Source: an uncultured Alphaproteobacteria bacterium
GTDB taxonomy: Bacteria; Pseudomonadota; Alphaproteobacteria; Rhizobiales; Xanthobacteraceae
Direction: 5' to 3'
Assembly: GCA_963732455.1 (NCBI GenBank)
Contig: CAVSZM010000006.1
Coordinates: 131,141 to 195,140 of the forward strand
Length of the DNA: 64,000 nucleotides
Shown here: positions 1-64,000 of the stretch, in pieces
How the letters are laid out: each line of letters begins with the position of its first letter
Numbering within the stretch: position 1 is the first letter of the stretch
Made by a program: the position numbers and the translations under genes
The notes under the pieces: model-generated
Database searches by the model: none
What the model saw: the letters and a program-made list of their open reading frames with translations, nothing else
What the model was told of the DNA's origin: nothing

Positions 1-1194
1 CAGCGCTATTTTCAACGCGACATTGGCGGCGACGCCGATCAGCGCCGCCTTCACCGGCGTGGCGGTATCCTTGCGGGCATAAAAGGTGGCGACCGCGCTG
101 CGAATCAGCACAAACGGGATCAACCCGACGGCGTAGGCCGCAAGCGTCGCGCCGGCGGCGACCGCATCGGCCTTCGAGAACGCGCCGCGCGCAAACATCG
201 CCCGCATGATGACGTCGGGAACCGTCAAAAAAGCCGCTACGAACGGCACCGAAAACAGCAGCGTAAAATCGAAGGCGCGCCGCTGCGAGGCCATCGCGCC
301 CGCATGATCGTCCAATGTCAGCCGCCGCGACATTTCCGGCAGCAGTACCGTGCCGATCGCGATACCGATCACGCCTATCGGCAGCTGATTGAGCCGGTCG
401 GCATAATACAGCGCCGAGAGAGCGCCCGCCGGCAGAAAAGTCGCGATGATGGTATCGGCAAACAACGCGACCTGCGTTCCCATCGAGCCAAGCGTCGCAG
501 GCCCGAGCGCGCGAAAAAATGCGCGGACGTCCTCATCGAGCTTGAGCGGCGCGAACCGCGGCAGGCCGCCATGAAAAGCGAGATCGCCGGCGAGCAGGAA
601 ATACTGCAGAAAGCCCGATATCAGCACGCCCCATGCCGCAGCATGGCCGGCCCCCGGAAACAGCGCCGCCAAAGCCAGCGTCGCCATCATCGAGATGTTG
701 AGAAAAATCGGCGCCGCCGCCGCGCTGGCGAACCGATGCATGACGTTGAGCATGCCGCCGTACAGCGTCACGAGCGTGATGAGCAGGAGATAGGGAAAGG
801 TGATCCGCGTCAGCTCGATCGCGAGCCGCCGCTGCTCCGCATCATCGGTGAAGCCGGGCGCGAGAATGCTCATGGCCTGCGGCATGAACAGCCATGCGAC
901 GATCAGCAGAACCAGTTGCGAGAAAAACAGCAGGGTGAAGATGCGGTCGGCGAACAATCGCGCTGACCCCTCGCCCCGTTCACCGTGGACGTGGGCATAG
1001 GCCGGCACGAACGCCGCGTTGAAGGCGCCTTCCGCGAAAATCGCCCTGAAATGATTGGGCAGCCGCAGCGCCACGAAAAACGCGTCCGCCATCGGCCCTG
1101 CGCCGAGGATCGCCGCAAGCATGATGTCGCGCGCAAAGCCAGTCAGCCGCGAAAGGAGCGTATAGCCGCCGACGGTGAAAATACGACCGAGCAT
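1..1194 (-). CDS. murJ: Lipid II flippase MurJ (MviN), 5' part; runs off the left window edge
   Basis: Manual translation from ATG at 1194: MLGRIFTVGGYTLLSRLTGFARDIMLAAILGAGPMADAFFVALRLPNHFRAIFAEGAFNAAFVP, the typical MurJ N-terminus. Absent from the ORF track because no stop lies in the window. Confidence 0.93.
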   Translation of the reverse strand, partial: MLGRIFTVGGYTLLSRLTGFARDIMLAAILGAGPMADAFFVALRLPNHFRAIFAEGAFNAAFVPAYAHVHGERGEGSARLFADRIFTLLFFSQLVLLIVAWLFMPQAMSILAPGFTDDAEQRRLAIELTRITFPYLLLITLVTLYGGMLNVMHRFASAAAAPIFLNISMMATLALAALFPGAGHAAAWGVLISGFLQYFLLAGDLAFHGGLPRFAPLKLDEDVRAFFRALGPATLGSMGTQVALFADTIIATFLPAGALSALYYADRLNQLPIGVIGIAIGTVLLPEMSRRLTLDDHAGAMASQRRAFDFTLLFSVPFVAAFLTVPDVIMRAMFARGAFSKADAVAAGATLAAYAVGLIPFVLIRSAVATFYARKDTATPVKAALIGVAANVALKIAL

Positions 1195-1258
1195 CAGCCG
1201 CTTCTACAGCATGCGGCGGCGCTTCAAAACGGCGAAATCAGATGAAATATCTGTTTGC

Positions 1259-1302
1259 GCACGATCTTTTCCGAAAACCGGTGCCACCTTTCGGGATCAT
1301 GC
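1259..1302. repeat. Short palindromic intergenic repeat (RIME/Bru-RS-like, GCAYGATC...GATCATGC); supplies the stop codon of the DegT gene
   Basis: gcacgatc-ttttccgaaaaccggtgccacctttcgg-gatcatgc has imperfect terminal and internal inverted repeats. The minus-strand TGA at 1297-1299 lies inside it. Family assignment is from recall. Confidence 0.6.
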
Positions 1303-2448
1303 GCCAAACGCGTCGCGCACGGCCTTGATGATTCGCTCCTGCATCGGCGCGTCGAGATAGGCATGCATCGGCAGGCTGATGACTTCGCGGGACAAGCTTT
1401 CGCTTACCGGCAGGCCACCGTCAGCGATCGGGAAATCCCGGTAGGCGGTTTGCTGATGTATCGATTTCGGATAATAGATCGCAGTCGGAATGCCCTGCGC
1501 CTTCAGTGCTGCGGCGAAGCCTTCGCGATCGCTCCCCTTCGGCAAACGGATGGTATATTGAGCCCAGACCGAAGTGCGGTCGCTGGCGACACGCGGAACG
1601 GACACGACGTTGCCCAGCCCTTGCGCATAGCGCTCCGCGACCTGATCGCGCGCGGCAATTTCGTCCTCGAAGATTTTCAGCTTCTCGATCAGGATCGCAG
1701 CCTGCATGGTGTCGAGGCGCGCCGTGAGGCCAATGCGAACATTGTCGTATTTGTCCGAACCCTGGCCGTGGACGCGGACGCTGCGCAACGTTTCGGCGAG
1801 CCTGGCATCGTCGGTGAAGATCGCTCCGCCGTCGCCAAAGCAGCCGAGCGGCTTGGCGGGGAAAAAGCTGGTCGCGGTCGCGAGGCCCGACCTGCCGAGC
1901 CGGCGACCCTTGTAGCTGGCGCCAAATGCCTGCGCTGCGTCATCGAGGACAAACATTCCCTCGGCTTCCGCGATCGCACCGATGGCGTCATGGTCTGCCG
2001 GTTGCCCGAACAAATCGACCGGAATGACGGCCCTGGGCTTGAGACCCTGTTTTTTTGCGACTGCAATCCCGTTTCTCAACGAAACAGGGTCGATATTGAA
2101 CGTCGCCTCATCGACATCGACGAAGACAGGCGTCGCTCCAAGCAGTGCGACCACCTCGCCCGTCGCACAGAACGTAAACGACGGACAGAGCACCGCATCG
2201 CCACGGCCGACGCCTTTCGCCATCAGCACCATCAGCAGCGCATCGGTACCGCTCGCACAGGCCACGACATGCTTTGCCCCGCTGAAAGCCGCGAGCGCTG
2301 CTTCAAGCTGGGTTACTTCCGGGCCGTTGATGAATTGGCAATGGGTGAGTACGCGGGAAACCGCCTCGTCGATCGATTTGCCGAGCCGGCGCCGCTGCGC
2401 GCCGATATCAATGAATGGCACGGGTTCTGCGAGCATGTGCTTGTTCAT
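1297..2448 (-). CDS. DegT/DnrJ/EryC1/StrS PLP-dependent sugar aminotransferase (GnnB/WbpE-like)
   Basis: Motifs SGTDAL, DAAQ and SFFPAKPLGCFGDGG (PLP lysine). Start trimmed to MNKHM (ATG 2448). Confidence 0.9.
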   Translation of the reverse strand: MNKHMLAEPVPFIDIGAQRRRLGKSIDEAVSRVLTHCQFINGPEVTQLEAALAAFSGAKHVVACASGTDALLMVLMAKGVGRGDAVLCPSFTFCATGEVVALLGATPVFVDVDEATFNIDPVSLRNGIAVAKKQGLKPRAVIPVDLFGQPADHDAIGAIAEAEGMFVLDDAAQAFGASYKGRRLGRSGLATATSFFPAKPLGCFGDGGAIFTDDARLAETLRSVRVHGQGSDKYDNVRIGLTARLDTMQAAILIEKLKIFEDEIAARDQVAERYAQGLGNVVSVPRVASDRTSVWAQYTIRLPKGSDREGFAAALKAQGIPTAIYYPKSIHQQTAYRDFPIADGGLPVSESLSREVISLPMHAYLDAPMQERIIKAVRDAFGA

Positions 2449-2477
2449 GGAGCCTTTGACGGGTTCGGAGCGGGAGA

Positions 2478-3497
2478 TTAGCCGACGACGCGCCGCGGCC
2501 CCTTGCGGGGGGAAGACGCCGCGGCGGGCCTGGCCGGAGCTTCGAGGCAACGGGTTGCAATTTCAAGGCTGGCGACGCCCTCGTCGCCGGTCACTGCCGG
2601 CACTCCGCCGGAGCGCACGGCATGAAGGAACGCAATCAGTTCGGCTCGCAGCGGCTCGTCATGACCGACCGGCAGATGGCGCATCGAATAGCTGCCGTCC
2701 GGCTTGAAGCCGAAGCATTCGGTCACCTGGCGAGTCAGAAGATCGCCCATGACGTATTTGCCGCGGGTGGCGACGGTGACGTTGCGCGCCTTGAACGGCG
2801 TCAGCCAATTGGTGTTGATATGGGCGAGCACGCCGGAGGCGGTGCGGAACTGCAGCAGCGCGATATCCTCGCGCTCGGCGACGGCGCTGGAGAGCTGCGG
2901 CTGCACCTCCACGATATCGGACTCCGTGAACCAGCGAATCAGATCGATATCATGCACGGCGAGGTCGATGACCACGCCGACGTTGGACATTCGCGGCGGA
3001 AACGGTCCCACACGCGTGATCGCGATCGAAAGGATGTCCTCGCCCGATATCGCCTGCTTGATGGCGGCGACGGCCGGATTGAACCGCTCGACATGCCCCA
3101 CCATTAGCGTCACGCCCGCACGACGGGCCGCGTCCACAATTTCCCGCCCCTCCTCAACCGAGGATGCGACCGGCTTTTCGACGAGGATATGAATATCGCG
3201 CGCGATGCAGGCGAGCGCGATTGGGTGATGAAGGTGCGTCGGCGCGGCAATGGTCACGGCATCGACACCTTCCGCGATCAACTGGTCGATGTCAGCGAAA
3301 GTGCGGCAACCCGTCAGTTCCGTCGCACGCGTCCGATGCGCCGGCAGCGGATCGACGACACCGACCAGTTCGATGTCCGGCAAGCCGACCAGCACGCGGG
3401 CATGATTGCTGCCCATCACGCCGGCGCCGATTACGCCCACGCGAAGCGCCCGTTTCGCCTCGGCTTTCATGCCCGATGCGGCCCCCCTGGAATTCAT
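2478..3497 (-). CDS. Gfo/Idh/MocA NAD-dependent oxidoreductase (GnnA/WbpB-like)
   Basis: GVIGAGVMG Rossmann motif, EKP motif, GHVERFNP, DLAVHDID. Directly upstream of the DegT gene. Confidence 0.88.
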   Translation of the reverse strand: MNSRGAASGMKAEAKRALRVGVIGAGVMGSNHARVLVGLPDIELVGVVDPLPAHRTRATELTGCRTFADIDQLIAEGVDAVTIAAPTHLHHPIALACIARDIHILVEKPVASSVEEGREIVDAARRAGVTLMVGHVERFNPAVAAIKQAISGEDILSIAITRVGPFPPRMSNVGVVIDLAVHDIDLIRWFTESDIVEVQPQLSSAVAEREDIALLQFRTASGVLAHINTNWLTPFKARNVTVATRGKYVMGDLLTRQVTECFGFKPDGSYSMRHLPVGHDEPLRAELIAFLHAVRSGGVPAVTGDEGVASLEIATRCLEAPARPAAASSPRKGPRRVVG

Positions 3498-4132
3498 GTT
3501 TGTGACCCCCGACCGTTTTCGGCGCAACACCCGGTCGTTCTCCTAGCACGTCGCCGCGGACGTGGCGAATATCAGGGGGATAATCCAAACACGTTTTGAT
3601 TCAAAGAATTACGCCAACAACCCTCGGATACAGCCATCTTGACAATTCGATTTATTGCCAAATGAAATTGGATGTCGCGCGGTCGGCTCTTAGGCGGCGC
3701 AACGATAGAACACTAATCTTGCACTCAAAATCGCCTCCCTTAAATCTTGGCTCTTTGAAATTGCTGCATTTATTGGCTTCGTTCTGCCAAAATTCCAAGG
3801 GCTCTATCACCACTACGTCGCAACGGCAATCAAAGTGTTCCGACGAGGCTCAAAACACAAGCATCTGTAAATACAGACACAAATTGGGTTCGTTTTGCAG
3901 AAAATGCATCGCTTACAAGCCTAGATTGTAATTATCGATCTTTACTTCTCAGCATGATAGTGCGAATTGCGCGGACGCGAAATGGCACGGGATTCGTAGC
4001 GGTTCAACTTGCAGACTTCTGGAAGAATTCGGCGCATTGCCTCGGCAATGCGCTGTGGCTCCTGCGTCGCTCTCGTCGATGAGCTCACTGCTTCTCACGT
4101 TGCGCAACGATTTCACACGCGTGACCTATATC

Positions 4133-4444
4133 CTATCGCTTTTTCCGGGGCACATTTGCGGTTTGCCCGCGACGGGCTTTCGCCGCTGCGGCCGGCTTGG
4201 AAGCTTCGGCAGTTTCCAGGGCCCCAGTAAGACGGACGCCAGGCTTACCTCCATTGGTGAATTCGACACCGGCGGCCTCGAGTGCCCGCTGTAGCGCTTC
4301 AACCGTTCGCTCCTTCAATTCATCGCCTCGCTCAAACCTGGCAACTGTGTCGATCGACACCTTGGCCGCTGCAGCGAGCTCTCGAACGCCCAAACCCAGC
4401 GCCGCACGGGCCATGCGACATTGGACGGGTAAAAAAATAATCAT
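4133..4444 (-). CDS. XRE-family HTH transcriptional regulator
   Basis: QCRMARAALGLGVRELAAAAKVSIDTVARFERG...ALEAAGVEF..GGKPGVRL matches the short alphaproteobacterial XRE pattern. Confidence 0.85.
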   Translation of the reverse strand: MIIFLPVQCRMARAALGLGVRELAAAAKVSIDTVARFERGDELKERTVEALQRALEAAGVEFTNGGKPGVRLTGALETAEASKPAAAAKARRGQTANVPRKKR

Positions 4445-4455
4445 AACACTGTTCC

Positions 4456-4500
4456 GATTTCAGTTGAAATCTTTGATTTTGTATAATATCGTAATATTAT
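4456..4500. promoter_or_regulatory. Divergent promoter/operator region between the XRE gene and yqaJ
   Basis: Palindrome GATTTCA-GT-TGAAATC (4456-4471), palindrome ATAATAT-CGTA-ATATTAT (4483-4500) and a TATAAT hexamer at 4482-4487 in an AT-rich spacer. Confidence 0.55.
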
Positions 4501-4563
4501 TCTGATTTCGGTACAGAAGTGCGATTGCATAGATTCAGACCTGACTTGGAGAAAGCCTTGAGT

Positions 4564-5391
4564 ATGTACAGCAGATTGTTAGCCGATTCAGCGGAAAGGC
4601 GCAGCTTCATCGGCGGCTCCGATGCCCGGGTGATCATGGGCAACGACGAGGCCACGCTGGTTCGGCTGTGGCGGGAGAAACGCGGCGAGATCGAGCCCGA
4701 GGATCTCTCCGACAATCTGATCGTCCAGCTCGGCACCGTCACCGAGGACCTCAACCGGCGCTGGTATGAGCGCAACACCGGCCACGCCATCAAGGACGTG
4801 CAGCGGCGGGTCAATCATCCTGTTATCAAATGGATGGCGGCAACTCTGGATGGTCTGGTTGATCCCGGTGGGGCGGTGTTCGAGGCCAAGTTTATGCTGC
4901 CCTGGACCTTCTCGGAGGAAGCCGCCGCCGAAAAACACATGGCGCAGCTGCAGCACAATATGTGGGTCGCCAATGCCCGGTCCGCGGTGCTGTCGATCAT
5001 CACCGGTGGCGGCAAGTGGGTCGAACTCACCATTCATGCCGATCCGCTGTACCAGCACCTGCTGCTCACCGCGGAGAAGAAGTTCTGGCGCTGCGTCCAG
5101 AGCGGCGAGGAACCTCGGCTGTTCGGGGTCGAGCCGCCCCGGCCACGGCTGGAGGCGGTCCGCATCGTCGATATGAGTGCCTCCAACTCCTGGGCGGAGT
5201 TTGCCGCGGTGTTCCGCCGGACACGGCCGGCCTTTGTCGAGCATGAAGGCGCCAAGGCCGATCTGAAAAAACTGGTGCCGGAGGATGCCAAGGAAGCGAT
5301 CGGGCATGGCTTGCGGGCCAAACGCTCGAAATCCGGAGCGGTCAGCTTCGACATCATGGAGATGGAGGCCACCGATGCACCGCTCCAGTGA
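4564..5391 (+). CDS. YqaJ-like viral recombinase / lambda-exonuclease family 5'-3' exonuclease
   Basis: [11 protein letters not shown]...E, AATLDG, FEAK and YxxQLQH-like motifs of the YqaJ family. ATG at 4564. Confidence 0.88.
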
Positions 5392-6598
5392 ATCGATCGG
5401 CGCCATTGCAGCGGCCCTCGCCAAGGCCCAGGGCGAACTGACCAATCCCGAGAAATCCTTGATCGCCACCATCCGCTCGCCGTTCCCGCGCGAGGGTGAC
5501 CGAACCTTCCGCTACGCCTCATTGGCCAGCGGTCTCGATATCGTTCGCAAGAGCCTGGGCCAGCACGAGATCGCGACCGTCCAGACCACCGCCATCGACC
5601 AGGACTCCGGCCAGATCCGGCTGACCACACTTCTGGCGCACGCTTCTGGGGAATGGATCTCGTCGGACTGGCCGGTCTGCGCCGGCCAGCGAGACCGCAG
5701 CCCGCACCGGATGGGAGCGGCACTGACCTATGCGCGGCGCTATGCGCTGTTCGCACTGGTCGGTATTGCCGGCGAGGATGATCTCGATGCGCCCGATCTT
5801 GGCGCTGTCCCTCAAGCCGATGCTGCTCAACCGAATGGATCGATTGGGCAAGGCTCGAACGGGCCTGCTTACGCTGCCGGGTTATCTCCGGAAGTCCGCC
5901 GTCGCGCACTGCCTCCGCGGCCTGCGAGGGTTATTCTGCCTGAGGACCAGTCGGCGCTGCTGCGGGATCGCCTGCTAGCGGAGCTTGACGGTCTACGATC
6001 GGCCGAGGAGGCAACTACTTGGGCGCACCGGAACCTGCCGACTAAGAACACATTAGCGGCGGCCGACTCCCAACTCGTTGAGACGGGTTTTCGGGCAAAG
6101 CTTGCGGTCTTCGGCGATCAGCCGCCCGGAGAGTCTCCCGAAGCCACTCAAGGCCCGGTTGAGGGACAAATAGCCCGACCGAACCCGGATGCACCAACGC
6201 CCTCAATTGCCGATCCCGAAGCACCCCGCCGCGGCCGGGTCGCGGCCAAAACCATCCGCCTGCGCGACAAGGACCACCGCAGATTCGTGTCCACCCAACC
6301 ATGCCTAGTGTGCGGACGCTCGCCCGCTGAAGCCCATCATCTGCGTTTTGCCCAGCCTCAGGCGCTCGGCAGCAAGGTCAGCGATGAGTTCACTGTCCCG
6401 GTGTGCCGGTTCCATCACCGCGAGTTGCACCGGCATGGTGCTGAGGCCGCATGGTGGCAGAGTATCAAAATTGATCCGCTGCCAATTGCACACCGACTAT
6501 GGCAGCACGCGCGGCTTAATAGAACGACGGTAGCCAGCGGGGGAGACAAAGATCCACATCGGCTGCAGTCTTATCGAATGGGGCTGGACCGGGCTTAG
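5375..6598 (+). CDS. ERF-family single-strand annealing protein fused to a C-terminal DUF968-like Cys/His domain
   Basis: N-term AALAKAQ..., [32 protein letters not shown] (ERF). Pro-rich linker. C-term [11 protein letters not shown]...[12 protein letters not shown]. Overlaps the yqaJ stop. Confidence 0.85.
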
Positions 6599-6653
6599 TC
6601 TCCACGCAATCCGATCCCGCCGAAGATCCAATTACCAACGGCCGTAGAATAAC

Positions 6654-7268
6654 ATGACCTCGTTTCGACAAATCGAAGCCAATCGGCGCAACGCAGTTAA
6701 AAGCACTGGGCCAATTACCGAAGAGGGCAAGCATCGGTCGCGGCAAAATGCTGTCCGACACGGGCTGTGCGCCGAAACTGTGGTCGAAATTGTCGAGGAT
6801 ATCGAAGACTACCGCGGATTCGAAGCGGCTATCATTGCGGATTACGACGCTCGAACGGCAGTGGAGCGTGAACTCGTGCTTCGCCTGGCATCGCTGTTAT
6901 GGCGACTGCGCCGCGCGACCGCGATAGAGACTGATCTAATGAGGATTTAGGCCGAAATCTTGCGCGATCGCAGGCAAGGTCGATTCCCGGAAAGATTGAC
7001 TAATCGCGCCTCTCCCATACTCGAGGTGGCCCCTTTTGACGACGCGCGCGGGAATGAGAATAACGACGAGCCTTGGCCGGCCGATCGTTTTTCCGCTTCG
7101 CGTCCAGGGTCACAGCCGGTCAATTCGACGCGACAACTAAGCCTTTGTTTCAAGCGACTCGTCAATCTCGACAATGGCGTGTTCGAACGGCTCGGACGGT
7201 ACGAGGCGGCAATCGCGAGGCAAGCTCTGAAAACGTTTTATTTGCTAAGATCAATACGTGCCCGGTGA
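6654..7268 (+). pseudogene. Conserved hypothetical protein (ANRRNAxxSTGP..EGK family) interrupted by an in-frame TAG at 6948-6950
   Basis: ORFs 6654-6950 and 6960-7268 share a frame. Reading is LMRI*AEILRDRR, consistent with CAG>TAG. The distal part has the RLxNLxNGxxxRLxRYEA pattern recalled for this family. Confidence 0.7.
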
Positions 7269-7321
7269 AAAATAATCCTTAGGGCGCTCGCTCGTCCTCT
7301 AGAAGAGAGCTGAGATTTCGC

Positions 7322-8735
7322 TCACACTCTTTTATAATCATCCTCGATGCGGATGATGTCGTCTTCGCCCAGATAGCTCCCGGTCTGGACTTCGATCAGC
7401 TCCAGCAGAATTTTGCCGGGGTTTTCTAGCCGGTGGACCGAGCCGATGGGAATATAGATCGATTCGTTCTCGTGCACGATCTTGACGAGTTCGTTGACGG
7501 TCACGCGCGCGGTTCCCCGCACCACGATCCAATGCTCGGAGCGATGGTGGTGTTTCTGGAGCGAGAGACGTCCCCCCGGTTTTACCACGATACGTTTGAC
7601 CTGGTGACGATCGCCATTGTCGACCGATTGATACGAGCCCCAGGGGCGATGCACCTTGAGATGATCCTCGGTCACCTGGGGTGCCACGGTCTTCAGCTTG
7701 GCGACCAGCCGCTTCAATCCGTCGGCGTCCTTCTGGCGTGACACCAGAACGGCGTCTTGTGTCGCCACCACCACGAGATCGTCGACGCCTTCCAGCGCGA
7801 CCAGCGCCCTGTCGGTCGAAACGTTGCAGTTGCGGGAATCCTCGAACACCGCAGCGCCCTGCGCGGCATTGCCCTGGCTGTCCTTGTCAGACAGTTCCCA
7901 CACCGCATGCCAGGAGCCGACGTCGGACCAGCCGCACGCAACGGGTACGACCGCGGTGCGCGAGGTCTTTTCCATGACCGCATAGTCGATGGAGATCGCC
8001 TTCGCCGATCCGAATGCACCTGTCTCCAGCGTGATAAACCCGAGATCCCGCCCCGCTCTGGGTCACCGAATCAGTGACGGCCTGCACGCTTTCCGCATCG
8101 ACGTTGCGGTATTCATCGAGCAGGACGGATGCGCGAAACATGAAGTTGCCGCTGTTCCAGAGATAACCGGCCTTGATATATCCGGCGGCCGTTACCGGAT
8201 CCGGCTTCTCGACGAATTTCGTGACTGCACGGACCTCGCCGGAAATGACTTCGCCCGGATTGATATAGCCGTATTCTGTGGCCGCACGTTCGGGCTGAAC
8301 ACCGAAGGTCACGATGCGGCCGGCGTCGGCAGCGATGAGACCCTGACGACAGGCGGCGACAAATGCGTCTGTATCGCGGACGACGTGATCGGCGGCGAGC
8401 GCTAGAACTATCGCATCTTGGTCTCGCATCTGCGCAAAGGCCGCGCCCGCCGCGATCGCAGGGCCGGAGTCCCTCCGCATCGGTTCCAGCAGGACATCGG
8501 CCTCAAGCCCGATCTCGGCAAGCTGCTCGAGCACCATGAACCGGTACGCCGTGTTGGTGATAACGACCGGACGTTCGAACAGCGTCGCATCCGACACTCG
8601 CAGAATCGTGTTCTGAAATGTCGATCGAACCCCGAACAAAGGCAAGAATTGTTTCGGATGGACCTCGCGCGAGGCCGGCCACAGCCGCGTTCCGGCGCCG
8701 CCGCACATGATCAGTGGAATGATACGTTTGCTCAT
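7322..8735 (-). pseudogene. manC: Mannose-1-phosphate guanylyltransferase/mannose-6-phosphate isomerase, split by a +1 frameshift at ~8060-8062
   Basis: N-term IMCGGAGTRLWPASR and EP..RDSGPA, C-term WSDVGSW plus cupin RPWG...LSLQKHHHRSEHW. Removing one base of a G3 run restores ...SVTRAGRDLGFITLETGAFGSAKAISIDYAVMEKT. Real lesion or assembly error. Confidence 0.85.
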
Positions 8736-8747
8736 TGCGCCCTGCTT

Positions 8748-9767
8748 CTAGAGATTATGATAGTCACGGTACCATTTCGCAAACCGCGCGATTCCATCTT
8801 CAATCGTGGTGGCAGGCCGGAACCCGATTTCGCGCGCGAGATCCTCGATATCGGCATAGGTTGCCGGCACGTCGCCTGGCTGCATCGGCAACATTTCCTT
8901 GGTGGCTGTGCGGCCGAACTCCTTCTCAAGCAATGAAACCACGTGCATCAGCTCTTCAGGATTATTATTGCCGATATTGTAAATTTTCCATGGAGCGGCG
9001 CTGGTTGCCGGATCGGGCTTTTGGTCGGACCAATTAGGGTTGCCGTGTGGCGGTCGATCGATGAGACGAACAACCGCCTCGCTGACATCGTCAACGAAGG
9101 TAAAGTCGCGACGCATTTTGCCGTGATTGAATAGTTTGATCGGCGTGCCCTCGACAATGGCCTTTGCAAAAAGGAAGATCGCCATATCCGGACGGCCCCA
9201 GGGGCCATAAACCGTAAAGAACCGAAGACCCGTGGCAGGAATGTTGTACAGGTGGCTGTAGGCATGCGCCATCAACTCGTTCGCCTTCTTCGACGCGGCG
9301 TAGAGGCTGATCGGATGATCGACGTTGTCCTGCACCGAAAACGGAAGCTTGGTGTTGACGCCATACACCGAGGAAGATGAGGCGAACAGAAGATGCCGGC
9401 AATCATTGTGCCGGCATCCCTCGAGAATATTGATGAAGCCTTCGAGATTTGCGTCGACGTAAGCGTGTGGATGATCGATCGAATGGCGCACGCCCGCCTG
9501 CGCCGCAAGATGGACCACCACCGCGAATTGATGTTTGGCAAACAGCAAGGCCATTGACCGGCGATCCGCGAGGTCGAGCTGCGCAAAACTGAACCGCGAA
9601 TTCTCACGCAGGATATTCAGTCGCGACTGCTTCAAGGCGGCGTCGTAGTAATTATTAAGGTTGTCCAGACCGACAACATGACGGCCCTCGGCCAACAACT
9701 GGCGGGCGACGTGAAAACCAATAAAGCCCGCCGAACCTGTGACCAAAATTGCCTTATCCGACATCAT
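8748..9767 (-). CDS. NAD-dependent epimerase, UDP-glucuronate 4-epimerase type
   Basis: TGSAGFIG, HLAAQAGVR, YAASKK, RFFTVYGPWGRPDMA, MQPGDV. Confidence 0.9.
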   Translation of the reverse strand: MMSDKAILVTGSAGFIGFHVARQLLAEGRHVVGLDNLNNYYDAALKQSRLNILRENSRFSFAQLDLADRRSMALLFAKHQFAVVVHLAAQAGVRHSIDHPHAYVDANLEGFINILEGCRHNDCRHLLFASSSSVYGVNTKLPFSVQDNVDHPISLYAASKKANELMAHAYSHLYNIPATGLRFFTVYGPWGRPDMAIFLFAKAIVEGTPIKLFNHGKMRRDFTFVDDVSEAVVRLIDRPPHGNPNWSDQKPDPATSAAPWKIYNIGNNNPEELMHVVSLLEKEFGRTATKEMLPMQPGDVPATYADIEDLAREIGFRPATTIEDGIARFAKWYRDYHNL

Positions 9768-9963
9768 ATCCTCAATGGCATCGTTTCGGCTCCGCTGCGC
9801 CAGTCGGAACCTCTTTACCCGCCGCAGTGAGGGGGTCGCAATACCCAGTTGTGCGGCTATTGCCAGATCGGCATTAAAACCATACCAAGGCGGCGGAGTT
9901 CGGCGCGCGGCGTCGAGTTGCGCTGTTTTGACATCTTTCTCAAACCTGGCAAGCGCGGGCGAG

Positions 9964-10923
9964 ATGCGCCGGATCCTGCTTTCGACGATAAAAATACTGG
10001 TCTCTGCAGCGCTGCTTTATCTCGCGCTCCGCAAGGTCAATCTCTCCGAGCTTGGGTCACGCATCGATGTTGCGAGCCTGGGCTGGATCGGCATGGCGAT
10101 CGCCGTGACATTCCTTCAGATCTTTGTCGGCGTCTTGCGATGGCGCGAAATCAGCGCGGAGTGCGGGGCGCCACTAGCGACAAAACAAGCGATGCGCTTT
10201 AATTTGATCGGGACGTTCTTCAACCAGACGCTGCCATCCTCGATCGGCGGCGACGCCGTGCGGCTCTGGCTCGTCGCGCGCAGCGGCGCCGGATGGCGAG
10301 CGGCGACCTACTCCATCTTTGTCGACCGCGCCATCGGCCTGATTGCGCTTGCGGTCATCATCGTCGCCAGCCTGCCGTGGAGCTACAGCCTTATCCGCGA
10401 TTCCCACGGCCGGTCGGCGCTGTTGTTCGTCGATTTCGCTGCCCTGGCGGGTGGAATGGGATTTCTCGTTCTCGGCAGGTTACCGTGGCCCTGGCTGAAG
10501 CGCTGGTGGGGGACGCATCATCTTTACGCCTGTTCGGTGATCGCGAACCGCGTCATTTTCAGTCGCGAGCGCGGACCAAAAGTTGTGGTGCTGTCGCTGC
10601 TTGTTCACGTTCTCGCTGTGGTCATCGCCTGGTGTGTGGTGCAATCGATCGCGGCACCGGTGGTGTTTAGTCAGATTTTTCAACTCGTTCCACCTGTCAT
10701 GCTGATCACGATGCTGCCGATATCGATTGCCGGCTGGGGGGTGCGCGAAGCCACCATGGGACTGGCCTTCGGATATGCCGGGCTCGCGGCGAATGAAGGC
10801 GTGAACATTTCGCTGCTGTTTGGCGCCGTGTCCTTCATCGTCGGCGCCTTCGGCGGGCTGGTCTGGGTTTTCAGCGCCGAAAAAGCTGCTCAGGGTACGG
10901 CACCGATCGAGGTTCCCGAGTAA
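9964..10923 (+). CDS. Flippase-like / lysylphosphatidylglycerol synthase TM-domain membrane protein (UPF0104)
   Basis: Multi-TM protein with FFNQTLPSSIGGDAVR and PISIAGWGVRE motifs. Confidence 0.8.
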   Translation: MRRILLSTIKILVSAALLYLALRKVNLSELGSRIDVASLGWIGMAIAVTFLQIFVGVLRWREISAECGAPLATKQAMRFNLIGTFFNQTLPSSIGGDAVRLWLVARSGAGWRAATYSIFVDRAIGLIALAVIIVASLPWSYSLIRDSHGRSALLFVDFAALAGGMGFLVLGRLPWPWLKRWWGTHHLYACSVIANRVIFSRERGPKVVVLSLLVHVLAVVIAWCVVQSIAAPVVFSQIFQLVPPVMLITMLPISIAGWGVREATMGLAFGYAGLAANEGVNISLLFGAVSFIVGAFGGLVWVFSAEKAAQGTAPIEVPE

Positions 10924-10939
10924 CGTCGCATTGGGCATA

Positions 10940-11947
10940 ATGATAATTTCCGAATTACCCCTGTCGATTTTCGCCATCGTTGCTGCAGCGGTGCTTTCGG
11001 CCGGCATGACCTGGGCAATCCGGCCGTTGCTTTTGCAGCACACCCTGGCAAAGCCCAACGCACGGTCATCCCATCGCATTCCGACTCCGCAGGGAGCCGG
11101 CATTGCAGTGATCGGCGCTACGCTGGCTATCGCAGGCATCATCGCCGCAACGGCAAATACGGTGAATATTCCGGCCGCTGTCTTCGCTGCGGTGCTGTTC
11201 ATCGCAGGTGTTGGATTCGCGGACGACGTCAAATCCATCCCGATATTGCCGCGACTGTTGCTGCAGGCGGTGGCAGTTAGCGCAATCCTCTACGCGTCAA
11301 GAGATCTTCGGATCCTTCCAGCCTGTCCGTTCTGGATCGAGCGGGGTCTGCTTTTGCTCGCGGGCCTCTGGTTTGTAAATCTAGTCAACTTCATGGATGG
11401 GCTGGATTGGATGACGGTCGCTGAAGTCGTTCCAATCACCGGCGCCATGGTGGTGCTTGGATCGCTTGGCGAGCTTTCCGCGTCAGCAACCATAGTCGCT
11501 GCGGCGCTCTTTGGCGCGATGGTCGGGTTTGCTCCCTTCAACCGTCCTGTGGCAACAATATTCCTCGGAGATGTCGGCAGCTTGCCGATCGGCTTGCTGC
11601 TTGGCTGGTGCTTATTGCAGCTAGCCTACTACCAGCAACTCACCGCCGTGCTGCTGCTGCCGCTATACTATTTATCTGATGCTACCATGACGTTAATGCG
11701 TCGACTGGCCAGACGCGAACCATTTTGGGCGGCGCATCGCTCGCATTATTATCAGCGCGCGACCGATAACGGCTTCACAGTGATCCGCGTGGTGAGCGAG
11801 GTGTTTGCACTCAATATCGGTCTTGCGGCATTGGCGATCGCGTCGACCAAAACGCAATCACCTGCAACCAATGTCGTGTTGCTAATCATCGGGAGCGCCG
11901 GCGTGGCACTGTCGATGTATCGGTTTTCGAGCCGGCGCCCGTCATAA
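10940..11947 (+). CDS. MraY/WecA-like glycosyltransferase family 4 (polyprenyl-phosphate sugar-1-P transferase)
   Basis: RSSHRIPTPQGAG, GFADD, NLVNFMDGLD, FLGDVGS, HRSHYYQR. Confidence 0.88.
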   Translation: MIISELPLSIFAIVAAAVLSAGMTWAIRPLLLQHTLAKPNARSSHRIPTPQGAGIAVIGATLAIAGIIAATANTVNIPAAVFAAVLFIAGVGFADDVKSIPILPRLLLQAVAVSAILYASRDLRILPACPFWIERGLLLLAGLWFVNLVNFMDGLDWMTVAEVVPITGAMVVLGSLGELSASATIVAAALFGAMVGFAPFNRPVATIFLGDVGSLPIGLLLGWCLLQLAYYQQLTAVLLLPLYYLSDATMTLMRRLARREPFWAAHRSHYYQRATDNGFTVIRVVSEVFALNIGLAALAIASTKTQSPATNVVLLIIGSAGVALSMYRFSSRRPS

Positions 11948-12084
11948 GGGTTTTCATGCCGATCTCCCAAGGGAACACCCAAGATTTCGTTGAGCCTCAT
12001 CCGATCCGTGACCAAATAGCAGGACCGGAGCGATTGGCCTTGCGGAAGTGGCAAGAGAGCGGTTGAAGCGAAACTGAGGCAGCG

Positions 12085-12435
12085 TCACCCTTCCGTTTCG
12101 GAAGATTTGAGTTTCGCGTGTTTCGCCAACCTTGCGCGCTTTCCACGGCGCTGTGTAACCTTAAGCTGAAATCCCATTGCAGCCAGAATATTCACAACAG
12201 TCGTAAAATTTGGAAGATGTCTGCCTCCAAAAGCCCGATAAACACTGGGCCGCTCTATTCCGGCCTGGCTCGCAATGTCGGAAATGTTATAAAGCCTGGT
12301 CGCATCGCCGATCGCGCGACAAATGGCGATGATGTCCCTCGTCGCAAATGCACGATTAAGGTAGTCCGCAATATCGAGGCGGTTTGATTGCGGTCCGATC
12401 TCTAGCTTGACAGGTTTTTCAGACATATCACTCAT
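12085..12435 (-). CDS. Putative addiction-module antidote protein (HI1420-like HTH antitoxin), no toxin adjacent
   Basis: DIADYLNRAF...AIGDA...ISDIASQAGIERPSVYRAF.....PNFTTVVNILAAMGFQL matches the HI1420-type pattern. Confidence 0.75.
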   Translation of the reverse strand: MSDMSEKPVKLEIGPQSNRLDIADYLNRAFATRDIIAICRAIGDATRLYNISDIASQAGIERPSVYRAFGGRHLPNFTTVVNILAAMGFQLKVTQRRGKRARLAKHAKLKSSETEG

Positions 12436-12436
12436 C

Positions 12437-12462
12437 AAAAAGGCCGGCATTTCTGCCGGCCT
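12437..12462 (-). terminator. Rho-independent terminator after the omp gene
   Basis: Minus strand AGGCCGGCA-GAAA-TGCCGGCCT followed by TTTT, 30 nt after the omp stop. Confidence 0.75.
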
Positions 12463-12492
12463 AATTTACTGGAGAAACGTAGTTAGACTAGA

Positions 12493-13260
12493 TCAGTAAT
12501 GAGGCACGGCCGGTCCGCCGAAGCGATAGTTGATACGCGCCGTGATCATATTGACATCTGCGCTGGCGTTCGCGGAAATGGAGGGAACATTGACCCTCCC
12601 TAAGGTTACCCCCGGCGTCAACAACGTTCTGGTATCGGTCGTCCTCCAAATATAGTCATATTCGATGCCGGCGGTCCAATTCGGCGAGAAGCCGTATTCC
12701 CAGCCAACACCGACCGTGCCACCCCAACCTGTCCGTTCTGTCGACGCAATTCCAACGCCATTAATCGTCGTGAAAAGATCATTCCGCTGTTGGGCGACCG
12801 CAGCGCCGCCCTTGAAATAAAGCAGACTTGCATTCCAGGCGTAGCCAATCTGACCCGTGAACAGACCCAATGCAGTGGTGTTGGTCTTCCAAGTAGCCAA
12901 CGGATCGAAGTTGCTGATGCGCGAGTTCCGGAGATTGGCCCAGTCGCCTTGGGCTTCCAGACCGAACACCCACTGACTGGCCTGCCAACGGTAACCGATC
13001 TGGCCACCAAAGATGCCACCCCCGGCGTTATTGCAACCTTCAGCGAAGACGTTGACGAACCCGACAGCGGTGACATCGAGGCACCGATGGCTCCAGCCAT
13101 ATCCGCCGTTCGCGCCGATATAGAAGCCGGTCCAGTCGTAGATGAGGACGGGAGCCACCATCGGAGGGGGTGCCTTGTAGGTCCGCGCCGGCAGGTCAGC
13201 GGCGACCGCGGGAGCTGCCATTGCAACGAGACCAAGTGTACCCAGCAAAAACTTCTTCAT
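12493..13260 (-). CDS. Outer-membrane beta-barrel protein, Omp25/Omp31/RopB family
   Basis: Signal peptide, AADLPARTYKAPP, YDWTGFYIGANGGYGW, C-terminal INYRFGG. Start at MKKFLL (13260). Confidence 0.9.
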   Translation of the reverse strand: MKKFLLGTLGLVAMAAPAVAADLPARTYKAPPPMVAPVLIYDWTGFYIGANGGYGWSHRCLDVTAVGFVNVFAEGCNNAGGGIFGGQIGYRWQASQWVFGLEAQGDWANLRNSRISNFDPLATWKTNTTALGLFTGQIGYAWNASLLYFKGGAAVAQQRNDLFTTINGVGIASTERTGWGGTVGVGWEYGFSPNWTAGIEYDYIWRTTDTRTLLTPGVTLGRVNVPSISANASADVNMITARINYRFGGPAVPHY

Positions 13261-13405
13261 TGTATTTCTCCAGCTTTTGTTCGCTTCACTTAGTCCCGAA
13301 GCGTTAATCCCAAGCGCGAGCGCCACGTCCATCAATTCATGACGAGAAAGTACTACGATTTATTGCTCAGTACCGTCACACAAATACAACACTCGATGTA
13401 AAACG

Positions 13406-13418
13406 TAAGTGTTTGATA
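13406..13418 (-). promoter_or_regulatory. IHF consensus site upstream of omp
   Basis: Minus strand TATCAAACACTTA is a perfect match to WATCAANNNNTTR, in an AT-rich region ~146 bp upstream of the omp start. Confidence 0.45.
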
Positions 13419-13755
13419 TTGTTTGATTTATAAGCCAGGGTCGGACCCTCACTTTTGATTGCAGGTAGATCGGGTCGCCGACACACATTATCGCCATCCC
13501 GAATGAACATAGTTTTAGGTCGCACCCGAAGCCCTAGACGGTGCAAGGCCTGTTCTCGCCGTGCATCATCTGTCGGATTTACAGCGTCAGTTGGCCCGCG
13601 ATGCCTACCGCATTGTCGCTGGCTTGATCTTGCAAGTGACGCTCTCGCCAGTGGTGGTCCGGCGGATCGGTCTGCCGTCTGGGGTCACCATCGTAAGAAT
13701 ATTGTCCGCTGTAGCGCGGTCTCGACAAACTTCCGGTAAAAGATTGCCAGCACGC

Positions 13756-15228
13756 TCAGGCCTTGCCTCCGCGCGCGCGATTGACCAGCGACGTCGTACT
13801 GAAGCCGGGCAGGATGTCGACCAGCAGCACTTCGCCACCATTGGCCTCGACGATCTCGTGGCCGACGACCTGGTCGCGGGTATAGTCTCCACCCTTCACC
13901 AGCACGCTTGGCTTGATCTGCGTAATCAACTTGATCGGCGTGTCTTCTTCAAAGATAGCGACAAGATCGACCGCCTCCAGCGCCGCCAGCACCTCCGAAC
14001 GCGCGCGCTCGTCCTGAACCGGACGCCCCTCGCCTTTCAGCCGCCTCACCGATGCGTCGCTGTTCAGGCCGACAATCAAGCGGTCGCAGGCGCCGCGCGC
14101 CGCGGTCAGGACCTTGACGTGGCCGGGATGCAGAATGTCGAAACAGCCGTTGGTGAATCCGACCCGTAGGCCCTGCTTCCGCCAATCCAGAAGATGCGCA
14201 TCGAGGTCGCCGCCTGCCGCGATGATCTTTTCTTCTGCCGCGAGAAACGCATGCGGCAGAATCTTTCGCCGCAATTCGGCTGATGTCACAATGGCGGTGC
14301 CTTTCTTGCCGACGGCGACCGCGGCCGCCGCATTCGCCATCCGCAACGCGGTTTCCCAATCGGCGCCCGCCGCAAGCGCCGCCGCAAGCATCGCGGCGAC
14401 GGTGTCGCCCGCGCCAGAAACATCGCGCACCTTCACAGGATGGGCCGGCACATGAATAACCCCGCCCTTGCGCTGCACCAGGGTCATGCCGTGCTCGCTT
14501 AGCGTCACCAGCATGGCCTCGCAGTCCGCAAGCTGCATCGCGTCCTGGGCGGCCTCCGCGATACCCTTATCCGTGTCGGCACTGCTGCGGGTCGCCTCCG
14601 CGAATTCCCTGCGATTGGGCGTGAGCAGCGTCGCGCCGCGATAAATCGCGAAATTCACGCTCTTGGGATCTACGATCACGCGCTTGCCGAGCTTGCGCGC
14701 GGCGTCGATGACGTTTCGGATCACCCGTGCCGTCAATACGCCCTTGGCATAATCGGACAGCAATACGATATCCGCACGCGGCAACAGCGGCAGAACGGCG
14801 TCGATCAGTTTCTGCTCGATGTCGGCTGTGGCCGGCGAGGCGGATTCCCAGTCTGCACGCAGCATGTGAGTCGAGAAATGCTCGGAGACGAAGCGCACCT
14901 TTCGCGTCGTCGGCCGCGCCGGATCGCAAACCAGGACGCTTTCGATCAGCTTTTCACGCGAAAGCTGAGCCCTCAGTTTAGCGCCCGCCTCATCCTCACC
15001 GATCAATCCCACGAAGATGCAGCGCGCGCCGAGGGAAGCGATGTTGCGGGCAACGTTGCCGGCGCCGCCGATATTGGTCTCGCTGCGCTGGACCGCAATG
15101 ACCGGCGCGGGCGCTTCGGGCGAAATACGCGACACCTCGCCATAGACGAATTCATCGAGCATGAGATCGCCGACACACAGAACGGTCTGGCTGACAATCG
15201 CATGCGACAGGGCGTCAAAATCGAACAT
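13756..15228 (-). CDS. hldE: Bifunctional heptose 7-phosphate kinase / heptose 1-phosphate adenylyltransferase
   Basis: [23 protein letters not shown] (PfkB kinase) and [13 protein letters not shown] (nucleotidyltransferase). Confidence 0.95.
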
Positions 15229-15252
15229 CTGCTCTCGTTATCTGTTGCGCCG

Positions 15253-16233
15253 TCAGCGGAATCGATCGGCCCGGTCGAGGTAGGCCTTGACGTAGGTCTC
15301 GACCGCATCTTCGAGCGCGGTGAAGCCGCCGTTGTAGCCAGCGCGCTGCAGCCGATCGACATCGCTTTGCGTGAAGTACTGGTAGCTGCCGCGGATCGGC
15401 TCGGGCATATCGACATACTGGATATTTGGAGCTGTGCCGAGCGCCGTATAGGCCGACAGCATCAGATCCTTGAAACTGCGAGCCTTGCCGGTACCGACAT
15501 TGAAGATGCCGCTGACCGTTGGCGTCGCCAGTAACCACATCACCACCCGCACCGCATCGTCAACACAGATGAAATCGCGCCGTTGATCGCCGTCGGCGAT
15601 CCCTTCGCGGTGCGATTTGAAAAGCTGCACGGGCCGACCGGCCTTGATATCGTCGAAGCGCCGCGCCAGCACGCTCATCATCGCGCCCTTGTGATATTCA
15701 TTGGGGCCGAACACGTTGAAGAATTTCAGCCCGACCCATTGCGGCGGCAGTTTTTCGTGCCGTCCGGCGCGCGCGACAACCGCCATGTCGAACAGATGCT
15801 TGCTCCAGCCATACAAATTCATCGGCCGCAGCGTCTTCAGCGCCGACATCGACTGGTCATCGCGAAATCCCTGCGCGCCGTCGCCATAGGTCGATGCCGA
15901 TGATGCGTAAATGAAGGGCGTCGCACTGGCTGTACACCAGTCGAGCAAGCGCATCGATAGCCGGAAATTGGTCTCGATCACGAGATCGCCATCGGTTGCG
16001 GTGGTTTCCGAAATAGCGCCGAGATGAACGATGGCATCCAGCCGGCGCCCCCTGAGCCAATCCGGCAGTTCGGCGGGCGGCACGAGGTCCGCAAGCTGGC
16101 GCTTGGCAAGATTGCGCCATTTGCCGTCATGGCCGAGCGCATCGCAAACGGCGACATCGGTGCGGCCCGCCTCGTTCAACGCGGCCACGACGTTCGACCC
16201 GATAAAACCGGCGCCACCGGTCACCAGCAGCAT
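15253..16233 (-). CDS. hldD: ADP-L-glycero-D-manno-heptose 6-epimerase
   Basis: VTGGAGFIGSN, HLGAISETT, YASSASTYG, PMNLYGWSK, FFNVFGPNEYHKG, YQYFTQ. Confidence 0.94.
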   Translation of the reverse strand: MLLVTGGAGFIGSNVVAALNEAGRTDVAVCDALGHDGKWRNLAKRQLADLVPPAELPDWLRGRRLDAIVHLGAISETTATDGDLVIETNFRLSMRLLDWCTASATPFIYASSASTYGDGAQGFRDDQSMSALKTLRPMNLYGWSKHLFDMAVVARAGRHEKLPPQWVGLKFFNVFGPNEYHKGAMMSVLARRFDDIKAGRPVQLFKSHREGIADGDQRRDFICVDDAVRVVMWLLATPTVSGIFNVGTGKARSFKDLMLSAYTALGTAPNIQYVDMPEPIRGSYQYFTQSDVDRLQRAGYNGGFTALEDAVETYVKAYLDRADRFR

Positions 16234-16399
16234 GCTGTTCCCTGCCTTGATTGTGCGACGCCAGCTTTGCCCCAGTCCCGCCCGGCAGGCAACTTGGGTC
16301 ATCCGTCGTAGTGAAGGCGGCAGCCCCCAGTTTGATAACTTTACCCCGCGGCAAGGAACAGTTACCGACAGGCGCCAAATAATCCGCCCACACAAAAAT

Positions 16400-17470
16400 A
16401 TGAATATAGATTCAGAACATATGATGAAGATCGAGGATACGGCCGATACCCGCCCGATTCTCATCGTCCCGTATATGTGGATCGGCGACTTCGTGCGCGG
16501 CCATACAGTCGTGCGGGTCCTGAAGCAGCGCTGGCCCAACCGGCCGATCGATTTGCTGGCGACTTCCCTGTGCGCTCCGCTGGTCGATTACATGCCTGGC
16601 GTGCGGTCTCGGGTCGTCTGCGACCTGCCGCGCGGCCGGCTTGCGGTCGCCAAGCAATGGCAGCTGGCGGCGCAACTGCGCCTGGCAAATTACGGCACCG
16701 CGCTCATCCTGCCCCGAACCTGGAAATCGGCCATTGCGCCGGCGCTCGCCGGCATTCCAGAGCGGGTGGGTTTCGTCGGCGAAGCCAGATTCGGCCTGAT
16801 CAACCGATGGCGCTGGGGCGAAAAAGCCCTGCCCCGCTTCATCGACAAGAACGCCGCGCTGGCGCTGCCGGACGGCGCCCAGCTGCCACCGGAATGGCCG
16901 GTGCCGCAGCTTCAGGTTCCCGTCGAGGAATCCGGCCGCTGGCGGCAAGCCAACCAGCTGGGTTCTGGTCCCGCCGTGGCGCTGGCCCCGGGCTCGGTCG
17001 GCGCGTCCAAGCGCTGGACCTATTACCCGGATGCTGCGCGCCTTCTGGCCGAGCATGGGCTGGATGTCTGGGTGGTCGGCGGCCCCGGCGAGAAAGCGCT
17101 GGCGGCGGAAATCGTGGCCGCAGGCGGACCTCGCGTCCGCGACCTCACGGGTACCGATCTGCGCAATGGCATTCTGGCGATGGCGGCGGCTGACGTCGCG
17201 ATATCCAACGATTCCGGGTTAATGCATATCGCCGCCGCGCTGGGGACGCCGACCATGGGCATATTCGGCCCCACCAGCCCCTATCACTGGGCGCCGCTGA
17301 ACGGTCTTGCAGCCACAATACAGACCAGGACCGTCGTGCCGTGCCAGCCCTGCCACCGCCCGGTCTGCACCATGAACGACCATCGCTGCATGCGGGACAT
17401 TTCCGCATCCGACGTCGTGGGTATCGCCGAGCGCGTGCTGGCGGAGGCCGGAGCCCGCGCTGCGCATTGA
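16400..17470 (+). CDS. waaF: LPS heptosyltransferase II (GT9)
   Basis: WIGDFV, ALAPGS....KRW, SNDSGLMHIAAALGTP..GIFGPT. Confidence 0.85.
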   Translation: MNIDSEHMMKIEDTADTRPILIVPYMWIGDFVRGHTVVRVLKQRWPNRPIDLLATSLCAPLVDYMPGVRSRVVCDLPRGRLAVAKQWQLAAQLRLANYGTALILPRTWKSAIAPALAGIPERVGFVGEARFGLINRWRWGEKALPRFIDKNAALALPDGAQLPPEWPVPQLQVPVEESGRWRQANQLGSGPAVALAPGSVGASKRWTYYPDAARLLAEHGLDVWVVGGPGEKALAAEIVAAGGPRVRDLTGTDLRNGILAMAAADVAISNDSGLMHIAAALGTPTMGIFGPTSPYHWAPLNGLAATIQTRTVVPCQPCHRPVCTMNDHRCMRDISASDVVGIAERVLAEAGARAAH

Positions 17471-17539
17471 CAGGGCGAGCTTGCGCGCCCGCGACGCGAT
17501 CATTACGAAAGATGCCAACTGCAACGCTGACGGTGTGTT

Positions 17540-18133
17540 TTGAGCCAGGATCTTATCGGAGCCCATCTTGAACAATCGCTCGCCGCTCTTGAGCGAGCGA
17601 CGCAGGATGCGACATTGCGCGCCACCGCGAACGAGATCGCGGCTGCGATCATCACAGCGCTGCGTTCAGGCAACAAACTACTCATCATCGGCAACGGCGG
17701 CAGCGCCGCCGACGCCCAGCATATCGCAGCCGAAATCGTCGGCCGCTACAAACAGGACCGGCCTGGCTGGGCCGCGATTGCGCTGACCACCGACACCTCG
17801 GCGCTAACATCGATCGCCAACGATTACGGTTTCGAACAGGTGTTCGCGCGGCAGATCGAGGGCCTTGGCCTGCGCGGCGACGTGCTGCTCGCGTTATCCA
17901 CCTCGGGGCGTTCGCCGAACATTCTGGCGGCGTTGCGCTCCGCGAGGAAACGCGGACTGGTCACCATCGGTTTCACCGGCAGCAAGGGCGAAGCACTCGG
18001 CGCGCTCTGCGACCATCTGTTGGTCGCACCGAGCGACGACACACCGGTCATCCAGCAAATTCACCTCACCATTGCCCACGGGATCTGCGACGAGATCGAG
18101 CAGACCATGATGCGCGAGGCCTCGCGAAAATGA
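17540..18133 (+). CDS. gmhA: Sedoheptulose 7-phosphate isomerase
   Basis: GNGGSAADAQHIAAE, NDYGFEQVFARQ, STSGRSPN, IQQIH. TTG start. Confidence 0.93.
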   Translation: MSQDLIGAHLEQSLAALERATQDATLRATANEIAAAIITALRSGNKLLIIGNGGSAADAQHIAAEIVGRYKQDRPGWAAIALTTDTSALTSIANDYGFEQVFARQIEGLGLRGDVLLALSTSGRSPNILAALRSARKRGLVTIGFTGSKGEALGALCDHLLVAPSDDTPVIQQIHLTIAHGICDEIEQTMMREASRK

Positions 18134-18672
18134 GCGGCATCGATTCCGCCCGCTCGGTGCCCAGGCCCGCCGCCTTCCTCGACCGCGACGGCGTCATCAA
18201 CCACGACGACGGCTACATGGGCACGCGGGAGCGGATTCGCTGGATGCCGAACGCGGCGAAGGCGATCCGTCGCCTCAACGACGCCGGATATTTTGTATTC
18301 TTCTTCACCAATCAATCCGGCGTGGCGCGTGGATTCTTCAGCGAGGACGATCTGCGCACGCTGCACGACTGGATGAGCGCCGAGCTCGCCGCTCAAGGCG
18401 CCAGAATCGACGATATCAGATATTGCCCGCATCATCCCGACGGATCGGTTGCCGGCTACCTCGAGGATCACCATTGGCGAAAGCCGAGCCCAGGCATGAT
18501 TCACGATCTGATGCAACACTGGCCGGTGCGCCACGAAGGCAGTTTTGTCATCGGCGATCGCGAGAGCGATATCGAAGCCGCGCATGCCGCGGGATTGCCG
18601 GGATTTCTCTTCGCAGGCGGCGACCTCGATGCGTTTGTGGCGAAAGCGATCGCTCAGACAAGCGTCCGGTAG
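18130..18672 (+). CDS. gmhB: D,D-heptose 1,7-bisphosphate phosphatase (HAD)
   Basis: FLDRDGVIN, TNQSG, CPHHP, RKPSPGM, IGDRESD. Confidence 0.92.
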   Translation: MSGIDSARSVPRPAAFLDRDGVINHDDGYMGTRERIRWMPNAAKAIRRLNDAGYFVFFFTNQSGVARGFFSEDDLRTLHDWMSAELAAQGARIDDIRYCPHHPDGSVAGYLEDHHWRKPSPGMIHDLMQHWPVRHEGSFVIGDRESDIEAAHAAGLPGFLFAGGDLDAFVAKAIAQTSVR

Positions 18673-19721
18673 ATTTCCGCGATCGCCGCGGCTTCAGCGT
18701 CGAGACTGAATTTCGCCAACACTCTCTCCCGCCCCCGCTGGCCCATCTCCGCGGCTGATGCCGGATCGCGCATCAGCGGCTCCAGCGCTGCGACCAGCGC
18801 ATCGACGTCAGCCGACGGCGTCAGCACCCCGGTGACGCCGTCCTCGACCACCAGTTCGGCAGCCCCGGCGCGCGACGCCACCAGCGCCGCCCCCACCGAC
18901 ATCGCCTCGATCAGGGTCAGACCGAAACCTTCATTGCGGGAGGTGAAAGCGTAGATCGTCAGCCGCTGGTACCATCGCCGCACATCCTCGATTGGGAGCT
19001 CGCCGGTGATAACAATTCTCGATTGCAGTCCCGCGGCCTCGATCCGCTTTCTCAGATCGTTCGCGAAAGCCAGGTGCTCACCAGTGATCGCGCCGACCAT
19101 GACCGCGACAAAGTCGGGATAGCGCGGCAGCAGCCTGCACATGGCGTCCACAAACACATCGCTGCCTTTTTGCGCGCGCACCCGGCCGAAGCAGCCGATT
19201 GCGTAGCGGCCCGGCAATCCCGCTTCCGCGAGCGCGGCCGCGCGATTGGCCGGCGGTGCATAGCGATCGGTATCGACACCGTGCGGGATGACCGTCGCCT
19301 GGCGCTTGAGAAACGACGCCGAGATATCGCTGGTCGCGATAATCGCGTCCATCCGGTTGATCAGCCACCGCGTGATCCAGGTGTGGTGCCGCTGCGCCGC
19401 CGAGGTGAACACAAGTCTCAAGGGCCAGCCGAGCGATCGCAACAGCACGCCAACGATCATCTCGTTGTTGCGCCGAGCGTGCCAGATCAGCGGCGTGCGA
19501 CGCCGCCACAGTTTCGCGAGATCCCCAAACCCCATCCGCGCGATGCCGTCGGGCGCATCCGGACCAAGCCATGCCGCGCGGAACATTTTCGCGAGTTTCG
19601 GCGCCACCATGCGGTTGGTCGCGGTGACGCCCGAATAGCGCCTGTGCAGATTTGGCACGACCAGTTGCAGATTGTCAGCGGAAATGTTCTCGATTCCCAC
19701 ACCAGGCTCCGTTTCGCGCAT
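18654..19721 (-). CDS. lpcC: GT4 glycosyltransferase, LpcC/LpsB-like LPS core mannosyltransferase
   Basis: PNLHRRYSGVT N-terminal motif, GRVRAQKG, SRNEGFGLTLIEAM. Lies in the LPS core cluster. Confidence 0.75.
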   Translation of the reverse strand: MRETEPGVGIENISADNLQLVVPNLHRRYSGVTATNRMVAPKLAKMFRAAWLGPDAPDGIARMGFGDLAKLWRRRTPLIWHARRNNEMIVGVLLRSLGWPLRLVFTSAAQRHHTWITRWLINRMDAIIATSDISASFLKRQATVIPHGVDTDRYAPPANRAAALAEAGLPGRYAIGCFGRVRAQKGSDVFVDAMCRLLPRYPDFVAVMVGAITGEHLAFANDLRKRIEAAGLQSRIVITGELPIEDVRRWYQRLTIYAFTSRNEGFGLTLIEAMSVGAALVASRAGAAELVVEDGVTGVLTPSADVDALVAALEPLMRDPASAAEMGQRGRERVLAKFSLDAEAAAIAEIYRTLV

Positions 19722-19817
19722 TTCCTATACGCAACATTAAGCATAGTGGCCAGTTCGCTTGTGCTGAAACCCGCTCTTCACCGCGCCCCGAATAGCATCG
19801 CCGGCGGAAATTGAGAG

Positions 19818-20843
19818 ATGGGTGATCTGATGACTGTGCTTGTCACCGGCGGCGCCGGCTATATCGGAAGTCACATGGTTCGGGCGCTGGCGGAAGCCGG
19901 CGAAAGCGTTGTCGTGATCGACAACCTGTCGACCGGATTTTCCGCATTCCTGCCGGAAGGCGTTCCGCTGTTCATCGGCGATGCCGCGGACGAGAATCTC
20001 GTCGAGGGCGTGATCGCAGCACATGGCGTGGAAAGCATCATTCATTTTGCGGGGTCCGTGGTGGTACCGGATTCGATGCGCGATCCGCTCGCCTATTACC
20101 GCAACAACACCATGACCACCCGCAGCCTGTTGAACGCGGCGGTGAAGTGCGGCGTCAACCGTTTCATCTTTTCATCAACCGCGGCCGTGTACGGCAACCC
20201 GGATCAGGTGCCCGTTCCCGAACATGCGCCGACGCGCCCGCTGTCGCCTTACGGCTCATCGAAACTGATGACCGAGATCATGCTGCATGACGTCGCCTCC
20301 GCGCACGGCATGAACTATGTCGTGCTGCGCTACTTCAATGTCGCGGGCGCCGATCCGCAGGCGCGCATTGGATTGGCGACCGTCGGCGCGACCCATCTTT
20401 TGAAAATCGCGGTGGAAGCGGCCACGGGACAGCGCGCCAAGATCGACGTGTTCGGAACCGACTACCCGACGCCGGACGGAAGCTGCATCCGCGATTTCAT
20501 TCACGTCAGCGATCTTGCGCAGGCCCATCGCGCCGCGCTGTCATATCTGCGCGACGGCGGCGTCTCTGTGACACTGAATTGCGGCTACGGCCGCGGCTAT
20601 TCGGTGCTCGAAACCATCGAGGCCGTGCGGCGCGTCTCCGGACGCAACTTTGCGGTTCAATATGCGTCGCGCAGGCCCGGCGATATCATGACCATGATCG
20701 CGGACACCGGCCGGATTCGCGCCACGCTGGACTGGACGCCGCAATACGATGATATCGAGATCATCGCCGCGCACGCGCTGGCGTGGGAAGCGAAGTTGTT
20801 CCGCGAGCGCAATAGCGACCTGCCGCGCGTGGCATCAGCCTAA
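19818..20843 (+). CDS. galE: UDP-glucose 4-epimerase
   Basis: TGGAGYIGSH, FSSTAAVYG, YGSSK, LRYFNVAGAD, DGSCIRDFIHV. Confidence 0.93.
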   Translation: MGDLMTVLVTGGAGYIGSHMVRALAEAGESVVVIDNLSTGFSAFLPEGVPLFIGDAADENLVEGVIAAHGVESIIHFAGSVVVPDSMRDPLAYYRNNTMTTRSLLNAAVKCGVNRFIFSSTAAVYGNPDQVPVPEHAPTRPLSPYGSSKLMTEIMLHDVASAHGMNYVVLRYFNVAGADPQARIGLATVGATHLLKIAVEAATGQRAKIDVFGTDYPTPDGSCIRDFIHVSDLAQAHRAALSYLRDGGVSVTLNCGYGRGYSVLETIEAVRRVSGRNFAVQYASRRPGDIMTMIADTGRIRATLDWTPQYDDIEIIAAHALAWEAKLFRERNSDLPRVASA

Positions 20844-20969
20844 AATCTCGTTCCGCGCAAGCTCCGATTTGGCTTGAAAAACCCTGATATAGCGGGCAAG
20901 GAGACGGACGTTTCGCATCAACCCTGACGCGCGGGCGGCTGACTGTCCGGCGCTGTCAATGGAACGTGG

Positions 20970-22778
20970 ATGACCGAATTTCCAGAGAAAATCACTGACG
21001 ATCCCTATCAGGCGGCGGCCCTGATTCGCCGCCTGATCATGGAACAGGGAGCCACCTATTGGCGGCGCTATCTGCTCGCATTCGTGCTGATGGGGGTTTC
21101 GGCGGCGGCAACCGCCGGCTCGGCCTATCTCCTCGGCCAGGTCATCAACAAGGCCTATGTCGACAAGGATGTTCGCGGCATCGCCATCCTGTCGGGGGTA
21201 ACCGTCCTGATCTTCATGCTCAAGGGTGCGACGACCTACGGTCAGACCGTGATCCTGTCGAAAATCAGCAATGCGATTCTCGCCAATAACCAGCGCAGGC
21301 TGTTCGCCAAGCTGATGAACGAAAGCGTCGCCTTCTTTTCTGAGCGGCATTCGTCGGAATTTCTGGCGCGCCTGACCTCAGGCGCGAACTCCGTCACCCA
21401 GGTTCTCAACCTGCTGATCAATGCGCTCGGACGCGACCTGTTGCTGCTGATCGGACTTGTCGCGGTCATGTTGATGCAGGATCCGGTCATGGCGCTGCTT
21501 GGATTTCTGGTGGCCCCGCCGGCCATGCTGGTGCTGCGCAAGCTGGTAAAGCGGATCAAGGGCCTTGCGCACAACCAGTTCAGCGGCACCGCTGACATTC
21601 TCGAAACCATGCAGGAGTCGCTGCAGGGTATTCGCACGGTCAAGGCATTCTCGCTCGAACAGACCATGCGCGAGCGGATCGACGCCAGCATCGCCGCGGT
21701 CGAGCAGAACGCCAACAAAATGGCGCGGGTTTCCAACCGTGCGAGCCCGCTGATGGAAACGCTGGGCGGCCTCGCGATCGCGGGCGGACTAATGTATGGC
21801 GGCTATAGCGTGGTCGCGATGGGCGCGACGCCGGGTCAGTTCTTTTCGTTCCTGACCGCGTTCCTGATGGCCTACGAGCCGGCCAAGCGTCTGGCGCGCC
21901 TCAACATCGAACTGAACAGCAACCTGATCGGTGCGCGCAAATTGCTGGAGATCGTCGACAGCCCGGCCAGCGAGCCCGTCGACGATGACAAGCCGGCCCT
22001 GAGGCTCACCGACGCCCAGGTCGAATTGCGCGACGTGACCTTCGGCTATCGTCCTCACGAACCGGTGCTCAGCCGCATGAGCTTTGTCGCCGAACCCGGA
22101 AAAGTCACCGCGCTGGTCGGTCCTTCCGGCGGCGGCAAATCCACCGTGCTGGCGCTGCTGCTGCGGTTCTATGAAGTGACCGAAGGCGACATTCTGATCG
22201 ACGGACAGTCGATTTCCAACGTATCGCGAAGATCGCTTCGCCAGCAGACCGCCTATGTCGGGCAGGACGTCTATCTGTTCCGTGCCTCGATCCGCGAGAA
22301 CATCGCGTTCGGCAAGGTCGGCGCAACCGAAGCCGAGATCGTGGCCGCCGCCAAGGCGGCCTGCGCGCACGAGTTCATCATGGGCTTTCCGCTCGGCTAC
22401 GACACGCCGGTGGGCGAGCACGGCACGCAATTGTCGGGCGGTCAGCGTCAGCGCGTCGCTGTCGCCCGTGCGCTGGTGAAGAACGCACCGATCATCCTGC
22501 TGGATGAAGCGACCGCGGCGCTGGATTCGGAATCCGAAAAGCAGGTGCAGGAAGCGATCGAACATCTTTGCCAGGACCGCACCACGATCGTCATCGCTCA
22601 TCGCCTGCACACCATCATGCACGCCGACGCCATCCTGGTGGTCGAGAGCGGCGAGATCGTCGAACGCGGGCGGCACGACGATCTGCTGCGACGCGGCGGA
22701 CGCTATGCCTCGTTCTTCCGGATACAACATCGGGACGCCGGTCCTCTCACTCTGGCGCCGATCAGCGCAACCGCGTAA
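20970..22778 (+). CDS. MsbA-like ABC exporter (fused TMD-NBD)
   Basis: TM domain, Walker A GPSGGGKS, LSGGQRQR, LLDEATAALD. LPS-cluster context. Confidence 0.88.
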   Translation: MTEFPEKITDDPYQAAALIRRLIMEQGATYWRRYLLAFVLMGVSAAATAGSAYLLGQVINKAYVDKDVRGIAILSGVTVLIFMLKGATTYGQTVILSKISNAILANNQRRLFAKLMNESVAFFSERHSSEFLARLTSGANSVTQVLNLLINALGRDLLLLIGLVAVMLMQDPVMALLGFLVAPPAMLVLRKLVKRIKGLAHNQFSGTADILETMQESLQGIRTVKAFSLEQTMRERIDASIAAVEQNANKMARVSNRASPLMETLGGLAIAGGLMYGGYSVVAMGATPGQFFSFLTAFLMAYEPAKRLARLNIELNSNLIGARKLLEIVDSPASEPVDDDKPALRLTDAQVELRDVTFGYRPHEPVLSRMSFVAEPGKVTALVGPSGGGKSTVLALLLRFYEVTEGDILIDGQSISNVSRRSLRQQTAYVGQDVYLFRASIRENIAFGKVGATEAEIVAAAKAACAHEFIMGFPLGYDTPVGEHGTQLSGGQRQRVAVARALVKNAPIILLDEATAALDSESEKQVQEAIEHLCQDRTTIVIAHRLHTIMHADAILVVESGEIVERGRHDDLLRRGGRYASFFRIQHRDAGPLTLAPISATA

Positions 22779-22823
22779 AGCATAGGTGCGAGTTTCCGCC
22801 CCCAACCCCGTCGGGACCCTTTC

Positions 22824-23525
22824 ATGAGCGCCACATCCTTTGTCATTCCTGCCCATCCGCAAGCTTCGATCGCCGTCGCCGGCGACACCAAATCGTTTCC
22901 GGTTCGCCGCATCTGGTGCGTCGGACGCAACTATCTCGAGCACATCAGAGAGATGGGCAATGACGAACGGGCGCCGCCATTTTTCTTCGCCAAGCACGCC
23001 GACATGCTCGAGCCGGACGGCGCCACCATCCCGTACCCGCCGCTGACCAAGGATTTGCATCACGAAGTCGAATTGATCGTTGCACTCAAGAGCGGCGGCC
23101 TCAACATTCCCTCCGACAAGGCGCTCGACCACATCTACGGCTATGGCGTCGGCATCGACCTAACCCGCCGCGATCTGCAGCAGGCCTCGCGCAAAAAAGA
23201 ACAGCCATGGGAAATCGGCAAATCGTTCGACCATTCCGCGCCCTGCGGGCCACTGCAGCCGGCCTCGAAAATCGGCCATCCGGCAAAAGGAAAGATCTGG
23301 CTTTCGGTCAACGGCACCGAACGGCAGAAGGGCGACCTCACCGAATTGATCTGGAGCGTGCCCGAGATCATCGCGAAATTGTCGCAACAGGTCACGCTCG
23401 GGGCCGGCGATATCATCATGACGGGGACGCCGGCCGGCGTCGCGGCGCTCTCGCCCGGCGATAAAATCGAATGCGGGGTCGATGGCGTCGGCACCCTGAA
23501 GGTCACGATCGGCAAGCCGGCATAG
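22824..23525 (+). CDS. Fumarylacetoacetate hydrolase family protein
   Basis: CVGRNY, HHEVEL, DLTRRD, KSFD, GDIIMTGTPAGV. Confidence 0.92.
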   Translation: MSATSFVIPAHPQASIAVAGDTKSFPVRRIWCVGRNYLEHIREMGNDERAPPFFFAKHADMLEPDGATIPYPPLTKDLHHEVELIVALKSGGLNIPSDKALDHIYGYGVGIDLTRRDLQQASRKKEQPWEIGKSFDHSAPCGPLQPASKIGHPAKGKIWLSVNGTERQKGDLTELIWSVPEIIAKLSQQVTLGAGDIIMTGTPAGVAALSPGDKIECGVDGVGTLKVTIGKPA

Positions 23526-23550
23526 CCGGCTCTCCCTGCCCCAACACTGA

Positions 23551-23575
23551 CCCCGGACCCGTTCGGGGGCTTTTT
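23551..23575 (+). terminator. Rho-independent terminator
   Basis: CCCCGGA-CCCG-TTCGGGG stem followed by CTTTTT, after the FAH gene. Confidence 0.7.
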
Positions 23576-23684
23576 GCGCTCGAATTTGCACCCTTCTCCG
23601 CGGAACCACGGATAAATTCGCAGTCCGTTAACCACGCGCACATTAAATGAGCTGATAGCCACGACACTTGCGCCGGAGCCGCCG

Positions 23685-25031
23685 ATGACCCCCGACTGGA
23701 ACGCGATCCGCCTCGACTTGCTTCAGATCGACGAGCCGATGCGGATGACGTTACGGGAGATGCGGCCGCTTTTCGCAAAATCCCTGCCGGGCATTCTCGC
23801 GGAGTTCTACGACAACGTCCGGCGCTACGACCCCTCCTCCGGCATTTTCAAGGAGGGAACGATGCAGGAGGCCGTCCGCCTGCAGCTGCATCACTGGGAC
23901 CTGATCGCGGCCTGCGAATTCGGCGCGGCTTACGCAAGTTCGGTCGCGCGCATTTGCGAGATCAATCAGCGCGCCGGCGTCGCGCCACAATGGTATGTCG
24001 GTTGCCGGCTGATGTTCATCGCCGACCGCTTGATGAAGGCGGTTGAGACCGAAGTCCAGGTTCCGCGCTTCGGCCGCGCCGCGCAGGCCGCGCGCGACAA
24101 GAAGGCCTCGATGCTGAAAGCCATCGCCCGGGCCAATATGCTGGACACCGAAAACGTCGTCGCGTTTTATTTCGGCTCCAACCGTCAGATTCGCAAGGAC
24201 ACGATCGCCGAGGCCAGCGACCGCTTCCGCGCCATCATCACTTCGTTGTCCACGGCATCAAACGAACTCGAAACCACCGCCCGCGCGCTGAGCGACAATG
24301 CCGGCAACACCACGCGGCTTGCCACAGTGGTCGCCAATGCCTCGGAAGACGCCTCCAACAATGTGCGGTCGGTGGCGTCGGCGACCGAGCAGCTCGCCAG
24401 TTCCGTGCGCGAGATTTCGGCGCAGGTCCAGGAGTCCAACCGTATCGCCGCCAGCGCCGTGAAACAGGCCGATGAGACGGACTCGCGCATCAACGCACTG
24501 TCGCAGGCCGCCAACCGGATCGGCGACGTGATCAAGCTGATCACCTCGGTCGCCGAACAGACTAATCTTCTGGCGCTCAACGCCACCATCGAGGCGGCGC
24601 GCGCGGGCGAAGCCGGCCGCGGCTTCGCCGTGGTGGCGCAGGAGGTCAAGGCGCTCGCCGCCCAGACCGCCAAGGCCACCGACGAAATCGGCGTCCAGAT
24701 AGCGGGCATGCAGACCGCGACGCAGGAGGCGGTCGGCTCGATCAAAATGATCAGTTCGACCATCGGCAAGATTTCCGAGATCACCGGCGCGATATCGGCG
24801 GCGATCGAGGAACAGGGCGCCGCCACCCAGGAAATTTCCGGGAATATCCAGCGTACCGCCGACGGCACTTCGCAAGTCGCCGGCACCATCGCCGAAGTCA
24901 GCCAGGGCGCCAACCAGACCGGCGCGGCATCGAGCCAGCTATTGTCATCGGCGAAGCAATTGTCGGTTTCAACGACCAGCCTGCAGGCCGAGATCGACGG
25001 TTTCCTCAAATCGATCGCGGCTGCAGCATGA
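23685..25031 (+). CDS. Soluble globin-coupled (protoglobin/HemAT-like) methyl-accepting chemotaxis protein with atypical heme site
   Basis: N-term globin pattern (FY, QxxHW, PxWYxG), no TM helices, C-term [29 protein letters not shown]. Confidence 0.85.
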
Positions 25032-25138
25032 GTTCACGGGATCAAGAGTGAGGCTCAGCCGGCCCTCACGCCCGAGGGGCGACCGCATCGCGGTCACAAT
25101 CGATCAGCGCGGCCACTGCATAACGAGCCAGATAACCG

Positions 25139-26602
25139 TCACGAATACTGCATTACCCCGTCATCGACCTTGCCGAAGCGCAAGCTGACGATGTCGAGCG
25201 CGTAGTTCTGATAGAGCCGCCACGGCCGCTTCGAGCCCTGCTTTGGCATTTTCGCGACCGCGCGCTGTACGTAACCGGACGAGAAATCCAGCGACGGCAA
25301 TTCAGCGATGGTAGGATCGATATTGTGCGGCATGCATTGCTTGTAGCCATGCCGATCCATGTAATTGACCAGGCGGCAGACATATTCGCAGGTCAGATCG
25401 CATTTCAGCGTCCACGACGCATTGGTATAGCCGAATGAAGATGCCAGATTGGGCACATCCGAATACATCATGCCCTTGTAGTTCAGCGTCCTGGCGAAAT
25501 CGACCGCGCGGCCGTCGACACTGACCTCCATGCCGCCGAGCACCTGCAGAACGAGACCGGTGGCGGTGACGATGATGTCGGCTTCGAGCTCGCTGCCATC
25601 CTTCAGTTTGATGCCGTTTTTCGTGAAGCTGTCGATCTCGCTGGTCACGACGGAAGCGCGCTTTTCCCTGATGGCGTTGAACAGATCGCCATCGGGAACC
25701 AGGCATAACCGCTGATCCCAGGGATTGTAGCGCGGCGTAAAGTGGGTGGCGATGTCGTAGTCGGGACCGAGCGCCATTTTGACGCCGCCGAGGATCAGTT
25801 CCTTTACACGCGCGGGCTTGCGCCGGCTGAGCTGAAAGAAATACATCCCCCACAACACGTTGCGCCAGCGGATCAAATGATAGGCGAGCTTGGCCGGCAG
25901 ATTGCGGCGCAGTTTGTTGGCCAGCGCGTCCTGCGCCGGCCGCGACACCACATACGTAGGCGAGCGCTGCAGCATGGTGACATGCGCTGCCGTCTTGGCC
26001 ATCTCCGGCACCAGCGTTACCGCCGTCGCGCCCGAGCCGATCACCACCACGCGCTTGCCGGCGTAATCGATGTCGTCGGTCCATTTCTGCGGATGCACGA
26101 TGCGGCCGGCGAAGTCTCCGACGCCGGAAAATTCCGGCGTGTAGCCAGCCTCGTATTTGTAATAGCCCGAGCACATGAACAGGAAATTGCAGGTGAAGCG
26201 CACGGTCTCCGAAGCCCCTTCGCGCTGCGGTCCGAGTTCCGCCTCCACGGTCCAGCGTGCGTCCTGCGTCGACCACGATGCCCGCCTGACCCGATGGTTG
26301 AAGCGAATTTTCTTGTCGATGCCGTTATCGGCGGCGGTCTCGCACACGTAGTTCAGAATCCGCGGCCCGTCGGCAATCGCCTTCGGCTCGGTCCATGGCT
26401 TGAACGAATAGCCAAGCGTGAACATGTCACTGTCGGAGCGAACGCCGGGATAGCGGAACAAATCCCAGGTACCACCGATGCAGTCGCGACCCTCGAGGAT
26501 GGCGTAGCTCTTTCCGGGACACTTGTGCTGCAGGTGATAACCAGCGCCAATGCCGGACAACCCGGCGCCGACAATCAACACGTCGAAATGTTCTGGTGGC
26601 AT
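25139..26602 (-). CDS. EthA-like FAD/NAD(P)H flavin monooxygenase (class B)
   Basis: VGAGLSG, GGTWDLFRYPGVRSDSD, FAGRIVHPQKW, IGSGATA, PRYNPWDQRLC. Confidence 0.9.
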   Translation of the reverse strand: MPPEHFDVLIVGAGLSGIGAGYHLQHKCPGKSYAILEGRDCIGGTWDLFRYPGVRSDSDMFTLGYSFKPWTEPKAIADGPRILNYVCETAADNGIDKKIRFNHRVRRASWSTQDARWTVEAELGPQREGASETVRFTCNFLFMCSGYYKYEAGYTPEFSGVGDFAGRIVHPQKWTDDIDYAGKRVVVIGSGATAVTLVPEMAKTAAHVTMLQRSPTYVVSRPAQDALANKLRRNLPAKLAYHLIRWRNVLWGMYFFQLSRRKPARVKELILGGVKMALGPDYDIATHFTPRYNPWDQRLCLVPDGDLFNAIREKRASVVTSEIDSFTKNGIKLKDGSELEADIIVTATGLVLQVLGGMEVSVDGRAVDFARTLNYKGMMYSDVPNLASSFGYTNASWTLKCDLTCEYVCRLVNYMDRHGYKQCMPHNIDPTIAELPSLDFSSGYVQRAVAKMPKQGSKRPWRLYQNYALDIVSLRFGKVDDGVMQYS

Positions 26603-26678
26603 GGTGGTCTCCGAGGCGGAATTCCGAAAGCGTTGATTGCAGTAGGTTAGCCAGCAAGCCGCAGAAAAATGCAACTGG

Positions 26679-26790
26679 CGAGACGCGGCGGGCGCGCCTC
26701 CTCATGGTTCGAGACGTCGCAAACGCGTTTCCTCACCATGAGGGTATCATCCTCATCCGGGTCTGCGCCACGACGCATCCCGGAATAATC
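26679..26790. repeat. Palindromic intergenic repeat(s) (CCTCATGGT...ACCATGAGG plus a CCGGG...CCCGGAAT remnant)
   Basis: Inverted repeat at 26700-26708 / 26735-26743 with TTCGAGACG core, between convergent-free ends of ahcY (stop) and the monooxygenase promoter. Confidence 0.6.
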
Positions 26791-26801
26791 GCGTCGGATC
26801 A

Positions 26802-28232
26802 TCAATACCTGTAATGATCCGGCTTGAACGGGCCCTGCTCCGACACGCCGATATATTCGGCCTGATCAGGCCGCAGTTGCGTCAGCTTCACGCCGATCTT
26901 GGCAAGATGCAGCCGCGCCACCTTCTCATCCAGCGATTTCGGCAGCACATAGACCTTCTTGTCGTATTTGCCGTTCTTGTTGTTGGCGAACAGCTCGATC
27001 TGCGCCAGCGCCTGGTTGGTGAAGGATGCCGACATCACGAAGGACGGATGGCCCATGGCGTTGCCGAGGTTGACCAGGCGGCCCTCCGACAGCAGGATGA
27101 TGCGGTGCTTGTCGGGGAATTCGATCTCGTCGACCTGCGGCTTGATGTTGGTCCATTTCAGATTGCGCAGACCCGCGATCTGGATCTCGTTGTCGAAATG
27201 GCCGATGTTGCAGACGATGGCACGGTCCTTCATGGCGCGCATGTGCTCGATGGTGATGATATCCTTGTTGCCGGTGGCGGTGACGAAGATGTCGGCACGC
27301 GGCGCGGCGTCTTCCATGGTGACGACTTCATAGCCTTCCATCGCGGCCTGCCACGCGCAGATCGGATCGACCTCGGACACCATGACGCGGCAGCCGGCCT
27401 GGCGCAGCGATGCGGCAGAACCCTTGCCGACGTCGCCGAAGCCCGCGACCATCGCGACCTTGCCGGACATCATCACGTCGGTGCCGCGGCGGATGCCGTC
27501 GACCAGCGATTCGCGGCAGCCATAGAGATTGTCGAACTTCGACTTGGTGACGCTGTCGTTGACGTTGATCGCCGGAAACAGCAGCTTGCCTTCCTTCTCC
27601 ATATTGTAGAGCCGGTGCACGCCCGTCGTGGTTTCTTCCGAGACGCCCTTGATGTTCTTCGCAATCCCGGCGAACCAGCCTTTGGGTTTCTCTTTCAGAA
27701 GGCGCTTGATCAGCGCGAAGAAAACTTCCTCTTCCTCGCTATTGTGCTGGTCCAGAAAGACAGCGTCGCCGTTCTCGGCACGGAGACCGTGATGCACCAG
27801 CATGGTGGCGTCGCCACCGTCATCGAGGATCATGTTGGGCGTGCCGCCGCCGTGCCAGTCGAACAGTTTTGCGGTGTAGTCCCAGTATTCGGTGAGGCTT
27901 TCGCCCTTTACCGCGAACACGGGAATGCCGGCCGCCGCGATCGCGGCCGCGGCGTGGTCCTGCGTCGAATAGATGTTGCAGGAGACCCAGCGGATATCGG
28001 CGCCGAGCGCCGCCAGCGTCTCGATCAGGACCGCGGTCTGGATCGTCATGTGCAGGGAACCGGCGATGCGCGCGCCCTTCAGGGGTTGTTTGGGGCCGTA
28101 TTCCTCACGCGTCGCCATCAGGCCTGGCATCTCGGTTTCGGCCAGCGAGATTTCCTTGCGGCCAAATTCAGCGAGCGAGATGTCCTTGACGATGTAATCG
28201 GTGAAGGCGGGCTTCTTGGCGGTGGCGGTCAT
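26802..28232 (-). CDS. ahcY: S-adenosyl-L-homocysteine hydrolase
   Basis: [49 protein letters not shown]. Confidence 0.98.
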
Positions 28233-28255
28233 ATGAGGGTCCTGTTCCTGTGCAT

Positions 28256-28386
28256 GTCATTTCGAGGCGCGAGGGTTGCGACAGAATTTGACGGATTTTA
28301 CGTCAATTTTGCGCTGAAGGGGCGAGCCCGGAAATTCGGAAATTCGAGATTCCGGTCCATGCCTTGCAGCACATCCCGGAAATGAC
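28256..28386. repeat. REP-like palindromic element (GTCATT...AATGAC family) between metK and ahcY
   Basis: Ends GTCATTTCG / CCGGAAATGAC and internal CCCGGAAT..GAGATTCC segment shared with the 62304-62404 copy. Carries an extra TTGACG..CGTCAA hairpin. Confidence 0.65.
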
Positions 28387-28395
28387 GTCGCGTGA

Positions 28396-29595
<1,200 letters not shown>

Positions 29596-29649
29596 CCAAC
29601 CCCTTTTCCGCCTGACCTCGGCGGTCCTTTCGAAATGTGTCCTGAAATG

Positions 29650-31006
29650 TCAGTCGCGACGGCGCGAAATGACGTAGGATTCGTCGTAAAACCAGAGCCC
29701 GTTATGTTTGCGCAGAACCTCTCTGGCGGCATCGAGATAACGGCCACTTTGGGTCATTTCCGTCAACCGGTCGTCTTCGATCTGGGCGACATACACCGCC
29801 GCATTCCATGCTGCAAAGGCCGTCGAGGTTCCGATCGAGCCGGTGACCTCATTTGGCAGCGCTTCCATATCATAGCGGAAGATCGAGCGGTTATCGGCAT
29901 AGGCATTAAAGTTAAGATCGCGCCCGGCCGATCCCAGCTCGTATTTCACCGCGCGCAATAGCTCATGACGGCTCACGGCGAAAGGGTTTTCTCCGGGCCA
30001 GACCGCCTGGATAATCTCGATGCCGGGATCCTGCCCGTGGGAGTGAATTCCGATCAATCGGCCCCCCGCCCGCAACGCCCGCGCCAGCGGCGCAATAATG
30101 CGTTTGGCGCGAAAATTGACCGAGGATTTGGCCCGGTAGGGCTGCGAAGCGATGATCAGGTCGAAATTGGCCTCGGAACGGCCGGCACGCGGGATGATCG
30201 AATCAAGCAGGAAACGGTGGTCCTCCCGGTACAGCACGATCGCGACCGGCCGCTCATAGACCGGCATGCCCGAACGAGGGCTGACGTTGGCCCGCCAGTT
30301 CTGCTCCAGAAATGGACCGAGTTCGGCGATCTGGGCCTCGAATTCGCCCGAAGAAGCCCCCCGCAACGCTACCTCGTGCCAGATCATGCCTGCGGCCGCC
30401 GCGGGCGATGCCGGAGTAAGCCAAGGCGCTTCGGCGTAGTACATGTTGGTGAGGACAAAAACGGTAGCGGGGTGTTCGAACAACCGGTCCGGCACCTTGG
30501 CCAAGGTCAGCCGGACGTCCTCCAGGCTGAGTTCCTTCCCGGCGATGTAGAACGGCATATGAGGAAAGCGCCCATGCATCGAGCGCATGACTCGCGCCAG
30601 CACGGTGCCGTCGCCCACGCCGGCATCGAATACCCGCAGCGCCGGCGGCCGGGGGTGGATACTGCCGAGTTCCAGCGCCACCCGCTCCGCGATGACCCGC
30701 TTTTCGCTGCAGGTATGTACGAACAGCAGGTATTTCTGGCGATTCTCGAAAAACCGGAAGTTGCCACGGGGATCGCGCTTCTCGGGCAAGACTTCAAGGC
30801 CACGCGGTGGCGCTACCCCGCCCGGCGTCGAGGCGGCGATATAGGCCTGGATGCGGTCGAGGGTGTCGATGGTGATGCGCTTGCCCTCGCGCAGCCGGTG
30901 TACCAGCTTGCCGTCGTTCACGGCGCGGCGGCCAAAGGTCGAACTCGGCCATATCGGCCTGACGGCAGAAGTCGGAAATCTGGCTCAGGATTTGGTCGTT
31001 TTTCAT
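29650..31006 (-). CDS. HTH plus class I SAM-methyltransferase-fold fusion protein; +1 frameshift at ~30942
   Basis: ORF 30794-31090 gives MKNDQILSQISDFCRQADMAE. Deleting one T joins it to STFGRRAVNDGKLVHRLREGKRITIDTLDRI of ORF 29650-30921. Downstream motifs DAGVGDG, GKE, FDLIIASQPY, LRAGGRL. Confidence 0.72.
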
Positions 31007-31203
31007 GGAGACAGGCAGGTGGGCAGCGGCGGATGGGACGTTTGTCTTACCATCATCTGCCCACCCCTGGGAATGCAGCGGATGGTACACTCCCGGTGAG
31101 GGATGCCGCCGCTCCCAGATGCTGATGTGTGCGCGCCGAAGTCGTCGCGACGATCGGAAACGAGCAGGTGCCCGCGATCGTACACGTCAATGCTCGGCGA
31201 GGT

Positions 31204-32355
31204 CTATCTGACGGAGAAGCCGTGATGAGCCGCGATGTAGCCTCTCGCACTGTCTGCAATGCACTGCGCTTCCAGTCCAATCTCGCGCAATTGTCCCGTC
31301 GGTGAAGTGATCTGACCGCAGAAATATAGCCCAGGCGCGTTTGTCGCCCGGCCTGTCAAAAGCGGCATGCCATGCTTGTCGAATATACCTTCCACATCGG
31401 GCAATAATTGGCGCAGGTCGGGGCGGAAGCCGGTCGCAAGAATAATCGCATCGAATTTTTCGCTTCTGCCCTCGGCGAATACGACACCGTCCGATGTAAG
31501 GCGATCGATACCGCCGTAAATCTTGATCGAGCCGTCCCTGATTTTGTCCAGCGTCCCGATGTCGATCAACGGCACACGTCCGTCCTCTTCGACCATTTGC
31601 CGCGGTCCTTTGGAAGCGCGGCGCAATCCCAATTCCTCGATTGAACCGAGGGCCAGCCGCAGGATCGGAGCGTTGATTAGATCGACGAGGCGCGCGGGCA
31701 GGCGCCGGTACAAGATAGCCCATGCCAAAATCGGAAAGCCCAGGAGGTCGCGCGGCAGAATCTGAACCGGGCCGCGGACGGCAAGACCAACATCAACTTT
31801 GGCGTTGGCCAGATCCAAAGCGATCTCCCCGCCCGAATTGCCGAATCCGACGACCAGCACGCGCTTTCCGACATACGGCGTCGGATTGCGATATTCGCTG
31901 CTGTGGATGACACGGCCTCGATGTAGTTCCGAGCCCGGCCAGGAAGGACGATATGGCGCATCGGCTATGCCCGTTGCCACGACCACAACAGGCGCAGAAA
32001 TCAAGTCCTGGGCTGCATCCGCGCGCCATTGCGTGCCGTCGCGCCTGATGGACCGTACCGTCGCATTGAAAACAGGTTTGATATTGAAACGTTCGGTGTA
32101 GCTTTCCAGGTATTCGACCACCTGCTCGCGAGATGGATAGGTCGGATATATCGGCGGCATCGCCATGCCGGGCAGACCGGAATGGTTGCGATCCGTGTGG
32201 AGGTGAAGCCGATCATAGTGACGTCGCCAAACCGAACCAACGGTTTCGGCTTTCTCCAGGACGGTAACGTTGAGACCCGCCGCGCGCATCGTCATGGCGC
32301 ATGCCAGCCCGGCCGGGCCTGCACCTACGATGATGGCGTCGGGATTTCCTGTCAT
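31204..32355 (-). CDS. Flavin-containing monooxygenase, YUCCA/FMO-like
   Basis: GAGPAGL, WRRHYDRLHLH, YPSREQVVEYLESY, VATG, GRVIHSSEY, GFGNSGGEIALDL, DAIILATGF. Confidence 0.85.
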   Translation of the reverse strand: MTGNPDAIIVGAGPAGLACAMTMRAAGLNVTVLEKAETVGSVWRRHYDRLHLHTDRNHSGLPGMAMPPIYPTYPSREQVVEYLESYTERFNIKPVFNATVRSIRRDGTQWRADAAQDLISAPVVVVATGIADAPYRPSWPGSELHRGRVIHSSEYRNPTPYVGKRVLVVGFGNSGGEIALDLANAKVDVGLAVRGPVQILPRDLLGFPILAWAILYRRLPARLVDLINAPILRLALGSIEELGLRRASKGPRQMVEEDGRVPLIDIGTLDKIRDGSIKIYGGIDRLTSDGVVFAEGRSEKFDAIILATGFRPDLRQLLPDVEGIFDKHGMPLLTGRATNAPGLYFCGQITSPTGQLREIGLEAQCIADSARGYIAAHHGFSVR

Positions 32356-32368
32356 GCCGGCCTGTAAA

Positions 32369-33487
32369 TCACTTCCCCCACACCTCGTTTGCCACTTCGA
32401 CCGCGAGCCTCAGTTTGGCCCACTGCTCTTCCTCGGTGAGGATGTTGCCCTCTTCGGTCGAGGCGAAGCCGCATTGCGGCGATACCGCGAGCTGATCGAG
32501 CGGCGCGTATTTGCCTGCCTCTTCCAGCCGTCGCTTGATGTCGTCCTTCTTTTCCAGCTCACCGCTCTTCGAGGTGATGACGCCGACGACCACGATCTTC
32601 TTGCCCTTCGGCAAATACCGCAGCGGCTCGAAGCCGCCGGCGCGCTCGGAATCGTATTCGAGGAAATAGCCGTCGTAGTTGGTGCCGGCCAGCATGGTCT
32701 CCGCCACCGGCTCGTAGCCGCCGGACGAGATCCAGGTGGAGCGGAAATTGCCGCGGCAGACATGCGTGGTGATCGTCATGTCGGCAGGCCGCTCCGCTAT
32801 CGCGTAGTTGATTACGCGGGCGTAAATCTCCTGCAGATTATCGGCGTCCTCGCCGCGCGCGCGCACCTTGTTGAGTTCATCCTGCGAACAGAGATAGGCC
32901 CATACCGTATCGTCAAGTTGCAGATAGCGGCAGCCGGCATCGTAGAACGCTCTCACCGCCTTGCGATAGGTTTTCGCAATATCCTCAAAGAACAGCTCGA
33001 TATCGGGATAAACCTGCTTCGAGATCGACTTGCGGCCGCCGCGGAAATGCAGCACCGCGGGCGATGGGATTGTCATCTTCGGCATTACATGCGCGGTCTC
33101 GCATTGCTTTTTAAGAAACCTGAAATGCGCCAGCATCGGATGATCGTCGGGAAAGTCGAGCTTGCCGATCACGCGCACCGCGTCATGCCGGGTCTGGATG
33201 CCCGCGAACTGGATGCCCTCGTCGGGGTGGAACAGTTCGCATCCTGTCAACTTGGCGAGAAAATCGAAATGCCACCATGAGCGGCGGAATTCGCCGTCGG
33301 TCGCGAGCTTGAGGCCGATCGAGGCCTGCTTGTGCACGATCTTTTCGATCTCCATGTCCTCGACCTTGCGCAGATCGTCGGCCGAAATTTCACCCTTCTC
33401 CAGTTTGGCGCGCGCCTCCTTGATGCGCGGCGGCCGCAACAGACTGCCGACCTCGTCGGCGCGGAAAGGGGCTTTGGATCTCTGCAT
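32369..33487 (-). CDS. Cobalamin-independent methionine synthase II family, catalytic-domain-only (core MetE-like)
   Basis: ADEVGSLLRP, DGEFRR, Zn ligands HVCRGN, LEYD and SPQCGFAS. Lacks the N-terminal folate-binding barrel of full MetE. Confidence 0.88.
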   Translation of the reverse strand: MQRSKAPFRADEVGSLLRPPRIKEARAKLEKGEISADDLRKVEDMEIEKIVHKQASIGLKLATDGEFRRSWWHFDFLAKLTGCELFHPDEGIQFAGIQTRHDAVRVIGKLDFPDDHPMLAHFRFLKKQCETAHVMPKMTIPSPAVLHFRGGRKSISKQVYPDIELFFEDIAKTYRKAVRAFYDAGCRYLQLDDTVWAYLCSQDELNKVRARGEDADNLQEIYARVINYAIAERPADMTITTHVCRGNFRSTWISSGGYEPVAETMLAGTNYDGYFLEYDSERAGGFEPLRYLPKGKKIVVVGVITSKSGELEKKDDIKRRLEEAGKYAPLDQLAVSPQCGFASTEEGNILTEEEQWAKLRLAVEVANEVWGK

Positions 33488-33544
33488 GGTCTCACTCCCT
33501 GGCGAAGATTGGTCGGTTCTTATGATTACAACATGTTTAATTCT

Positions 33545-33640
33545 TCATTGCGCGCGAAGCGAAAAGCAATCCGGAAATGATTGCGACTAAATGGTTGCGA
33601 CAACTGGATTGCTTCGTCGCTGGCGCTCCTCGCAACGACG
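33545..33640. repeat. Palindromic intergenic repeat (TCATTGCG...AAGCAATCC / GGATTGCTT...CGCAAYGAC family)
   Basis: Internal inverted repeat AAGCAATCC / GGATTGCTT and terminal TCATTGCG / CGCAACGA. Confidence 0.7.
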
Positions 33641-33658
33641 GCCGATGTCGACGTAGTG

Positions 33659-34369
33659 TCACGACTTCGCGGTCACGCCGAGAAAGCGTTCGAGTACCGC
33701 GGGATCGGCCTTCAGGGCGGCACTCGCCGCATCATGGACGATCGCGCCGCGCTCCAATATCACGACGCGGTCGGCCAGCCCTAGAATCTTTTGTGCATTC
33801 TGCTCGACAATGATCGAACAGGTGCCGCCGGCGCGGGTTATGGCGCCGATTGCCGCAAGCAACTCCTCCACGATGATCGGCGCCAGCCCCTCCGTCGGCT
33901 CGTCCAGCAGCAATACCCTCGGATTGAGCGTGAGCGCGCGGCCGATCGCCAGCATCTGCTGTTCGCCGCCGGAGAGCTGGTTGCCGAAATTGTTGCGGCG
34001 CTCTTTCAGCCGCGGAAACATCTCGTAGACCTTCGCGACCGTCCACGGTCCCGGCTGCGCCACCGCGGTCATGTTCTCTTCCACCGTCAGCGACCGGAAG
34101 ATGTTGCGCTCCTGCGGTACCCAGCCGATGCCCGCCCGTGCCCGCTGATCCGGGCGCATCTGCGTGATATCCTGCCCGCCAAGGGCGACGGTCCCCGCGA
34201 AACGCCTGTTAATTCCGACAATCGAATTGATCAGCGTGGTCTTGCCGGTGCCGTTGCGGCCCAACAGCGCCAGCACCTGACTCTCCGGCAAACGCAGCGA
34301 CATGTTCGGCAATACCACCGCTTCGCCGTAGCCGGCGCGCAGATTTTCGATGCGCAAGAGGTCAGACAT
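33659..34369 (-). CDS. Liv-type ABC transporter ATP-binding protein (LivF-like)
   Basis: GRNGTGKT, LSGGEQQM, LLDEPTEGL. Confidence 0.92.
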   Translation of the reverse strand: MSDLLRIENLRAGYGEAVVLPNMSLRLPESQVLALLGRNGTGKTTLINSIVGINRRFAGTVALGGQDITQMRPDQRARAGIGWVPQERNIFRSLTVEENMTAVAQPGPWTVAKVYEMFPRLKERRNNFGNQLSGGEQQMLAIGRALTLNPRVLLLDEPTEGLAPIIVEELLAAIGAITRAGGTCSIIVEQNAQKILGLADRVVILERGAIVHDAASAALKADPAVLERFLGVTAKS

Positions 34370-35114
34370 CGGCGGCCTCGCCGAGATAGACCGCCTTGAC
34401 ACGCGCATCGCGCGCGACCTCGCCGGGCGGACCTTCGACCAGCAGCGCTCCGTTGACCAGCACCGAAATGCGGTCGGCGAATGAAAACACCAGATCCATG
34501 TCGTGCTCGATCAGGAGCACCGTGACATCGCGCGGCAAGGCTGCCACCGCGGCGAGAATATCGTGGCGCTCGCTTTCGGGAACGCCGGCGGCGGGCTCGT
34601 CGAGCAGCAGGACGCGCGGTCTGGCGGCGATGGCGACAGCGATCTCCAGCAAACGCTGCTTGCCGTAGGGTAATATCGCCGTGAGATCGTTCATCACATC
34701 GAGTAGATGGAAGCGCGCCAGGTTTTCCGCGATCTCGCTGTTGACGTCGTCGCGCGTGCCCATCTGGCGCCACCAGTCGCTGCCACGGCCAAGCCGCTCC
34801 GACACCGCCAGGCCGATGGTCTCAAGCGGCGTCAGATCGGGGTAGAGCTGATTGATCTGGAAGGTGCGCGACAGTCCTCGCAGCACACGAGTATGCACCG
34901 GCAAGTCCGTGATGTCGTTTCCTTCCAGCAAAATCCGCCCGCCGTTGGGCTTGAGCACGCCGGTCAACAGGTTGATGACCGTGGTCTTGCCGGCGCCGTT
35001 CGGGCCGATCAGCGCGTGGCGCGCGCCGGCCTCAATCTTCAGCGAAAGATCGCGGGTGACGTGGAGCCCGCCAAACTGTTTTTCCAGCCCTTTTGTTTCC
35101 AGAGCTATACTCAT
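34362..35114 (-). CDS. Liv-type ABC transporter ATP-binding protein (LivG-like)
   Basis: GPNGAGKT, LPYGKQR, LLDEPAAG, EHDMD. Confidence 0.92.
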   Translation of the reverse strand: MSIALETKGLEKQFGGLHVTRDLSLKIEAGARHALIGPNGAGKTTVINLLTGVLKPNGGRILLEGNDITDLPVHTRVLRGLSRTFQINQLYPDLTPLETIGLAVSERLGRGSDWWRQMGTRDDVNSEIAENLARFHLLDVMNDLTAILPYGKQRLLEIAVAIAARPRVLLLDEPAAGVPESERHDILAAVAALPRDVTVLLIEHDMDLVFSFADRISVLVNGALLVEGPPGEVARDARVKAVYLGEAADV

Positions 35115-36154
35115 GGCGCGTCGCTCTCGGGGACGGCAACGATTGTCTTTCGTCCGCCGAACTGGCTGATGATGAGGTTCGGCGCCCACAGTGCCCAGCG
35201 ATGCATTCGCTGGCGGCCGACCAGCACGATCACGACCAGCACGAGGCCAATCCAGAACTGCCAGTATTGCGGCGTCAGATTGGAAAAGAATTCCTGCAGC
35301 ATTCTGAACACCACGGCGCCGATCAATCCGCCGTAAAGATAGCCGGTGCCGCCGATCACGAGCACCAGCATCAGGTCGGCCGAACGCTCGAACGAGAACA
35401 CGTCAAGCGAGGCGAGCGCCGTAGTCTGCGTGAACAGCGCCCCCGCGATCCCGGCATAGAATGCAGCGAGCGTGTAAATCGCGATCAGCCGCCGGTTGAC
35501 GGGGATGCCGATCGCCGCCGCGCGCAACGGATTGTTTCTGATGGCGCGCAGCGACAGGCCGAACGGGGAGTGCACGATGCGCCGCGCCAGCAGGAACAGC
35601 AGGAACAGCACGGCAAGACAGTAGAAGAAGCCGACCTTGCCGAACATATCGAAAGCAAACAGGCCCAGGATCGGCTGCATCTCGATACCCTGCAGCCCGT
35701 CGGTGCCGCCGGTGACATTGGAAAAACGCTCCGCCAGCGCCTCAAGCAGTAACGCGATCCCCAGCGTTACCATCAGCCGCGTCAGGTCGACGCCCCTAAT
35801 CACCAGGAAGCTGGTGAGAAAGCCGATCGCCGTGGCGACGAGCCCGGCCACGAGCAGCGCGACCAGAGGTTCGGTGACGATGCCGTGCAAGGCGAGCAAC
35901 CCGGCGCAATAGGCGCCGACGCCGAAGAACGCTGCGTGGCCGAGCGAAACGATCCCGGCGTAGCCGAGGATCAGATCGAGCGACAGCGCGAACAATGCCA
36001 GCCGCACGATATCGGTCATGATCAGGTAGCGGGATGGAAACAGGAACGCGCAGGACAGTGCTGATATCCAGAACGCGATTTCGCTCCAGTGCCAGCGCGC
36101 GTGCTGCCTGGCGTAGTGTCCGATATCGGCTTTCGCGGTCATGGGCGCGCTCAA
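35111..36154 (-). CDS. Liv-type ABC permease (LivM-like)
   Basis: GYAGIVSLGHAAFFG, SPFGLSLRAIRNN, GGTG.LYG. Confidence 0.9.
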   Translation of the reverse strand: MSAPMTAKADIGHYARQHARWHWSEIAFWISALSCAFLFPSRYLIMTDIVRLALFALSLDLILGYAGIVSLGHAAFFGVGAYCAGLLALHGIVTEPLVALLVAGLVATAIGFLTSFLVIRGVDLTRLMVTLGIALLLEALAERFSNVTGGTDGLQGIEMQPILGLFAFDMFGKVGFFYCLAVLFLLFLLARRIVHSPFGLSLRAIRNNPLRAAAIGIPVNRRLIAIYTLAAFYAGIAGALFTQTTALASLDVFSFERSADLMLVLVIGGTGYLYGGLIGAVVFRMLQEFFSNLTPQYWQFWIGLVLVVIVLVGRQRMHRWALWAPNLIISQFGGRKTIVAVPESDAP

Positions 36155-37020
36155 CGGGCAGCAGTGCGTCCGAACAGGCCGTTCGGACGCCAGATCAGAA
36201 TCACGATCATGATGGTGTAGATCACGAACGGCCCCATCTTGGGCACATAGTATTTGCCGGCGACGTCGCCGATTCCGAGCAGCAGCGACGCCAGAAACGG
36301 CCCGGTGATGCTGGAGGAGCCGCCGACGGTCACCACAATCAGGAAGTAGATCATGAACTTGAGCGGAAAATACGGATCGAGCCCCAGAATCTCAGCGCTC
36401 AGGGCGCCGCCGAGACCGGCCAGACCGCATCCGAACGCGAAGGTGAATGCAAATACCTGCGGCACGTTGATGCCGAGCCCGCTGGCGGCGCGCGGATCGT
36501 CCACCGCTGCGCGCAGCCGGCTGCCGAACCGGGTGCGCGCCAGCACCAGTTGCAGCGCCGCGGTCAGCAATCCGCAGATCACGATGATCATCAGCCGATA
36601 GCGGCCGATGCCGACGCCGAAGAAGTCGATCTGTCCTTCGAGCGCAGCCGGAAGCTTGATGAAGATCCGCGACGATCCCATGATGTAGTCCACCGCCGCC
36701 ACCGACATGAAGACGAGGCCGACGCTGAACAGCACCTGATCGAGGTGGCTGCGGTTATAGAGGTGACGATACAGCGAGCGCTCCAGCACCGCGCCGATCA
36801 GCGCGCTTGCAACGAAGGCCAGAGGCAATGCGGCGAAGAACGGCCAGCCGGATTGATTGACCAGAACCGCGCAGACATAGCCGCCCGTCATGGCGAACGC
36901 ACCGTGCGCGAGGTTGACGAAGTTCATCAGGCCCAGCGTCACCGCCAGTCCGCAGGCGAGCACGAACAGCAGCATCCCGTAGGCAACGCCATCGAACAGG
37001 ATGGTGAACAGGGTGGTCAT
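36151..37020 (-). CDS. Liv-type ABC permease (LivH-like)
   Basis: GLMNFVNLAHG, TRFGSRLRAAVDD. Confidence 0.9.
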   Translation of the reverse strand: MTTLFTILFDGVAYGMLLFVLACGLAVTLGLMNFVNLAHGAFAMTGGYVCAVLVNQSGWPFFAALPLAFVASALIGAVLERSLYRHLYNRSHLDQVLFSVGLVFMSVAAVDYIMGSSRIFIKLPAALEGQIDFFGVGIGRYRLMIIVICGLLTAALQLVLARTRFGSRLRAAVDDPRAASGLGINVPQVFAFTFAFGCGLAGLGGALSAEILGLDPYFPLKFMIYFLIVVTVGGSSSITGPFLASLLLGIGDVAGKYYVPKMGPFVIYTIMIVILIWRPNGLFGRTAAR

Positions 37021-37052
37021 GGGATGGTCCGGCTAACCCTTCATCAGTATCC

Positions 37053-37154
37053 GTCACTCCGGGGCAGCGCGCAGCGCTGAGACCGGTATCCTTCGCGACA
37101 CACTTGACCGGGATCCCGGGTTCGCGAGCTTGGAACTCGCGCCCCCGGAATGAC
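37053..37154. repeat. REP-like palindromic element (GTCATTCCGGGG family) directly after the SBP gene
   Basis: Terminal inverted repeats GTCACTCCGGGGC / GCCCCCGGAATGAC. Confidence 0.72.
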
Positions 37155-37160
37155 CTGCGT

Positions 37161-38348
37161 TCACTTCTTCGTCTTGCCGGCGTCCTTGACGGCATCGAAG
37201 GTCTGGAATTCGACGTTGTAAAGTTCGCCGTCGACCTTCTCGACCTTGCGGATGTAGATGTTCTGCACGATGTCACGGGTTTCCGGATCGATCGAGATCG
37301 GCCCACGCGGGCTTTCCCACTTCATCCCCTTCATGGCCTCGATGAGCGCATCGCCGTCGGTCTTGCCGCCGGTCTTTTTCAGCGCCTCGTAGATCAGGTG
37401 GATGCCGTCATAGCCGCTCACCGCCATGAAACCCGGGCGCGTGCCGAAGGCCTTCTTGTAGGCGGTGACGAAATCCTTGTTCATCGCGGAAGGGTGGACT
37501 GCGGAATACAGATGCGCGGTGACGGCGCCGAGCGCCGCATCGCCCATGCCGTTCAGGAGATCGTCGTCCATCACGTCGCCCGGTCCGATCACCTTGATGC
37601 CTGACTTGTCGAGACCGCGCTCGGCATATTGCTTCATGAAGTTGCCGCCCTGCCCTGCCGGAACGAACACGAACACGGCGTCGGGCTTGGCATCCTTCAT
37701 CCGCTGCAGGAACGGCGCGAAGTCGGGATTGGCCAAGGGCACCTTGACCTCTTCGACGATCTCGCCGCCACCGGCGGTGAAGTGTTCCTTGAAGAAATTC
37801 AGCGCGTCGTTGCCGGGGGCGTAGTCCGACGTCAGCGTCGCGACTTTCTTGATGCCGTTCTTGGCGGCCCAGTCGCCGATGATGGTGGAGGACTGCGCGA
37901 GCGTGAAGCTTGTGCGAACGATATAGGGCGAACGCTCGGTGATGATCGAGGTGCCCGCCGCCATCACGATTTCCGGAATCTTGGCCTGGGTCGCCAGTGG
38001 CGCTGCGGCAAGCGCTGCGGGAGTAACGCCGAATCCGGCGATGAAATTGACCTTGTCGTTGACGATCAGTTCCTGGGCGAGACGTTTGGTGTTGTCGGGA
38101 ACCGCAGCGTCGTCCTTGAGGATGACCTCGATCTTCTTGCCGGCGACGGTGTTGCCATGCTGTTGCATGTACAGCTTGACCGCGTTGTCGATCTGCTTGC
38201 CGGTCGAGGCCTGTCCGCCGGTCATCGGCAGGATCAGGCCGATCTTCACGGTCTCCTGCGCCTGTGCCTGCATCGGCGCCAGGGCAAGCGCGCCCGCAAT
38301 TGCAACGCCGGCTGCGGCCTGCGACAACATCTTCGTGCGAATGAACAT
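37161..38348 (-). CDS. ABC substrate-binding protein, PBP1/LivJ-like
   Basis: Signal peptide, VKIGLILPMTG, PYIVRTSF, WESPRGPISIDPETRDIVQN. Confidence 0.9.
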   Translation of the reverse strand: MFIRTKMLSQAAAGVAIAGALALAPMQAQAQETVKIGLILPMTGGQASTGKQIDNAVKLYMQQHGNTVAGKKIEVILKDDAAVPDNTKRLAQELIVNDKVNFIAGFGVTPAALAAAPLATQAKIPEIVMAAGTSIITERSPYIVRTSFTLAQSSTIIGDWAAKNGIKKVATLTSDYAPGNDALNFFKEHFTAGGGEIVEEVKVPLANPDFAPFLQRMKDAKPDAVFVFVPAGQGGNFMKQYAERGLDKSGIKVIGPGDVMDDDLLNGMGDAALGAVTAHLYSAVHPSAMNKDFVTAYKKAFGTRPGFMAVSGYDGIHLIYEALKKTGGKTDGDALIEAMKGMKWESPRGPISIDPETRDIVQNIYIRKVEKVDGELYNVEFQTFDAVKDAGKTKK

Positions 38349-38565
38349 GAACGCTCTCCCCTTTATCGGTTTTGTGCCTCGAACCGAGTCCCCGGCCCTT
38401 GCCTCACCATAACCAGATTTTTCCGCCGTGTACCGGCGCGGCATGGCGTCTCAAGCGCGCAACGTTGTCAATCTCGACTATGGGCGCGATTGCCGTGACC
38501 TGGCGGCTGCAAATTCATCGTCGATCCCATCGGCAGCCGATCAAATCTTCGGAAAGGAAGGCTAA

Positions 38566-38589
38566 TTTATGGTATCCAAATACCATAAA
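38566..38589. promoter_or_regulatory. Perfect 10-bp inverted repeat, probable transcription-factor operator
   Basis: TTTATGGTAT-CCAA-ATACCATAAA in the divergent spacer upstream of the ABC operon. Confidence 0.65.
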
Positions 38590-38724
38590 CCTCAGATAAG
38601 CCAATTTTTACTTTGAGATTTGGGCCACCGCGATGAAATCCGGCTGTGCACTCGAATCTGTCCGTGACGAGGTAGCGCGCGCCCGGCACGCAAATCAACT
38701 TCATAAGCCTGCGACGTTCCGTAG

Positions 38725-39003
38725 ATGCCAATCAGTACGCGCCATCTTGCTATCCTCCTTGTCGTTGCTCTCCCGGCGTTCGGCCTGAGCGCTTGCGGAA
38801 CCATCAACGAGAAGCTCGCCGCCGGCGTAAGCGATACGCTTCCAACATGGGCCGGTGGCTTGCCCGCGGATGCGCCGCCCCGTCCCGGCACCGCGAAATA
38901 CGAGGAGTTCATGCGAGAGCGGGAAAGAAAGCGCCTCGAGCCCGCCGCAACGAGGAGCGAGGCCGGCCAGCCGTCATCGGCAGCGCTGGACGCCGTTCAC
39001 TGA
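38725..39003 (+). CDS. Small putative lipoprotein
   Basis: Hydrophobic N-term with lipobox LSAC, then WAGGLPADAPPRPGT..Y. Confidence 0.65.
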   Translation: MPISTRHLAILLVVALPAFGLSACGTINEKLAAGVSDTLPTWAGGLPADAPPRPGTAKYEEFMRERERKRLEPAATRSEAGQPSSAALDAVH

Positions 39004-39019
39004 ACCGTGCGAAGAGCCG

Positions 39020-39883
39020 TCAATCCATAAACACCACGGTCTTGCGGCCGTTGAGGATCACGCGGTCCTCCAGATGATGACGTATCGCACGCGCCAGCAC
39101 GCGCCGTTCGATATCGCGTCCCTTGCGAACGAGATCGTCAGGCGTATCGCGGTGGCTGATGCGCTCGACGTCCTGGTCGATGATCGGGCCTTCATCGAGG
39201 GCGCTGGTAACATAATGCGCGGTGGCGCCGATCAATTTGACGCCGCGCTCATGCGCCTGGTGGTAGGGCCGCGCGCCCTTGAAGCCCGGCAAGAACGAGT
39301 GATGGATGTTGATGCAGCGCCCCGAAAGCTTCGACGACATCTCGTCCGAGAGGATCTGCATGTAGCGCGCCAGCACCACGAGATCGGTTTTGGTTTCTCC
39401 GACCAGATTCCAGATTGCAGTTTCCTGCTCGCGTTTGGTCTCCTTCGTCACCGGCAGGTAGTAAAACGGAATGTCACCGAAATCGAGATTGCTGTAGGTC
39501 TGGCGCGGATGGTTGGAGACGATGGCGGTTGGAATCATCTCCAGTTCACCGGTCCGCCAGCGATACAGGATATCGGCGAGACAGTGATCGGATTTCGAGA
39601 CCAGCAGCATCACGCGGCGGCGGGTAGCGCGGTCGCGCATCTGCCAGTCCATGCCGAAGCGTTCCGCGATGCTTGCGAAACCGGTTTGCAGCGACGCCAG
39701 ATTGACGGCCAGATCCGCGGCGGCGAAGACCACTCGCATGAAGAAATGACCGGTCTCGACATCGTTGAACTGCTCGGCGTCGAGAATGTTCTGCCCATTA
39801 TGGGCCAGGAACGTTGAGACGGCCGATACGATGCCCGGACGATCCGGACAGGACAAAGTCAGCACGTATTGATGATCGGGCAT
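39020..39883 (-). CDS. purU: Formyltetrahydrofolate deformylase
   Basis: [11 protein letters not shown] domain, [34 protein letters not shown]. Confidence 0.96.
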
Positions 39884-40016
39884 GGAAAGGCTTGACTACC
39901 ACGAAGGATGGAACCGCGATTTGCGCCCTGCTCTATCATCCGCGACGCCCTTGCGCCAAGCCCGGCCCAAGCGCCATGATGAACAAAGAAAAGGCGATCC
40001 GCGCGAGATCAAAATC

Positions 40017-40862
40017 ATGGCCGAAAGACTGACCGGCTACCGCATCCTGATCCTGGAGACGCGAGAGGAAGCGCAGTTTTCCCGCCTGCTCGCTGAACAA
40101 GGTGCGGACGTGCTGCAATGTCCGATGTTCACCATTCACGATGCGCCCGATTCAGCCCGGATCGAAGCCTGGATCCGCCGCTTCATCGAAAGGCCCTGCG
40201 ACGATCTCGTGCTGATGACGGGTGAAGGCCTGCGCCGCCTGATGAAGGCGGCTCGGCGGATCGACCTCGAGCGAGCCTTCATCGCCGCGCTCGAGAAGCC
40301 GCGAAAATACGCGCGCGGGCCGAAGCCGGGCCGGGCGCTGCGCGAGATCGGACTGGAGCCGCAGGAGACCACGGAGAAACCGACGTCCGAAGGCATCGTC
40401 GAGATGCTGTCGCGTGTCGATCTCAGGGGACATCGCGTGGGCTTGCAGCTTTATCCGGACCGGGATCACAGCGCGTTGATCGGCGCCATCTCGGCGCAAG
40501 GCGCCGAGGTAGACGCGGTCACGCCTTACGTCTACGACGCAGAGGCCGCCGACGCCAACATCGTCACCGCGATCGACGAGATGGTGCGGGGCCGCATCGA
40601 TGCCATCGCACTGACGAGCTCAGGCCAGATCCGCCGGCTGATCGAGGTGGCGCGGGCGAACCGATGTGAAGACCGGTTGCGCGAAGCGCTGGCGCAAACG
40701 CCGATTGCCTCTGTCGGGCCCGTCGTTTCGGACGAACTCAAATCGCTGGGATTGCGCACCGACATCTATCCGGCCAACGACGCCTATTTCATGAAGCCGC
40801 TGATTTCGGCGATCGCGGCGGCGCTCGGCAAGCAGGCGCCACGCACTGCAGCCAAGACCTGA
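40017..40862 (+). CDS. Uroporphyrinogen-III synthase (HemD)-like protein
   Basis: ILILETRE, LMTGEG, RGPKP, FTSS-like LTSSGQ, SVGPV. Confidence 0.75.
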   Translation: MAERLTGYRILILETREEAQFSRLLAEQGADVLQCPMFTIHDAPDSARIEAWIRRFIERPCDDLVLMTGEGLRRLMKAARRIDLERAFIAALEKPRKYARGPKPGRALREIGLEPQETTEKPTSEGIVEMLSRVDLRGHRVGLQLYPDRDHSALIGAISAQGAEVDAVTPYVYDAEAADANIVTAIDEMVRGRIDAIALTSSGQIRRLIEVARANRCEDRLREALAQTPIASVGPVVSDELKSLGLRTDIYPANDAYFMKPLISAIAAALGKQAPRTAAKT

Positions 40863-40921
40863 CGACTTGACGCGCCTGCTTGCGTGAACAAGATGCCCCC
40901 ACCAAAGAAGGGCGGGTGGAA

Positions 40922-43369
40922 ATGCCACAATTGCCGTTGTCGGAATTGCGCGTCGTGGAAATTGGCTCGGGTGACGCGCTCGGCTATTGCGGCAAGCTGT
41001 TCGCCGATTTCGGCGCCGACGTCATCAAGGTCGAACCGTCAGGCGGCGATGCCGCGCGAAAGATCGCAACGCTGGTCGATGCCGGCAATGGGCGTCACGA
41101 AAGCGGATATTTCGCCTGGCTCAACACCAACAAGCGCAGCCTGTCGGCCGATCTCGACCGGCCGGCCGGCGTGGCGAAGGTCCGCGCGCTGCTCGAAAGC
41201 GCCGACCTGCTGCTTGATGCGCGGCATCCCACCGTCATCAGCGCATCGCCGTTGTCACACGAGAATATCAGGCGGTCGCAACCCGGTCTTGCCATCACGG
41301 CGATATCCTGGTTCGGCGAACGCGGACCGTATCGCGATTATGCGGTCACCGACTCGGTATGCCGAAGCCTTGCCGGCCTCGTCAAACTTGTCGGCCCGAT
41401 CGAAGGGCCGCCGGTACTGCCGCGCGACGGCCAGATCGGCGTGGTCGCGGGTCTCACCGCGTTCATCCCGAGCCTCGCCGGGCTGTACGCGCGCGACCAT
41501 CAGGGCGCGCGGCGGTTTGCGGTCAGCGCCCTTGAGGCGATGCTGCAGATCAGCGAGTTCGACACTGCGCTCGCGCTGGAGTCCGGGTTTACGCGGCCGC
41601 GGATCGGTATCAACCGCTTCGGTCGCGGCTTTCCCGTGGGAAATTTTGCAACCAAAGACGGCTGGCTCGGCGTCACCGTGGTCACACCGGCACAGTGGGT
41701 GGCGTTCTGCAATATGATCGGCCTGCCCGAACTCGGTCCCGACCCGCGATATTCGGCCACCGCCGAGCGTTATCTCCACGCCGAGGAACTCAATGGCATC
41801 ATCAAGCCGGTGCTGATGCATCGCACGGCGATGGAATGGTTCCAGAAGGGCATCGAACTGCGGCTGCCGCTCGCCATCGTGCCGGACATGCGCGAACTGC
41901 TGACGCAACCGGTCTTTCGCGAGCGCGGCACATTCGCCGAAGTCACGATTGGCAGCGCATCGTTTGACGCGCCGGTGCTGCCGCAGCATCTCACGCGCTC
42001 GCCGCCCAGGCCCAACGGCCGCTCGCCGCTTGCCGGCGAGGATGATGACGCCGCGCTGCCCGCGCATCGGCGTCTCGCTAGCCGAGCCGCGACCGCCGAC
42101 GATCCGCTCCCGCTGAAGGGACGGCGCATCATCGATCTCACGATGGGCTGGGCCGGCCCGACCGCCACACGCCAGATGGGCGATCTCGGCGCCGACATCA
42201 TCAAGGTCGAGTCCTGCCAGTATCCCGACTGGTTTCGCGGCACCGATCCGCGGGGCCCCTATCACCCAGAGCGAACCTACGAGAAGACCTATTGGTTCCA
42301 GATGAACAACCGCAACAAGCGCGGCATCACGCTGGATCTCACCACTGAAACCGGTCTTACGCTGCTGAAACGGCTGATCAGGGATGCCGACGCCGTGATC
42401 GACAACTACGCTGCCGACGTGCTGCCGCGTCTCGGTCTGGACGCGGCGAAAATGCTGGCGATCAATCCACGGCTGCTCGTGGTGACGATGCCGGCCTTCG
42501 GCATGACGGGCGCGTGGAGCGGCTGCCGCGCTTATGGCTCGACGCTGGAGCAAGCCTCGGGGCTGCCTTCGGTGACGGGACGCGAGGGCGACCCGCCGAC
42601 GATGGTTCATGCAGCGCTCGGCGATCCCATCGGCGGGCTCAATGCGGCTGCCGCGCTGATGCTCGGCTTCATGCATCAGAAGAATACCGGCGAAGGTCAG
42701 CACATCGACCTCAGCCAGGTAGAATGCATGCTGCCGCTGGTGGCGCCGTCGATCATCGAACAATCCGTCACCGGCAAATCCAGCGTCCGGATCGGCAACC
42801 GCCACCCGGTCTATGTGCCGAACGGTTGCTTTCCCTGTATCGGCGAAGACCAGTGGATCACCCTTGCGGTACGAAGCGACGAGGAGTGGCAATCGCTTTG
42901 CCGCATCATGCATCGCCCTGATCTTGCCGCCGATCCCTTGCTGGCTTCAGCCGAGGGCCGACGCGAGGAGGAAGACCGCATCGAGGTCGCGATCCGGCAC
43001 TGGACCTCGACGGTGCGGCCGGATCTCGCGATGGTGACGCTGCAGGCTGCCGGAATTGCCGCGGGCGTGGCGCGCCTGCCGATGGACCTTCCCGGCGATC
43101 CGCATCTGGTGAAAGTCGGCCATTGGCAATCGGTAGATCGTCCCTTCATGGGGCCGCATCTTTTACCCTCGGTTGCCTATCGCGAGGGCGACGCCGACCT
43201 GCCTTACGCGATAGAACACCTCGCGCCGACGCTCGGTCAGCACAACGAGGAAATCCTGAGCGATCTGCTCGGGCTGACCAAACCGGAAATCAAGCGGCTG
43301 CGCCACGACGGTATCATCGGCAACGTCGCCACCTCGAAACAGAGCAAAGCCAAGGCGGCCGCCGAGTGA
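40922..43369 (+). CDS. CaiB/BaiF family III CoA-transferase with two fused domains
   Basis: Two copies of GADVIKVE/GADIIKVE and NxNKR motifs. Confidence 0.92.
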   Translation: MPQLPLSELRVVEIGSGDALGYCGKLFADFGADVIKVEPSGGDAARKIATLVDAGNGRHESGYFAWLNTNKRSLSADLDRPAGVAKVRALLESADLLLDARHPTVISASPLSHENIRRSQPGLAITAISWFGERGPYRDYAVTDSVCRSLAGLVKLVGPIEGPPVLPRDGQIGVVAGLTAFIPSLAGLYARDHQGARRFAVSALEAMLQISEFDTALALESGFTRPRIGINRFGRGFPVGNFATKDGWLGVTVVTPAQWVAFCNMIGLPELGPDPRYSATAERYLHAEELNGIIKPVLMHRTAMEWFQKGIELRLPLAIVPDMRELLTQPVFRERGTFAEVTIGSASFDAPVLPQHLTRSPPRPNGRSPLAGEDDDAALPAHRRLASRAATADDPLPLKGRRIIDLTMGWAGPTATRQMGDLGADIIKVESCQYPDWFRGTDPRGPYHPERTYEKTYWFQMNNRNKRGITLDLTTETGLTLLKRLIRDADAVIDNYAADVLPRLGLDAAKMLAINPRLLVVTMPAFGMTGAWSGCRAYGSTLEQASGLPSVTGREGDPPTMVHAALGDPIGGLNAAAALMLGFMHQKNTGEGQHIDLSQVECMLPLVAPSIIEQSVTGKSSVRIGNRHPVYVPNGCFPCIGEDQWITLAVRSDEEWQSLCRIMHRPDLAADPLLASAEGRREEEDRIEVAIRHWTSTVRPDLAMVTLQAAGIAAGVARLPMDLPGDPHLVKVGHWQSVDRPFMGPHLLPSVAYREGDADLPYAIEHLAPTLGQHNEEILSDLLGLTKPEIKRLRHDGIIGNVATSKQSKAKAAAE

Positions 43370-44326
43370 TCACTCGGCCGCCTGCTTCGATTCGTTCAGA
43401 TAGGCCCGATACGCCAATCGAATTCCATCTTCAAGCGAAGTGCGTGCGCGCCAGCCCAGTTTGGCAAGGCGGCTGACATCGAGCAATTTGCGCGGCGTGC
43501 CGTCGGGCCGTGAGGGGTCGAAGCTGATTGCGCCGGTGTATCCGACGGTCGCGGCCACCACGCGCGCGAATTCGGCGATCGTGACGTCCCTGCCGGTGCC
43601 GATGTTGATCAATTCGTCGCTGGAATAAGTCTTCATCAAATGGACGCAGGCGTCCGCCATATCGTCGACATAGAGGAATTCCCGCCGCGGCGTGCCGGTG
43701 CCCCAGACCACCACGTCCGAGGCGCCGGAAACTTTGGCCTCGTGAAACCGGCGGATCAGCGCGGCGACGACGTGGCTGTATTCGGGGTGATAATTGTCGC
43801 CCGGCCCGTAGAGGTTGGTCGGCATCACATTGATGAAGTCGGAGCCATACTGGCTGCGATAGGCTTCGACCATCTTGACGCCGGCGATTTTGGCGATGGC
43901 ATAGGGCTCGTTGGTCGGCTCGAGCGGTCCGGTCAGCATCGAATCCTCGCGCAGCGGCTGCGGCGCAAGCTTGGGATAGATGCAGGACGAGCCGAGAAAC
44001 ATCAGCTTCTCGGCGCCGTTTGCGTGCGCTGCGTGGATCACATTGGTTGCGATGATCAGGTTGTCGTAGATGAATTCGGCGCGCAGCGTGTTGTTGGCGA
44101 CGATGCCGCCGACCTTCGCCGCAGCCAGGAACACGACCTGCGGACGCCTTTCCGCGAACCAGCCGAATACGGCGGCCTGATCGCGCAAATCGACCTCACT
44201 CCGCTTGACCGTCAGCAGTTCGACATTTTCCTGCGCGAGCCTGCGCACCAGCGCAGCCCCGACCATCCCGCGATGCCCGGCAACGAAGACCGTTTTGCCT
44301 TTCAGCTCAAACGGGGTTCTTGCCAT
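43370..44326 (-). CDS. fcl: GDP-L-fucose synthase
   Basis: [43 protein letters not shown]. Confidence 0.95.
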
Positions 44327-45398
44327 TGGCAACCTCCCGCCTGGCAATCGCAAGATCGCCCGCCACCATCTCCTTGACGAGTTCTGCGAACGTTATCTTC
44401 GGCTTCCAGCCGAGCTTTTGGCGCGCCTTGCTGGCATCGCCGATCAAAAGATCGACTTCGGTGGGGCGGAAATACACGGGATCGATGCGGACGACGGTCT
44501 TGCCCGATTTTCTGTCGACACCGGTTTCCTCGGCGCCCTTGCCGCGCCACTCGATGCTGCGGCCGACTTCCGCAAATGCGAGTTCGACGAATTCGCGCAC
44601 CGAGCGGGTTTCGCCCGTCGCCAGCACGAAATCGTCGGGCGCGTCGGCCTGCAATATCCTGTACATGCCTTCGATATAATCCTTGGCGTGTCCCCAGTCG
44701 CGTTTCGCCTCGAGGTTCCCGAGGTAGAGCGTGTCTTCGAGACCGGTCTCGATGCGCGCGATGCTGCGGGTGATTTTGCGCGTCACGAAGGTTTCGCCGC
44801 GGATCGGGCTCTCGTGATTGAACAGGATGCCGTTCGAGGCGAACATTCCGTAAGCTTCGCGGTAGTTCACCGTGATCCAGTAGCCGTAGAGCTTGGCGAC
44901 GCCATAGGGCGAGCGCGGATAGAACGGCGTGGTTTCCTTCTGCGGAACTTCCTGAACCAGGCCGTACAGTTCGGAGGTGGATGCCTGGTAGAACCGCGTC
45001 TCCTTTTCCATGCCGAGAATCCGGATCGCTTCCAGCAACCGCAATACGCCGATCGCGTCGGCATTCGCGGTATATTCCGGGCTTTCGAAACTGACGCCGA
45101 CATGGCTCTGGGCGGCAAGGTTATAGATTTCGGTCGGCCGGATCTGCTGCATCAGCCGGATCAGGTTGGTCGAATCCGTCATGTCTCCATAGTGCAGGAG
45201 GAACGGCACATTGCCGGCGTGCGGGTCTTCGTAGAGATGATCGATGCGCGCGGTGTTGAACGAGGATGACCGCCGCTTGACGCCATGGACCGTATAGCCA
45301 AGGCCAAGCAGAAATTCGGCGAGATAGGCGCCGTCCTGCCCGGTGACGCCGGTGACAAGAGCAACGCGCCGTTTCGAATCCTGAGCAACCATATTCAC
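44307..45398 (-). CDS. gmd: GDP-mannose 4,6-dehydratase
   Basis: [46 protein letters not shown]. Confidence 0.97.
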
Positions 45399-45709
45399 TC
45401 CAATAAAGCGCCGGGACTGCTAAAAGCAGTTTAACGCCGACAAACCACAACACGTTGCGCTGGACCAGCCCGTGACTCTTCGCCCCATGGGTAAGGCCGG
45501 GTGACCCAAACCCCTATCATGACCCTATTCCTTCAAGCAAATTGAGCCCTGGGAGGACTTCTTCCAGCTCGATGGATGGCGGACTTGCGGGTTTCGGAAC
45601 CTTGGCCCACAATCGCCCCACATAAGGGCCGATGGATCATTACAATTCAGGCTGTTCCAGCGTACCAACTCTTGGACAATACCTAAGAAAAGCAATACGG
45701 AGGAATCAC

Positions 45710-46945
45710 ATGCGTAAACTGATGATGGCTGCGGCCTTTGCGTTGCCGATGTTCGGCGGCGCGGCGATGGCACAGGAAACACTCAAAATCGGTTATATCG
45801 ACCCGCTATCGGGTGGCGGCGCCAGCGTCGGCGAAGTCGGCTTGAAGACGTTCCAGTTTCTCGCCGACGAAGTGAACGCCAAGGGCGGAATTCAGGGCAA
45901 GAAGGTCGAGATCGTCCCGCTCGACAACAAGACCAATCCGCAGGAAAGCCTGATCCAGGCGCAGAAGGCCATCGACGCCGGCATCCGCTATCTCACCCAG
46001 GGCAACGGTTCGTCGGTTGCCGGCGCGCTTTCCGACTTCGTTACCAAATACAACGAGCGCAATCCGGGCAAGGAAGTCCTTTACTTCAACTATGCCGCTG
46101 TCGATCCGGTCCTGACCAACGCGAAGTGCAGCTTCTGGCATTTCCGCTGGGATGCGAACTCCGACATCAAGATGGAGGCGCTCACCAATTACATGAAGAC
46201 CGCTCCGGCGATCAAAAACGTTTACCTGATCAATCAGGATTACTCGTTCGGGGAATCCGTTCGATCCGCCGCCAAGTCCATGCTGGCCGCCAAACGGCCG
46301 GACATCAAGATCGTCGGCGATGAGCTGCATCCGCTGCTCAAGATCACCGACTTTGCGCCGTACATCGCCAAGATCAAGGCATCGGGCGCCGACACCGTCG
46401 TGACCGGCAACTGGGGCCAGGATTTTGCGCTGCTGCTGAAGGCGGCAGCCGACGCCGGGCTGAAGGTGAACTGGTACACCTATTATGCCGGCGGAACCGG
46501 CGGCCCGACAGCCATCAAACAGGCCAACCTCAATCATCAGGTGTTTCAGGTCGGCGAAGGCATCCCCAACCTCGATCACCCGTCGTCGCAGGAATTCGAA
46601 AAGGCGATCCGCGCGAAGTACGACTTCAGCCTGTTCTACCCGCGCGCCGTCAACGAGATGCGCATGCTTGCGGCAGCGGCCGACAAGGCCAAGTCAACCG
46701 ATCCGGTCAAGGTCGCGATGGCGCTCGAAGGCATGGAGTTCGAAGTGTTCGATGGCGGCACGGGCAACATGCGGAAGGACGACCACCAGTTCTTCCAGCC
46801 GATCTATATTTCCTCGCTCGGCGAACGCACCGACAAGGAACCGTTCGACGAGGAGAAGACCGGCTGGGGCTGGAAGCTCGTTGCGAAGATCGATACTCCC
46901 GCGACCGTACTTCCGACAACCTGCAAGATGGAACGGCCGAACTGA
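45710..46945 (+). CDS. ABC substrate-binding protein (Liv-type)
   Basis: SD GGAGGA, signal peptide, IGYIDPLSG, GNWGQD. Confidence 0.9.
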   Translation: MRKLMMAAAFALPMFGGAAMAQETLKIGYIDPLSGGGASVGEVGLKTFQFLADEVNAKGGIQGKKVEIVPLDNKTNPQESLIQAQKAIDAGIRYLTQGNGSSVAGALSDFVTKYNERNPGKEVLYFNYAAVDPVLTNAKCSFWHFRWDANSDIKMEALTNYMKTAPAIKNVYLINQDYSFGESVRSAAKSMLAAKRPDIKIVGDELHPLLKITDFAPYIAKIKASGADTVVTGNWGQDFALLLKAAADAGLKVNWYTYYAGGTGGPTAIKQANLNHQVFQVGEGIPNLDHPSSQEFEKAIRAKYDFSLFYPRAVNEMRMLAAAADKAKSTDPVKVAMALEGMEFEVFDGGTGNMRKDDHQFFQPIYISSLGERTDKEPFDEEKTGWGWKLVAKIDTPATVLPTTCKMERPN

Positions 46946-46965
46946 CCGTTCGCGCCCGTAACTCG

Positions 46966-46992
46966 TCCGTCCCGAGACTTTTTCGGGACGGA
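46966..46992 (+). other. Intercistronic hairpin after the SBP gene
   Basis: TCCGTCCCGA-gactttt-TCGGGACGGA, a 10-bp perfect stem with no U-tract after it. Confidence 0.65.
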
Positions 46993-47021
46993 TGCGACCT
47001 CATAATCCCAGGCGGTGCGTC

Positions 47022-47969
47022 GTGCTTGAACTGATCGTCATATCCACGCTCAACGGCGTCCTGTTCGGAATGCTGCTGTTTTTGATGGCGAGCGGCTTGA
47101 CCGTCATCTTCAGCATGCTCGGTGTGCTCAATTTCGCGCATGCGAGCTTCTATATGCTCGGCGCATTCTTCGGCTTCCAGATCAGCCGATGGTTCGGCTT
47201 CTGGCCGGCGTTATTGATCGCACCGCTGCTGGCCGGCGCGATCGGCGCCGGCGTCGAGCGTTTCGGCCTGCGCCGCGTGCACAAGAATGGTCACGTCGCG
47301 GAACTGTTGTTCACATTCGGCCTCGCTTTCGTGATCGAGGAAGTCGTGCAGATCATCTGGGGCAAAAGCCCGGTCGATTTCCGCGTGCCGCCTCTGTTGG
47401 ATTTCCCGGCCTTCACGATCTTCTCCACCAACTATCCCGCCTACAAGATGTTCATGCTGCTGGTATCCGTCGTCATCTTCATCGGGCTATTGATTGTCCT
47501 GAAGAAGACGCGGATCGGCCTGATCGTTCAGGCGGCGCTTACGCATCCGCACATGGTCGGCCATCTCGGTCACAACGTCGGACGTATCTTCATGCTGGTG
47601 TTCGGCGTCGGCACCGCGCTTGCCGCGGTAGCCGGCGTGATCGCAGGGCCGGCGCTGGTGACGCAATCGAACATGGCCGGATTGCTTGGCCCGATCCTGT
47701 TCGTCGTCGTCGTCGTCGGAGGACTGGGGTCGCTGCCGGGAGCCTTCGTGGGCTCGCTGCTGATCGGCCTGGTCCAGACCTTTGCCGTCTCGATGAACGG
47801 ATCGCTGTCCGGCGCACTCGGTCCGCTCAGTCCTGACTACGCCTCGACGTGGCTCGCCGACATCTGGAGCGTGACCATCGCGCAGATCGCGCCGATCATG
47901 CCCTATGTGCTGCTGGTACTGATCCTGATCTTCCGCCCGATGGGCCTGCTTGGGACACGCGATACATGA
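47022..47969 (+). CDS. Liv-type ABC permease (LivH-like)
   Basis: SMLGVLNFAHASFYMLG, multi-TM. Confidence 0.9.
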   Translation: MLELIVISTLNGVLFGMLLFLMASGLTVIFSMLGVLNFAHASFYMLGAFFGFQISRWFGFWPALLIAPLLAGAIGAGVERFGLRRVHKNGHVAELLFTFGLAFVIEEVVQIIWGKSPVDFRVPPLLDFPAFTIFSTNYPAYKMFMLLVSVVIFIGLLIVLKKTRIGLIVQAALTHPHMVGHLGHNVGRIFMLVFGVGTALAAVAGVIAGPALVTQSNMAGLLGPILFVVVVVGGLGSLPGAFVGSLLIGLVQTFAVSMNGSLSGALGPLSPDYASTWLADIWSVTIAQIAPIMPYVLLVLILIFRPMGLLGTRDT

Positions 47970-49267
47970 CCGAGATGACCTCAAGCGCCGCGCCGCCGCT
48001 TCCGGCCGCAGCCGAGAAGCTCAAATTCTATGGACTTTGGGTGGCGGCTGCGATCGCGCTTCTGCTGCTGCCCAAAATCTTCGGTTCGGGCAGCTCGCTG
48101 ACGACGTTCAGCCTGATCGGCATCTCCATCATCTTCTCGCTGTCCTACAACATCCTGCTCGGCCAGACCGGCATGCTGTCGTTCGGACACGCCGTGTATT
48201 ACGGCCTCGGCGGCTTCCTGGTGATTCACGCCATCAACATCATCGGCGCCAACAAGCTGCCGATCCCGTTGCCGATCGTTCCGCTGATCGGCGGATTGAC
48301 CGGACTGCTGTTCGCCATCCTGCTCGGTTGGGTCTCGACCCAGCGCAGCGGAACTGCATTCGCGATGATCTCGCTCGGCGTTGCCGAACTCATCGCCTCA
48401 TCCGCGCTGATCCTGCGCACCTTTTTCGGCGGTGAAGCCGGCATCTCCGCCAACCGGACGAAGCTGCTGCGCGTCTTCGACTGGAATTTCGGTCCGCAAA
48501 TCCAGATCTACTATCTGGTCGCGGCCTGGACGCTGATCGCCGTCATCGCGATGTATGCGCTGACCCGCACGCCGTTGGGGCGCATGTGCAACGCCGTGCG
48601 CGACAATCCCGAGCGCGTTCAGTTCGTCGGCTACAATCCGCACGTGGTCCGCTATCTCGCGTTCTGCTTCTCCGGATTCTTCGCGGGGATCGCGGGCGCG
48701 CTTGCGGCGATCAATTTCGAGATCGCTAATTCGGCGTATCTAGGCGCTCTCCAGTCCGGAACGGTCCTGTTCTCGACTTATATCGGCGGCGTCGGATTTT
48801 TCATCGGCCCGATCGTCGGTGCGATCTTCGTCACGTTTCTATCGCTTGGCCTCAGCGATCTGACGCCGGTGTGGCAGCTCTATTTCGGAGTGATCTTCAT
48901 CGCGGTGGTGGTGTTCGCGCCGGGCGGAATCACGGGCCTGTTGATGATGCATCGGCCGCTGCTGAAGGCCGGCACGCTGCCGAGGGTGCTGCCGAGCTAC
49001 TTGATCGCCTTCGTGCCGACGCTGGCGATGATCGCGGGCCTCATCCTGGCGCTTGAGACGATCGTGCATTTCACCGTCAACCCCGGCGACGATTCTCACA
49101 TCAAGGCATTCGGCGTCGGCTTCGATGCGGCGAGCCCGTATATATGGGCGATGGCGGCAATTCTCCTGATTGGCGGATTCCTGGTTGCGCGCAAGACCTG
49201 GACCTGGGTCGGATACGCCTGGGATGATGCCACCAGCGCGGCGCGTGAAAAAGGAATTGCCGCATGA
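47966..49267 (+). CDS. Liv-type ABC permease (LivM-like)
   Basis: GQTGMLSFGHAVYYG, TPLGRMCNAVRDNPER. Confidence 0.9.
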   Translation: MTEMTSSAAPPLPAAAEKLKFYGLWVAAAIALLLLPKIFGSGSSLTTFSLIGISIIFSLSYNILLGQTGMLSFGHAVYYGLGGFLVIHAINIIGANKLPIPLPIVPLIGGLTGLLFAILLGWVSTQRSGTAFAMISLGVAELIASSALILRTFFGGEAGISANRTKLLRVFDWNFGPQIQIYYLVAAWTLIAVIAMYALTRTPLGRMCNAVRDNPERVQFVGYNPHVVRYLAFCFSGFFAGIAGALAAINFEIANSAYLGALQSGTVLFSTYIGGVGFFIGPIVGAIFVTFLSLGLSDLTPVWQLYFGVIFIAVVVFAPGGITGLLMMHRPLLKAGTLPRVLPSYLIAFVPTLAMIAGLILALETIVHFTVNPGDDSHIKAFGVGFDAASPYIWAMAAILLIGGFLVARKTWTWVGYAWDDATSAAREKGIAA

Positions 49268-50013
49268 GCGCCGCCATCGAACTGCGCGGAGTCGAGAAGA
49301 GTTTTGGCGAGGTCGCCATCATCAGAAATATCAACCTGAGCGTGGCGCAGGGCGAACGCCACGCGCTGATCGGCCCGAACGGTGCGGGCAAATCGACGAC
49401 CTTCAACTTGATCAGCGGATACATGGCGCCGACATCAGGCAGCGTGCTGCTCCGGGACGAGGTAATCTCCGGCCTGCCGCCCTATCAGGTCAACCGCCGC
49501 GGGCTGTCGCGCAGCTTTCAGGTCACCAACGTCTTTGCCAATATGAGCGTGTGGGAAAACCTGCGCTGCGCCGTGCTGTGGTCCACCGGACAGCGCTACG
49601 CATTCTGGAAAAACATCGACAATCTGCCGGAGGTGCGCGACCGCACCGCGCAGATCCTGGCGGACATCAACCTGACGGCGCGGCGCGACGTGCCCGCGGG
49701 CCTGTTGACCTACGCCGAGCAGCGCGCGCTGGAGATCGGCATTACCGTTGCCGGCGGCGCCAATGTCATTCTGCTCGACGAGCCGACCGCGGGCATGAGC
49801 CACGCCGAGACCGAGCGCGCGGTCGCATTGATCCGCCGCCTGACCGAAGGCCGCACGCTGCTGATCGTCGAACACGACATGAGCGTGGTGTTCGGATTGG
49901 CCGACCGGATCTCGGTGCTGGTGTACGGCCAGATCATCGCCTCGGGAACGCCGGAAGAAATTCGCGGCAATCCGAAGGTGAAGGAAGCCTATCTCGGCGA
50001 GGAGGCGGCATGA
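49264..50013 (+). CDS. Liv-type ABC ATP-binding protein (LivG-like)
   Basis: GPNGAGKS, LTYAEQR, DEPTAG. Confidence 0.92.
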   Translation: MSAAIELRGVEKSFGEVAIIRNINLSVAQGERHALIGPNGAGKSTTFNLISGYMAPTSGSVLLRDEVISGLPPYQVNRRGLSRSFQVTNVFANMSVWENLRCAVLWSTGQRYAFWKNIDNLPEVRDRTAQILADINLTARRDVPAGLLTYAEQRALEIGITVAGGANVILLDEPTAGMSHAETERAVALIRRLTEGRTLLIVEHDMSVVFGLADRISVLVYGQIIASGTPEEIRGNPKVKEAYLGEEAA

Positions 50014-50708
50014 TGCTGGAAGTCGGGGATCTGCACGCCTACTACGGCAAGAGCCACATTCTGCAGGGCGTCGATATGCATATCGACGCCGGCGAGGTCG
50101 TGAGCCTGCTCGGCCGCAATGGCGTCGGACGCTCCACGACGGTCAAGGCGATCATGGGTGAGGTGCCGCCGCAGGGCTCGATCAAGTTCAAGGGCGGCGA
50201 CATCGCGGGATTGCCGAGCTACCGGATCGCTCACCTGGGGCTGGGCTACGTTCCGGAGCATCGCGATATTTTTCCCGGCCTGACGGTGAGGCAAAACCTG
50301 ATGCTCGGCATCAAGGATACGAGCCATCCTGGCAAGTGGCGCCTTGAAGACATGCTGAAGATGTTTCCCAACCTCGCGGCGAGGGCAGACACCGCGGCCG
50401 GCGTGCTGTCGGGCGGCGAGAAGCAGATGCTGACCATTTGCCGTACGCTGATGGGCGACCCCGAACTCATCATGATCGACGAGCCGACCGAGGGGCTCGC
50501 TCCCCTCATCGTGCAGCAGGTTGGCGACCTGATCGCCGAAATCGCCCGGCGTGGCGTCGCGATCCTGCTGGTGGAGCAGAAACTCTCGATCGCGATGCGG
50601 ATATCGCATCGCGTCTACGTGATGGGGCACGGCCGCATCGTATTCGAGGGCACGCCCGCCGAACTCAGGGACAACGAGGCAGTTCGCAAGGAATGGCTCG
50701 AGGTCTGA
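50010..50708 (+). CDS. Liv-type ABC ATP-binding protein (LivF-like)
   Basis: GRNGVGRS, LSGGEKQM, DEPTEGL. Confidence 0.92.
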   Translation: MMLEVGDLHAYYGKSHILQGVDMHIDAGEVVSLLGRNGVGRSTTVKAIMGEVPPQGSIKFKGGDIAGLPSYRIAHLGLGYVPEHRDIFPGLTVRQNLMLGIKDTSHPGKWRLEDMLKMFPNLAARADTAAGVLSGGEKQMLTICRTLMGDPELIMIDEPTEGLAPLIVQQVGDLIAEIARRGVAILLVEQKLSIAMRISHRVYVMGHGRIVFEGTPAELRDNEAVRKEWLEV

Positions 50709-50730
50709 AACAAGAGTTGCGGAATGGCGT

Positions 50731-51486
50731 TCAGGCCCTTTGCAGGACCGCAGTGGCGGCCAGGATCGTCTCTTTCGAAAGCCAGCCATTCAACACAGGC
50801 TCCGCACCGGCTATCGCGGCTTCGATCGCTTCATAGGCCCTGCTTCGGATCTGTCTCTTGGTTTTCATGAATGCGATTTGCGGAAGGGCCGCAAATTCAC
50901 CGGCTTTCTCCATCGCCCTGTCCAGCAGCGAGCTCGGCTCGACCATTTCGTCGAACACGCCGGCTTCCACGGCGGCGGCGGCTGTTATGTTCTGGGCGAA
51001 CAAAACAAGATGGCGCAGCACGTCAGGCCTCAACTCTTGGCGAACCACCTCCATCGCCCCGACGGGATAAGGTACGCCGACGCGAACCTCGGTCAGACCG
51101 GTGAGGAACTGAACTTTCGCCGCGATACGCCAGTCGCAGCATAATGCGAGGACAAGCCCACCTGCGATCGCGTGGCCGTTGATGGCGCCCACAACCGGAC
51201 CGGGGAAGCTGTAAACAGCGAAAAATGCACGGTTCAGCGCAACAACCATTCGGCGTTGATCGGCGTCATTGTAATGAGGCACGGCTTTCAGATCGACGCC
51301 GGCGCAGAAAGAGTTTCCCTGGCCCGTCAGGACAACAGATCTCAACGACTTGTCCTGACCGAGGCGTTCAAAAACCTCGGTCATCTCCTCCAGCAGTTCG
51401 ATGTTCATGGCATTGGCGGGCGGACGTCTCAGCGTGACTATCCCCACCGGACCCCGGTGAACGACGTCGATCATTTTCGTCGCCAT
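50731..51486 (-). CDS. Enoyl-CoA hydratase/isomerase (crotonase) family protein
   Basis: FCAGVDL, AINGHAIAGGLVLALCCDWR, EVRVG. Confidence 0.9.
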   Translation of the reverse strand: MATKMIDVVHRGPVGIVTLRRPPANAMNIELLEEMTEVFERLGQDKSLRSVVLTGQGNSFCAGVDLKAVPHYNDADQRRMVVALNRAFFAVYSFPGPVVGAINGHAIAGGLVLALCCDWRIAAKVQFLTGLTEVRVGVPYPVGAMEVVRQELRPDVLRHLVLFAQNITAAAAVEAGVFDEMVEPSSLLDRAMEKAGEFAALPQIAFMKTKRQIRSRAYEAIEAAIAGAEPVLNGWLSKETILAATAVLQRA

Positions 51487-51560
51487 TTGGCGTCTCTCCC
51501 TATTGCACCGAAAATTCTCCGGTCTCGACGTCCGGACAGACGGTCGATACCTGTTCTTCG

Positions 51561-52796
51561 CTACTCCGCGGCTTCGTGCACACTGCCTGCGGATGCCCGG
51601 CCGCCCAGAGCAACCTGCATCGATTGATGATAATGGATCATCGCCGGCTCGTTGCGGCCGAAGACCGTGTGCGTCTGCGCGCCTGAGGTGAGGCCGATCT
51701 GAATGCTGCGTCCGGCCGGAAAATCCTCACCCGTCACCACGTCGAGGATAAGTTGCATATTCTTGTCCCAATGGATTCGCTCGTCATCCGTGCTCGGCGC
51801 TTGCGGAATGTAAAGTCCAAGCTCCATCACGGCGCGATCGACGCGTCCCTCGCGCGGGAAAATGCGCGCGAGCTCAACGTGGTCGCCCTGAACGATCAGA
51901 ATCGTATTCGGGAACAGCGAATAGACCATCGCCGTATTCCACATCAGGTCCCAGCTATCTTCAGGTTCGGACTTGAGCCGCTCGAGCTTGCTGCGCGGAA
52001 AGGTCAGGCGAAGGTTGAGGCCAAAGGCCTCGAAGTCCGTTATGTTGCCGTGCAGTATATCCCGCAGCGAGTCCCGGTGCAGAAAGCCAACGTGGTAGCC
52101 CTCGTGGAAGGTATCGACGAGGATCTTCCAGTTCATGGTTTCGGGGATTTCGCGCTTGTCGAAGAACGCCCAGGACCCGAAATCGAACGAGGCCAGTTCG
52201 GGCCCGAGCCCGCCGAGCCAGGGATCGATATCGAAGTCAGTCGAACCGTCCTCGGCCGGCGTCGGCATCACCCACACCAGGCCGTACTTTTCGCACAGCG
52301 GTAACTCGGTGAGCGAGGATCGCTCGGCGCGCACATCCGGAAAGCAGCGCTCGTCGGGAATGCCCATCAGCTTGCCGGAGAGGTCATAAGTCCAGGCATG
52401 ATACGGGCATGAGAAAACGCGGGCCTTGCCGCATCCCTGCGCGACTTTCGCGCCGCGGTGCCGGCACACATTCAGGAATGCGCGCAGTTTGCCGTCGCGC
52501 CCACGCGCGATCAGAATCGGAACGCCGGCGTAGTCATCCGTGCGAAAATCGCCGGGGACAGGCCATTCCGAGGCAAACCCCATCATGATCGGGTGCTTGC
52601 GGAACAGCACTTCCTGCTCGCGGGCGAAATGCTTGGCGTCGGTATAGACCGATACGTCGTTACGCCAGGGCGCCTCGGCCATCGAGGTGGTGCGAGTGTC
52701 GACATAATGCAGCAATCGCTTCAAAAGGCCGATTTGAGCCTGCCGATTTATGGGAAACTCCAGTTGGTCATTGCTTGAAGATTCTCTGCACCCCAT
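51561..52796 (-). CDS. Rieske non-heme iron oxygenase alpha subunit
   Basis: Rieske CRHRG...CPYHAW and mononuclear Fe site DTFHEGYH...H / ED. Start uncertain: ATG 52796, or ATA 52751 behind a GGAG. Confidence 0.9.
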   Translation of the reverse strand: MGCRESSSNDQLEFPINRQAQIGLLKRLLHYVDTRTTSMAEAPWRNDVSVYTDAKHFAREQEVLFRKHPIMMGFASEWPVPGDFRTDDYAGVPILIARGRDGKLRAFLNVCRHRGAKVAQGCGKARVFSCPYHAWTYDLSGKLMGIPDERCFPDVRAERSSLTELPLCEKYGLVWVMPTPAEDGSTDFDIDPWLGGLGPELASFDFGSWAFFDKREIPETMNWKILVDTFHEGYHVGFLHRDSLRDILHGNITDFEAFGLNLRLTFPRSKLERLKSEPEDSWDLMWNTAMVYSLFPNTILIVQGDHVELARIFPREGRVDRAVMELGLYIPQAPSTDDERIHWDKNMQLILDVVTGEDFPAGRSIQIGLTSGAQTHTVFGRNEPAMIHYHQSMQVALGGRASAGSVHEAAE

Positions 52797-52832
52797 CGCA
52801 AAACCTGTGTCACTCGCTGCGCCCGCGGTGCA

Positions 52833-52876
52833 ATACCGTACCCTACCCGCCAATCCCGCGCAATACGGTACCGTAT
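52833..52876. promoter_or_regulatory. Tandem TetR-type operators upstream of the Rieske gene
   Basis: Perfect palindrome ATACGGTACCGTAT (52863-52876) and degenerate copy ATACCGTACCCTAC (52833-52846). Confidence 0.7.
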
Positions 52877-53003
52877 CACAATGAAGGGAGATGGCTCCGG
52901 CGAGCCTGTCCCGCGGCGCCTCCAGCAAACGGACCGGCGAGGCAGGGTGCCGGAAGATGGGTGGCGAAAAATCGTGTGCCGGGAGCGCCGGAAGGGCGGT
53001 TTC

Positions 53004-53600
53004 CTACTCGATGTCCGTCAGGCCGCTGGCGCAGGCAGCGATAAGGTTTGCCCGCTTGCGCGGCGTGCCGCCGAGAAACATCATGCTCTGGCCAAACAGA
53101 AACGCATAAAAGAGCACGGCGCGAGCGTCTGCATCCTTCGCTGAAAGGCCGAGGCTTCGATAGAGCGAACTCGCCGTTTTCACCCGAGCGGTATCCACTA
53201 TCGCGACAGCCGCCGCGGCCATTGGGTCGTTGCGCGCCCATTGCCGTATCGCAAGTTCGATCGCCATACCCTGCTCGTTGGCCCGCTCGGTGTAAAGCCT
53301 GGTCAGCGACTGGATTCTCTCCGCCGACGTCTTGCCACCTTCTTCGGCCTGCCGCTCGATGGCTTTGATGCGGCCATCCCGCCATGCTTCAAGGATCGCA
53401 TTCAAGAGCGCCCGGCGATCCTTGAAGCGGCGGTAGAAGCCCCCTTTTGTGACCCCCAATCGCTCGGCCAGTACCTCGACGCGAACGCTGCCAACACCGC
53501 CTTTTGACAGCGCGGCGAGCCCAGCCGCTACCCAGTCCTGCGAGGCATCTTCATCCTTCGCAAATCCGTCGCCAAATCGTGATACGGTTCCGTATTGCAT
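53004..53600 (-). CDS. TetR/AcrR family transcriptional regulator
   Basis: WVAAGLAAL..GGV..VRVEVLAERLGVTKGGFYRRF HTH. Confidence 0.92.
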   Translation of the reverse strand: MQYGTVSRFGDGFAKDEDASQDWVAAGLAALSKGGVGSVRVEVLAERLGVTKGGFYRRFKDRRALLNAILEAWRDGRIKAIERQAEEGGKTSAERIQSLTRLYTERANEQGMAIELAIRQWARNDPMAAAAVAIVDTARVKTASSLYRSLGLSAKDADARAVLFYAFLFGQSMMFLGGTPRKRANLIAACASGLTDIE

Positions 53601-53630
53601 CTGCTTTCAACTTCCGATACGAAGCCGTAT
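53582..53630. promoter_or_regulatory. TetR-type operators at the tetR start (autoregulation)
   Basis: ATACGGTTCCGTAT (53582-53595) and ATACGAAGCCGTAT (53617-53630), the same motif as at 52863. Confidence 0.7.
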
Positions 53631-53972
53631 CTGTCAAGATTCGTTATGTGTGTCCGGAGTTTATCCCATGCATGCGCTGATAACTGAAGCGGCACGCAGT
53701 TCATGTGGACTCCGGCCATCGGCGTGGACCGGCGATCACGCCGCCGGACTTAGATCTTTCGATACGGACGATTTGTTTTATTCCGCCCCCTCAATTCGCA
53801 AGGAGATGCGCAATGGCGAAACCAATGAAATAGCTGCGACCTGCGAGTTGACGGGAGTCCATCTCGACCGGCGCTTGCGCAAGGCCTGCGAATTCGGCAT
53901 GGACATCCGATCTGCGGCTTCGAGGCTGTTAGAGCGGCAAGTGGCGTAGAGCAGAACGGCGAGACCACAACC

Positions 53973-54599
53973 ATGTCGGCCCCGATAGTCGCGTTCTATT
54001 TCGATATTCGCAGTCCCTATTCCTATCTCGCGCGCGAGGAAGTCCTGACGCTCGGTGAAAAGTTCGCCGTCGCCGTGGAGCCTTTGCCCTATGCGCTGGC
54101 GATGGAAGCGTTCGGAACGCCCGAGTCGCGCAGCCCGCGAGACATGCGCAAGCTCAAATATATTTACGCTGACGTCCGCCGGTCTGCCAAGGACCGCGAA
54201 CTGATCATCCGCAGCCCTTCGAAAGTATTCGATCCGCATCTTGCCCATGCGGCGTTCTTGTACGCGCGACGCGTACGCCGCGAACGAACGTTGTATGACC
54301 GGCTGCTACCGGCATTCTGGAATCGCGCATTTGATATCGAAAATATGGATCAGATAACTGCCCTGCTCGGCGATATCGGCGCAAACCCGGACGGATTTCA
54401 GGACTATCTGGGGGGCGCTGCCAATCAGGAACTCGGCGGCATCGCGAACGACGCCGAAAGCGCAGGCGTGTTCGGTGTGCCGACCGTCGTCTTTCAGGGT
54501 GAGCTGTTCTGGGGCGCCGATCGGGTCGAAGTGCTGAAGCGCCACCTGGAAACGGCCGGTCTTGCACGTGCCGACACGCCCGGCGCGCCGATATCGTGA
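53973..54599 (+). CDS. 2-hydroxychromene-2-carboxylate isomerase / kappa-class GST (DsbA-like)
   Basis: FYFDIRSPYSYLA, GVFGVPT, ELFWGADR. Confidence 0.88.
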   Translation: MSAPIVAFYFDIRSPYSYLAREEVLTLGEKFAVAVEPLPYALAMEAFGTPESRSPRDMRKLKYIYADVRRSAKDRELIIRSPSKVFDPHLAHAAFLYARRVRRERTLYDRLLPAFWNRAFDIENMDQITALLGDIGANPDGFQDYLGGAANQELGGIANDAESAGVFGVPTVVFQGELFWGADRVEVLKRHLETAGLARADTPGAPIS

Positions 54600-54950
54600 C
54601 CGGTCCGGCAAAAACATGACAAATCATTTGACCCGAAACAGGATCGCCAGGCCTGCCGGTCAGGCTCGCGACCGCACCATAGCGTCGGTTGAATTGGAAG
54701 GAGGTCCGACGGCATCTGCCGGCCTGCAAATCCGGCCTGGCAAAAATATCCTTTGTCAGCCCCAAAAACTTGGGCAAGCTGCGCCCAATAGTCCAATATG
54801 TTGAGCGGCCTAACCACTGTAGATTCGGCCTGGCCAGCGGCGAAGGCCGCCAATAAAAGAGCGCATCAGGCGCCGAATGCTTTCGGTTGTGAGCCTTCTC
54901 CAGCGGCGGTCGAACTCCGTTGGCCCGGAGTTGCTCCAGGGAGGGAATGC

Positions 54951-55772
54951 GTGGAACACGCTTTGGAAGTGCGCGGGGTGTCACTGCGCTTTGGCGGCGT
55001 ACGTGCGCTCACCGAGGTCAGCTTTGGCGTGAACGACGGTGAACTGTTCTCGATCATCGGTCCGAACGGCGCCGGCAAGACTTCGATCGTAAACTGCATC
55101 TCGGGCCGCTACCGGCCGACCGAAGGCCAGCTTTTCTATCGCGGCCGCGACATCACGGCGCTCAATCCCAACGCCCGCCCCCAGCTCGGCATCGGCCGTA
55201 CCTTCCAGAACCTCGCGCTGTTTCATCACATGAGCGTGCTCGACAACATCATGGTCGGGCGGCATCATTTGCTTAAGAATAATTTCATCACGGGATCGTT
55301 GTACTGGTTGACCGGCGCGCGGCGCGAAGAACTCGAGCATCGCCGCAAGGTCGAGGAGATCATCGATTTCCTCGATCTGCAGTCGGTGCGCAAGGCGACC
55401 GCCGGCACCCTGCCCTATGGCTTGCGCAAGCGCGTCGAACTCGCGCGCGCCATGGCGCTGGAGCCTCGGTTGATCCTGCTCGACGAACCGATGGCCGGCA
55501 TGAATTTCGAAGAAAAGGAGGACATGGCCCGCTACATCGTCGATCTCAACGAAGAGTTCGGCATGACGGTCATGATGATCGAGCACGACATGGGCGTGGT
55601 GATGGATATCTCACACCGGGTCATGGTGCTGGATTTCGGCCGCAAGATCGCGGAAGGCGATCCGGCCGCGGTGCTGGCCGATCCCCATGTGAAACGCGCG
55701 TATCTTGGCGAAGAGGACGAGGTCCTGATCGATCCCGACCATGCGCCGGCGCCTGCGGAGACCGCAGCATGA
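54951..55772 (+). CDS. Liv-type ABC ATP-binding protein (LivG-like)
   Basis: GPNGAGKTS, LPYGLRKR, DEPMAG. GTG start after SD GGGAGGG. Confidence 0.92.
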   Translation: MEHALEVRGVSLRFGGVRALTEVSFGVNDGELFSIIGPNGAGKTSIVNCISGRYRPTEGQLFYRGRDITALNPNARPQLGIGRTFQNLALFHHMSVLDNIMVGRHHLLKNNFITGSLYWLTGARREELEHRRKVEEIIDFLDLQSVRKATAGTLPYGLRKRVELARAMALEPRLILLDEPMAGMNFEEKEDMARYIVDLNEEFGMTVMMIEHDMGVVMDISHRVMVLDFGRKIAEGDPAAVLADPHVKRAYLGEEDEVLIDPDHAPAPAETAA

Positions 55773-57700
55773 TGGATTACGCCGGCCGCGTCGCGCAAGC
55801 CGATACCTTTCCCAAGCTGCTGCGTCTCAACGCCAGGGAACATGGCGGCGAAATCGCGCTCCGGGAAAAGGATTTCGGGCTTTGGCGGGTATTTACCTGG
55901 AACGACTATCAGACGCGGGTGCATGACTTAGCGCTCGGCATGGTCGAACTCGGCCTCGGCCGCGGCGACGTCATCGGCATCATCGGCGACAACCGCCCGG
56001 ACTGGGTGTCGGCGGAAATCGCCACCCACGCCATCGGCGCCATGAGCCTTGGTCTGTATCGCGATGTACTGGACGAGGAAGCGGCCTATCTGCTCAGCTA
56101 TGGCGAGGCCAAGCTGGTATTCGCCGAGGACGAAGAGCAGGTCGACAAGCTGCTGACGCTCGCCGACCGCGTGCCGCAGCTCAAGCACATCGTCTATTCC
56201 GATCCGCGGGGAATGCGGAAATATGACGACCCCCGGCTGATGGAAGCCGACCGGCTCGCCGCGATGGGGCGCGACCGCGCCGCCCGCGAGCCCGGCCTCT
56301 ACGACAGGCTGGCGGATGCCACCAGGGGCGAGGACGTTGCGATCCTCTGCACCACCTCGGGTACGACAGCCAATCCGAAACTGGCAATGCTCGCTGTCGG
56401 CCGGGTGCTGCGGCATTGCGCGACTTACCTCTCGTTCGACCCGAAAGGACCGGATGACGAATACGTCTCGGTGCTGCCGCTGCCCTGGATCATGGAACAG
56501 GTCTACGTGCTGGGTAAAGGCCTGCTGTGCCGGATGAAGATCAACTTCGTCGAACAGCCCGACACCATGATGAATGATTTCCGCGAGATCGCGCCGACCT
56601 TCGTATTGTTCGCGCCGCGGGTCTGGGAATCCATTGCCGCCGACGTGCGCGCAGGCGTGATGGATTCCTCGCCGCTCAAGCAGAGCCTCTATGAACTCGG
56701 GATGAAAACGGGACTGGCGGCGCTGGCGCAGGGCAAGCATTCGGTGATCGCGGACAAGCTGCTGTTCCGCGCCTTGCGCGATCGGCTCGGCTTTACGCGG
56801 CTGCGCTCGGCGGCGACCGGGGGCGCGGCGCTGGGTCCGGACACATTTAAATTCTTCCAGGCCATGGGCGTGCCGTTGCGCACCCTGTACGGCCAGACCG
56901 AATTACTCGGCGCTTACACGCTGCATCCGTTTGGCCAGGTCGATCCCGACACCACAGGTGTGCCGATGGCTGACGACATCAAAATCCGCATCGAGAACCC
57001 GGATATCCACGGCGTCGGGGAAATCGTGGTGCGGCACCCCAACATGTTTCTCGGTTACTACAAGAACCCCGAGGCCTCCGCCGCCGACATGGAAGATGGC
57101 TGGATGCATTCGGGCGACGCCGGCTATTTCAACGACAACAAGCAGCTCGTGGTGATCGACCGCATCAAGGATCTTGCGGAAACCGTCCGCGGCGAACGGT
57201 TCTCGCCGCAATACATCGAGAACAAGCTGAAATTCTCGCCCTATATCGCCGAGACGGTGGTGCTGGGCGCCGGCCGCGACGCACTCGCAGCCATGATCTG
57301 CATCCGGTTCTCGATCATCTCGAAATGGGCGGAGAAAAACCGGATTTCGTTCACGACCTACACCGACCTCGCCTCGCGGCCGGAAGTGTACGCACTCCTG
57401 CGCAAGGAGGTCGAAACCGTCAATGCCACGCTGCCGCCGGCACAGCGCATTTCCAGGTTTTTGCTGCTGTACAAGGAACTCGACGCCGATGACGGCGAAC
57501 TTACCCGCACGCGGAAAGTCCGCCGTAGCGTCATCAACGAGAAATATGCCGGCATCATCGACGCGATCTACGGCGGCAAGCGCGAGATTCCGGTCGATAC
57601 CGTCATCCGCTACCAGGACGGCACCACCCAGCGCATCCGCACCACGCTCAGGGTGATCGACCTCGTCCACGAAACGCCTCTCGCGGAGGCCGCGGAATGA
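55769..57700 (+). CDS. Long-chain acyl-CoA ligase (AMP-binding)
   Basis: TTSGTTANPK, YGQTE, SGDAG, IDRIKD. Confidence 0.92.
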   Translation: MMDYAGRVAQADTFPKLLRLNAREHGGEIALREKDFGLWRVFTWNDYQTRVHDLALGMVELGLGRGDVIGIIGDNRPDWVSAEIATHAIGAMSLGLYRDVLDEEAAYLLSYGEAKLVFAEDEEQVDKLLTLADRVPQLKHIVYSDPRGMRKYDDPRLMEADRLAAMGRDRAAREPGLYDRLADATRGEDVAILCTTSGTTANPKLAMLAVGRVLRHCATYLSFDPKGPDDEYVSVLPLPWIMEQVYVLGKGLLCRMKINFVEQPDTMMNDFREIAPTFVLFAPRVWESIAADVRAGVMDSSPLKQSLYELGMKTGLAALAQGKHSVIADKLLFRALRDRLGFTRLRSAATGGAALGPDTFKFFQAMGVPLRTLYGQTELLGAYTLHPFGQVDPDTTGVPMADDIKIRIENPDIHGVGEIVVRHPNMFLGYYKNPEASAADMEDGWMHSGDAGYFNDNKQLVVIDRIKDLAETVRGERFSPQYIENKLKFSPYIAETVVLGAGRDALAAMICIRFSIISKWAEKNRISFTTYTDLASRPEVYALLRKEVETVNATLPPAQRISRFLLLYKELDADDGELTRTRKVRRSVINEKYAGIIDAIYGGKREIPVDTVIRYQDGTTQRIRTTLRVIDLVHETPLAEAAE

Positions 57701-57933
57701 GCATAGCCGATCCGTCCAAGCTCGGGAAACACATCGCGGCGCTGACGACCGCGCCCTCTCCCCTTGTGGGAGAGAGCATCACCAACGGTCGACCCCGCGC
57801 CAGAAGGGTGAGCGGCAGGGGCCCAGACAATTCGATGCAAAGACCCCTCACCCGTCTTCGCTTCGCAAAGCCACCCTCTTCTACAAGGGGCGAGGAAAAG
57901 CGGCCGGCAATTCCACGGCGCAAGATCCCATGA
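57697..57933 (+). CDS. 78-aa ORF made largely of a palindromic repeat; ATGA overlap with both neighbours
   Basis: ATG 57697 overlaps the ligase TGA, its TGA 57931-57933 overlaps the permease ATG 57930, and SD GGAGG lies upstream. No recognisable protein family. Confidence 0.35.
   Translation: MSIADPSKLGKHIAALTTAPSPLVGESITNGRPRARRVSGRGPDNSMQRPLTRLRFAKPPSSTRGEEKRPAIPRRKIP
57754..57895. repeat. Palindromic repeat (CCCTCTCCCCTTGTGGGAGAG family)
   Basis: Terminal inverted repeats CCTCTCCCCTTGTGGGAGAG / CTCTTCTACAAGGGGCGAGG and internal GGGTGAG / CTCACCC. Confidence 0.75.
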
Positions 57934-58823
57934 ACCTCCAGTTCCTGATCCAGCTTCTGGTCAATGGCCTCGTGGTCGGCACGCTCTACGGCGTGGTCGC
58001 GATGTCGTTCGTGCTGATCTACAAGGCGAGCCAGGTGGTGAACTTCGCGCAAGGCGAATTGCTGCTGGTCGGCGCCTGGGTGTGCTGGGCGTTGCTCACC
58101 AAATATCAGGTGCCGTTCTGGGTCGGGATGCCGCTGACGCTGGTGTTCATGTTCATCTTCGGCATCGCCATACAGATCGTGATCCTGCGGCCGATGATCG
58201 GCGAGCCGATCATTTCGGTGATCATGGTCACCATCGGCCTGTCGACGGTTTTTCAGGCCTCGCTAAAATGGATTTTCGGCGTCAATCCCCAACCATTCCC
58301 GCCGGTGTTCACCAGCCAGTCCGTCAGCGTGCTGGGCCTGCAAATCCAGACCGTCTATGTGATGAGCCTTGTCGTATCCGTGGCCATGATGATCGGAATG
58401 GCGTGGTTCTTCCGCGTCTCGAAATATGGTCTTGCGATGCGCGCCACCGCCTTCAACCAGCAGGTGGCGCAGTCGCTCGGCGTTTCCGTCAAAAGCGTGT
58501 TCGCGATGGCCTGGGCGATCTCGGCGACCGTCTCGGCGGTTGCGGGTGTGGTCGTGGCCGTCGTCAACGGCGTCTCGTCGGGCCTGTCGGCCTATGGCAT
58601 TAAGGTGTTTCCGGCGGCGATCCTGGGCGGGCTCGACAGCATCGGCGGCGCGGTTCTCGGCGGCATCATTATCGGCTTATTGGAAAACATCGCGCAGTAT
58701 GTCGACAGCGAATACCTGCACTGGGGCAATTTATATGAAATTGCGCCATTCTACGTGCTGATCATTATCCTCATGATCAAACCCTACGGCCTGTTCGGCA
58801 CCAAAGACATCGAACGGGTGTAA
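57930..58823 (+). CDS. Liv-type ABC permease (LivH-like)
   Basis: FVLIYKASQVVNFAQGE, GLAMRATA. Confidence 0.9.
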   Translation: MNLQFLIQLLVNGLVVGTLYGVVAMSFVLIYKASQVVNFAQGELLLVGAWVCWALLTKYQVPFWVGMPLTLVFMFIFGIAIQIVILRPMIGEPIISVIMVTIGLSTVFQASLKWIFGVNPQPFPPVFTSQSVSVLGLQIQTVYVMSLVVSVAMMIGMAWFFRVSKYGLAMRATAFNQQVAQSLGVSVKSVFAMAWAISATVSAVAGVVVAVVNGVSSGLSAYGIKVFPAAILGGLDSIGGAVLGGIIIGLLENIAQYVDSEYLHWGNLYEIAPFYVLIIILMIKPYGLFGTKDIERV

Positions 58824-58923
58824 GCATGATCGCCAAAAGCAAAACGCCTTGCGGTAACGATCGCGCTCGAACAAAGAGGGACGCGGCGATGAGTCAGATC
58901 AACCGGGGCAAGCGATAAAACCG

Positions 58924-59997
58924 ATGGCAAGCCCCTCTCTCATTCCGGCTGGCGACTACCGCACATCCTATGCGGCCGACACCACCATCTTTCCTACCAC
59001 GACCAGCCGCAATGCCGCGATTGTCGGCATCGTGCTGGTCTGCTTCGTCCCGCAGGTACTGACCGAATACTGGCTCAGCATCCTGATCCAGATCGGCATT
59101 TTTGCGATTGCTGCCCTCGGCCTGAATATTCTGGTCGGCTTTACCGGACAGATTTCGATCGGCCACGCCGCGTTCTTCCTGCTCGGCGCCTTTACCTCTG
59201 CCTACATCTCGAACACGCTGCCGATCCCGGTATTCTTCGCCATTCCGCTGGCTGGCGTCATCACGGCGCTGGTTGGCCTGATCTTCGGCCTGCCGGCGGC
59301 GCGGCTCAAAGGGCTTTATCTGGTCATCGCGACACTCGCCGCGCAATACATCCTGCTCGATTTCTTCTCGCGCGCCGACTGGTTCAGCGGCGGCTCGGTG
59401 CCGGCCAGCGCCAATCCGTTCTCGATCTTCGGCTACACGTTCCGCGGCGACCGGCAATATTTCTACGTCGTGCTCGCCTATCTGCTGGTCAGTTACTTGC
59501 TGGTGACCAACCTGATGCGCACCCGTGACGGGCGCGCATTGGTGGCGATCCGCGATCACTACCTCTCCGCGGAGATCATGGGAATCAATCTCACGAAATA
59601 CCGCACGCTGTCATTCGGCCTTGCGGCGTTCTTCGCGGGCATAGCGGGAGCGCTATATGCGCATTATCAGCTTGTGGTCTCGAATGAAGGTTTTGGAATC
59701 GAACGCTCGATCATTTTTCTGGCCATGGTCATTATCGGCGGCACCGGTTCGATCATGGGCACGCTGATGGGCACCGCCTTCGTGGTGCTGCTGCCGGAAT
59801 CGATGGAGTGGATCAGCGCCGGCCTGAAAGGCAGCGCCATCGACAAGGCGCTGTCGCTCAACACCAACATCACCTTCCTGCGCGAGATCGCGATCGGGCT
59901 GATCATCATCGCGTTTCTGATGTTCGAGCCTGATGGCCTCGCGCATCGGTGGCGGCAGATCAAGACCTACTGGAAACTCTACCCGTTTTCGCATTGA
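58924..59997 (+). CDS. Liv-type ABC permease (LivM-like)
   Basis: GFTGQISIGHAAF, RLKGLYLVIATLA, GRALVAIRD. Confidence 0.9.
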   Translation: MASPSLIPAGDYRTSYAADTTIFPTTTSRNAAIVGIVLVCFVPQVLTEYWLSILIQIGIFAIAALGLNILVGFTGQISIGHAAFFLLGAFTSAYISNTLPIPVFFAIPLAGVITALVGLIFGLPAARLKGLYLVIATLAAQYILLDFFSRADWFSGGSVPASANPFSIFGYTFRGDRQYFYVVLAYLLVSYLLVTNLMRTRDGRALVAIRDHYLSAEIMGINLTKYRTLSFGLAAFFAGIAGALYAHYQLVVSNEGFGIERSIIFLAMVIIGGTGSIMGTLMGTAFVVLLPESMEWISAGLKGSAIDKALSLNTNITFLREIAIGLIIIAFLMFEPDGLAHRWRQIKTYWKLYPFSH

Positions 59998-60053
59998 GGC
60001 GGCAACGGGACTGCTACAATCGGTACCAACGACCCCAACGGAGGAATGCAAAT

Positions 60054-61334
60054 ATGACTATGAAATCCCTATTGAGCACGGTTTCGCTCGCGCTGCTGAT
60101 CGGCGGCGGCTCGGTGACGGCGCAGGCCCAGATCGCCATCGGCCATCTCGCGGACTATTCCGGCGGCACGTCGGACGTCGGAACGCCGTACGGACAGGCC
60201 GTCGCGGACACTTTCGCCTGGGTCAACAAGAACGGCGGCGTCGGCGGCAAACAACTTAGTGTCGATACCAATGATTACGGTTATCAGGTGCCGCGCGCGA
60301 TCGCGCTCTACAAGAAATGGTCCGGCGGCGACAAGGTTGCGGCGATCATGGGCTGGGGTACCGCGGACACCGAGGCGCTGACCGGCTTCCTCGCGCAGGA
60401 CAAGATCCCCGATATTTCCGGCTCCTATGCCGCCGCGCTTTCCGATCCGGAAGGCACCAGTGGCAAGGCCAAGCCCGCTCCTTACAATTTCTTCTACGGG
60501 CCGACCTATTCGGACGCCATGAGGGCGATGCTGACCTGGGCGGCGGAGGACTGGAAAGCCAAGGGCAAACCCGGCAAGCCGAAGTTCGTTCATATGGGCG
60601 CCAACCATCCCTATCCCAATGCGCCCAAGGCGGCCGGCGAGGCTCTCGCCACCGAACTGGGATTTGAAGTGCTGCCGCCGCTGGTGTTCGCCTTGACGCC
60701 CGGCGATTACAGCGCCCAGTGCCTGAGCCTGAAGAGCGCCGGTGCAAACTACGCCTATCTCGGCAACACCGCAGCCTCGAACATCTCGGTGCTGAAGGCG
60801 TGCAAGACCGCCGGTGTCGACGTGCAGTTCTTGGGCAACGTCTGGGGCATGGATGAGAACGCCGCCAAGACGGCCGGCGACGCTGCGGACGGCGTAATCT
60901 TCCCGTTACGGACCGCCGTAGCCTGGGGCGGCAGCGCGCCGGGCATGAAGACCCTGATGGAAATTTCCAAAATGTCGGACCCGACCGGCAAGGTTTATCG
61001 TCCCGTGCACTATATAGCGGCCGTTTGCAGCGCGCTCTATTTGAAGGAAGCCCTCGACTGGGCCGCCAAGAACGGCGGCGCGACCGGCGAGAACGTAGCG
61101 AAAGGCTTCTACCAGAAGAAAGATTGGGTGCCGGCCGGTATGGAGGGCGTCTGCAATCCCTCGACCTGGACCGACAAGGATCATCGGCCGACGATGAAGG
61201 TCGATCTGTACCGGTCCAAGGTGACCGGTCCTACCGAAGGCGACATCAACGATCTCATGACCAAGGGCACCATCAAGCTGGAGAAGGTCAAGACCGTCGA
61301 GCTGCCGCGCAAGCCGGAATGGTTTGGCTGGTAA
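60054..61334 (+). CDS. ABC substrate-binding protein (Liv-type)
   Basis: SD GGAGGA, signal peptide, GWGTADTEAL, PYNFFYGPTYSD. Confidence 0.9.
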   Translation: MTMKSLLSTVSLALLIGGGSVTAQAQIAIGHLADYSGGTSDVGTPYGQAVADTFAWVNKNGGVGGKQLSVDTNDYGYQVPRAIALYKKWSGGDKVAAIMGWGTADTEALTGFLAQDKIPDISGSYAAALSDPEGTSGKAKPAPYNFFYGPTYSDAMRAMLTWAAEDWKAKGKPGKPKFVHMGANHPYPNAPKAAGEALATELGFEVLPPLVFALTPGDYSAQCLSLKSAGANYAYLGNTAASNISVLKACKTAGVDVQFLGNVWGMDENAAKTAGDAADGVIFPLRTAVAWGGSAPGMKTLMEISKMSDPTGKVYRPVHYIAAVCSALYLKEALDWAAKNGGATGENVAKGFYQKKDWVPAGMEGVCNPSTWTDKDHRPTMKVDLYRSKVTGPTEGDINDLMTKGTIKLEKVKTVELPRKPEWFGW

Positions 61335-61370
61335 GATAGCGGGTCATCCGTTAGCGAACCGGCTTGTTCA

Positions 61371-61403
61371 GCCGTCATCCCCGCGAAAGCGGGTGATGAC
61401 GGC
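61371..61403 (+). repeat. Hairpin derived from the GTCATCCCCGCGAAAGCGGG repeat family, after the SBP gene
   Basis: GCCGTCATC-c-CCGC-GAAA-GCGG-gt-GATGACGGC. Confidence 0.65.
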
Positions 61404-61441
61404 GGACACATTGCTTCACTGACGACCCCGGGGATCAGGAC

Positions 61442-62281
61442 ATGGCTGAAGCGACTGAAATCGATCGCCCGCCAACACCAGCAGCGCAAGCAATTGCGCT
61501 GCTCAGCGTGCGCAACATCGAGGTGGTCTATGACGACGTCATCCTGGTGCTGCGCGGGCTGAGCCTGGAGGTGCCAAAAGGCGCCATCGTTGCGCTGCTC
61601 GGCGCAAACGGCGCGGGCAAATCGACGACGCTGAAAGCAATCTCCGGATTGCTCAAGACCGAGGACGGCGAAGTCACCCGTGGCGAAATCGTCTTCGACG
61701 GCGAGCGCATCAACGGCATCGATCCCGACAAGATCGTCCGCCGCGGCATCTTTCAGGTGATGGAGGGCCGCCGCATCATCGCCGACATGACGTCGCTGGA
61801 AAACCTGAGGCTCGGCGCCTTCACCCGCCGCGACAAAGAGGTCGGCGCCGACATCGACATGGTCTACAATTATTTCCCGCGCCTGAAGGAGCGCACCGGC
61901 CTTGCCGGTTATCTCTCCGGCGGCGAGCAGCAGATGCTGGCGATCGGCCGCGCACTGATGGCGCGCCCGAAGATGATCCTGATGGACGAACCGTCGATGG
62001 GATTGTCGCCGCTCCTGGTCAAGGAAGTCTTCGCCATCATCAAGAAGATCAACCGCGACCTTGGCGTCACCATCCTGCTGGTGGAGCAGAATGCGCGCGC
62101 CGCGCTGTCGGTCGCGAGCCACGGCTACATCATGGAACAAGGCAAGGTGGTGCTCGACGGCAGCGCCGACGAATTGCGCGACAATGAGGACGTCAAGGAG
62201 TTCTACCTCGGCGGCGCCGGCGACCAGCGCAGGAGTTTCAAGAATCTGAAAAGCTTCAAGCGAAGGAAACGGTGGCTGTGA
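61442..62281 (+). CDS. Liv-type ABC ATP-binding protein (LivF-like)
   Basis: GANGAGKST, LSGGEQQM, DEPSMGL. Confidence 0.92.
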   Translation: MAEATEIDRPPTPAAQAIALLSVRNIEVVYDDVILVLRGLSLEVPKGAIVALLGANGAGKSTTLKAISGLLKTEDGEVTRGEIVFDGERINGIDPDKIVRRGIFQVMEGRRIIADMTSLENLRLGAFTRRDKEVGADIDMVYNYFPRLKERTGLAGYLSGGEQQMLAIGRALMARPKMILMDEPSMGLSPLLVKEVFAIIKKINRDLGVTILLVEQNARAALSVASHGYIMEQGKVVLDGSADELRDNEDVKEFYLGGAGDQRRSFKNLKSFKRRKRWL

Positions 62282-62303
62282 CTGGGTGGCTACCCTCCTT
62301 CCG

Positions 62304-62404
62304 CGTCATTCCGGGGCACACGAAGCGTGAACCCGGAATCTCGAGATTCCCCGATGTGCAGTGCATATCCGAGGTCTGGTCCTTCGGACCCTCCCGGAAC
62401 GACG
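62304..62404. repeat. REP-like palindromic element (GTCATTCCGGGG...CCCGGAAYGAC family)
   Basis: Terminal inverted repeats plus internal hairpins GGAATCTCGAGATTCC and GGTCCTTCGGACC. Confidence 0.75.
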
Positions 62405-62435
62405 TCGATCGAGCGCGAGCGCGACGGTGACGACC

Positions 62436-63668
62436 ATGACAAACCACTACGACGTGATCGAGACGCGCAAACCGGCCGAACGCGAGGCGGACCTGTTTTC
62501 GCGGCTGCCAGACGTGCTGCGCAAGGCGATGACGGCGCCGGCCTATGCCGAGCGCCTCAAGGGCATTAATCCCGCCGGGATCACCAGCAGGACCGCGCTG
62601 GCGCGCCTGCCGGTGCTGCGAAAATCCGATCTCCCTGCCCTGCACAGGGCCTCGCCGCCGTTCGGCGGCTTCGTCTCGGGGCATCCTGGTTCATTCGGGC
62701 GGCTTTTCACCTCGCCCGGTCCAATCTTCGAGCCTGAACCTGTCCATGCCGATCCCTGGCGCGGTGCGCGCGCGCTGTTTGCGGCGGGCTTCCGGCCGGG
62801 CGATGTGGTGCTGAACACTTTCAGCTATCACCTGACGCCGGGCGGCTTCATCTTCGATGCCTCCGCGCGCGCGCTCGGCTGCGCGGTTATCCCCGCCGGT
62901 CCCGGCAACACCGAAGCGCAATTCGAGCTGATCGAAGCGTATCGCCCGGTCGGCTACAGCGGCACGCCCGATTTCCTCAAAATCCTGCTCGACGCGGCTG
63001 CCGGCGCCGGGCGAGATATCTCCTCGATCAAGCGCGCGCTGGTGTCAGGAGCTGCGTTTCCGAAATCGCTGCAGGAGGAGATCAAGTCGCGCGGCATTGA
63101 TGCCTATCAGGCATTCGGTACCGCTGATCTCGGCCTGATCGCCTTTGAGACCCCAGCCCGCGAAGGAATGGTCGTCAACGAGGACCTGATCCTGGAAATC
63201 GTGCGGCCCGGCACCGGCGATCCCGTGGCCGAGGGCGACGTCGGCGAGATCGTCGTCACATCGCTTGACCCGCATCACCCCTGGATTCGCCTTGCGTTGG
63301 GCGATCTGACCGCTGCGCTGCCCGGCCCCAGCCCCTGCGGACGCAGCAACATGCGCATCAAGGGATGGATGGGCCGCGCCGACCAGACCACCAAGGTCAA
63401 AGGTATGTTCGTGCGGCCCGAACAGGTCGCCGAAATCGGCAAGCGACACCCCGAACTCGGGCGGCTGCGTCTCGTCGTCACGCGCGCCGGCGAGACCGAT
63501 GCGATGACGCTTAGGGCTGAGTGCAGCTCTCCGAGCGAGCCGCTTCGAGCTGAAATCGCCGCGACGCTGCGCGCGGTGACAAAACTGCAAGGCGCCGTCG
63601 ATCTCGTGGCCCCGGGTGGCCTGCCCAACGACGGCAAGGTCATAGCAGATGAACGGAAGCCGGTTTGA
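62436..63668 (+). CDS. Phenylacetate-CoA ligase (PaaK)-like AMP-forming ligase
   Basis: FTSPGPIFEP, FSYHLTPGG, YQAFGTADLG, GRADQTTKVKGMFV. In-frame GTG at 62427 is an alternative start. Confidence 0.88.
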   Translation: MTNHYDVIETRKPAEREADLFSRLPDVLRKAMTAPAYAERLKGINPAGITSRTALARLPVLRKSDLPALHRASPPFGGFVSGHPGSFGRLFTSPGPIFEPEPVHADPWRGARALFAAGFRPGDVVLNTFSYHLTPGGFIFDASARALGCAVIPAGPGNTEAQFELIEAYRPVGYSGTPDFLKILLDAAAGAGRDISSIKRALVSGAAFPKSLQEEIKSRGIDAYQAFGTADLGLIAFETPAREGMVVNEDLILEIVRPGTGDPVAEGDVGEIVVTSLDPHHPWIRLALGDLTAALPGPSPCGRSNMRIKGWMGRADQTTKVKGMFVRPEQVAEIGKRHPELGRLRLVVTRAGETDAMTLRAECSSPSEPLRAEIAATLRAVTKLQGAVDLVAPGGLPNDGKVIADERKPV

Positions 63669-63753
63669 TCGTTGTTAACGGTAATCGTGTGGATTAGAAC
63701 ACGCATCCAGGAGCCGCAACGCCATATGTCGCGATGGTACGTCGGGCGCTCGC

Positions 63754-64000
63754 ATGAATGATCAATCCACTGTGCTCGTGACCGGCGCCGATGGCTTCAT
63801 TGGACGCCATCTAGTACCTTATCTCGTTGCGCGAGGCTACAAGGTGATCGCCGCATCGAGGACGGCGTCTGCTTTCGAAGGCGCTGACATAGTCGCGGTC
63901 GCGCTTCCGGATCTGTCCGCACCTTTCGACTGGCAACCCTTACTGCAGCAGTGCGATGCCGTCGTCCATCTTGCCGGAGTCGCTCACACATTTGTCGACG
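63754..64000 (+). CDS. NAD-dependent epimerase/dehydratase, 5' part; runs off the right window edge
   Basis: Manual translation MNDQSTVLVTGADGFIGRHLV...DAVVHLAGVAH. Confidence 0.88.
   Translation, partial: MNDQSTVLVTGADGFIGRHLVPYLVARGYKVIAASRTASAFEGADIVAVALPDLSAPFDWQPLLQQCDAVVHLAGVAHTFVD

Follow-up and report, generated by a model that had tools for sequence, protein, structure and literature searches.

The window, that is, the whole 64,000-nucleotide stretch of DNA analyzed here, comes from a soil Bradyrhizobium and carries a gene for a soluble globin-coupled chemoreceptor of HemAT-type architecture (Table 1). Only two Pfam domains were detected in the encoded protein: Protoglobin (PF11563) at residues 9 to 164, with a score of 67 bits (cut-off, 25), and MCPsignal (PF00015) at residues 247 to 412, with a score of 113.6 bits. 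Among NCBIfam models, the receptor matched various MCP equivalogs at a sub-threshold level only. This domain order, with the sensor globin at the N terminus and the MCP hairpin at the C terminus, is shared with HemAT of Bacillus subtilis (HemAT-Bs; PDB 1OR4/1OR6) and with Atu1027 of Agrobacterium (PMC10851874), and HemAT-like receptors, like the one described here, are soluble proteins of approximately 430 to 450 amino acids. The receptor gene is the only protoglobin gene of the source genome, in which four MCP genes were found in total. The genome also carries one CheA/CheW cluster on contig C5, consisting of a CheW gene and a CheA-sized open reading frame (917 aa) with a CheW-like domain, so that a pathway is available for the receptor to signal through.

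Table 1. Features of the receptor locus (positions in the window; residue numbers refer to the receptor)
Feature	Position	Strand	Evidence or detail
Terminator-like hairpin and T-run, after the upstream FAH-family gene	23551..23576	+	Stem 23551-23568, 7 pairs, then GCTTTTTGCG
Conserved upstream block, 35 bp, AAATTCGCAGTCCGTTAACCACGCGCACATTAAAT	23614..23648	+	≥80% column conservation in 48 orthologue upstream regions
Shine-Dalgarno GGAG, 6 nt 5' of the ATG	23675..23678	+	Sequence; kept in orthologues
CDS, 448 aa, soluble globin-coupled chemoreceptor, HemAT-type architecture	23685..25031	+	Open reading frame and Pfam
Sensor-globin (Protoglobin) domain, residues 1-170	23685..24194	+	PF11563, AlphaFold2, Foldseek
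Tyr42, B10 distal tyrosine, retained	23808..23810	+	Aligned with HemAT Tyr70; 100% in canonical forms, 99% in the derived clade
Q67-L-H-H70, start of the E-helix motif Q67-x-x-H70-W71	23883..23894	+	Q67 and H70 retained
W71 codon	23895-23897	+	Directly after Q67-L-H-H70
Cys91 (TGC), topological position F5; canonical Gly to Cys in the derived lineage	23955..23957	+	Alignments, tree
Asn94 (AAT), position of proximal His F8	23964..23966	+	Alignment to HemAT His123
Cys107-Arg108 (TGC CGG), G helix; Gly-Tyr before the clade-specific switch; one inserted residue follows	24003..24008	+	Alignment
MCP signalling domain, residues 247-412, canonical hairpin-tip sequence	24423..24920	+	PF00015, E 1.1e-32

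The receptor gene appears to form a transcription unit by itself, because a terminator-like hairpin follows the fumarylacetoacetate hydrolase (FAH)-family gene upstream of it; the terminator scan returned two such sites, with 1.9 expected by chance, and the hairpin is a weak signal when taken alone. The conserved block between this hairpin and the start codon is probably the promoter or operator of the receptor gene. No match to the sigma-70 consensus was found in the block, and an EcfG-type element (GGAAC-N16-17-CGTT) was ruled out, as the spacing is 19 nt and GGAAC is not conserved. The block was also tried as a regulon marker and discarded, since its matches in its own genome were no more numerous than those of a reversed control; it is unique there.

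When the first 182 residues of the receptor were compared with PDB sequences by phmmer, HemAT-Bs (1or4/1or6) was the only match (E 0.0018), and the alignment was ungapped over residues 69 to 108. Asn94 fell on His123, the proximal heme ligand (F8) of HemAT-Bs, which is where an ungapped alignment in the earlier note had placed it. In the same phmmer alignment, Tyr42 corresponds to Tyr70 (B10), Gln67 to Thr95, His70 to His99, Cys91 to Ala120, Tyr104 to Tyr133, Cys107 to Ala136, and Arg108 to Phe137. The earlier note had further described the B10 tyrosine (FY42) and the QxxHW motif as retained; both proved near-invariant among homologues, with Q67, H70, and W71 conserved at ≥98% in canonical relatives and in the derived clade alike. 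It had also placed three cysteines (77, 91, and 107) around the pocket. Cys91 (94%) and Cys107 (99%) are indeed conserved in the clade, but residue 77 is not; of 121 sequences, 71 have Gly there and 42 have Cys, and a three-cysteine site was therefore rejected. Cys91 itself has given way to Ser, Phe, Asn, or Gly in several clade members.

The receptor thus shares with HemAT the B10 Tyr, Tyr104 (HemAT Tyr133), the PxWY motif, and membership in the Pfam Protoglobin family, and the distal signature of the HemAT type (Tyr B10 with the E-helix residues Q67, H70, and W71) is kept. It differs in having Asn in place of His123 and Cys in place of the F5 Gly and, compared with canonical HemAT-like forms, Cys-Arg in place of Gly-Tyr in the G helix, followed by an insertion of one residue. 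Heme binding is doubtful because the proximal His, the F5 Gly, and the G-helix Gly-Tyr are all altered. As Asn94 occupies the position of the proximal His F8 that defines HemAT-type globin-coupled sensors, the receptor cannot be filed as a heme-based member of this group, despite its fold and architecture.

Close homologues were collected as the best 120 matches in a collection of 5.8 billion proteins, which together with the query gave 121 sequences. These matches share 73 to 84% identity in the globin domain, and most of them originate from metagenomes of soil and from MAGs of Bradyrhizobium or Xanthobacteraceae; the MTPDW start is common to 119 of the 121 sequences. Position 94 is Asn in 117 and His in 4 of them (query counted). 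Within the genus of the source genome, a globin-MCP match at E≤1e-30 was found in 47 of 401 species genomes, approximately 40 of these matches being orthologues, and 354 genomes (~88%) were without such a match. Among the 38 readable orthologue copies of the genus, F8 is Asn in 32, His in 4, and Ser in 2. The receptor clade comprises >120 clusters of proteins at 90% identity and is present in ~10% of Bradyrhizobium species genomes. The earlier note had named the retention of His in all close homologues as a refutation; as these counts show, Asn instead defines a clade, to which protein P0077 of Bradyrhizobium erythrophlei belongs.

When 1.84 billion cluster representatives were searched exhaustively with HMMER, the identity of the relatives fell sharply beyond this clade, from ≥56% to ≤44%. 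The F8 column is His in all 118 canonical relatives that cover it, and distant relatives from the HMMER search carry this His within the motif IGExHxRIGLEPRWYIGGY, with a single exception that has Tyr. The AAT codon of the receptor and the CAT codon of a His form are one A/C change apart, and AAT could in principle be a sequencing or assembly error in an otherwise ordinary heme-binding HemAT. However, Asn is the consensus of the orthologous clade across independent assemblies and metagenomes, Asn94 is encoded by both AAT and AAC among orthologues (the His forms use CAT), and even with His the protein would belong to the remodelled rather than the canonical lineage. This explanation consequently has hardly any probability left, and an A-for-C base error is effectively excluded by the clade consensus and the use of both codons. 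The replacement of His by Asn is firmly shown to be real, inherited, and selected in a true HemAT-type orthologue.

Gene order identifies the Asn-clade receptors as positional orthologues, not paralogues, of the canonical His-bearing receptors of sister genera. The typical Asn-clade neighborhood consists of an ABC transporter, the FAH-family hydrolase, the receptor, a flavin monooxygenase (FMO), and S-adenosylhomocysteine hydrolase (AhcY). The ABC and FAH flank is also found with a Gly94 form (L022) and with a modified form that retains His94 (L024), and the AhcY flank is also found with the canonical His forms L023 and L025. Positional orthology follows from these flanking genes held in common with Gly94, His94, and canonical forms.

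A maximum likelihood (ML) tree of 61 species-level sequences (IQ-TREE, LG+C20), calculated with column 94 excluded, supported the derived lineage as a whole (100/100), a His-keeping clade inside it (L021, L024, L083, L084, and L086; 100/99), the grouping of the Gly form with the Asn clade (99/88), and the Asn clade alone (98/86). A quick tree of 163 sequences agreed with this topology. The entire derived lineage has Cys91 and Arg108, compared with Gly and Tyr in canonical forms; Ser, Thr, or Cys at position 107, compared with canonical Gly; and a one-residue insertion in the G helix after position 108. In addition, AGVAP replaces IGLEP and YFGSNRQ replaces YLDAG throughout this lineage. Because the His-keeping and the His-less derived forms share the remodelled residues, the order of events is shown: the proximal side was rebuilt first, with His kept, and the His was lost afterwards. 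The two-step remodelling, the Y108R change, the G-helix insertion, the Gly sister lineage, the returns to His, and the decaying copies described below were absent from the earlier note. A search with the His-bearing intermediate P0137 as the query found only two proteins, so its lineage is poorly sampled.

The Gly lineage (L022 and P0272-P0274; 75 to 90% mutual identity) has Gly94, and its Tyr104, which aligns with HemAT Tyr133, has changed to Ser or Thr. Within the Asn crown, His is found in L067/L068, sister to the Asn form L059 (100/100); in L011, sister to the Asn form L061 (99/94); and in L004/P0029, which lie within a group with 95 to 97% SH-aLRT support in the quick tree and are unresolved in the ML tree. 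Ser occurs at F8 in L057 and in a broken copy, L087. At least five changes of the Asn label are forced by the starred branches of the ML tree in all bootstrap trees. By parsimony with the canonical forms as the outgroup, the His residues in the Asn crown are reversions from Asn, at least three of them independent. No accompanying substitutions common to the revertant lineages were found. These three or more returns to His, with Ser as the only other replacement seen, suggest that the geometry of the proximal site is still present.

The AlphaFold2 model of residues 1 to 182, built from an alignment of 28 sequences that range from canonical to derived, reached a mean pLDDT of 90.6 and a pTM of 0.83. 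Structure prediction, which had been proposed along with the initial observation as a way to check it, thus returned a confident sensor-globin fold, with helices at residues 5-12, 17-25, 27-48, 59-75, 81-96, 101-123, and 131-181. The best PDB matches in Foldseek are heme sensor globins, namely, AfGcHK (5ohe and 5ohf), a Thermosynechococcus globin domain (8h17), HemAT (1or4 and 1or6), GsGCS (2w31), and BpeGReg. For these top matches, TM scores on the target reach 0.81, with a probability of 1.00 and E values of ~1e-3. Phycocyanins were weak matches only (E>0.1, TM ~0.4), and no RsbR entry was found among the 50 Foldseek matches listed.

Positions conserved at ≥80% in the 118 canonical relatives were compared with those in 171 derived-clade sequences. 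Twenty-five family-conserved positions are unchanged, including F41, Y42, F55, A63, Q67, H70, W71, Y83, G98, P101, W103, Y104, D154, and Y162; eight have switched (F12L, G91C, H94N, L99V, G107C, Y108R, M155T, and D156E); and one, V87, is relaxed. With the exception of F12L at the N terminus, all switches lie on the F helix, the FG corner, the G helix, or the H helix of the model, i.e., in the proximal half, and the distal half is untouched by them. In the Asn clade, F41, Y42 (B10), F55 (CD1), Q67, and Y104 are 91 to 100% conserved. The clade-specific residues N94, C107, R108, and M110 are conserved at 94 to 99%; the proximal gains among the clade-specific residues are Cys107 (99%), Cys91 (94%), and Met110 (97%).

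Estimates by the Nei-Gojobori method, in which orthologues were compared with the receptor of the window, gave dN/dS values of 0.14 to 0.37 for the globin domain and 0.05 to 0.14 for the MCP domain within the Asn clade. Both domains are under purifying selection, and the globin values indicate that this domain is functional. The MCP domain, which had been described as intact from the initial reading, is confirmed as such by its low dN/dS and its PF00015 match, and it is strongly constrained. The ratio of globin dN to MCP dN is 3.5 to 4.0 in the Asn clade, 3.0 in the derived clade that keeps His, and 0.9 to 2.4 in nine canonical pairs of comparable divergence. Although this comparison is not a formal test of relaxation, the elevated ratio suggests that constraint on the sensor is partly relaxed; the faster globin dN could also partly reflect an unusually constrained MCP domain. 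Furthermore, one Bradyrhizobium subclade (L077-L080 and L085) has only remnants of the gene, with the MCP domain deleted or frameshifted, and from these decaying copies the receptor gene is dispensable in some lineages.

Globin sensors that function without heme have been described, including RsbR, phycocyanin, and photoglobin (PMC8717448). The N-terminal non-heme globin of RsbR is, as here, a sensor-type fold without the proximal His that serves as a signalling input, and a fatty-acid-binding globin sensor related to RsbR likewise has no proximal His (PMC8717448). The comparison with RsbR, drawn in the earlier note, is apt to the extent that both are His-less sensor globins, but it does not extend to family or fold membership: the receptor is a Protoglobin by Pfam, and, as noted, the listed Foldseek matches did not include RsbR. 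There is accordingly no kinship at the family level. The two also differ in output, which is an MCP in the receptor and STAS in RsbR, and in history, as the loss of His in the receptor is recent and occurred inside an otherwise heme-type family. Photoglobin and phycocyanin, which are non-heme and bilin-type, offer a parallel of a different kind, as their pocket for a tetrapyrrole-like ligand is kept in the absence of the proximal His (PMC8717448). No B12-binding partner domain was found with the receptor. Non-canonical heme ligation in a globin of the sensor family is known from HGbRL of Methylacidiphilum infernorum (PMC4476040). In HGbRL, the E and F helices are fused and the heme is coordinated by Lys and His, whereas the two helices are separate in the model of the receptor (E, 59-75; F, 81-96).

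A survey of rhizobial globins reported residues other than His at F8 in some globin-coupled sensors, which its authors considered a probable alignment artefact (PMC4648194). The reported Glu at F8 in rhizobial globin-coupled sensors is indeed most likely such an artefact, as a Glu lies two residues before the His in the canonical IGExH. A literature search did not turn up any account of a clade of HemAT-type or MCP-coupled globins that lack the His. As non-heme globin sensors are already known, the new part is the His-less clade of HemAT orthologues; its loss of heme is putative.

The receptor gene is thus the positional orthologue of the alphaproteobacterial HemAT-type soluble aerotaxis receptor, and the proximal side of the heme pocket was rebuilt in two steps within a single soil lineage of Bradyrhizobium and Xanthobacteraceae. 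In the first step, Gly91 was replaced by Cys and Gly107-Tyr108 by Ser/Thr-Arg, with an insertion in the G helix and changes at the FG corner, while His94 was kept. In the second, His94 gave way to Asn in the large clade that includes the receptor of the window, where Ser107 became Cys too, and to Gly in the small sister lineage. Without the iron ligand, a classical five-coordinate heme would most likely no longer be held, and because this ligand is absent, O2 would no longer be sensed in the manner of HemAT. The receptor thus probably does not sense oxygen through heme in the usual way; here we infer the loss of heme from the missing ligand alone. The folded and selected sensor module may instead respond to another cue and may signal, via its unchanged MCP hairpin, to the single CheA/CheW pathway of the cell. 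One candidate cue is a small ligand that would bind within or between helices, comparable to ethanol, which the globin domain of HemAT senses independently of heme (PMC7542364). Another is the redox state of the new cysteines. The earlier note had proposed a hydrophobic ligand, a bilin-like pigment, or thiol redox state, all three of which are speculative. Judged on sequence and modelling, the reading we prefer, at what we consider about an even chance, is that the sensor globin is free of heme, or at least lacks ligation by His, and still drives an intact MCP.

Several observations would also fit a pocket that still holds heme, either with another residue as the axial ligand or attached in another way. 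Conservation of the distal and heme-contact-type residues matches that in canonical relatives, and their retention would fit a pocket still holding a tetrapyrrole. Cys107, Cys91, and Met110, gained on the proximal side and specific to the clade, could act as alternative ligands; Cys107 or Cys91 would do so as a thiolate, and distal His70 or Tyr42 are further candidates. That His has been regained repeatedly implies that the site can still accommodate an iron ligand, the model is closest to heme sensor globins, and HGbRL, a putative globin-coupled sensor, provides a precedent with swapped proximal and distal heme sites (PMC4476040). Such ligation would yield a ligand-switching redox or gas sensor, not a site of the O2-carrier type. 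However, Cys91 is older than the loss of His and is not kept in several Asn-clade members, where Ser, Phe, Asn, or Gly takes its place. From globin topology, residues 107 and 91 would lie at the heme edge, not under the iron, and Arg108 in place of an aromatic residue (the position of HemAT Phe137), together with the G-helix insertion, may disturb the hydrophobic heme pocket. The sister Gly lineage lacks Tyr104 too, and the literature search found no sensor globin with a Cys-ligated heme. Continued heme binding by one of these routes is therefore possible, if somewhat improbable. The narrower proposal that the Asn clade holds heme or another tetrapyrrole without His by means of a Cys107 or Cys91 thiolate, or through covalent or edge attachment, appears quite unlikely. 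If it were correct, the clade would contain a natural globin chemoreceptor that reports redox state or gas by ligand switching, and the scattered His revertants would form a ready-made series in which canonical ligation is restored.

A globin domain that senses nothing would account for another part of the data. It could be a dimerising scaffold for an MCP that acts only in the array, or the gene could be drifting toward loss. A globin dN three to four times the MCP dN, above that of canonical pairs, is in line with such a vestigial domain, as are the truncated or frameshifted remnants that are all one Bradyrhizobium subclade retains, the 354 of 401 species genomes of the genus without a globin-MCP match at E≤1e-30, and the tolerance of Asn, His, and Ser at F8. 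Nevertheless, dN/dS values of 0.14 to 0.37 over many species amount to continued selection, N94, C107, R108, and M110 are conserved at 94 to 99%, and the locus has been maintained together with its conserved promoter block. Moreover, the remnants that have lost a domain have dropped the MCP part and not the globin. A sensor domain without a sensory role is accordingly unlikely in our view.

The derived receptors form a well-populated, selected clade of HemAT orthologues that is without the iron ligand and otherwise retains both its sensor and its output to chemotaxis. At one locus, they provide a dated stepwise series, from the canonical His through remodelled forms with His to Asn or Gly, and occasionally to His again. 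This series offers a handle on what a heme-less sensor globin does and on how a gas sensor is repurposed, and it would bear on the inference of aerotaxis capacity from soil metagenomes. Globin-coupled sensors are regarded as gas sensors that work through heme, and His F8 is normally an entry criterion in globin censuses. Due to this criterion, His-less sequences are filtered out or annotated as ordinary globin-coupled sensors. In public databases, members of the clade are annotated as "globin-coupled sensor protein" or "methyl-accepting chemotaxis protein."

A short block upstream of the receptor gene (see the table below) was kept across the promoters of the receptor orthologues and occurs only once in the genome carrying the window. 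The block fits neither the sigma-70 nor the EcfG-type promoter consensus.

Conserved block upstream of the globin-coupled receptor gene
Feature	Position in window	Length	Distance 5' of ATG	Sequence
Conserved block	23614-23648	35 bp	37-71 bp	AAATTCGCAGTCCGTTAACCACGCGCACATTAAAT

The same genome encodes just four MCPs and has one CheA/CheW cluster (contigs C5, C6, C16, and C20). This is a small chemosensory set for a 6.5-Mb genome. Within the genus, a globin-MCP match at an E value of ≤1e-30 was absent from approximately 88% of the sampled species.

A second lineage without the proximal His, sister to the Asn clade (L022, P0272, P0273, and P0274), carries Gly in the F8 column. In these proteins, position 91 is Phe or Tyr, position 97 is Cys, and Tyr104 is replaced by Ser or Thr. 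A further sister lineage (L083, L084, P0271, and L086) retains His at F8. All four of its members have His at the Gln67 position, and the B10 Tyr is replaced by Cys in L083, L084, and P0271; the distal pocket of this lineage is likewise rebuilt.

In one Bradyrhizobium subclade (loci L077, L078, L079, L080, and L085; genomes G358, G654, G390, G493, and G312), the Asn-type globin part is the only portion of the receptor gene retained. The MCP domain is frameshifted or deleted, and the globin part contains additional small deletions. These receptor copies are apparently in decay. Protein P0123 (209 amino acids), a member with His94 and Ser91, consists of the globin domain fused in frame to approximately the C-terminal 25 residues of the MCP and is a stand-alone globin left by internal deletion. 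Among the canonical-type relatives, the cluster representative P0189 (467 amino acids) carries Tyr in the F8 column (segment RIGEAYARSGFDPRWY); this may reflect either a sequence error or one more case in which the proximal His was lost naturally.

Follow-up and report, generated by a model that had tools for sequence, protein, structure and literature searches.

How the SAM cycle is controlled in Bradyrhizobiaceae is an open question, on which the protein family described in this article bears. In Proteobacteria, the SAH-responsive regulators SahR/SamR, which combine an ArsR-family helix-turn-helix (HTH) with a SAM-methyltransferase-like domain, act on metK, ahcY, metF and metH (Novichkov et al. 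2014; Leyn et al. 2014, PMC4239095). In Bradyrhizobiaceae, MetJ, MetR, SahR and SamR were all not found, and SAM_alpha (SAM-II), the only methionine riboswitch found there, targets metX-metW and not metK or ahcY (Leyn et al. 2014, PMC4239095). The stretch of DNA analyzed here (the window, 64,000 nucleotides) carries, at the head of a metK-ahcY run, a gene whose product was predicted to fuse an HTH to a methyltransferase fold, which raises the question of whether this protein is a counterpart of SahR, an enzyme, or a regulator of another kind.

All features described below lie on the minus strand. The gene for the HTH and methyltransferase-like protein of 451 aa occupies positions 29650..31006, with its stop codon at 29650-29652. 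It is separated by a gap of 54-57 nt from metK (SAM synthetase, 28396..29592, identified by the Pfam S-AdoMet_synt N, M and C domains), whose start is ATG 29592 or TTG 29595, and metK is followed on the same strand by ahcY (SAH hydrolase, 26802..28232; Pfam AdoHcyase, E 3e-148). The location, strand, gene order and spacing given in the original prediction were confirmed, as was the presence on this strand of all the motifs that it quoted, namely STFGRRAVNDGKLVHRLREG...TLDRI, FDAGVGDG, YIAGKEL, FDLIIASQPY and LRAGGRL, but the interval is not a single open frame: one surplus base at 30942/30943 breaks the 451-aa frame in the window assembly, and the ATG at 31006 begins MKNDQILSQISDFCRQADMAE in a frame differing from that of the rest of 29650-31006. 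The two frames join into a homologue-like open reading frame with 96% identity to the 451-aa homologues, in which MKNDQILSQISDFCRQADMAE(S/T)TFGRR runs uninterrupted within the full 451 aa. Since the base at 30942 is missing from otherwise identical contigs obtained in four metagenome runs from three studies, the frameshift is put down either to a mistake in assembly or to a difference that only this assembly carries. Split genes at two further loci, L140 and L141 (104/113 aa + 356 aa), resemble this artefact and were rejected as real fissions.

The protein belongs to a large alphaproteobacterial family that has no name, which comprises at least 7,910 proteins at E<=1e-3, falls into 1,994 clusters at 50% identity, and is present in approximately 10% of the alphaproteobacterial genomes sampled. 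The only annotations that its members carry at present are "hypothetical" and "SAM-dependent methyltransferase". Searches of Pfam, NCBIfam, and the PDB with the single sequence and with a profile returned no significant match for the 451-aa protein, the fusion of a Cro/C1-like head with a methyltransferase fold has no Pfam or NCBIfam entry as an architecture, and a literature search by locus tag and keyword yielded nothing on the family.

The small phage-like HTH expected at the N-terminus is consistent with the structure prediction. Residues 1-60 (30825..31006) model as a Cro/C1 (XRE)-like HTH of four helices (AF2 pLDDT 84.5), whose best Foldseek matches are HipB, C.Esp1396I, and SinR in the PDB (TM 0.55-0.71) and phage proteins in BFVD (TM 0.75-0.80), with Cro/CI next; RMSD values against HipB, C.Esp1396I, SinR, and phage Cro/CI are 1.6-2.4 A, with E-values of 0.016-2.7 that are non-significant for the 65-aa query. 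The phage family phrog_7669 also matches the head (E 6e-9). The head is followed by a disordered linker at approximately residues 61-87 (30745..30824; pLDDT below 50 for residues 63-87), the length and sequence of which differ between homologues.

Residues 88-451 (29653..30744), modelled with pLDDT above 90 over most of their length, form a domain with insertions in which AF2 and Foldseek both recognize the Rossmann-like seven-strand fold of class-I SAM methyltransferases, in agreement with the original prediction. Most family members conserve motif I, FDAGVGDG (30607-30630), and the acidic residue that follows beta2 (GKE), and the beta4 segment reads FDLIIASQPY (30136-30165). In the PDB, Foldseek matched HNMT (E 1.4e-7) and also TmtA/GtmA, OxaG, and JHAMT; there were 61 structural matches at E<=1e-3, and the best 50 of the 61 are all class-I methyltransferases. 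It is the small-molecule methyltransferases that the modelled body most resembles, and not the DNA amino-methyltransferases.

Upstream of the gene, a putative operator is formed by the inverted repeat GTGGGCAG (31057-31064)-N30-CTGCCCAC (31019-31026), which spans 31019..31064 and is conserved in orthologues, its arms being invariant in 74 of the 79 orthologue loci and its flanks variable. Between the arms, orthologue comparison reveals a -10-like box, TGGTAAGAC (31044-31052), with an invariant TGnTA. The operator-like repeat occurs once in the window. Examination with RNAalifold gave 0 compensatory changes, with all seven predicted pairs invariant and one-sided changes breaking pairs; because these changes are uncompensated, the repeat is read as DNA and not as an RNA helix. 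A riboswitch was rejected on this lack of covariation and on the lack of an Rfam match, the SAM/SAH riboswitch models giving none at gathering score in the window and nothing relevant at E<=10 in 28200-31250.

Related half-sites accompany the HTH in other family members. The same-genome paralogue and distant HTH-bearing homologues have two to seven copies of TGGGCA/TGCCCA or TGGGA(A/T)/(A/T)TCCCA within approximately 270 nt upstream, against a background density of 0.16 per 270 nt, and eight HTH-less homologues have essentially zero. Furthermore, the half-site type tracks residue 34, where helix 3 begins, NDGK-L occurring with TGGGCA and NDGK-F with TGGGA, although this association may represent two clades only, i.e., one evolutionary event, and the repeat could be bound by some other factor. 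Across the genome, no enrichment is seen for the hexamer inverted pair (14 occurrences versus 9 and 19 in controls), and 7-mer pairs number 9 versus 0, with additional sites at C7:120426, C11:163527, and C15:50888 that lie away from methionine genes; a genome-wide regulon for the repeat was rejected on these grounds.

The linkage of homologues to SAM-cycle and methyl-folate genes, which had been left to a neighborhood survey, was found repeatedly. Of 80 orthologue loci, 79 have metK after the gene. Among 20 distant loci, 7 have an adjoining gene for MTHFR or an MTHFR-like protein, as does the same-genome paralogue, and genes for GCV_T and MetE-core proteins recur near homologues. As a separate observation, some family loci adjoin protocatechuate dioxygenase genes; methyl-THF is the product of methoxy-aromatic demethylation.

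The reading that we prefer, and to which we give an even chance, is that the protein acts as a one-component regulator of a methyl-cycle module and regulates itself, the likely ligand being SAM or SAH. The Cro/C1-like head would bind GTGGGCAG-N30-CTGCCCAC around the -10 of its own promoter, and because the repeat brackets this region, the protein is proposed to repress its own synthesis; repression of its own promoter, as opposed to activation, is the most likely mode of action. Through the flexible linker, the head would be connected to the methyltransferase-fold domain serving as a ligand sensor, most likely for SAM or SAH, or for another methyl-cycle metabolite. Control of its own promoter would also set the level of co-transcribed genes, the partner in most lineages being a translationally coupled MTHFR-like gene, while in the window at most weak read-through into metK would be expected, given that the candidate main promoter of metK falls within the gene's own 3' end. 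RNA across the gene body is low, which matches the expectation for an autorepressed regulator.

The main rival, possible but held with much less conviction, is that the protein is both an enzyme and a repressor, namely a catalytically active SAM methyltransferase (N-, S- or O-) for small molecules that represses its own gene via the HTH head, in the style of PutA, BirA, or HTH-bearing restriction-modification methyltransferases, with DNA binding tuned by substrate or SAM/SAH occupancy. The intact motif I and acidic residue after beta2 are accompanied by many invariant polar residues in the body (R89, E101, H144, E177, H178, N187, R260, D262, and Y405), the structural neighbors are real small-molecule methyltransferases, stand-alone homologues without the HTH are widespread in unrelated gene contexts, and the protein body is 84-98% identical between genera, a conservation similar to that of MetK. 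Such very high cross-genus identity together with so many invariant polar residues is a pattern that enzymes show more often than sensors. However, motif I and GKE are degenerate in some members (P0141 and P0147), with the glycine loop lost from two divergent proteins that bear the HTH and keep the other invariant residues, so a sensor fits better than an obligate enzyme; in addition, the gene context yields no candidate substrate, and what the neighbors produce or consume is methyl-THF, SAM, or SAH, and not a methyl acceptor. A special form of this rival, to be regarded as rather unlikely, would be a governor of the methyl pool, in which a SAM-consuming methyltransferase has a Cro-like head that binds or leaves the operator of its gene depending on the turnover of SAM/SAH. 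Glycine N-methyltransferase is a SAM buffer, to which such a protein would be a bacterial counterpart in logic, and if true, this arrangement would couple a SAM sink, the supply of methyl-THF (through the MTHFR-like partner), and the protein's own dosage in one polypeptide.

Evidence on the transcription of metK bears on a further alternative, that of a replacement for SahR. A candidate internal metK promoter, TTGCAG (29811-29816)-N17-TATGTC (29788-29793), and a 5' boundary of metK RNA (29782-29809) both fall within the 3' end of the HTH-methyltransferase gene, together covering 29782..29816. The ends of metatranscriptome contigs fall at 29782 (twice), 29802, 29803, and 29809, RNA depth is approximately 5-fold lower upstream of the boundary, and the same step is seen in a cDNA run on a relative; runs labelled "RNA?" (X46, X55-57), with uniform coverage including intergenic DNA, were treated as DNA and left out. 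The rare codons TTT GCA ... TAT GTC are kept in the 79 metK-linked orthologues and not in 16 other homologues. A simple promoter/terminator scan of 26400-31400 gave no match to the sigma-70 consensus, and bll5944-5946, of which bll5946 is the orthologue in B. diazoefficiens USDA 110, are absent from the text supplements of published B. japonicum TSS data. From the RNA ends and the codon conservation, it appears that metK is transcribed from a promoter of its own within the upstream gene. Immediately 5' to the ribosome-binding site of metK, there is also a small hairpin, CCGCC-loop-GGCGG (29608..29624), with paired changes across orthologue loci; judged by eye, it appears to covary, e.g., ACGTCG/CGACG and GGCCG/CGGCC.

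According to this alternative, which we consider improbable, the protein would be the Bradyrhizobiaceae replacement of SahR, a SAM/SAH-sensing master regulator directly controlling metK, ahcY, and other methionine genes. It draws on the shared logic of an HTH with a methyltransferase-like sensor, on the strict synteny of the gene with metK and ahcY, and on the lack of SahR in the genome of the window, which agrees with the report for Bradyrhizobiaceae (Leyn et al. 2014). Nevertheless, the family and SahR occur together in 28 of 38 family-carrying genomes, and in 10 of 13 among those with the HTH form, hence neither stands in for the other, and phyletic complementarity was rejected. In a comparison that covered metK and ahcY among the targets of SahR, the repeat was found upstream of the gene and its paralogue only, with none in the gene-metK spacer, the metK-ahcY spacer, or elsewhere in the window, and the remaining genomic pairs of the motif lie away from methionine genes. 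Moreover, metK RNA begins inside the gene at about 5-fold greater depth, and the putative embedded promoter, to which conservation at synonymous sites points, could alone account for the rigid synteny. The SahR-equivalent control of metK-ahcY originally suggested is therefore not upheld, and control of metK in the SahR manner is not what the evidence shows.

It is very doubtful that the head does not bind DNA at all, in which case the inverted repeat would be the site of another regulator or a promoter feature and the protein an uncharacterized enzyme. This alternative can point to the non-significant Foldseek E-values of the head and to the Pfam models HTH_3, HTH_26, and HTH_31, none of which matches it at threshold (HTH_26, E 0.049, falls below the cut-off), but nearly all of its top 50 structural neighbors are Cro/CI/XRE DNA-binding domains, and the motif occurs only upstream of HTH-bearing homologues and changes type with the helix-3 residue. 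Finally, a DNA/RNA-directed amino-methyltransferase, orphan or restriction-modification-like and co-expressed with its SAM supply, is scarcely credible: SQPY loosely resembles motif IV, (D/N/S)PP(Y/F), and some DNA methyltransferases have an autoregulatory HTH, but RlmA, at rank 42, is the sole DNA/RNA methyltransferase among the structural matches listed, IASQPY aligns, by profile comparison, with the non-catalytic beta4 segment FHQVLHF of SahR-type domains, there is no restriction gene or target-recognition domain, and the gene context is metabolic, so the NPPY-like reading of the original prediction fails.

With self-regulation as the preferred reading, the family has gained a domain model, a concrete putative operator with two specificity variants, and recurrent partners (MTHFR-like, GCV_T, MetE-core, and metK), and a candidate new regulator of the methyl cycle or C1 metabolism is now directly testable, while the simple version of the SahR-replacement story probably does not hold.

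Comparison with known systems places the protein between several groups. Like SahR/SamR, it has a predicted DNA-binding head joined to a class-I methyltransferase fold, lies beside SAM-cycle and methyl-folate genes, and has a palindromic site at its own promoter. In contrast, its head models as Cro/C1-like and has no Pfam match to the ArsR-type winged HTH (PF01022/PF12840), whereas the ArsR motif is present in genuine SahR-like comparison proteins; its body of approximately 365 aa contains large insertions, whereas that of SahR has approximately 220 aa; and its putative operator has arms 30 nt apart and no sites at metK/ahcY, whereas SahR recognizes a 20-bp palindrome. Sequence likeness to the methyltransferase-like domain of SahR is limited to a generic beta4-beta5 stretch (BLASTP non-significant; hhalign probability 38% over 41 generic columns). 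With small-molecule class-I methyltransferases, i.e., HNMT (1jqd), TmtA/GtmA, OxaG, and JHAMT, the body shares the Rossmann fold, motif I, and the active-site cap; these best Foldseek matches (E 1e-7 to 1e-5) show a likeness by predicted fold, at 9-12% identity and TM 0.4-0.6, and the body differs from them in its large insertions and C-terminal extension. With one-component regulators of the Cro/C1 (XRE) family that have enzyme-like sensor domains, and with phage Cro/CI and controller (C) proteins, it shares an inverted repeat that straddles the -10, and its head models as a similar fold, although here the head falls below the Pfam HTH thresholds and its fusion partner is a methyltransferase fold. 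PutA, BirA, NadR, and M.SsoII are enzyme-fold proteins in which a DNA-binding module regulates their own gene, and the protein described here, homologous to none of them, is predicted to follow the same logic of an enzyme fold combined with self-regulation through DNA binding.

The main reading frame of the focal gene is open on the minus strand from 30984 to a TGA at 29650-29652. All motifs quoted in the original prediction lie within this frame, and the ATG at 31006 proposed there as the start belongs to a different one. Homologues of 447-455 aa begin with MKNDQILSQISDFCRQADMAE(S/T)TFGRRAVNDGK; in the window, this segment is split, with ...MAE-F-DLWPP in one frame and STFGRR... in another, an extra T on the minus strand (GAG-TT-CG, 30942/30943) producing a frameshift. 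Contigs from four metagenome runs of three studies lack exactly this base and carry no or one other difference from the window. Since the extra base is absent from these otherwise matching contigs, the gene is taken to encode an intact product of 451 aa, the frameshift being either an error of assembly or a change peculiar to GCA_963732455.1. The additional T probably reflects a homopolymer error of long-read sequencing, and by implication similar indels may affect other genes of the same assembly.

The protein has no significant match in Pfam, NCBIfam or PDB sequences. It belongs to a family of at least 7,910 members at E<=1e-3, forming 1,994 clusters at 50% identity, named 'hypothetical protein' or 'SAM-dependent methyltransferase' in databases and occurring in two architectures, with and without the head. 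The AlphaFold2 model (18-sequence alignment; pLDDT 85.8, pTM 0.76) comprises a head of four helices (residues 3-59), a disordered linker (residues 63-87) and a Rossmann-type body with insertions. The proposed identity of the N-terminal module as an HTH agrees with the head modelled separately (pLDDT 84.5), for which the best PDB neighbours are almost all Cro/C1/XRE proteins, including HipB, C.Esp1396I and SinR (TM 0.55-0.71, RMSD about 2 Å), with E-values that are not significant, as expected for only 65 residues. In BFVD, the head best matches uncharacterised proteins of phages (TM 0.75-0.80, 24-26% identity), with Cro/CI repressors next; it also matches phrog_7669, of unknown function (E 6e-9 to 6e-5), and falls below threshold against HTH_26. 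The predicted methyltransferase fold of the body is likewise borne out by the model, the structural matches being class-I SAM methyltransferases of small molecules, led by histamine N-methyltransferase (E 1.4e-7) and followed by TmtA/GtmA, OxaG, JHAMT and fatty-acid O-methyltransferases. No DNA amino-methyltransferases are among these matches, and the IASQPY segment, previously likened to the NPPY motif of such enzymes, aligns in profile comparison with a non-catalytic beta4 segment of SahR-type domains; this part of the proposal is not supported.

The start codon of the focal gene is preceded, at about 45 nt, by the inverted repeat GTGGGCAG (31064-31057) ... CTGCCCAC (31026-31019), both arms of which are invariant in 74 of 79 orthologue loci, with freely varying flanks. 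A TGnTA between the arms is also invariant, within TG(C/G)TAGGAC, which we take to resemble the alphaproteobacterial -10 consensus GCTANAWC, and additional GCCCA(A/C) repeats follow downstream. RNAalifold predicts the seven arm pairs and nothing else; as none of these pairs shows compensatory changes and one-sided changes disrupt pairing, the repeat has the hallmarks of a site recognised by a sequence-specific protein, not those of an RNA helix. Arms placed around a -10-like box would fit autorepression. The paralogue encoded in the same genome carries GTGGGCA-N15-TGCCCAC upstream, and distant HTH-bearing homologues have 2-7 copies of TGGGCA/TGCCCA or TGGGA(A/T)/(A/T)TCCCA in the roughly 270 nt upstream, against a background of 0.16 per 270 nt. 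Essentially no copies precede eight homologues that lack the HTH, so that the motif travels with the HTH. The half-site type follows the residue starting helix 3 (NDGK-L with TGGGCA, NDGK-F with TGGGA), a pattern that may have only two clades behind it. Elsewhere in the genome, the operator 7-mer forms three more closely spaced direct-repeat pairs (TGCCCAC/GTGGGCA, 16-20 nt apart; C7:120426-120452, C11:163527-163549 and C15:50888-50912), one near an ABC-binding-protein/dehydrogenase divergon and another upstream, by about 450 nt, of a gene resembling those for PQQ-dependent alcohol or methanol dehydrogenases; they may be additional targets or chance.

We give roughly even chances to the best-supported reading, that the focal protein is a self-regulating one-component regulator, in which the Cro-like head would bind the inverted repeat across the -10 region of its own promoter and the methyltransferase-fold body would sense a methyl-cycle metabolite. 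With motif I and the post-beta2 acidic residue intact, SAM or SAH would be the most economical guess for the ligand. Such a regulator would set the abundance of its own transcript and the expression of any gene transcribed along with it, namely an MTHFR-like partner in most lineages and, in the window, at most minor read-through into metK. In the strongest rival, which we consider unlikely, the body would remain catalytically active as a small-molecule methyltransferase and the head would do no more than autoregulate the enzyme. Cross-genus conservation is unusually high (84-98%, comparable to MetK), many polar residues of the body are invariant, and stand-alone bodies exist, all of which speak for catalysis; however, two divergent HTH-bearing members lack the glycine loop and keep the other invariant residues, a hint that the conserved pocket may have a ligand other than SAM.

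The focal gene is followed on the minus strand by metK (start 29595 or 29592, 54-57 nt downstream; Pfam S-AdoMet_synt N, M and C) and ahcY (28232-26802). The anticipated linkage is found across Bradyrhizobium, Rhodopseudomonas, Afipia, Tardiphaga and Nitrobacter, with metK about 60 nt downstream in 79 of 80 orthologue loci and ahcY after it in 72. In about 12 loci (L012, L014, L017, L020-L022, L029, L030, L037, L038, L042 and L058), the metK slot is filled by another MetK type (about 60% identical, about 420 aa, at about 7415-8680), which suggests in-situ replacement with the upstream gene and ahcY unmoved. Upstream of the focal gene, also on the minus strand, are an ArsO-like flavin monooxygenase gene (31204-32355), present in the flanks of only 9 of the 80 loci, and a gene for a 372-aa core-MetE-type methionine synthase (32369-33487; NF005085, 681 bits), present in 59.

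Of 401 alphaproteobacterial genomes sampled, 38 carry the family (32 of 308 genera). Among 20 distant loci, seven have an adjacent MTHFR or MTHFR-like gene, often overlapping the stop codon, two a MetE-core gene, one a GCV_T folate enzyme and two a metK at a distance of 3-4 kb. The intact paralogue (468 aa, 62% identity, minus strand, G000:C20:207096-208454, equivalent to L004:9091-10497) is followed after 57 nt by a divergent MTHFR-like gene (L004:8122-9033; TIGR00676 E 3.5e-6, no Pfam match at E<=0.001), beyond which a small class-I methyltransferase lies on the opposite strand. Two metagenome contigs (L140:4001-8315 and L141:4001-8342) carry the order gene, MTHFR, GCV_T and Meth_synt_2, with protocatechuate 3,4- or 4,5-dioxygenase genes upstream; this setting, presumably comparable to Sphingobium ligM-metF with its methoxy-aromatic demethylation and methyl-THF context, suggests a module of that kind. 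The recurrence of metK, MTHFR, MetE and GCV_T neighbours indicates a robust tie to methyl-group metabolism in more than one lineage.

Soil and freshwater metatranscriptome contigs over metK end at 29782 (two runs, two strains), 29802, 29803 and 29809, and four runs yielded no assembled RNA over 29812-31300. Depth in one metatranscriptome run is 19.9 downstream of about 29800 and 3.8 upstream, and a cDNA run of a cultured relative has the same step (about 35 versus 4-8). Additionally, the F-A-A...V-Y-V codons are TTT GCA GCn ... GTG TAT GTC in nearly all 79 metK-linked orthologues, spelling TTGCAG-N17-TATGTC through rare A/T-ending codons, and 16 homologues without metK linkage use TTC or CTG there, together with a mixture of TAC and TAT. 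From these RNA ends and the synonymous-site conservation, the main metK promoter is very likely embedded in the 3' end of the focal gene (29782-29816, minus strand, with the RNA boundary), an arrangement that would by itself be enough to keep the two genes linked. The metK leader appears to be about 190-215 nt long, counted from the RNA 5' boundary at 29782-29809. A short hairpin (29608-29624, minus strand) immediately 5' of the Shine-Dalgarno sequence of metK is kept across genera by apparently compensatory changes (CCGCCG/CGGCGG, ACGTCG/CGACG, GGCCG/CGGCC), has no Rfam match, and could be an mRNA stabiliser, a processing site or a small regulatory element.

The evidence is against the SahR-like direct control of metK-ahcY originally envisaged. 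Within the window, the operator 7-mer is confined to the focal gene's own promoter, apart from copies at 991 and 18073 that are unrelated single sites, and metK has a separate RNA start. No operator lies in the spacer before metK, which holds only the small hairpin, or in the metK-ahcY spacer (28233-28395 and relatives), which is hypervariable and contains REP-like palindromes (CGTCATTCCGGG...CCCGGAATGACG; CTCTCCCCGCxxGCGGGGAGAGG); some species also have a classic terminator there. SahR-like proteins, defined as ArsR HTH plus methyltransferase of 313-342 aa, occur in 196 of the 401 genomes; none was found in the window's own genome. They are present in 28 of the 38 genomes with the focal family (10 of 13 for the HTH form), so the two are not alternatives. 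The regulon of the focal family is probably local rather than global.

No paper describing this HTH and methyltransferase-fold architecture was found, nor any Pfam or NCBIfam entry for it, and no specific sequence relationship to SahR was detected. SahR/SamR already exemplify an HTH joined to a methyltransferase-like sensor in the vicinity of methyl-cycle genes, and the focal family is thus a variation on that theme, with a different HTH class, body and operator.
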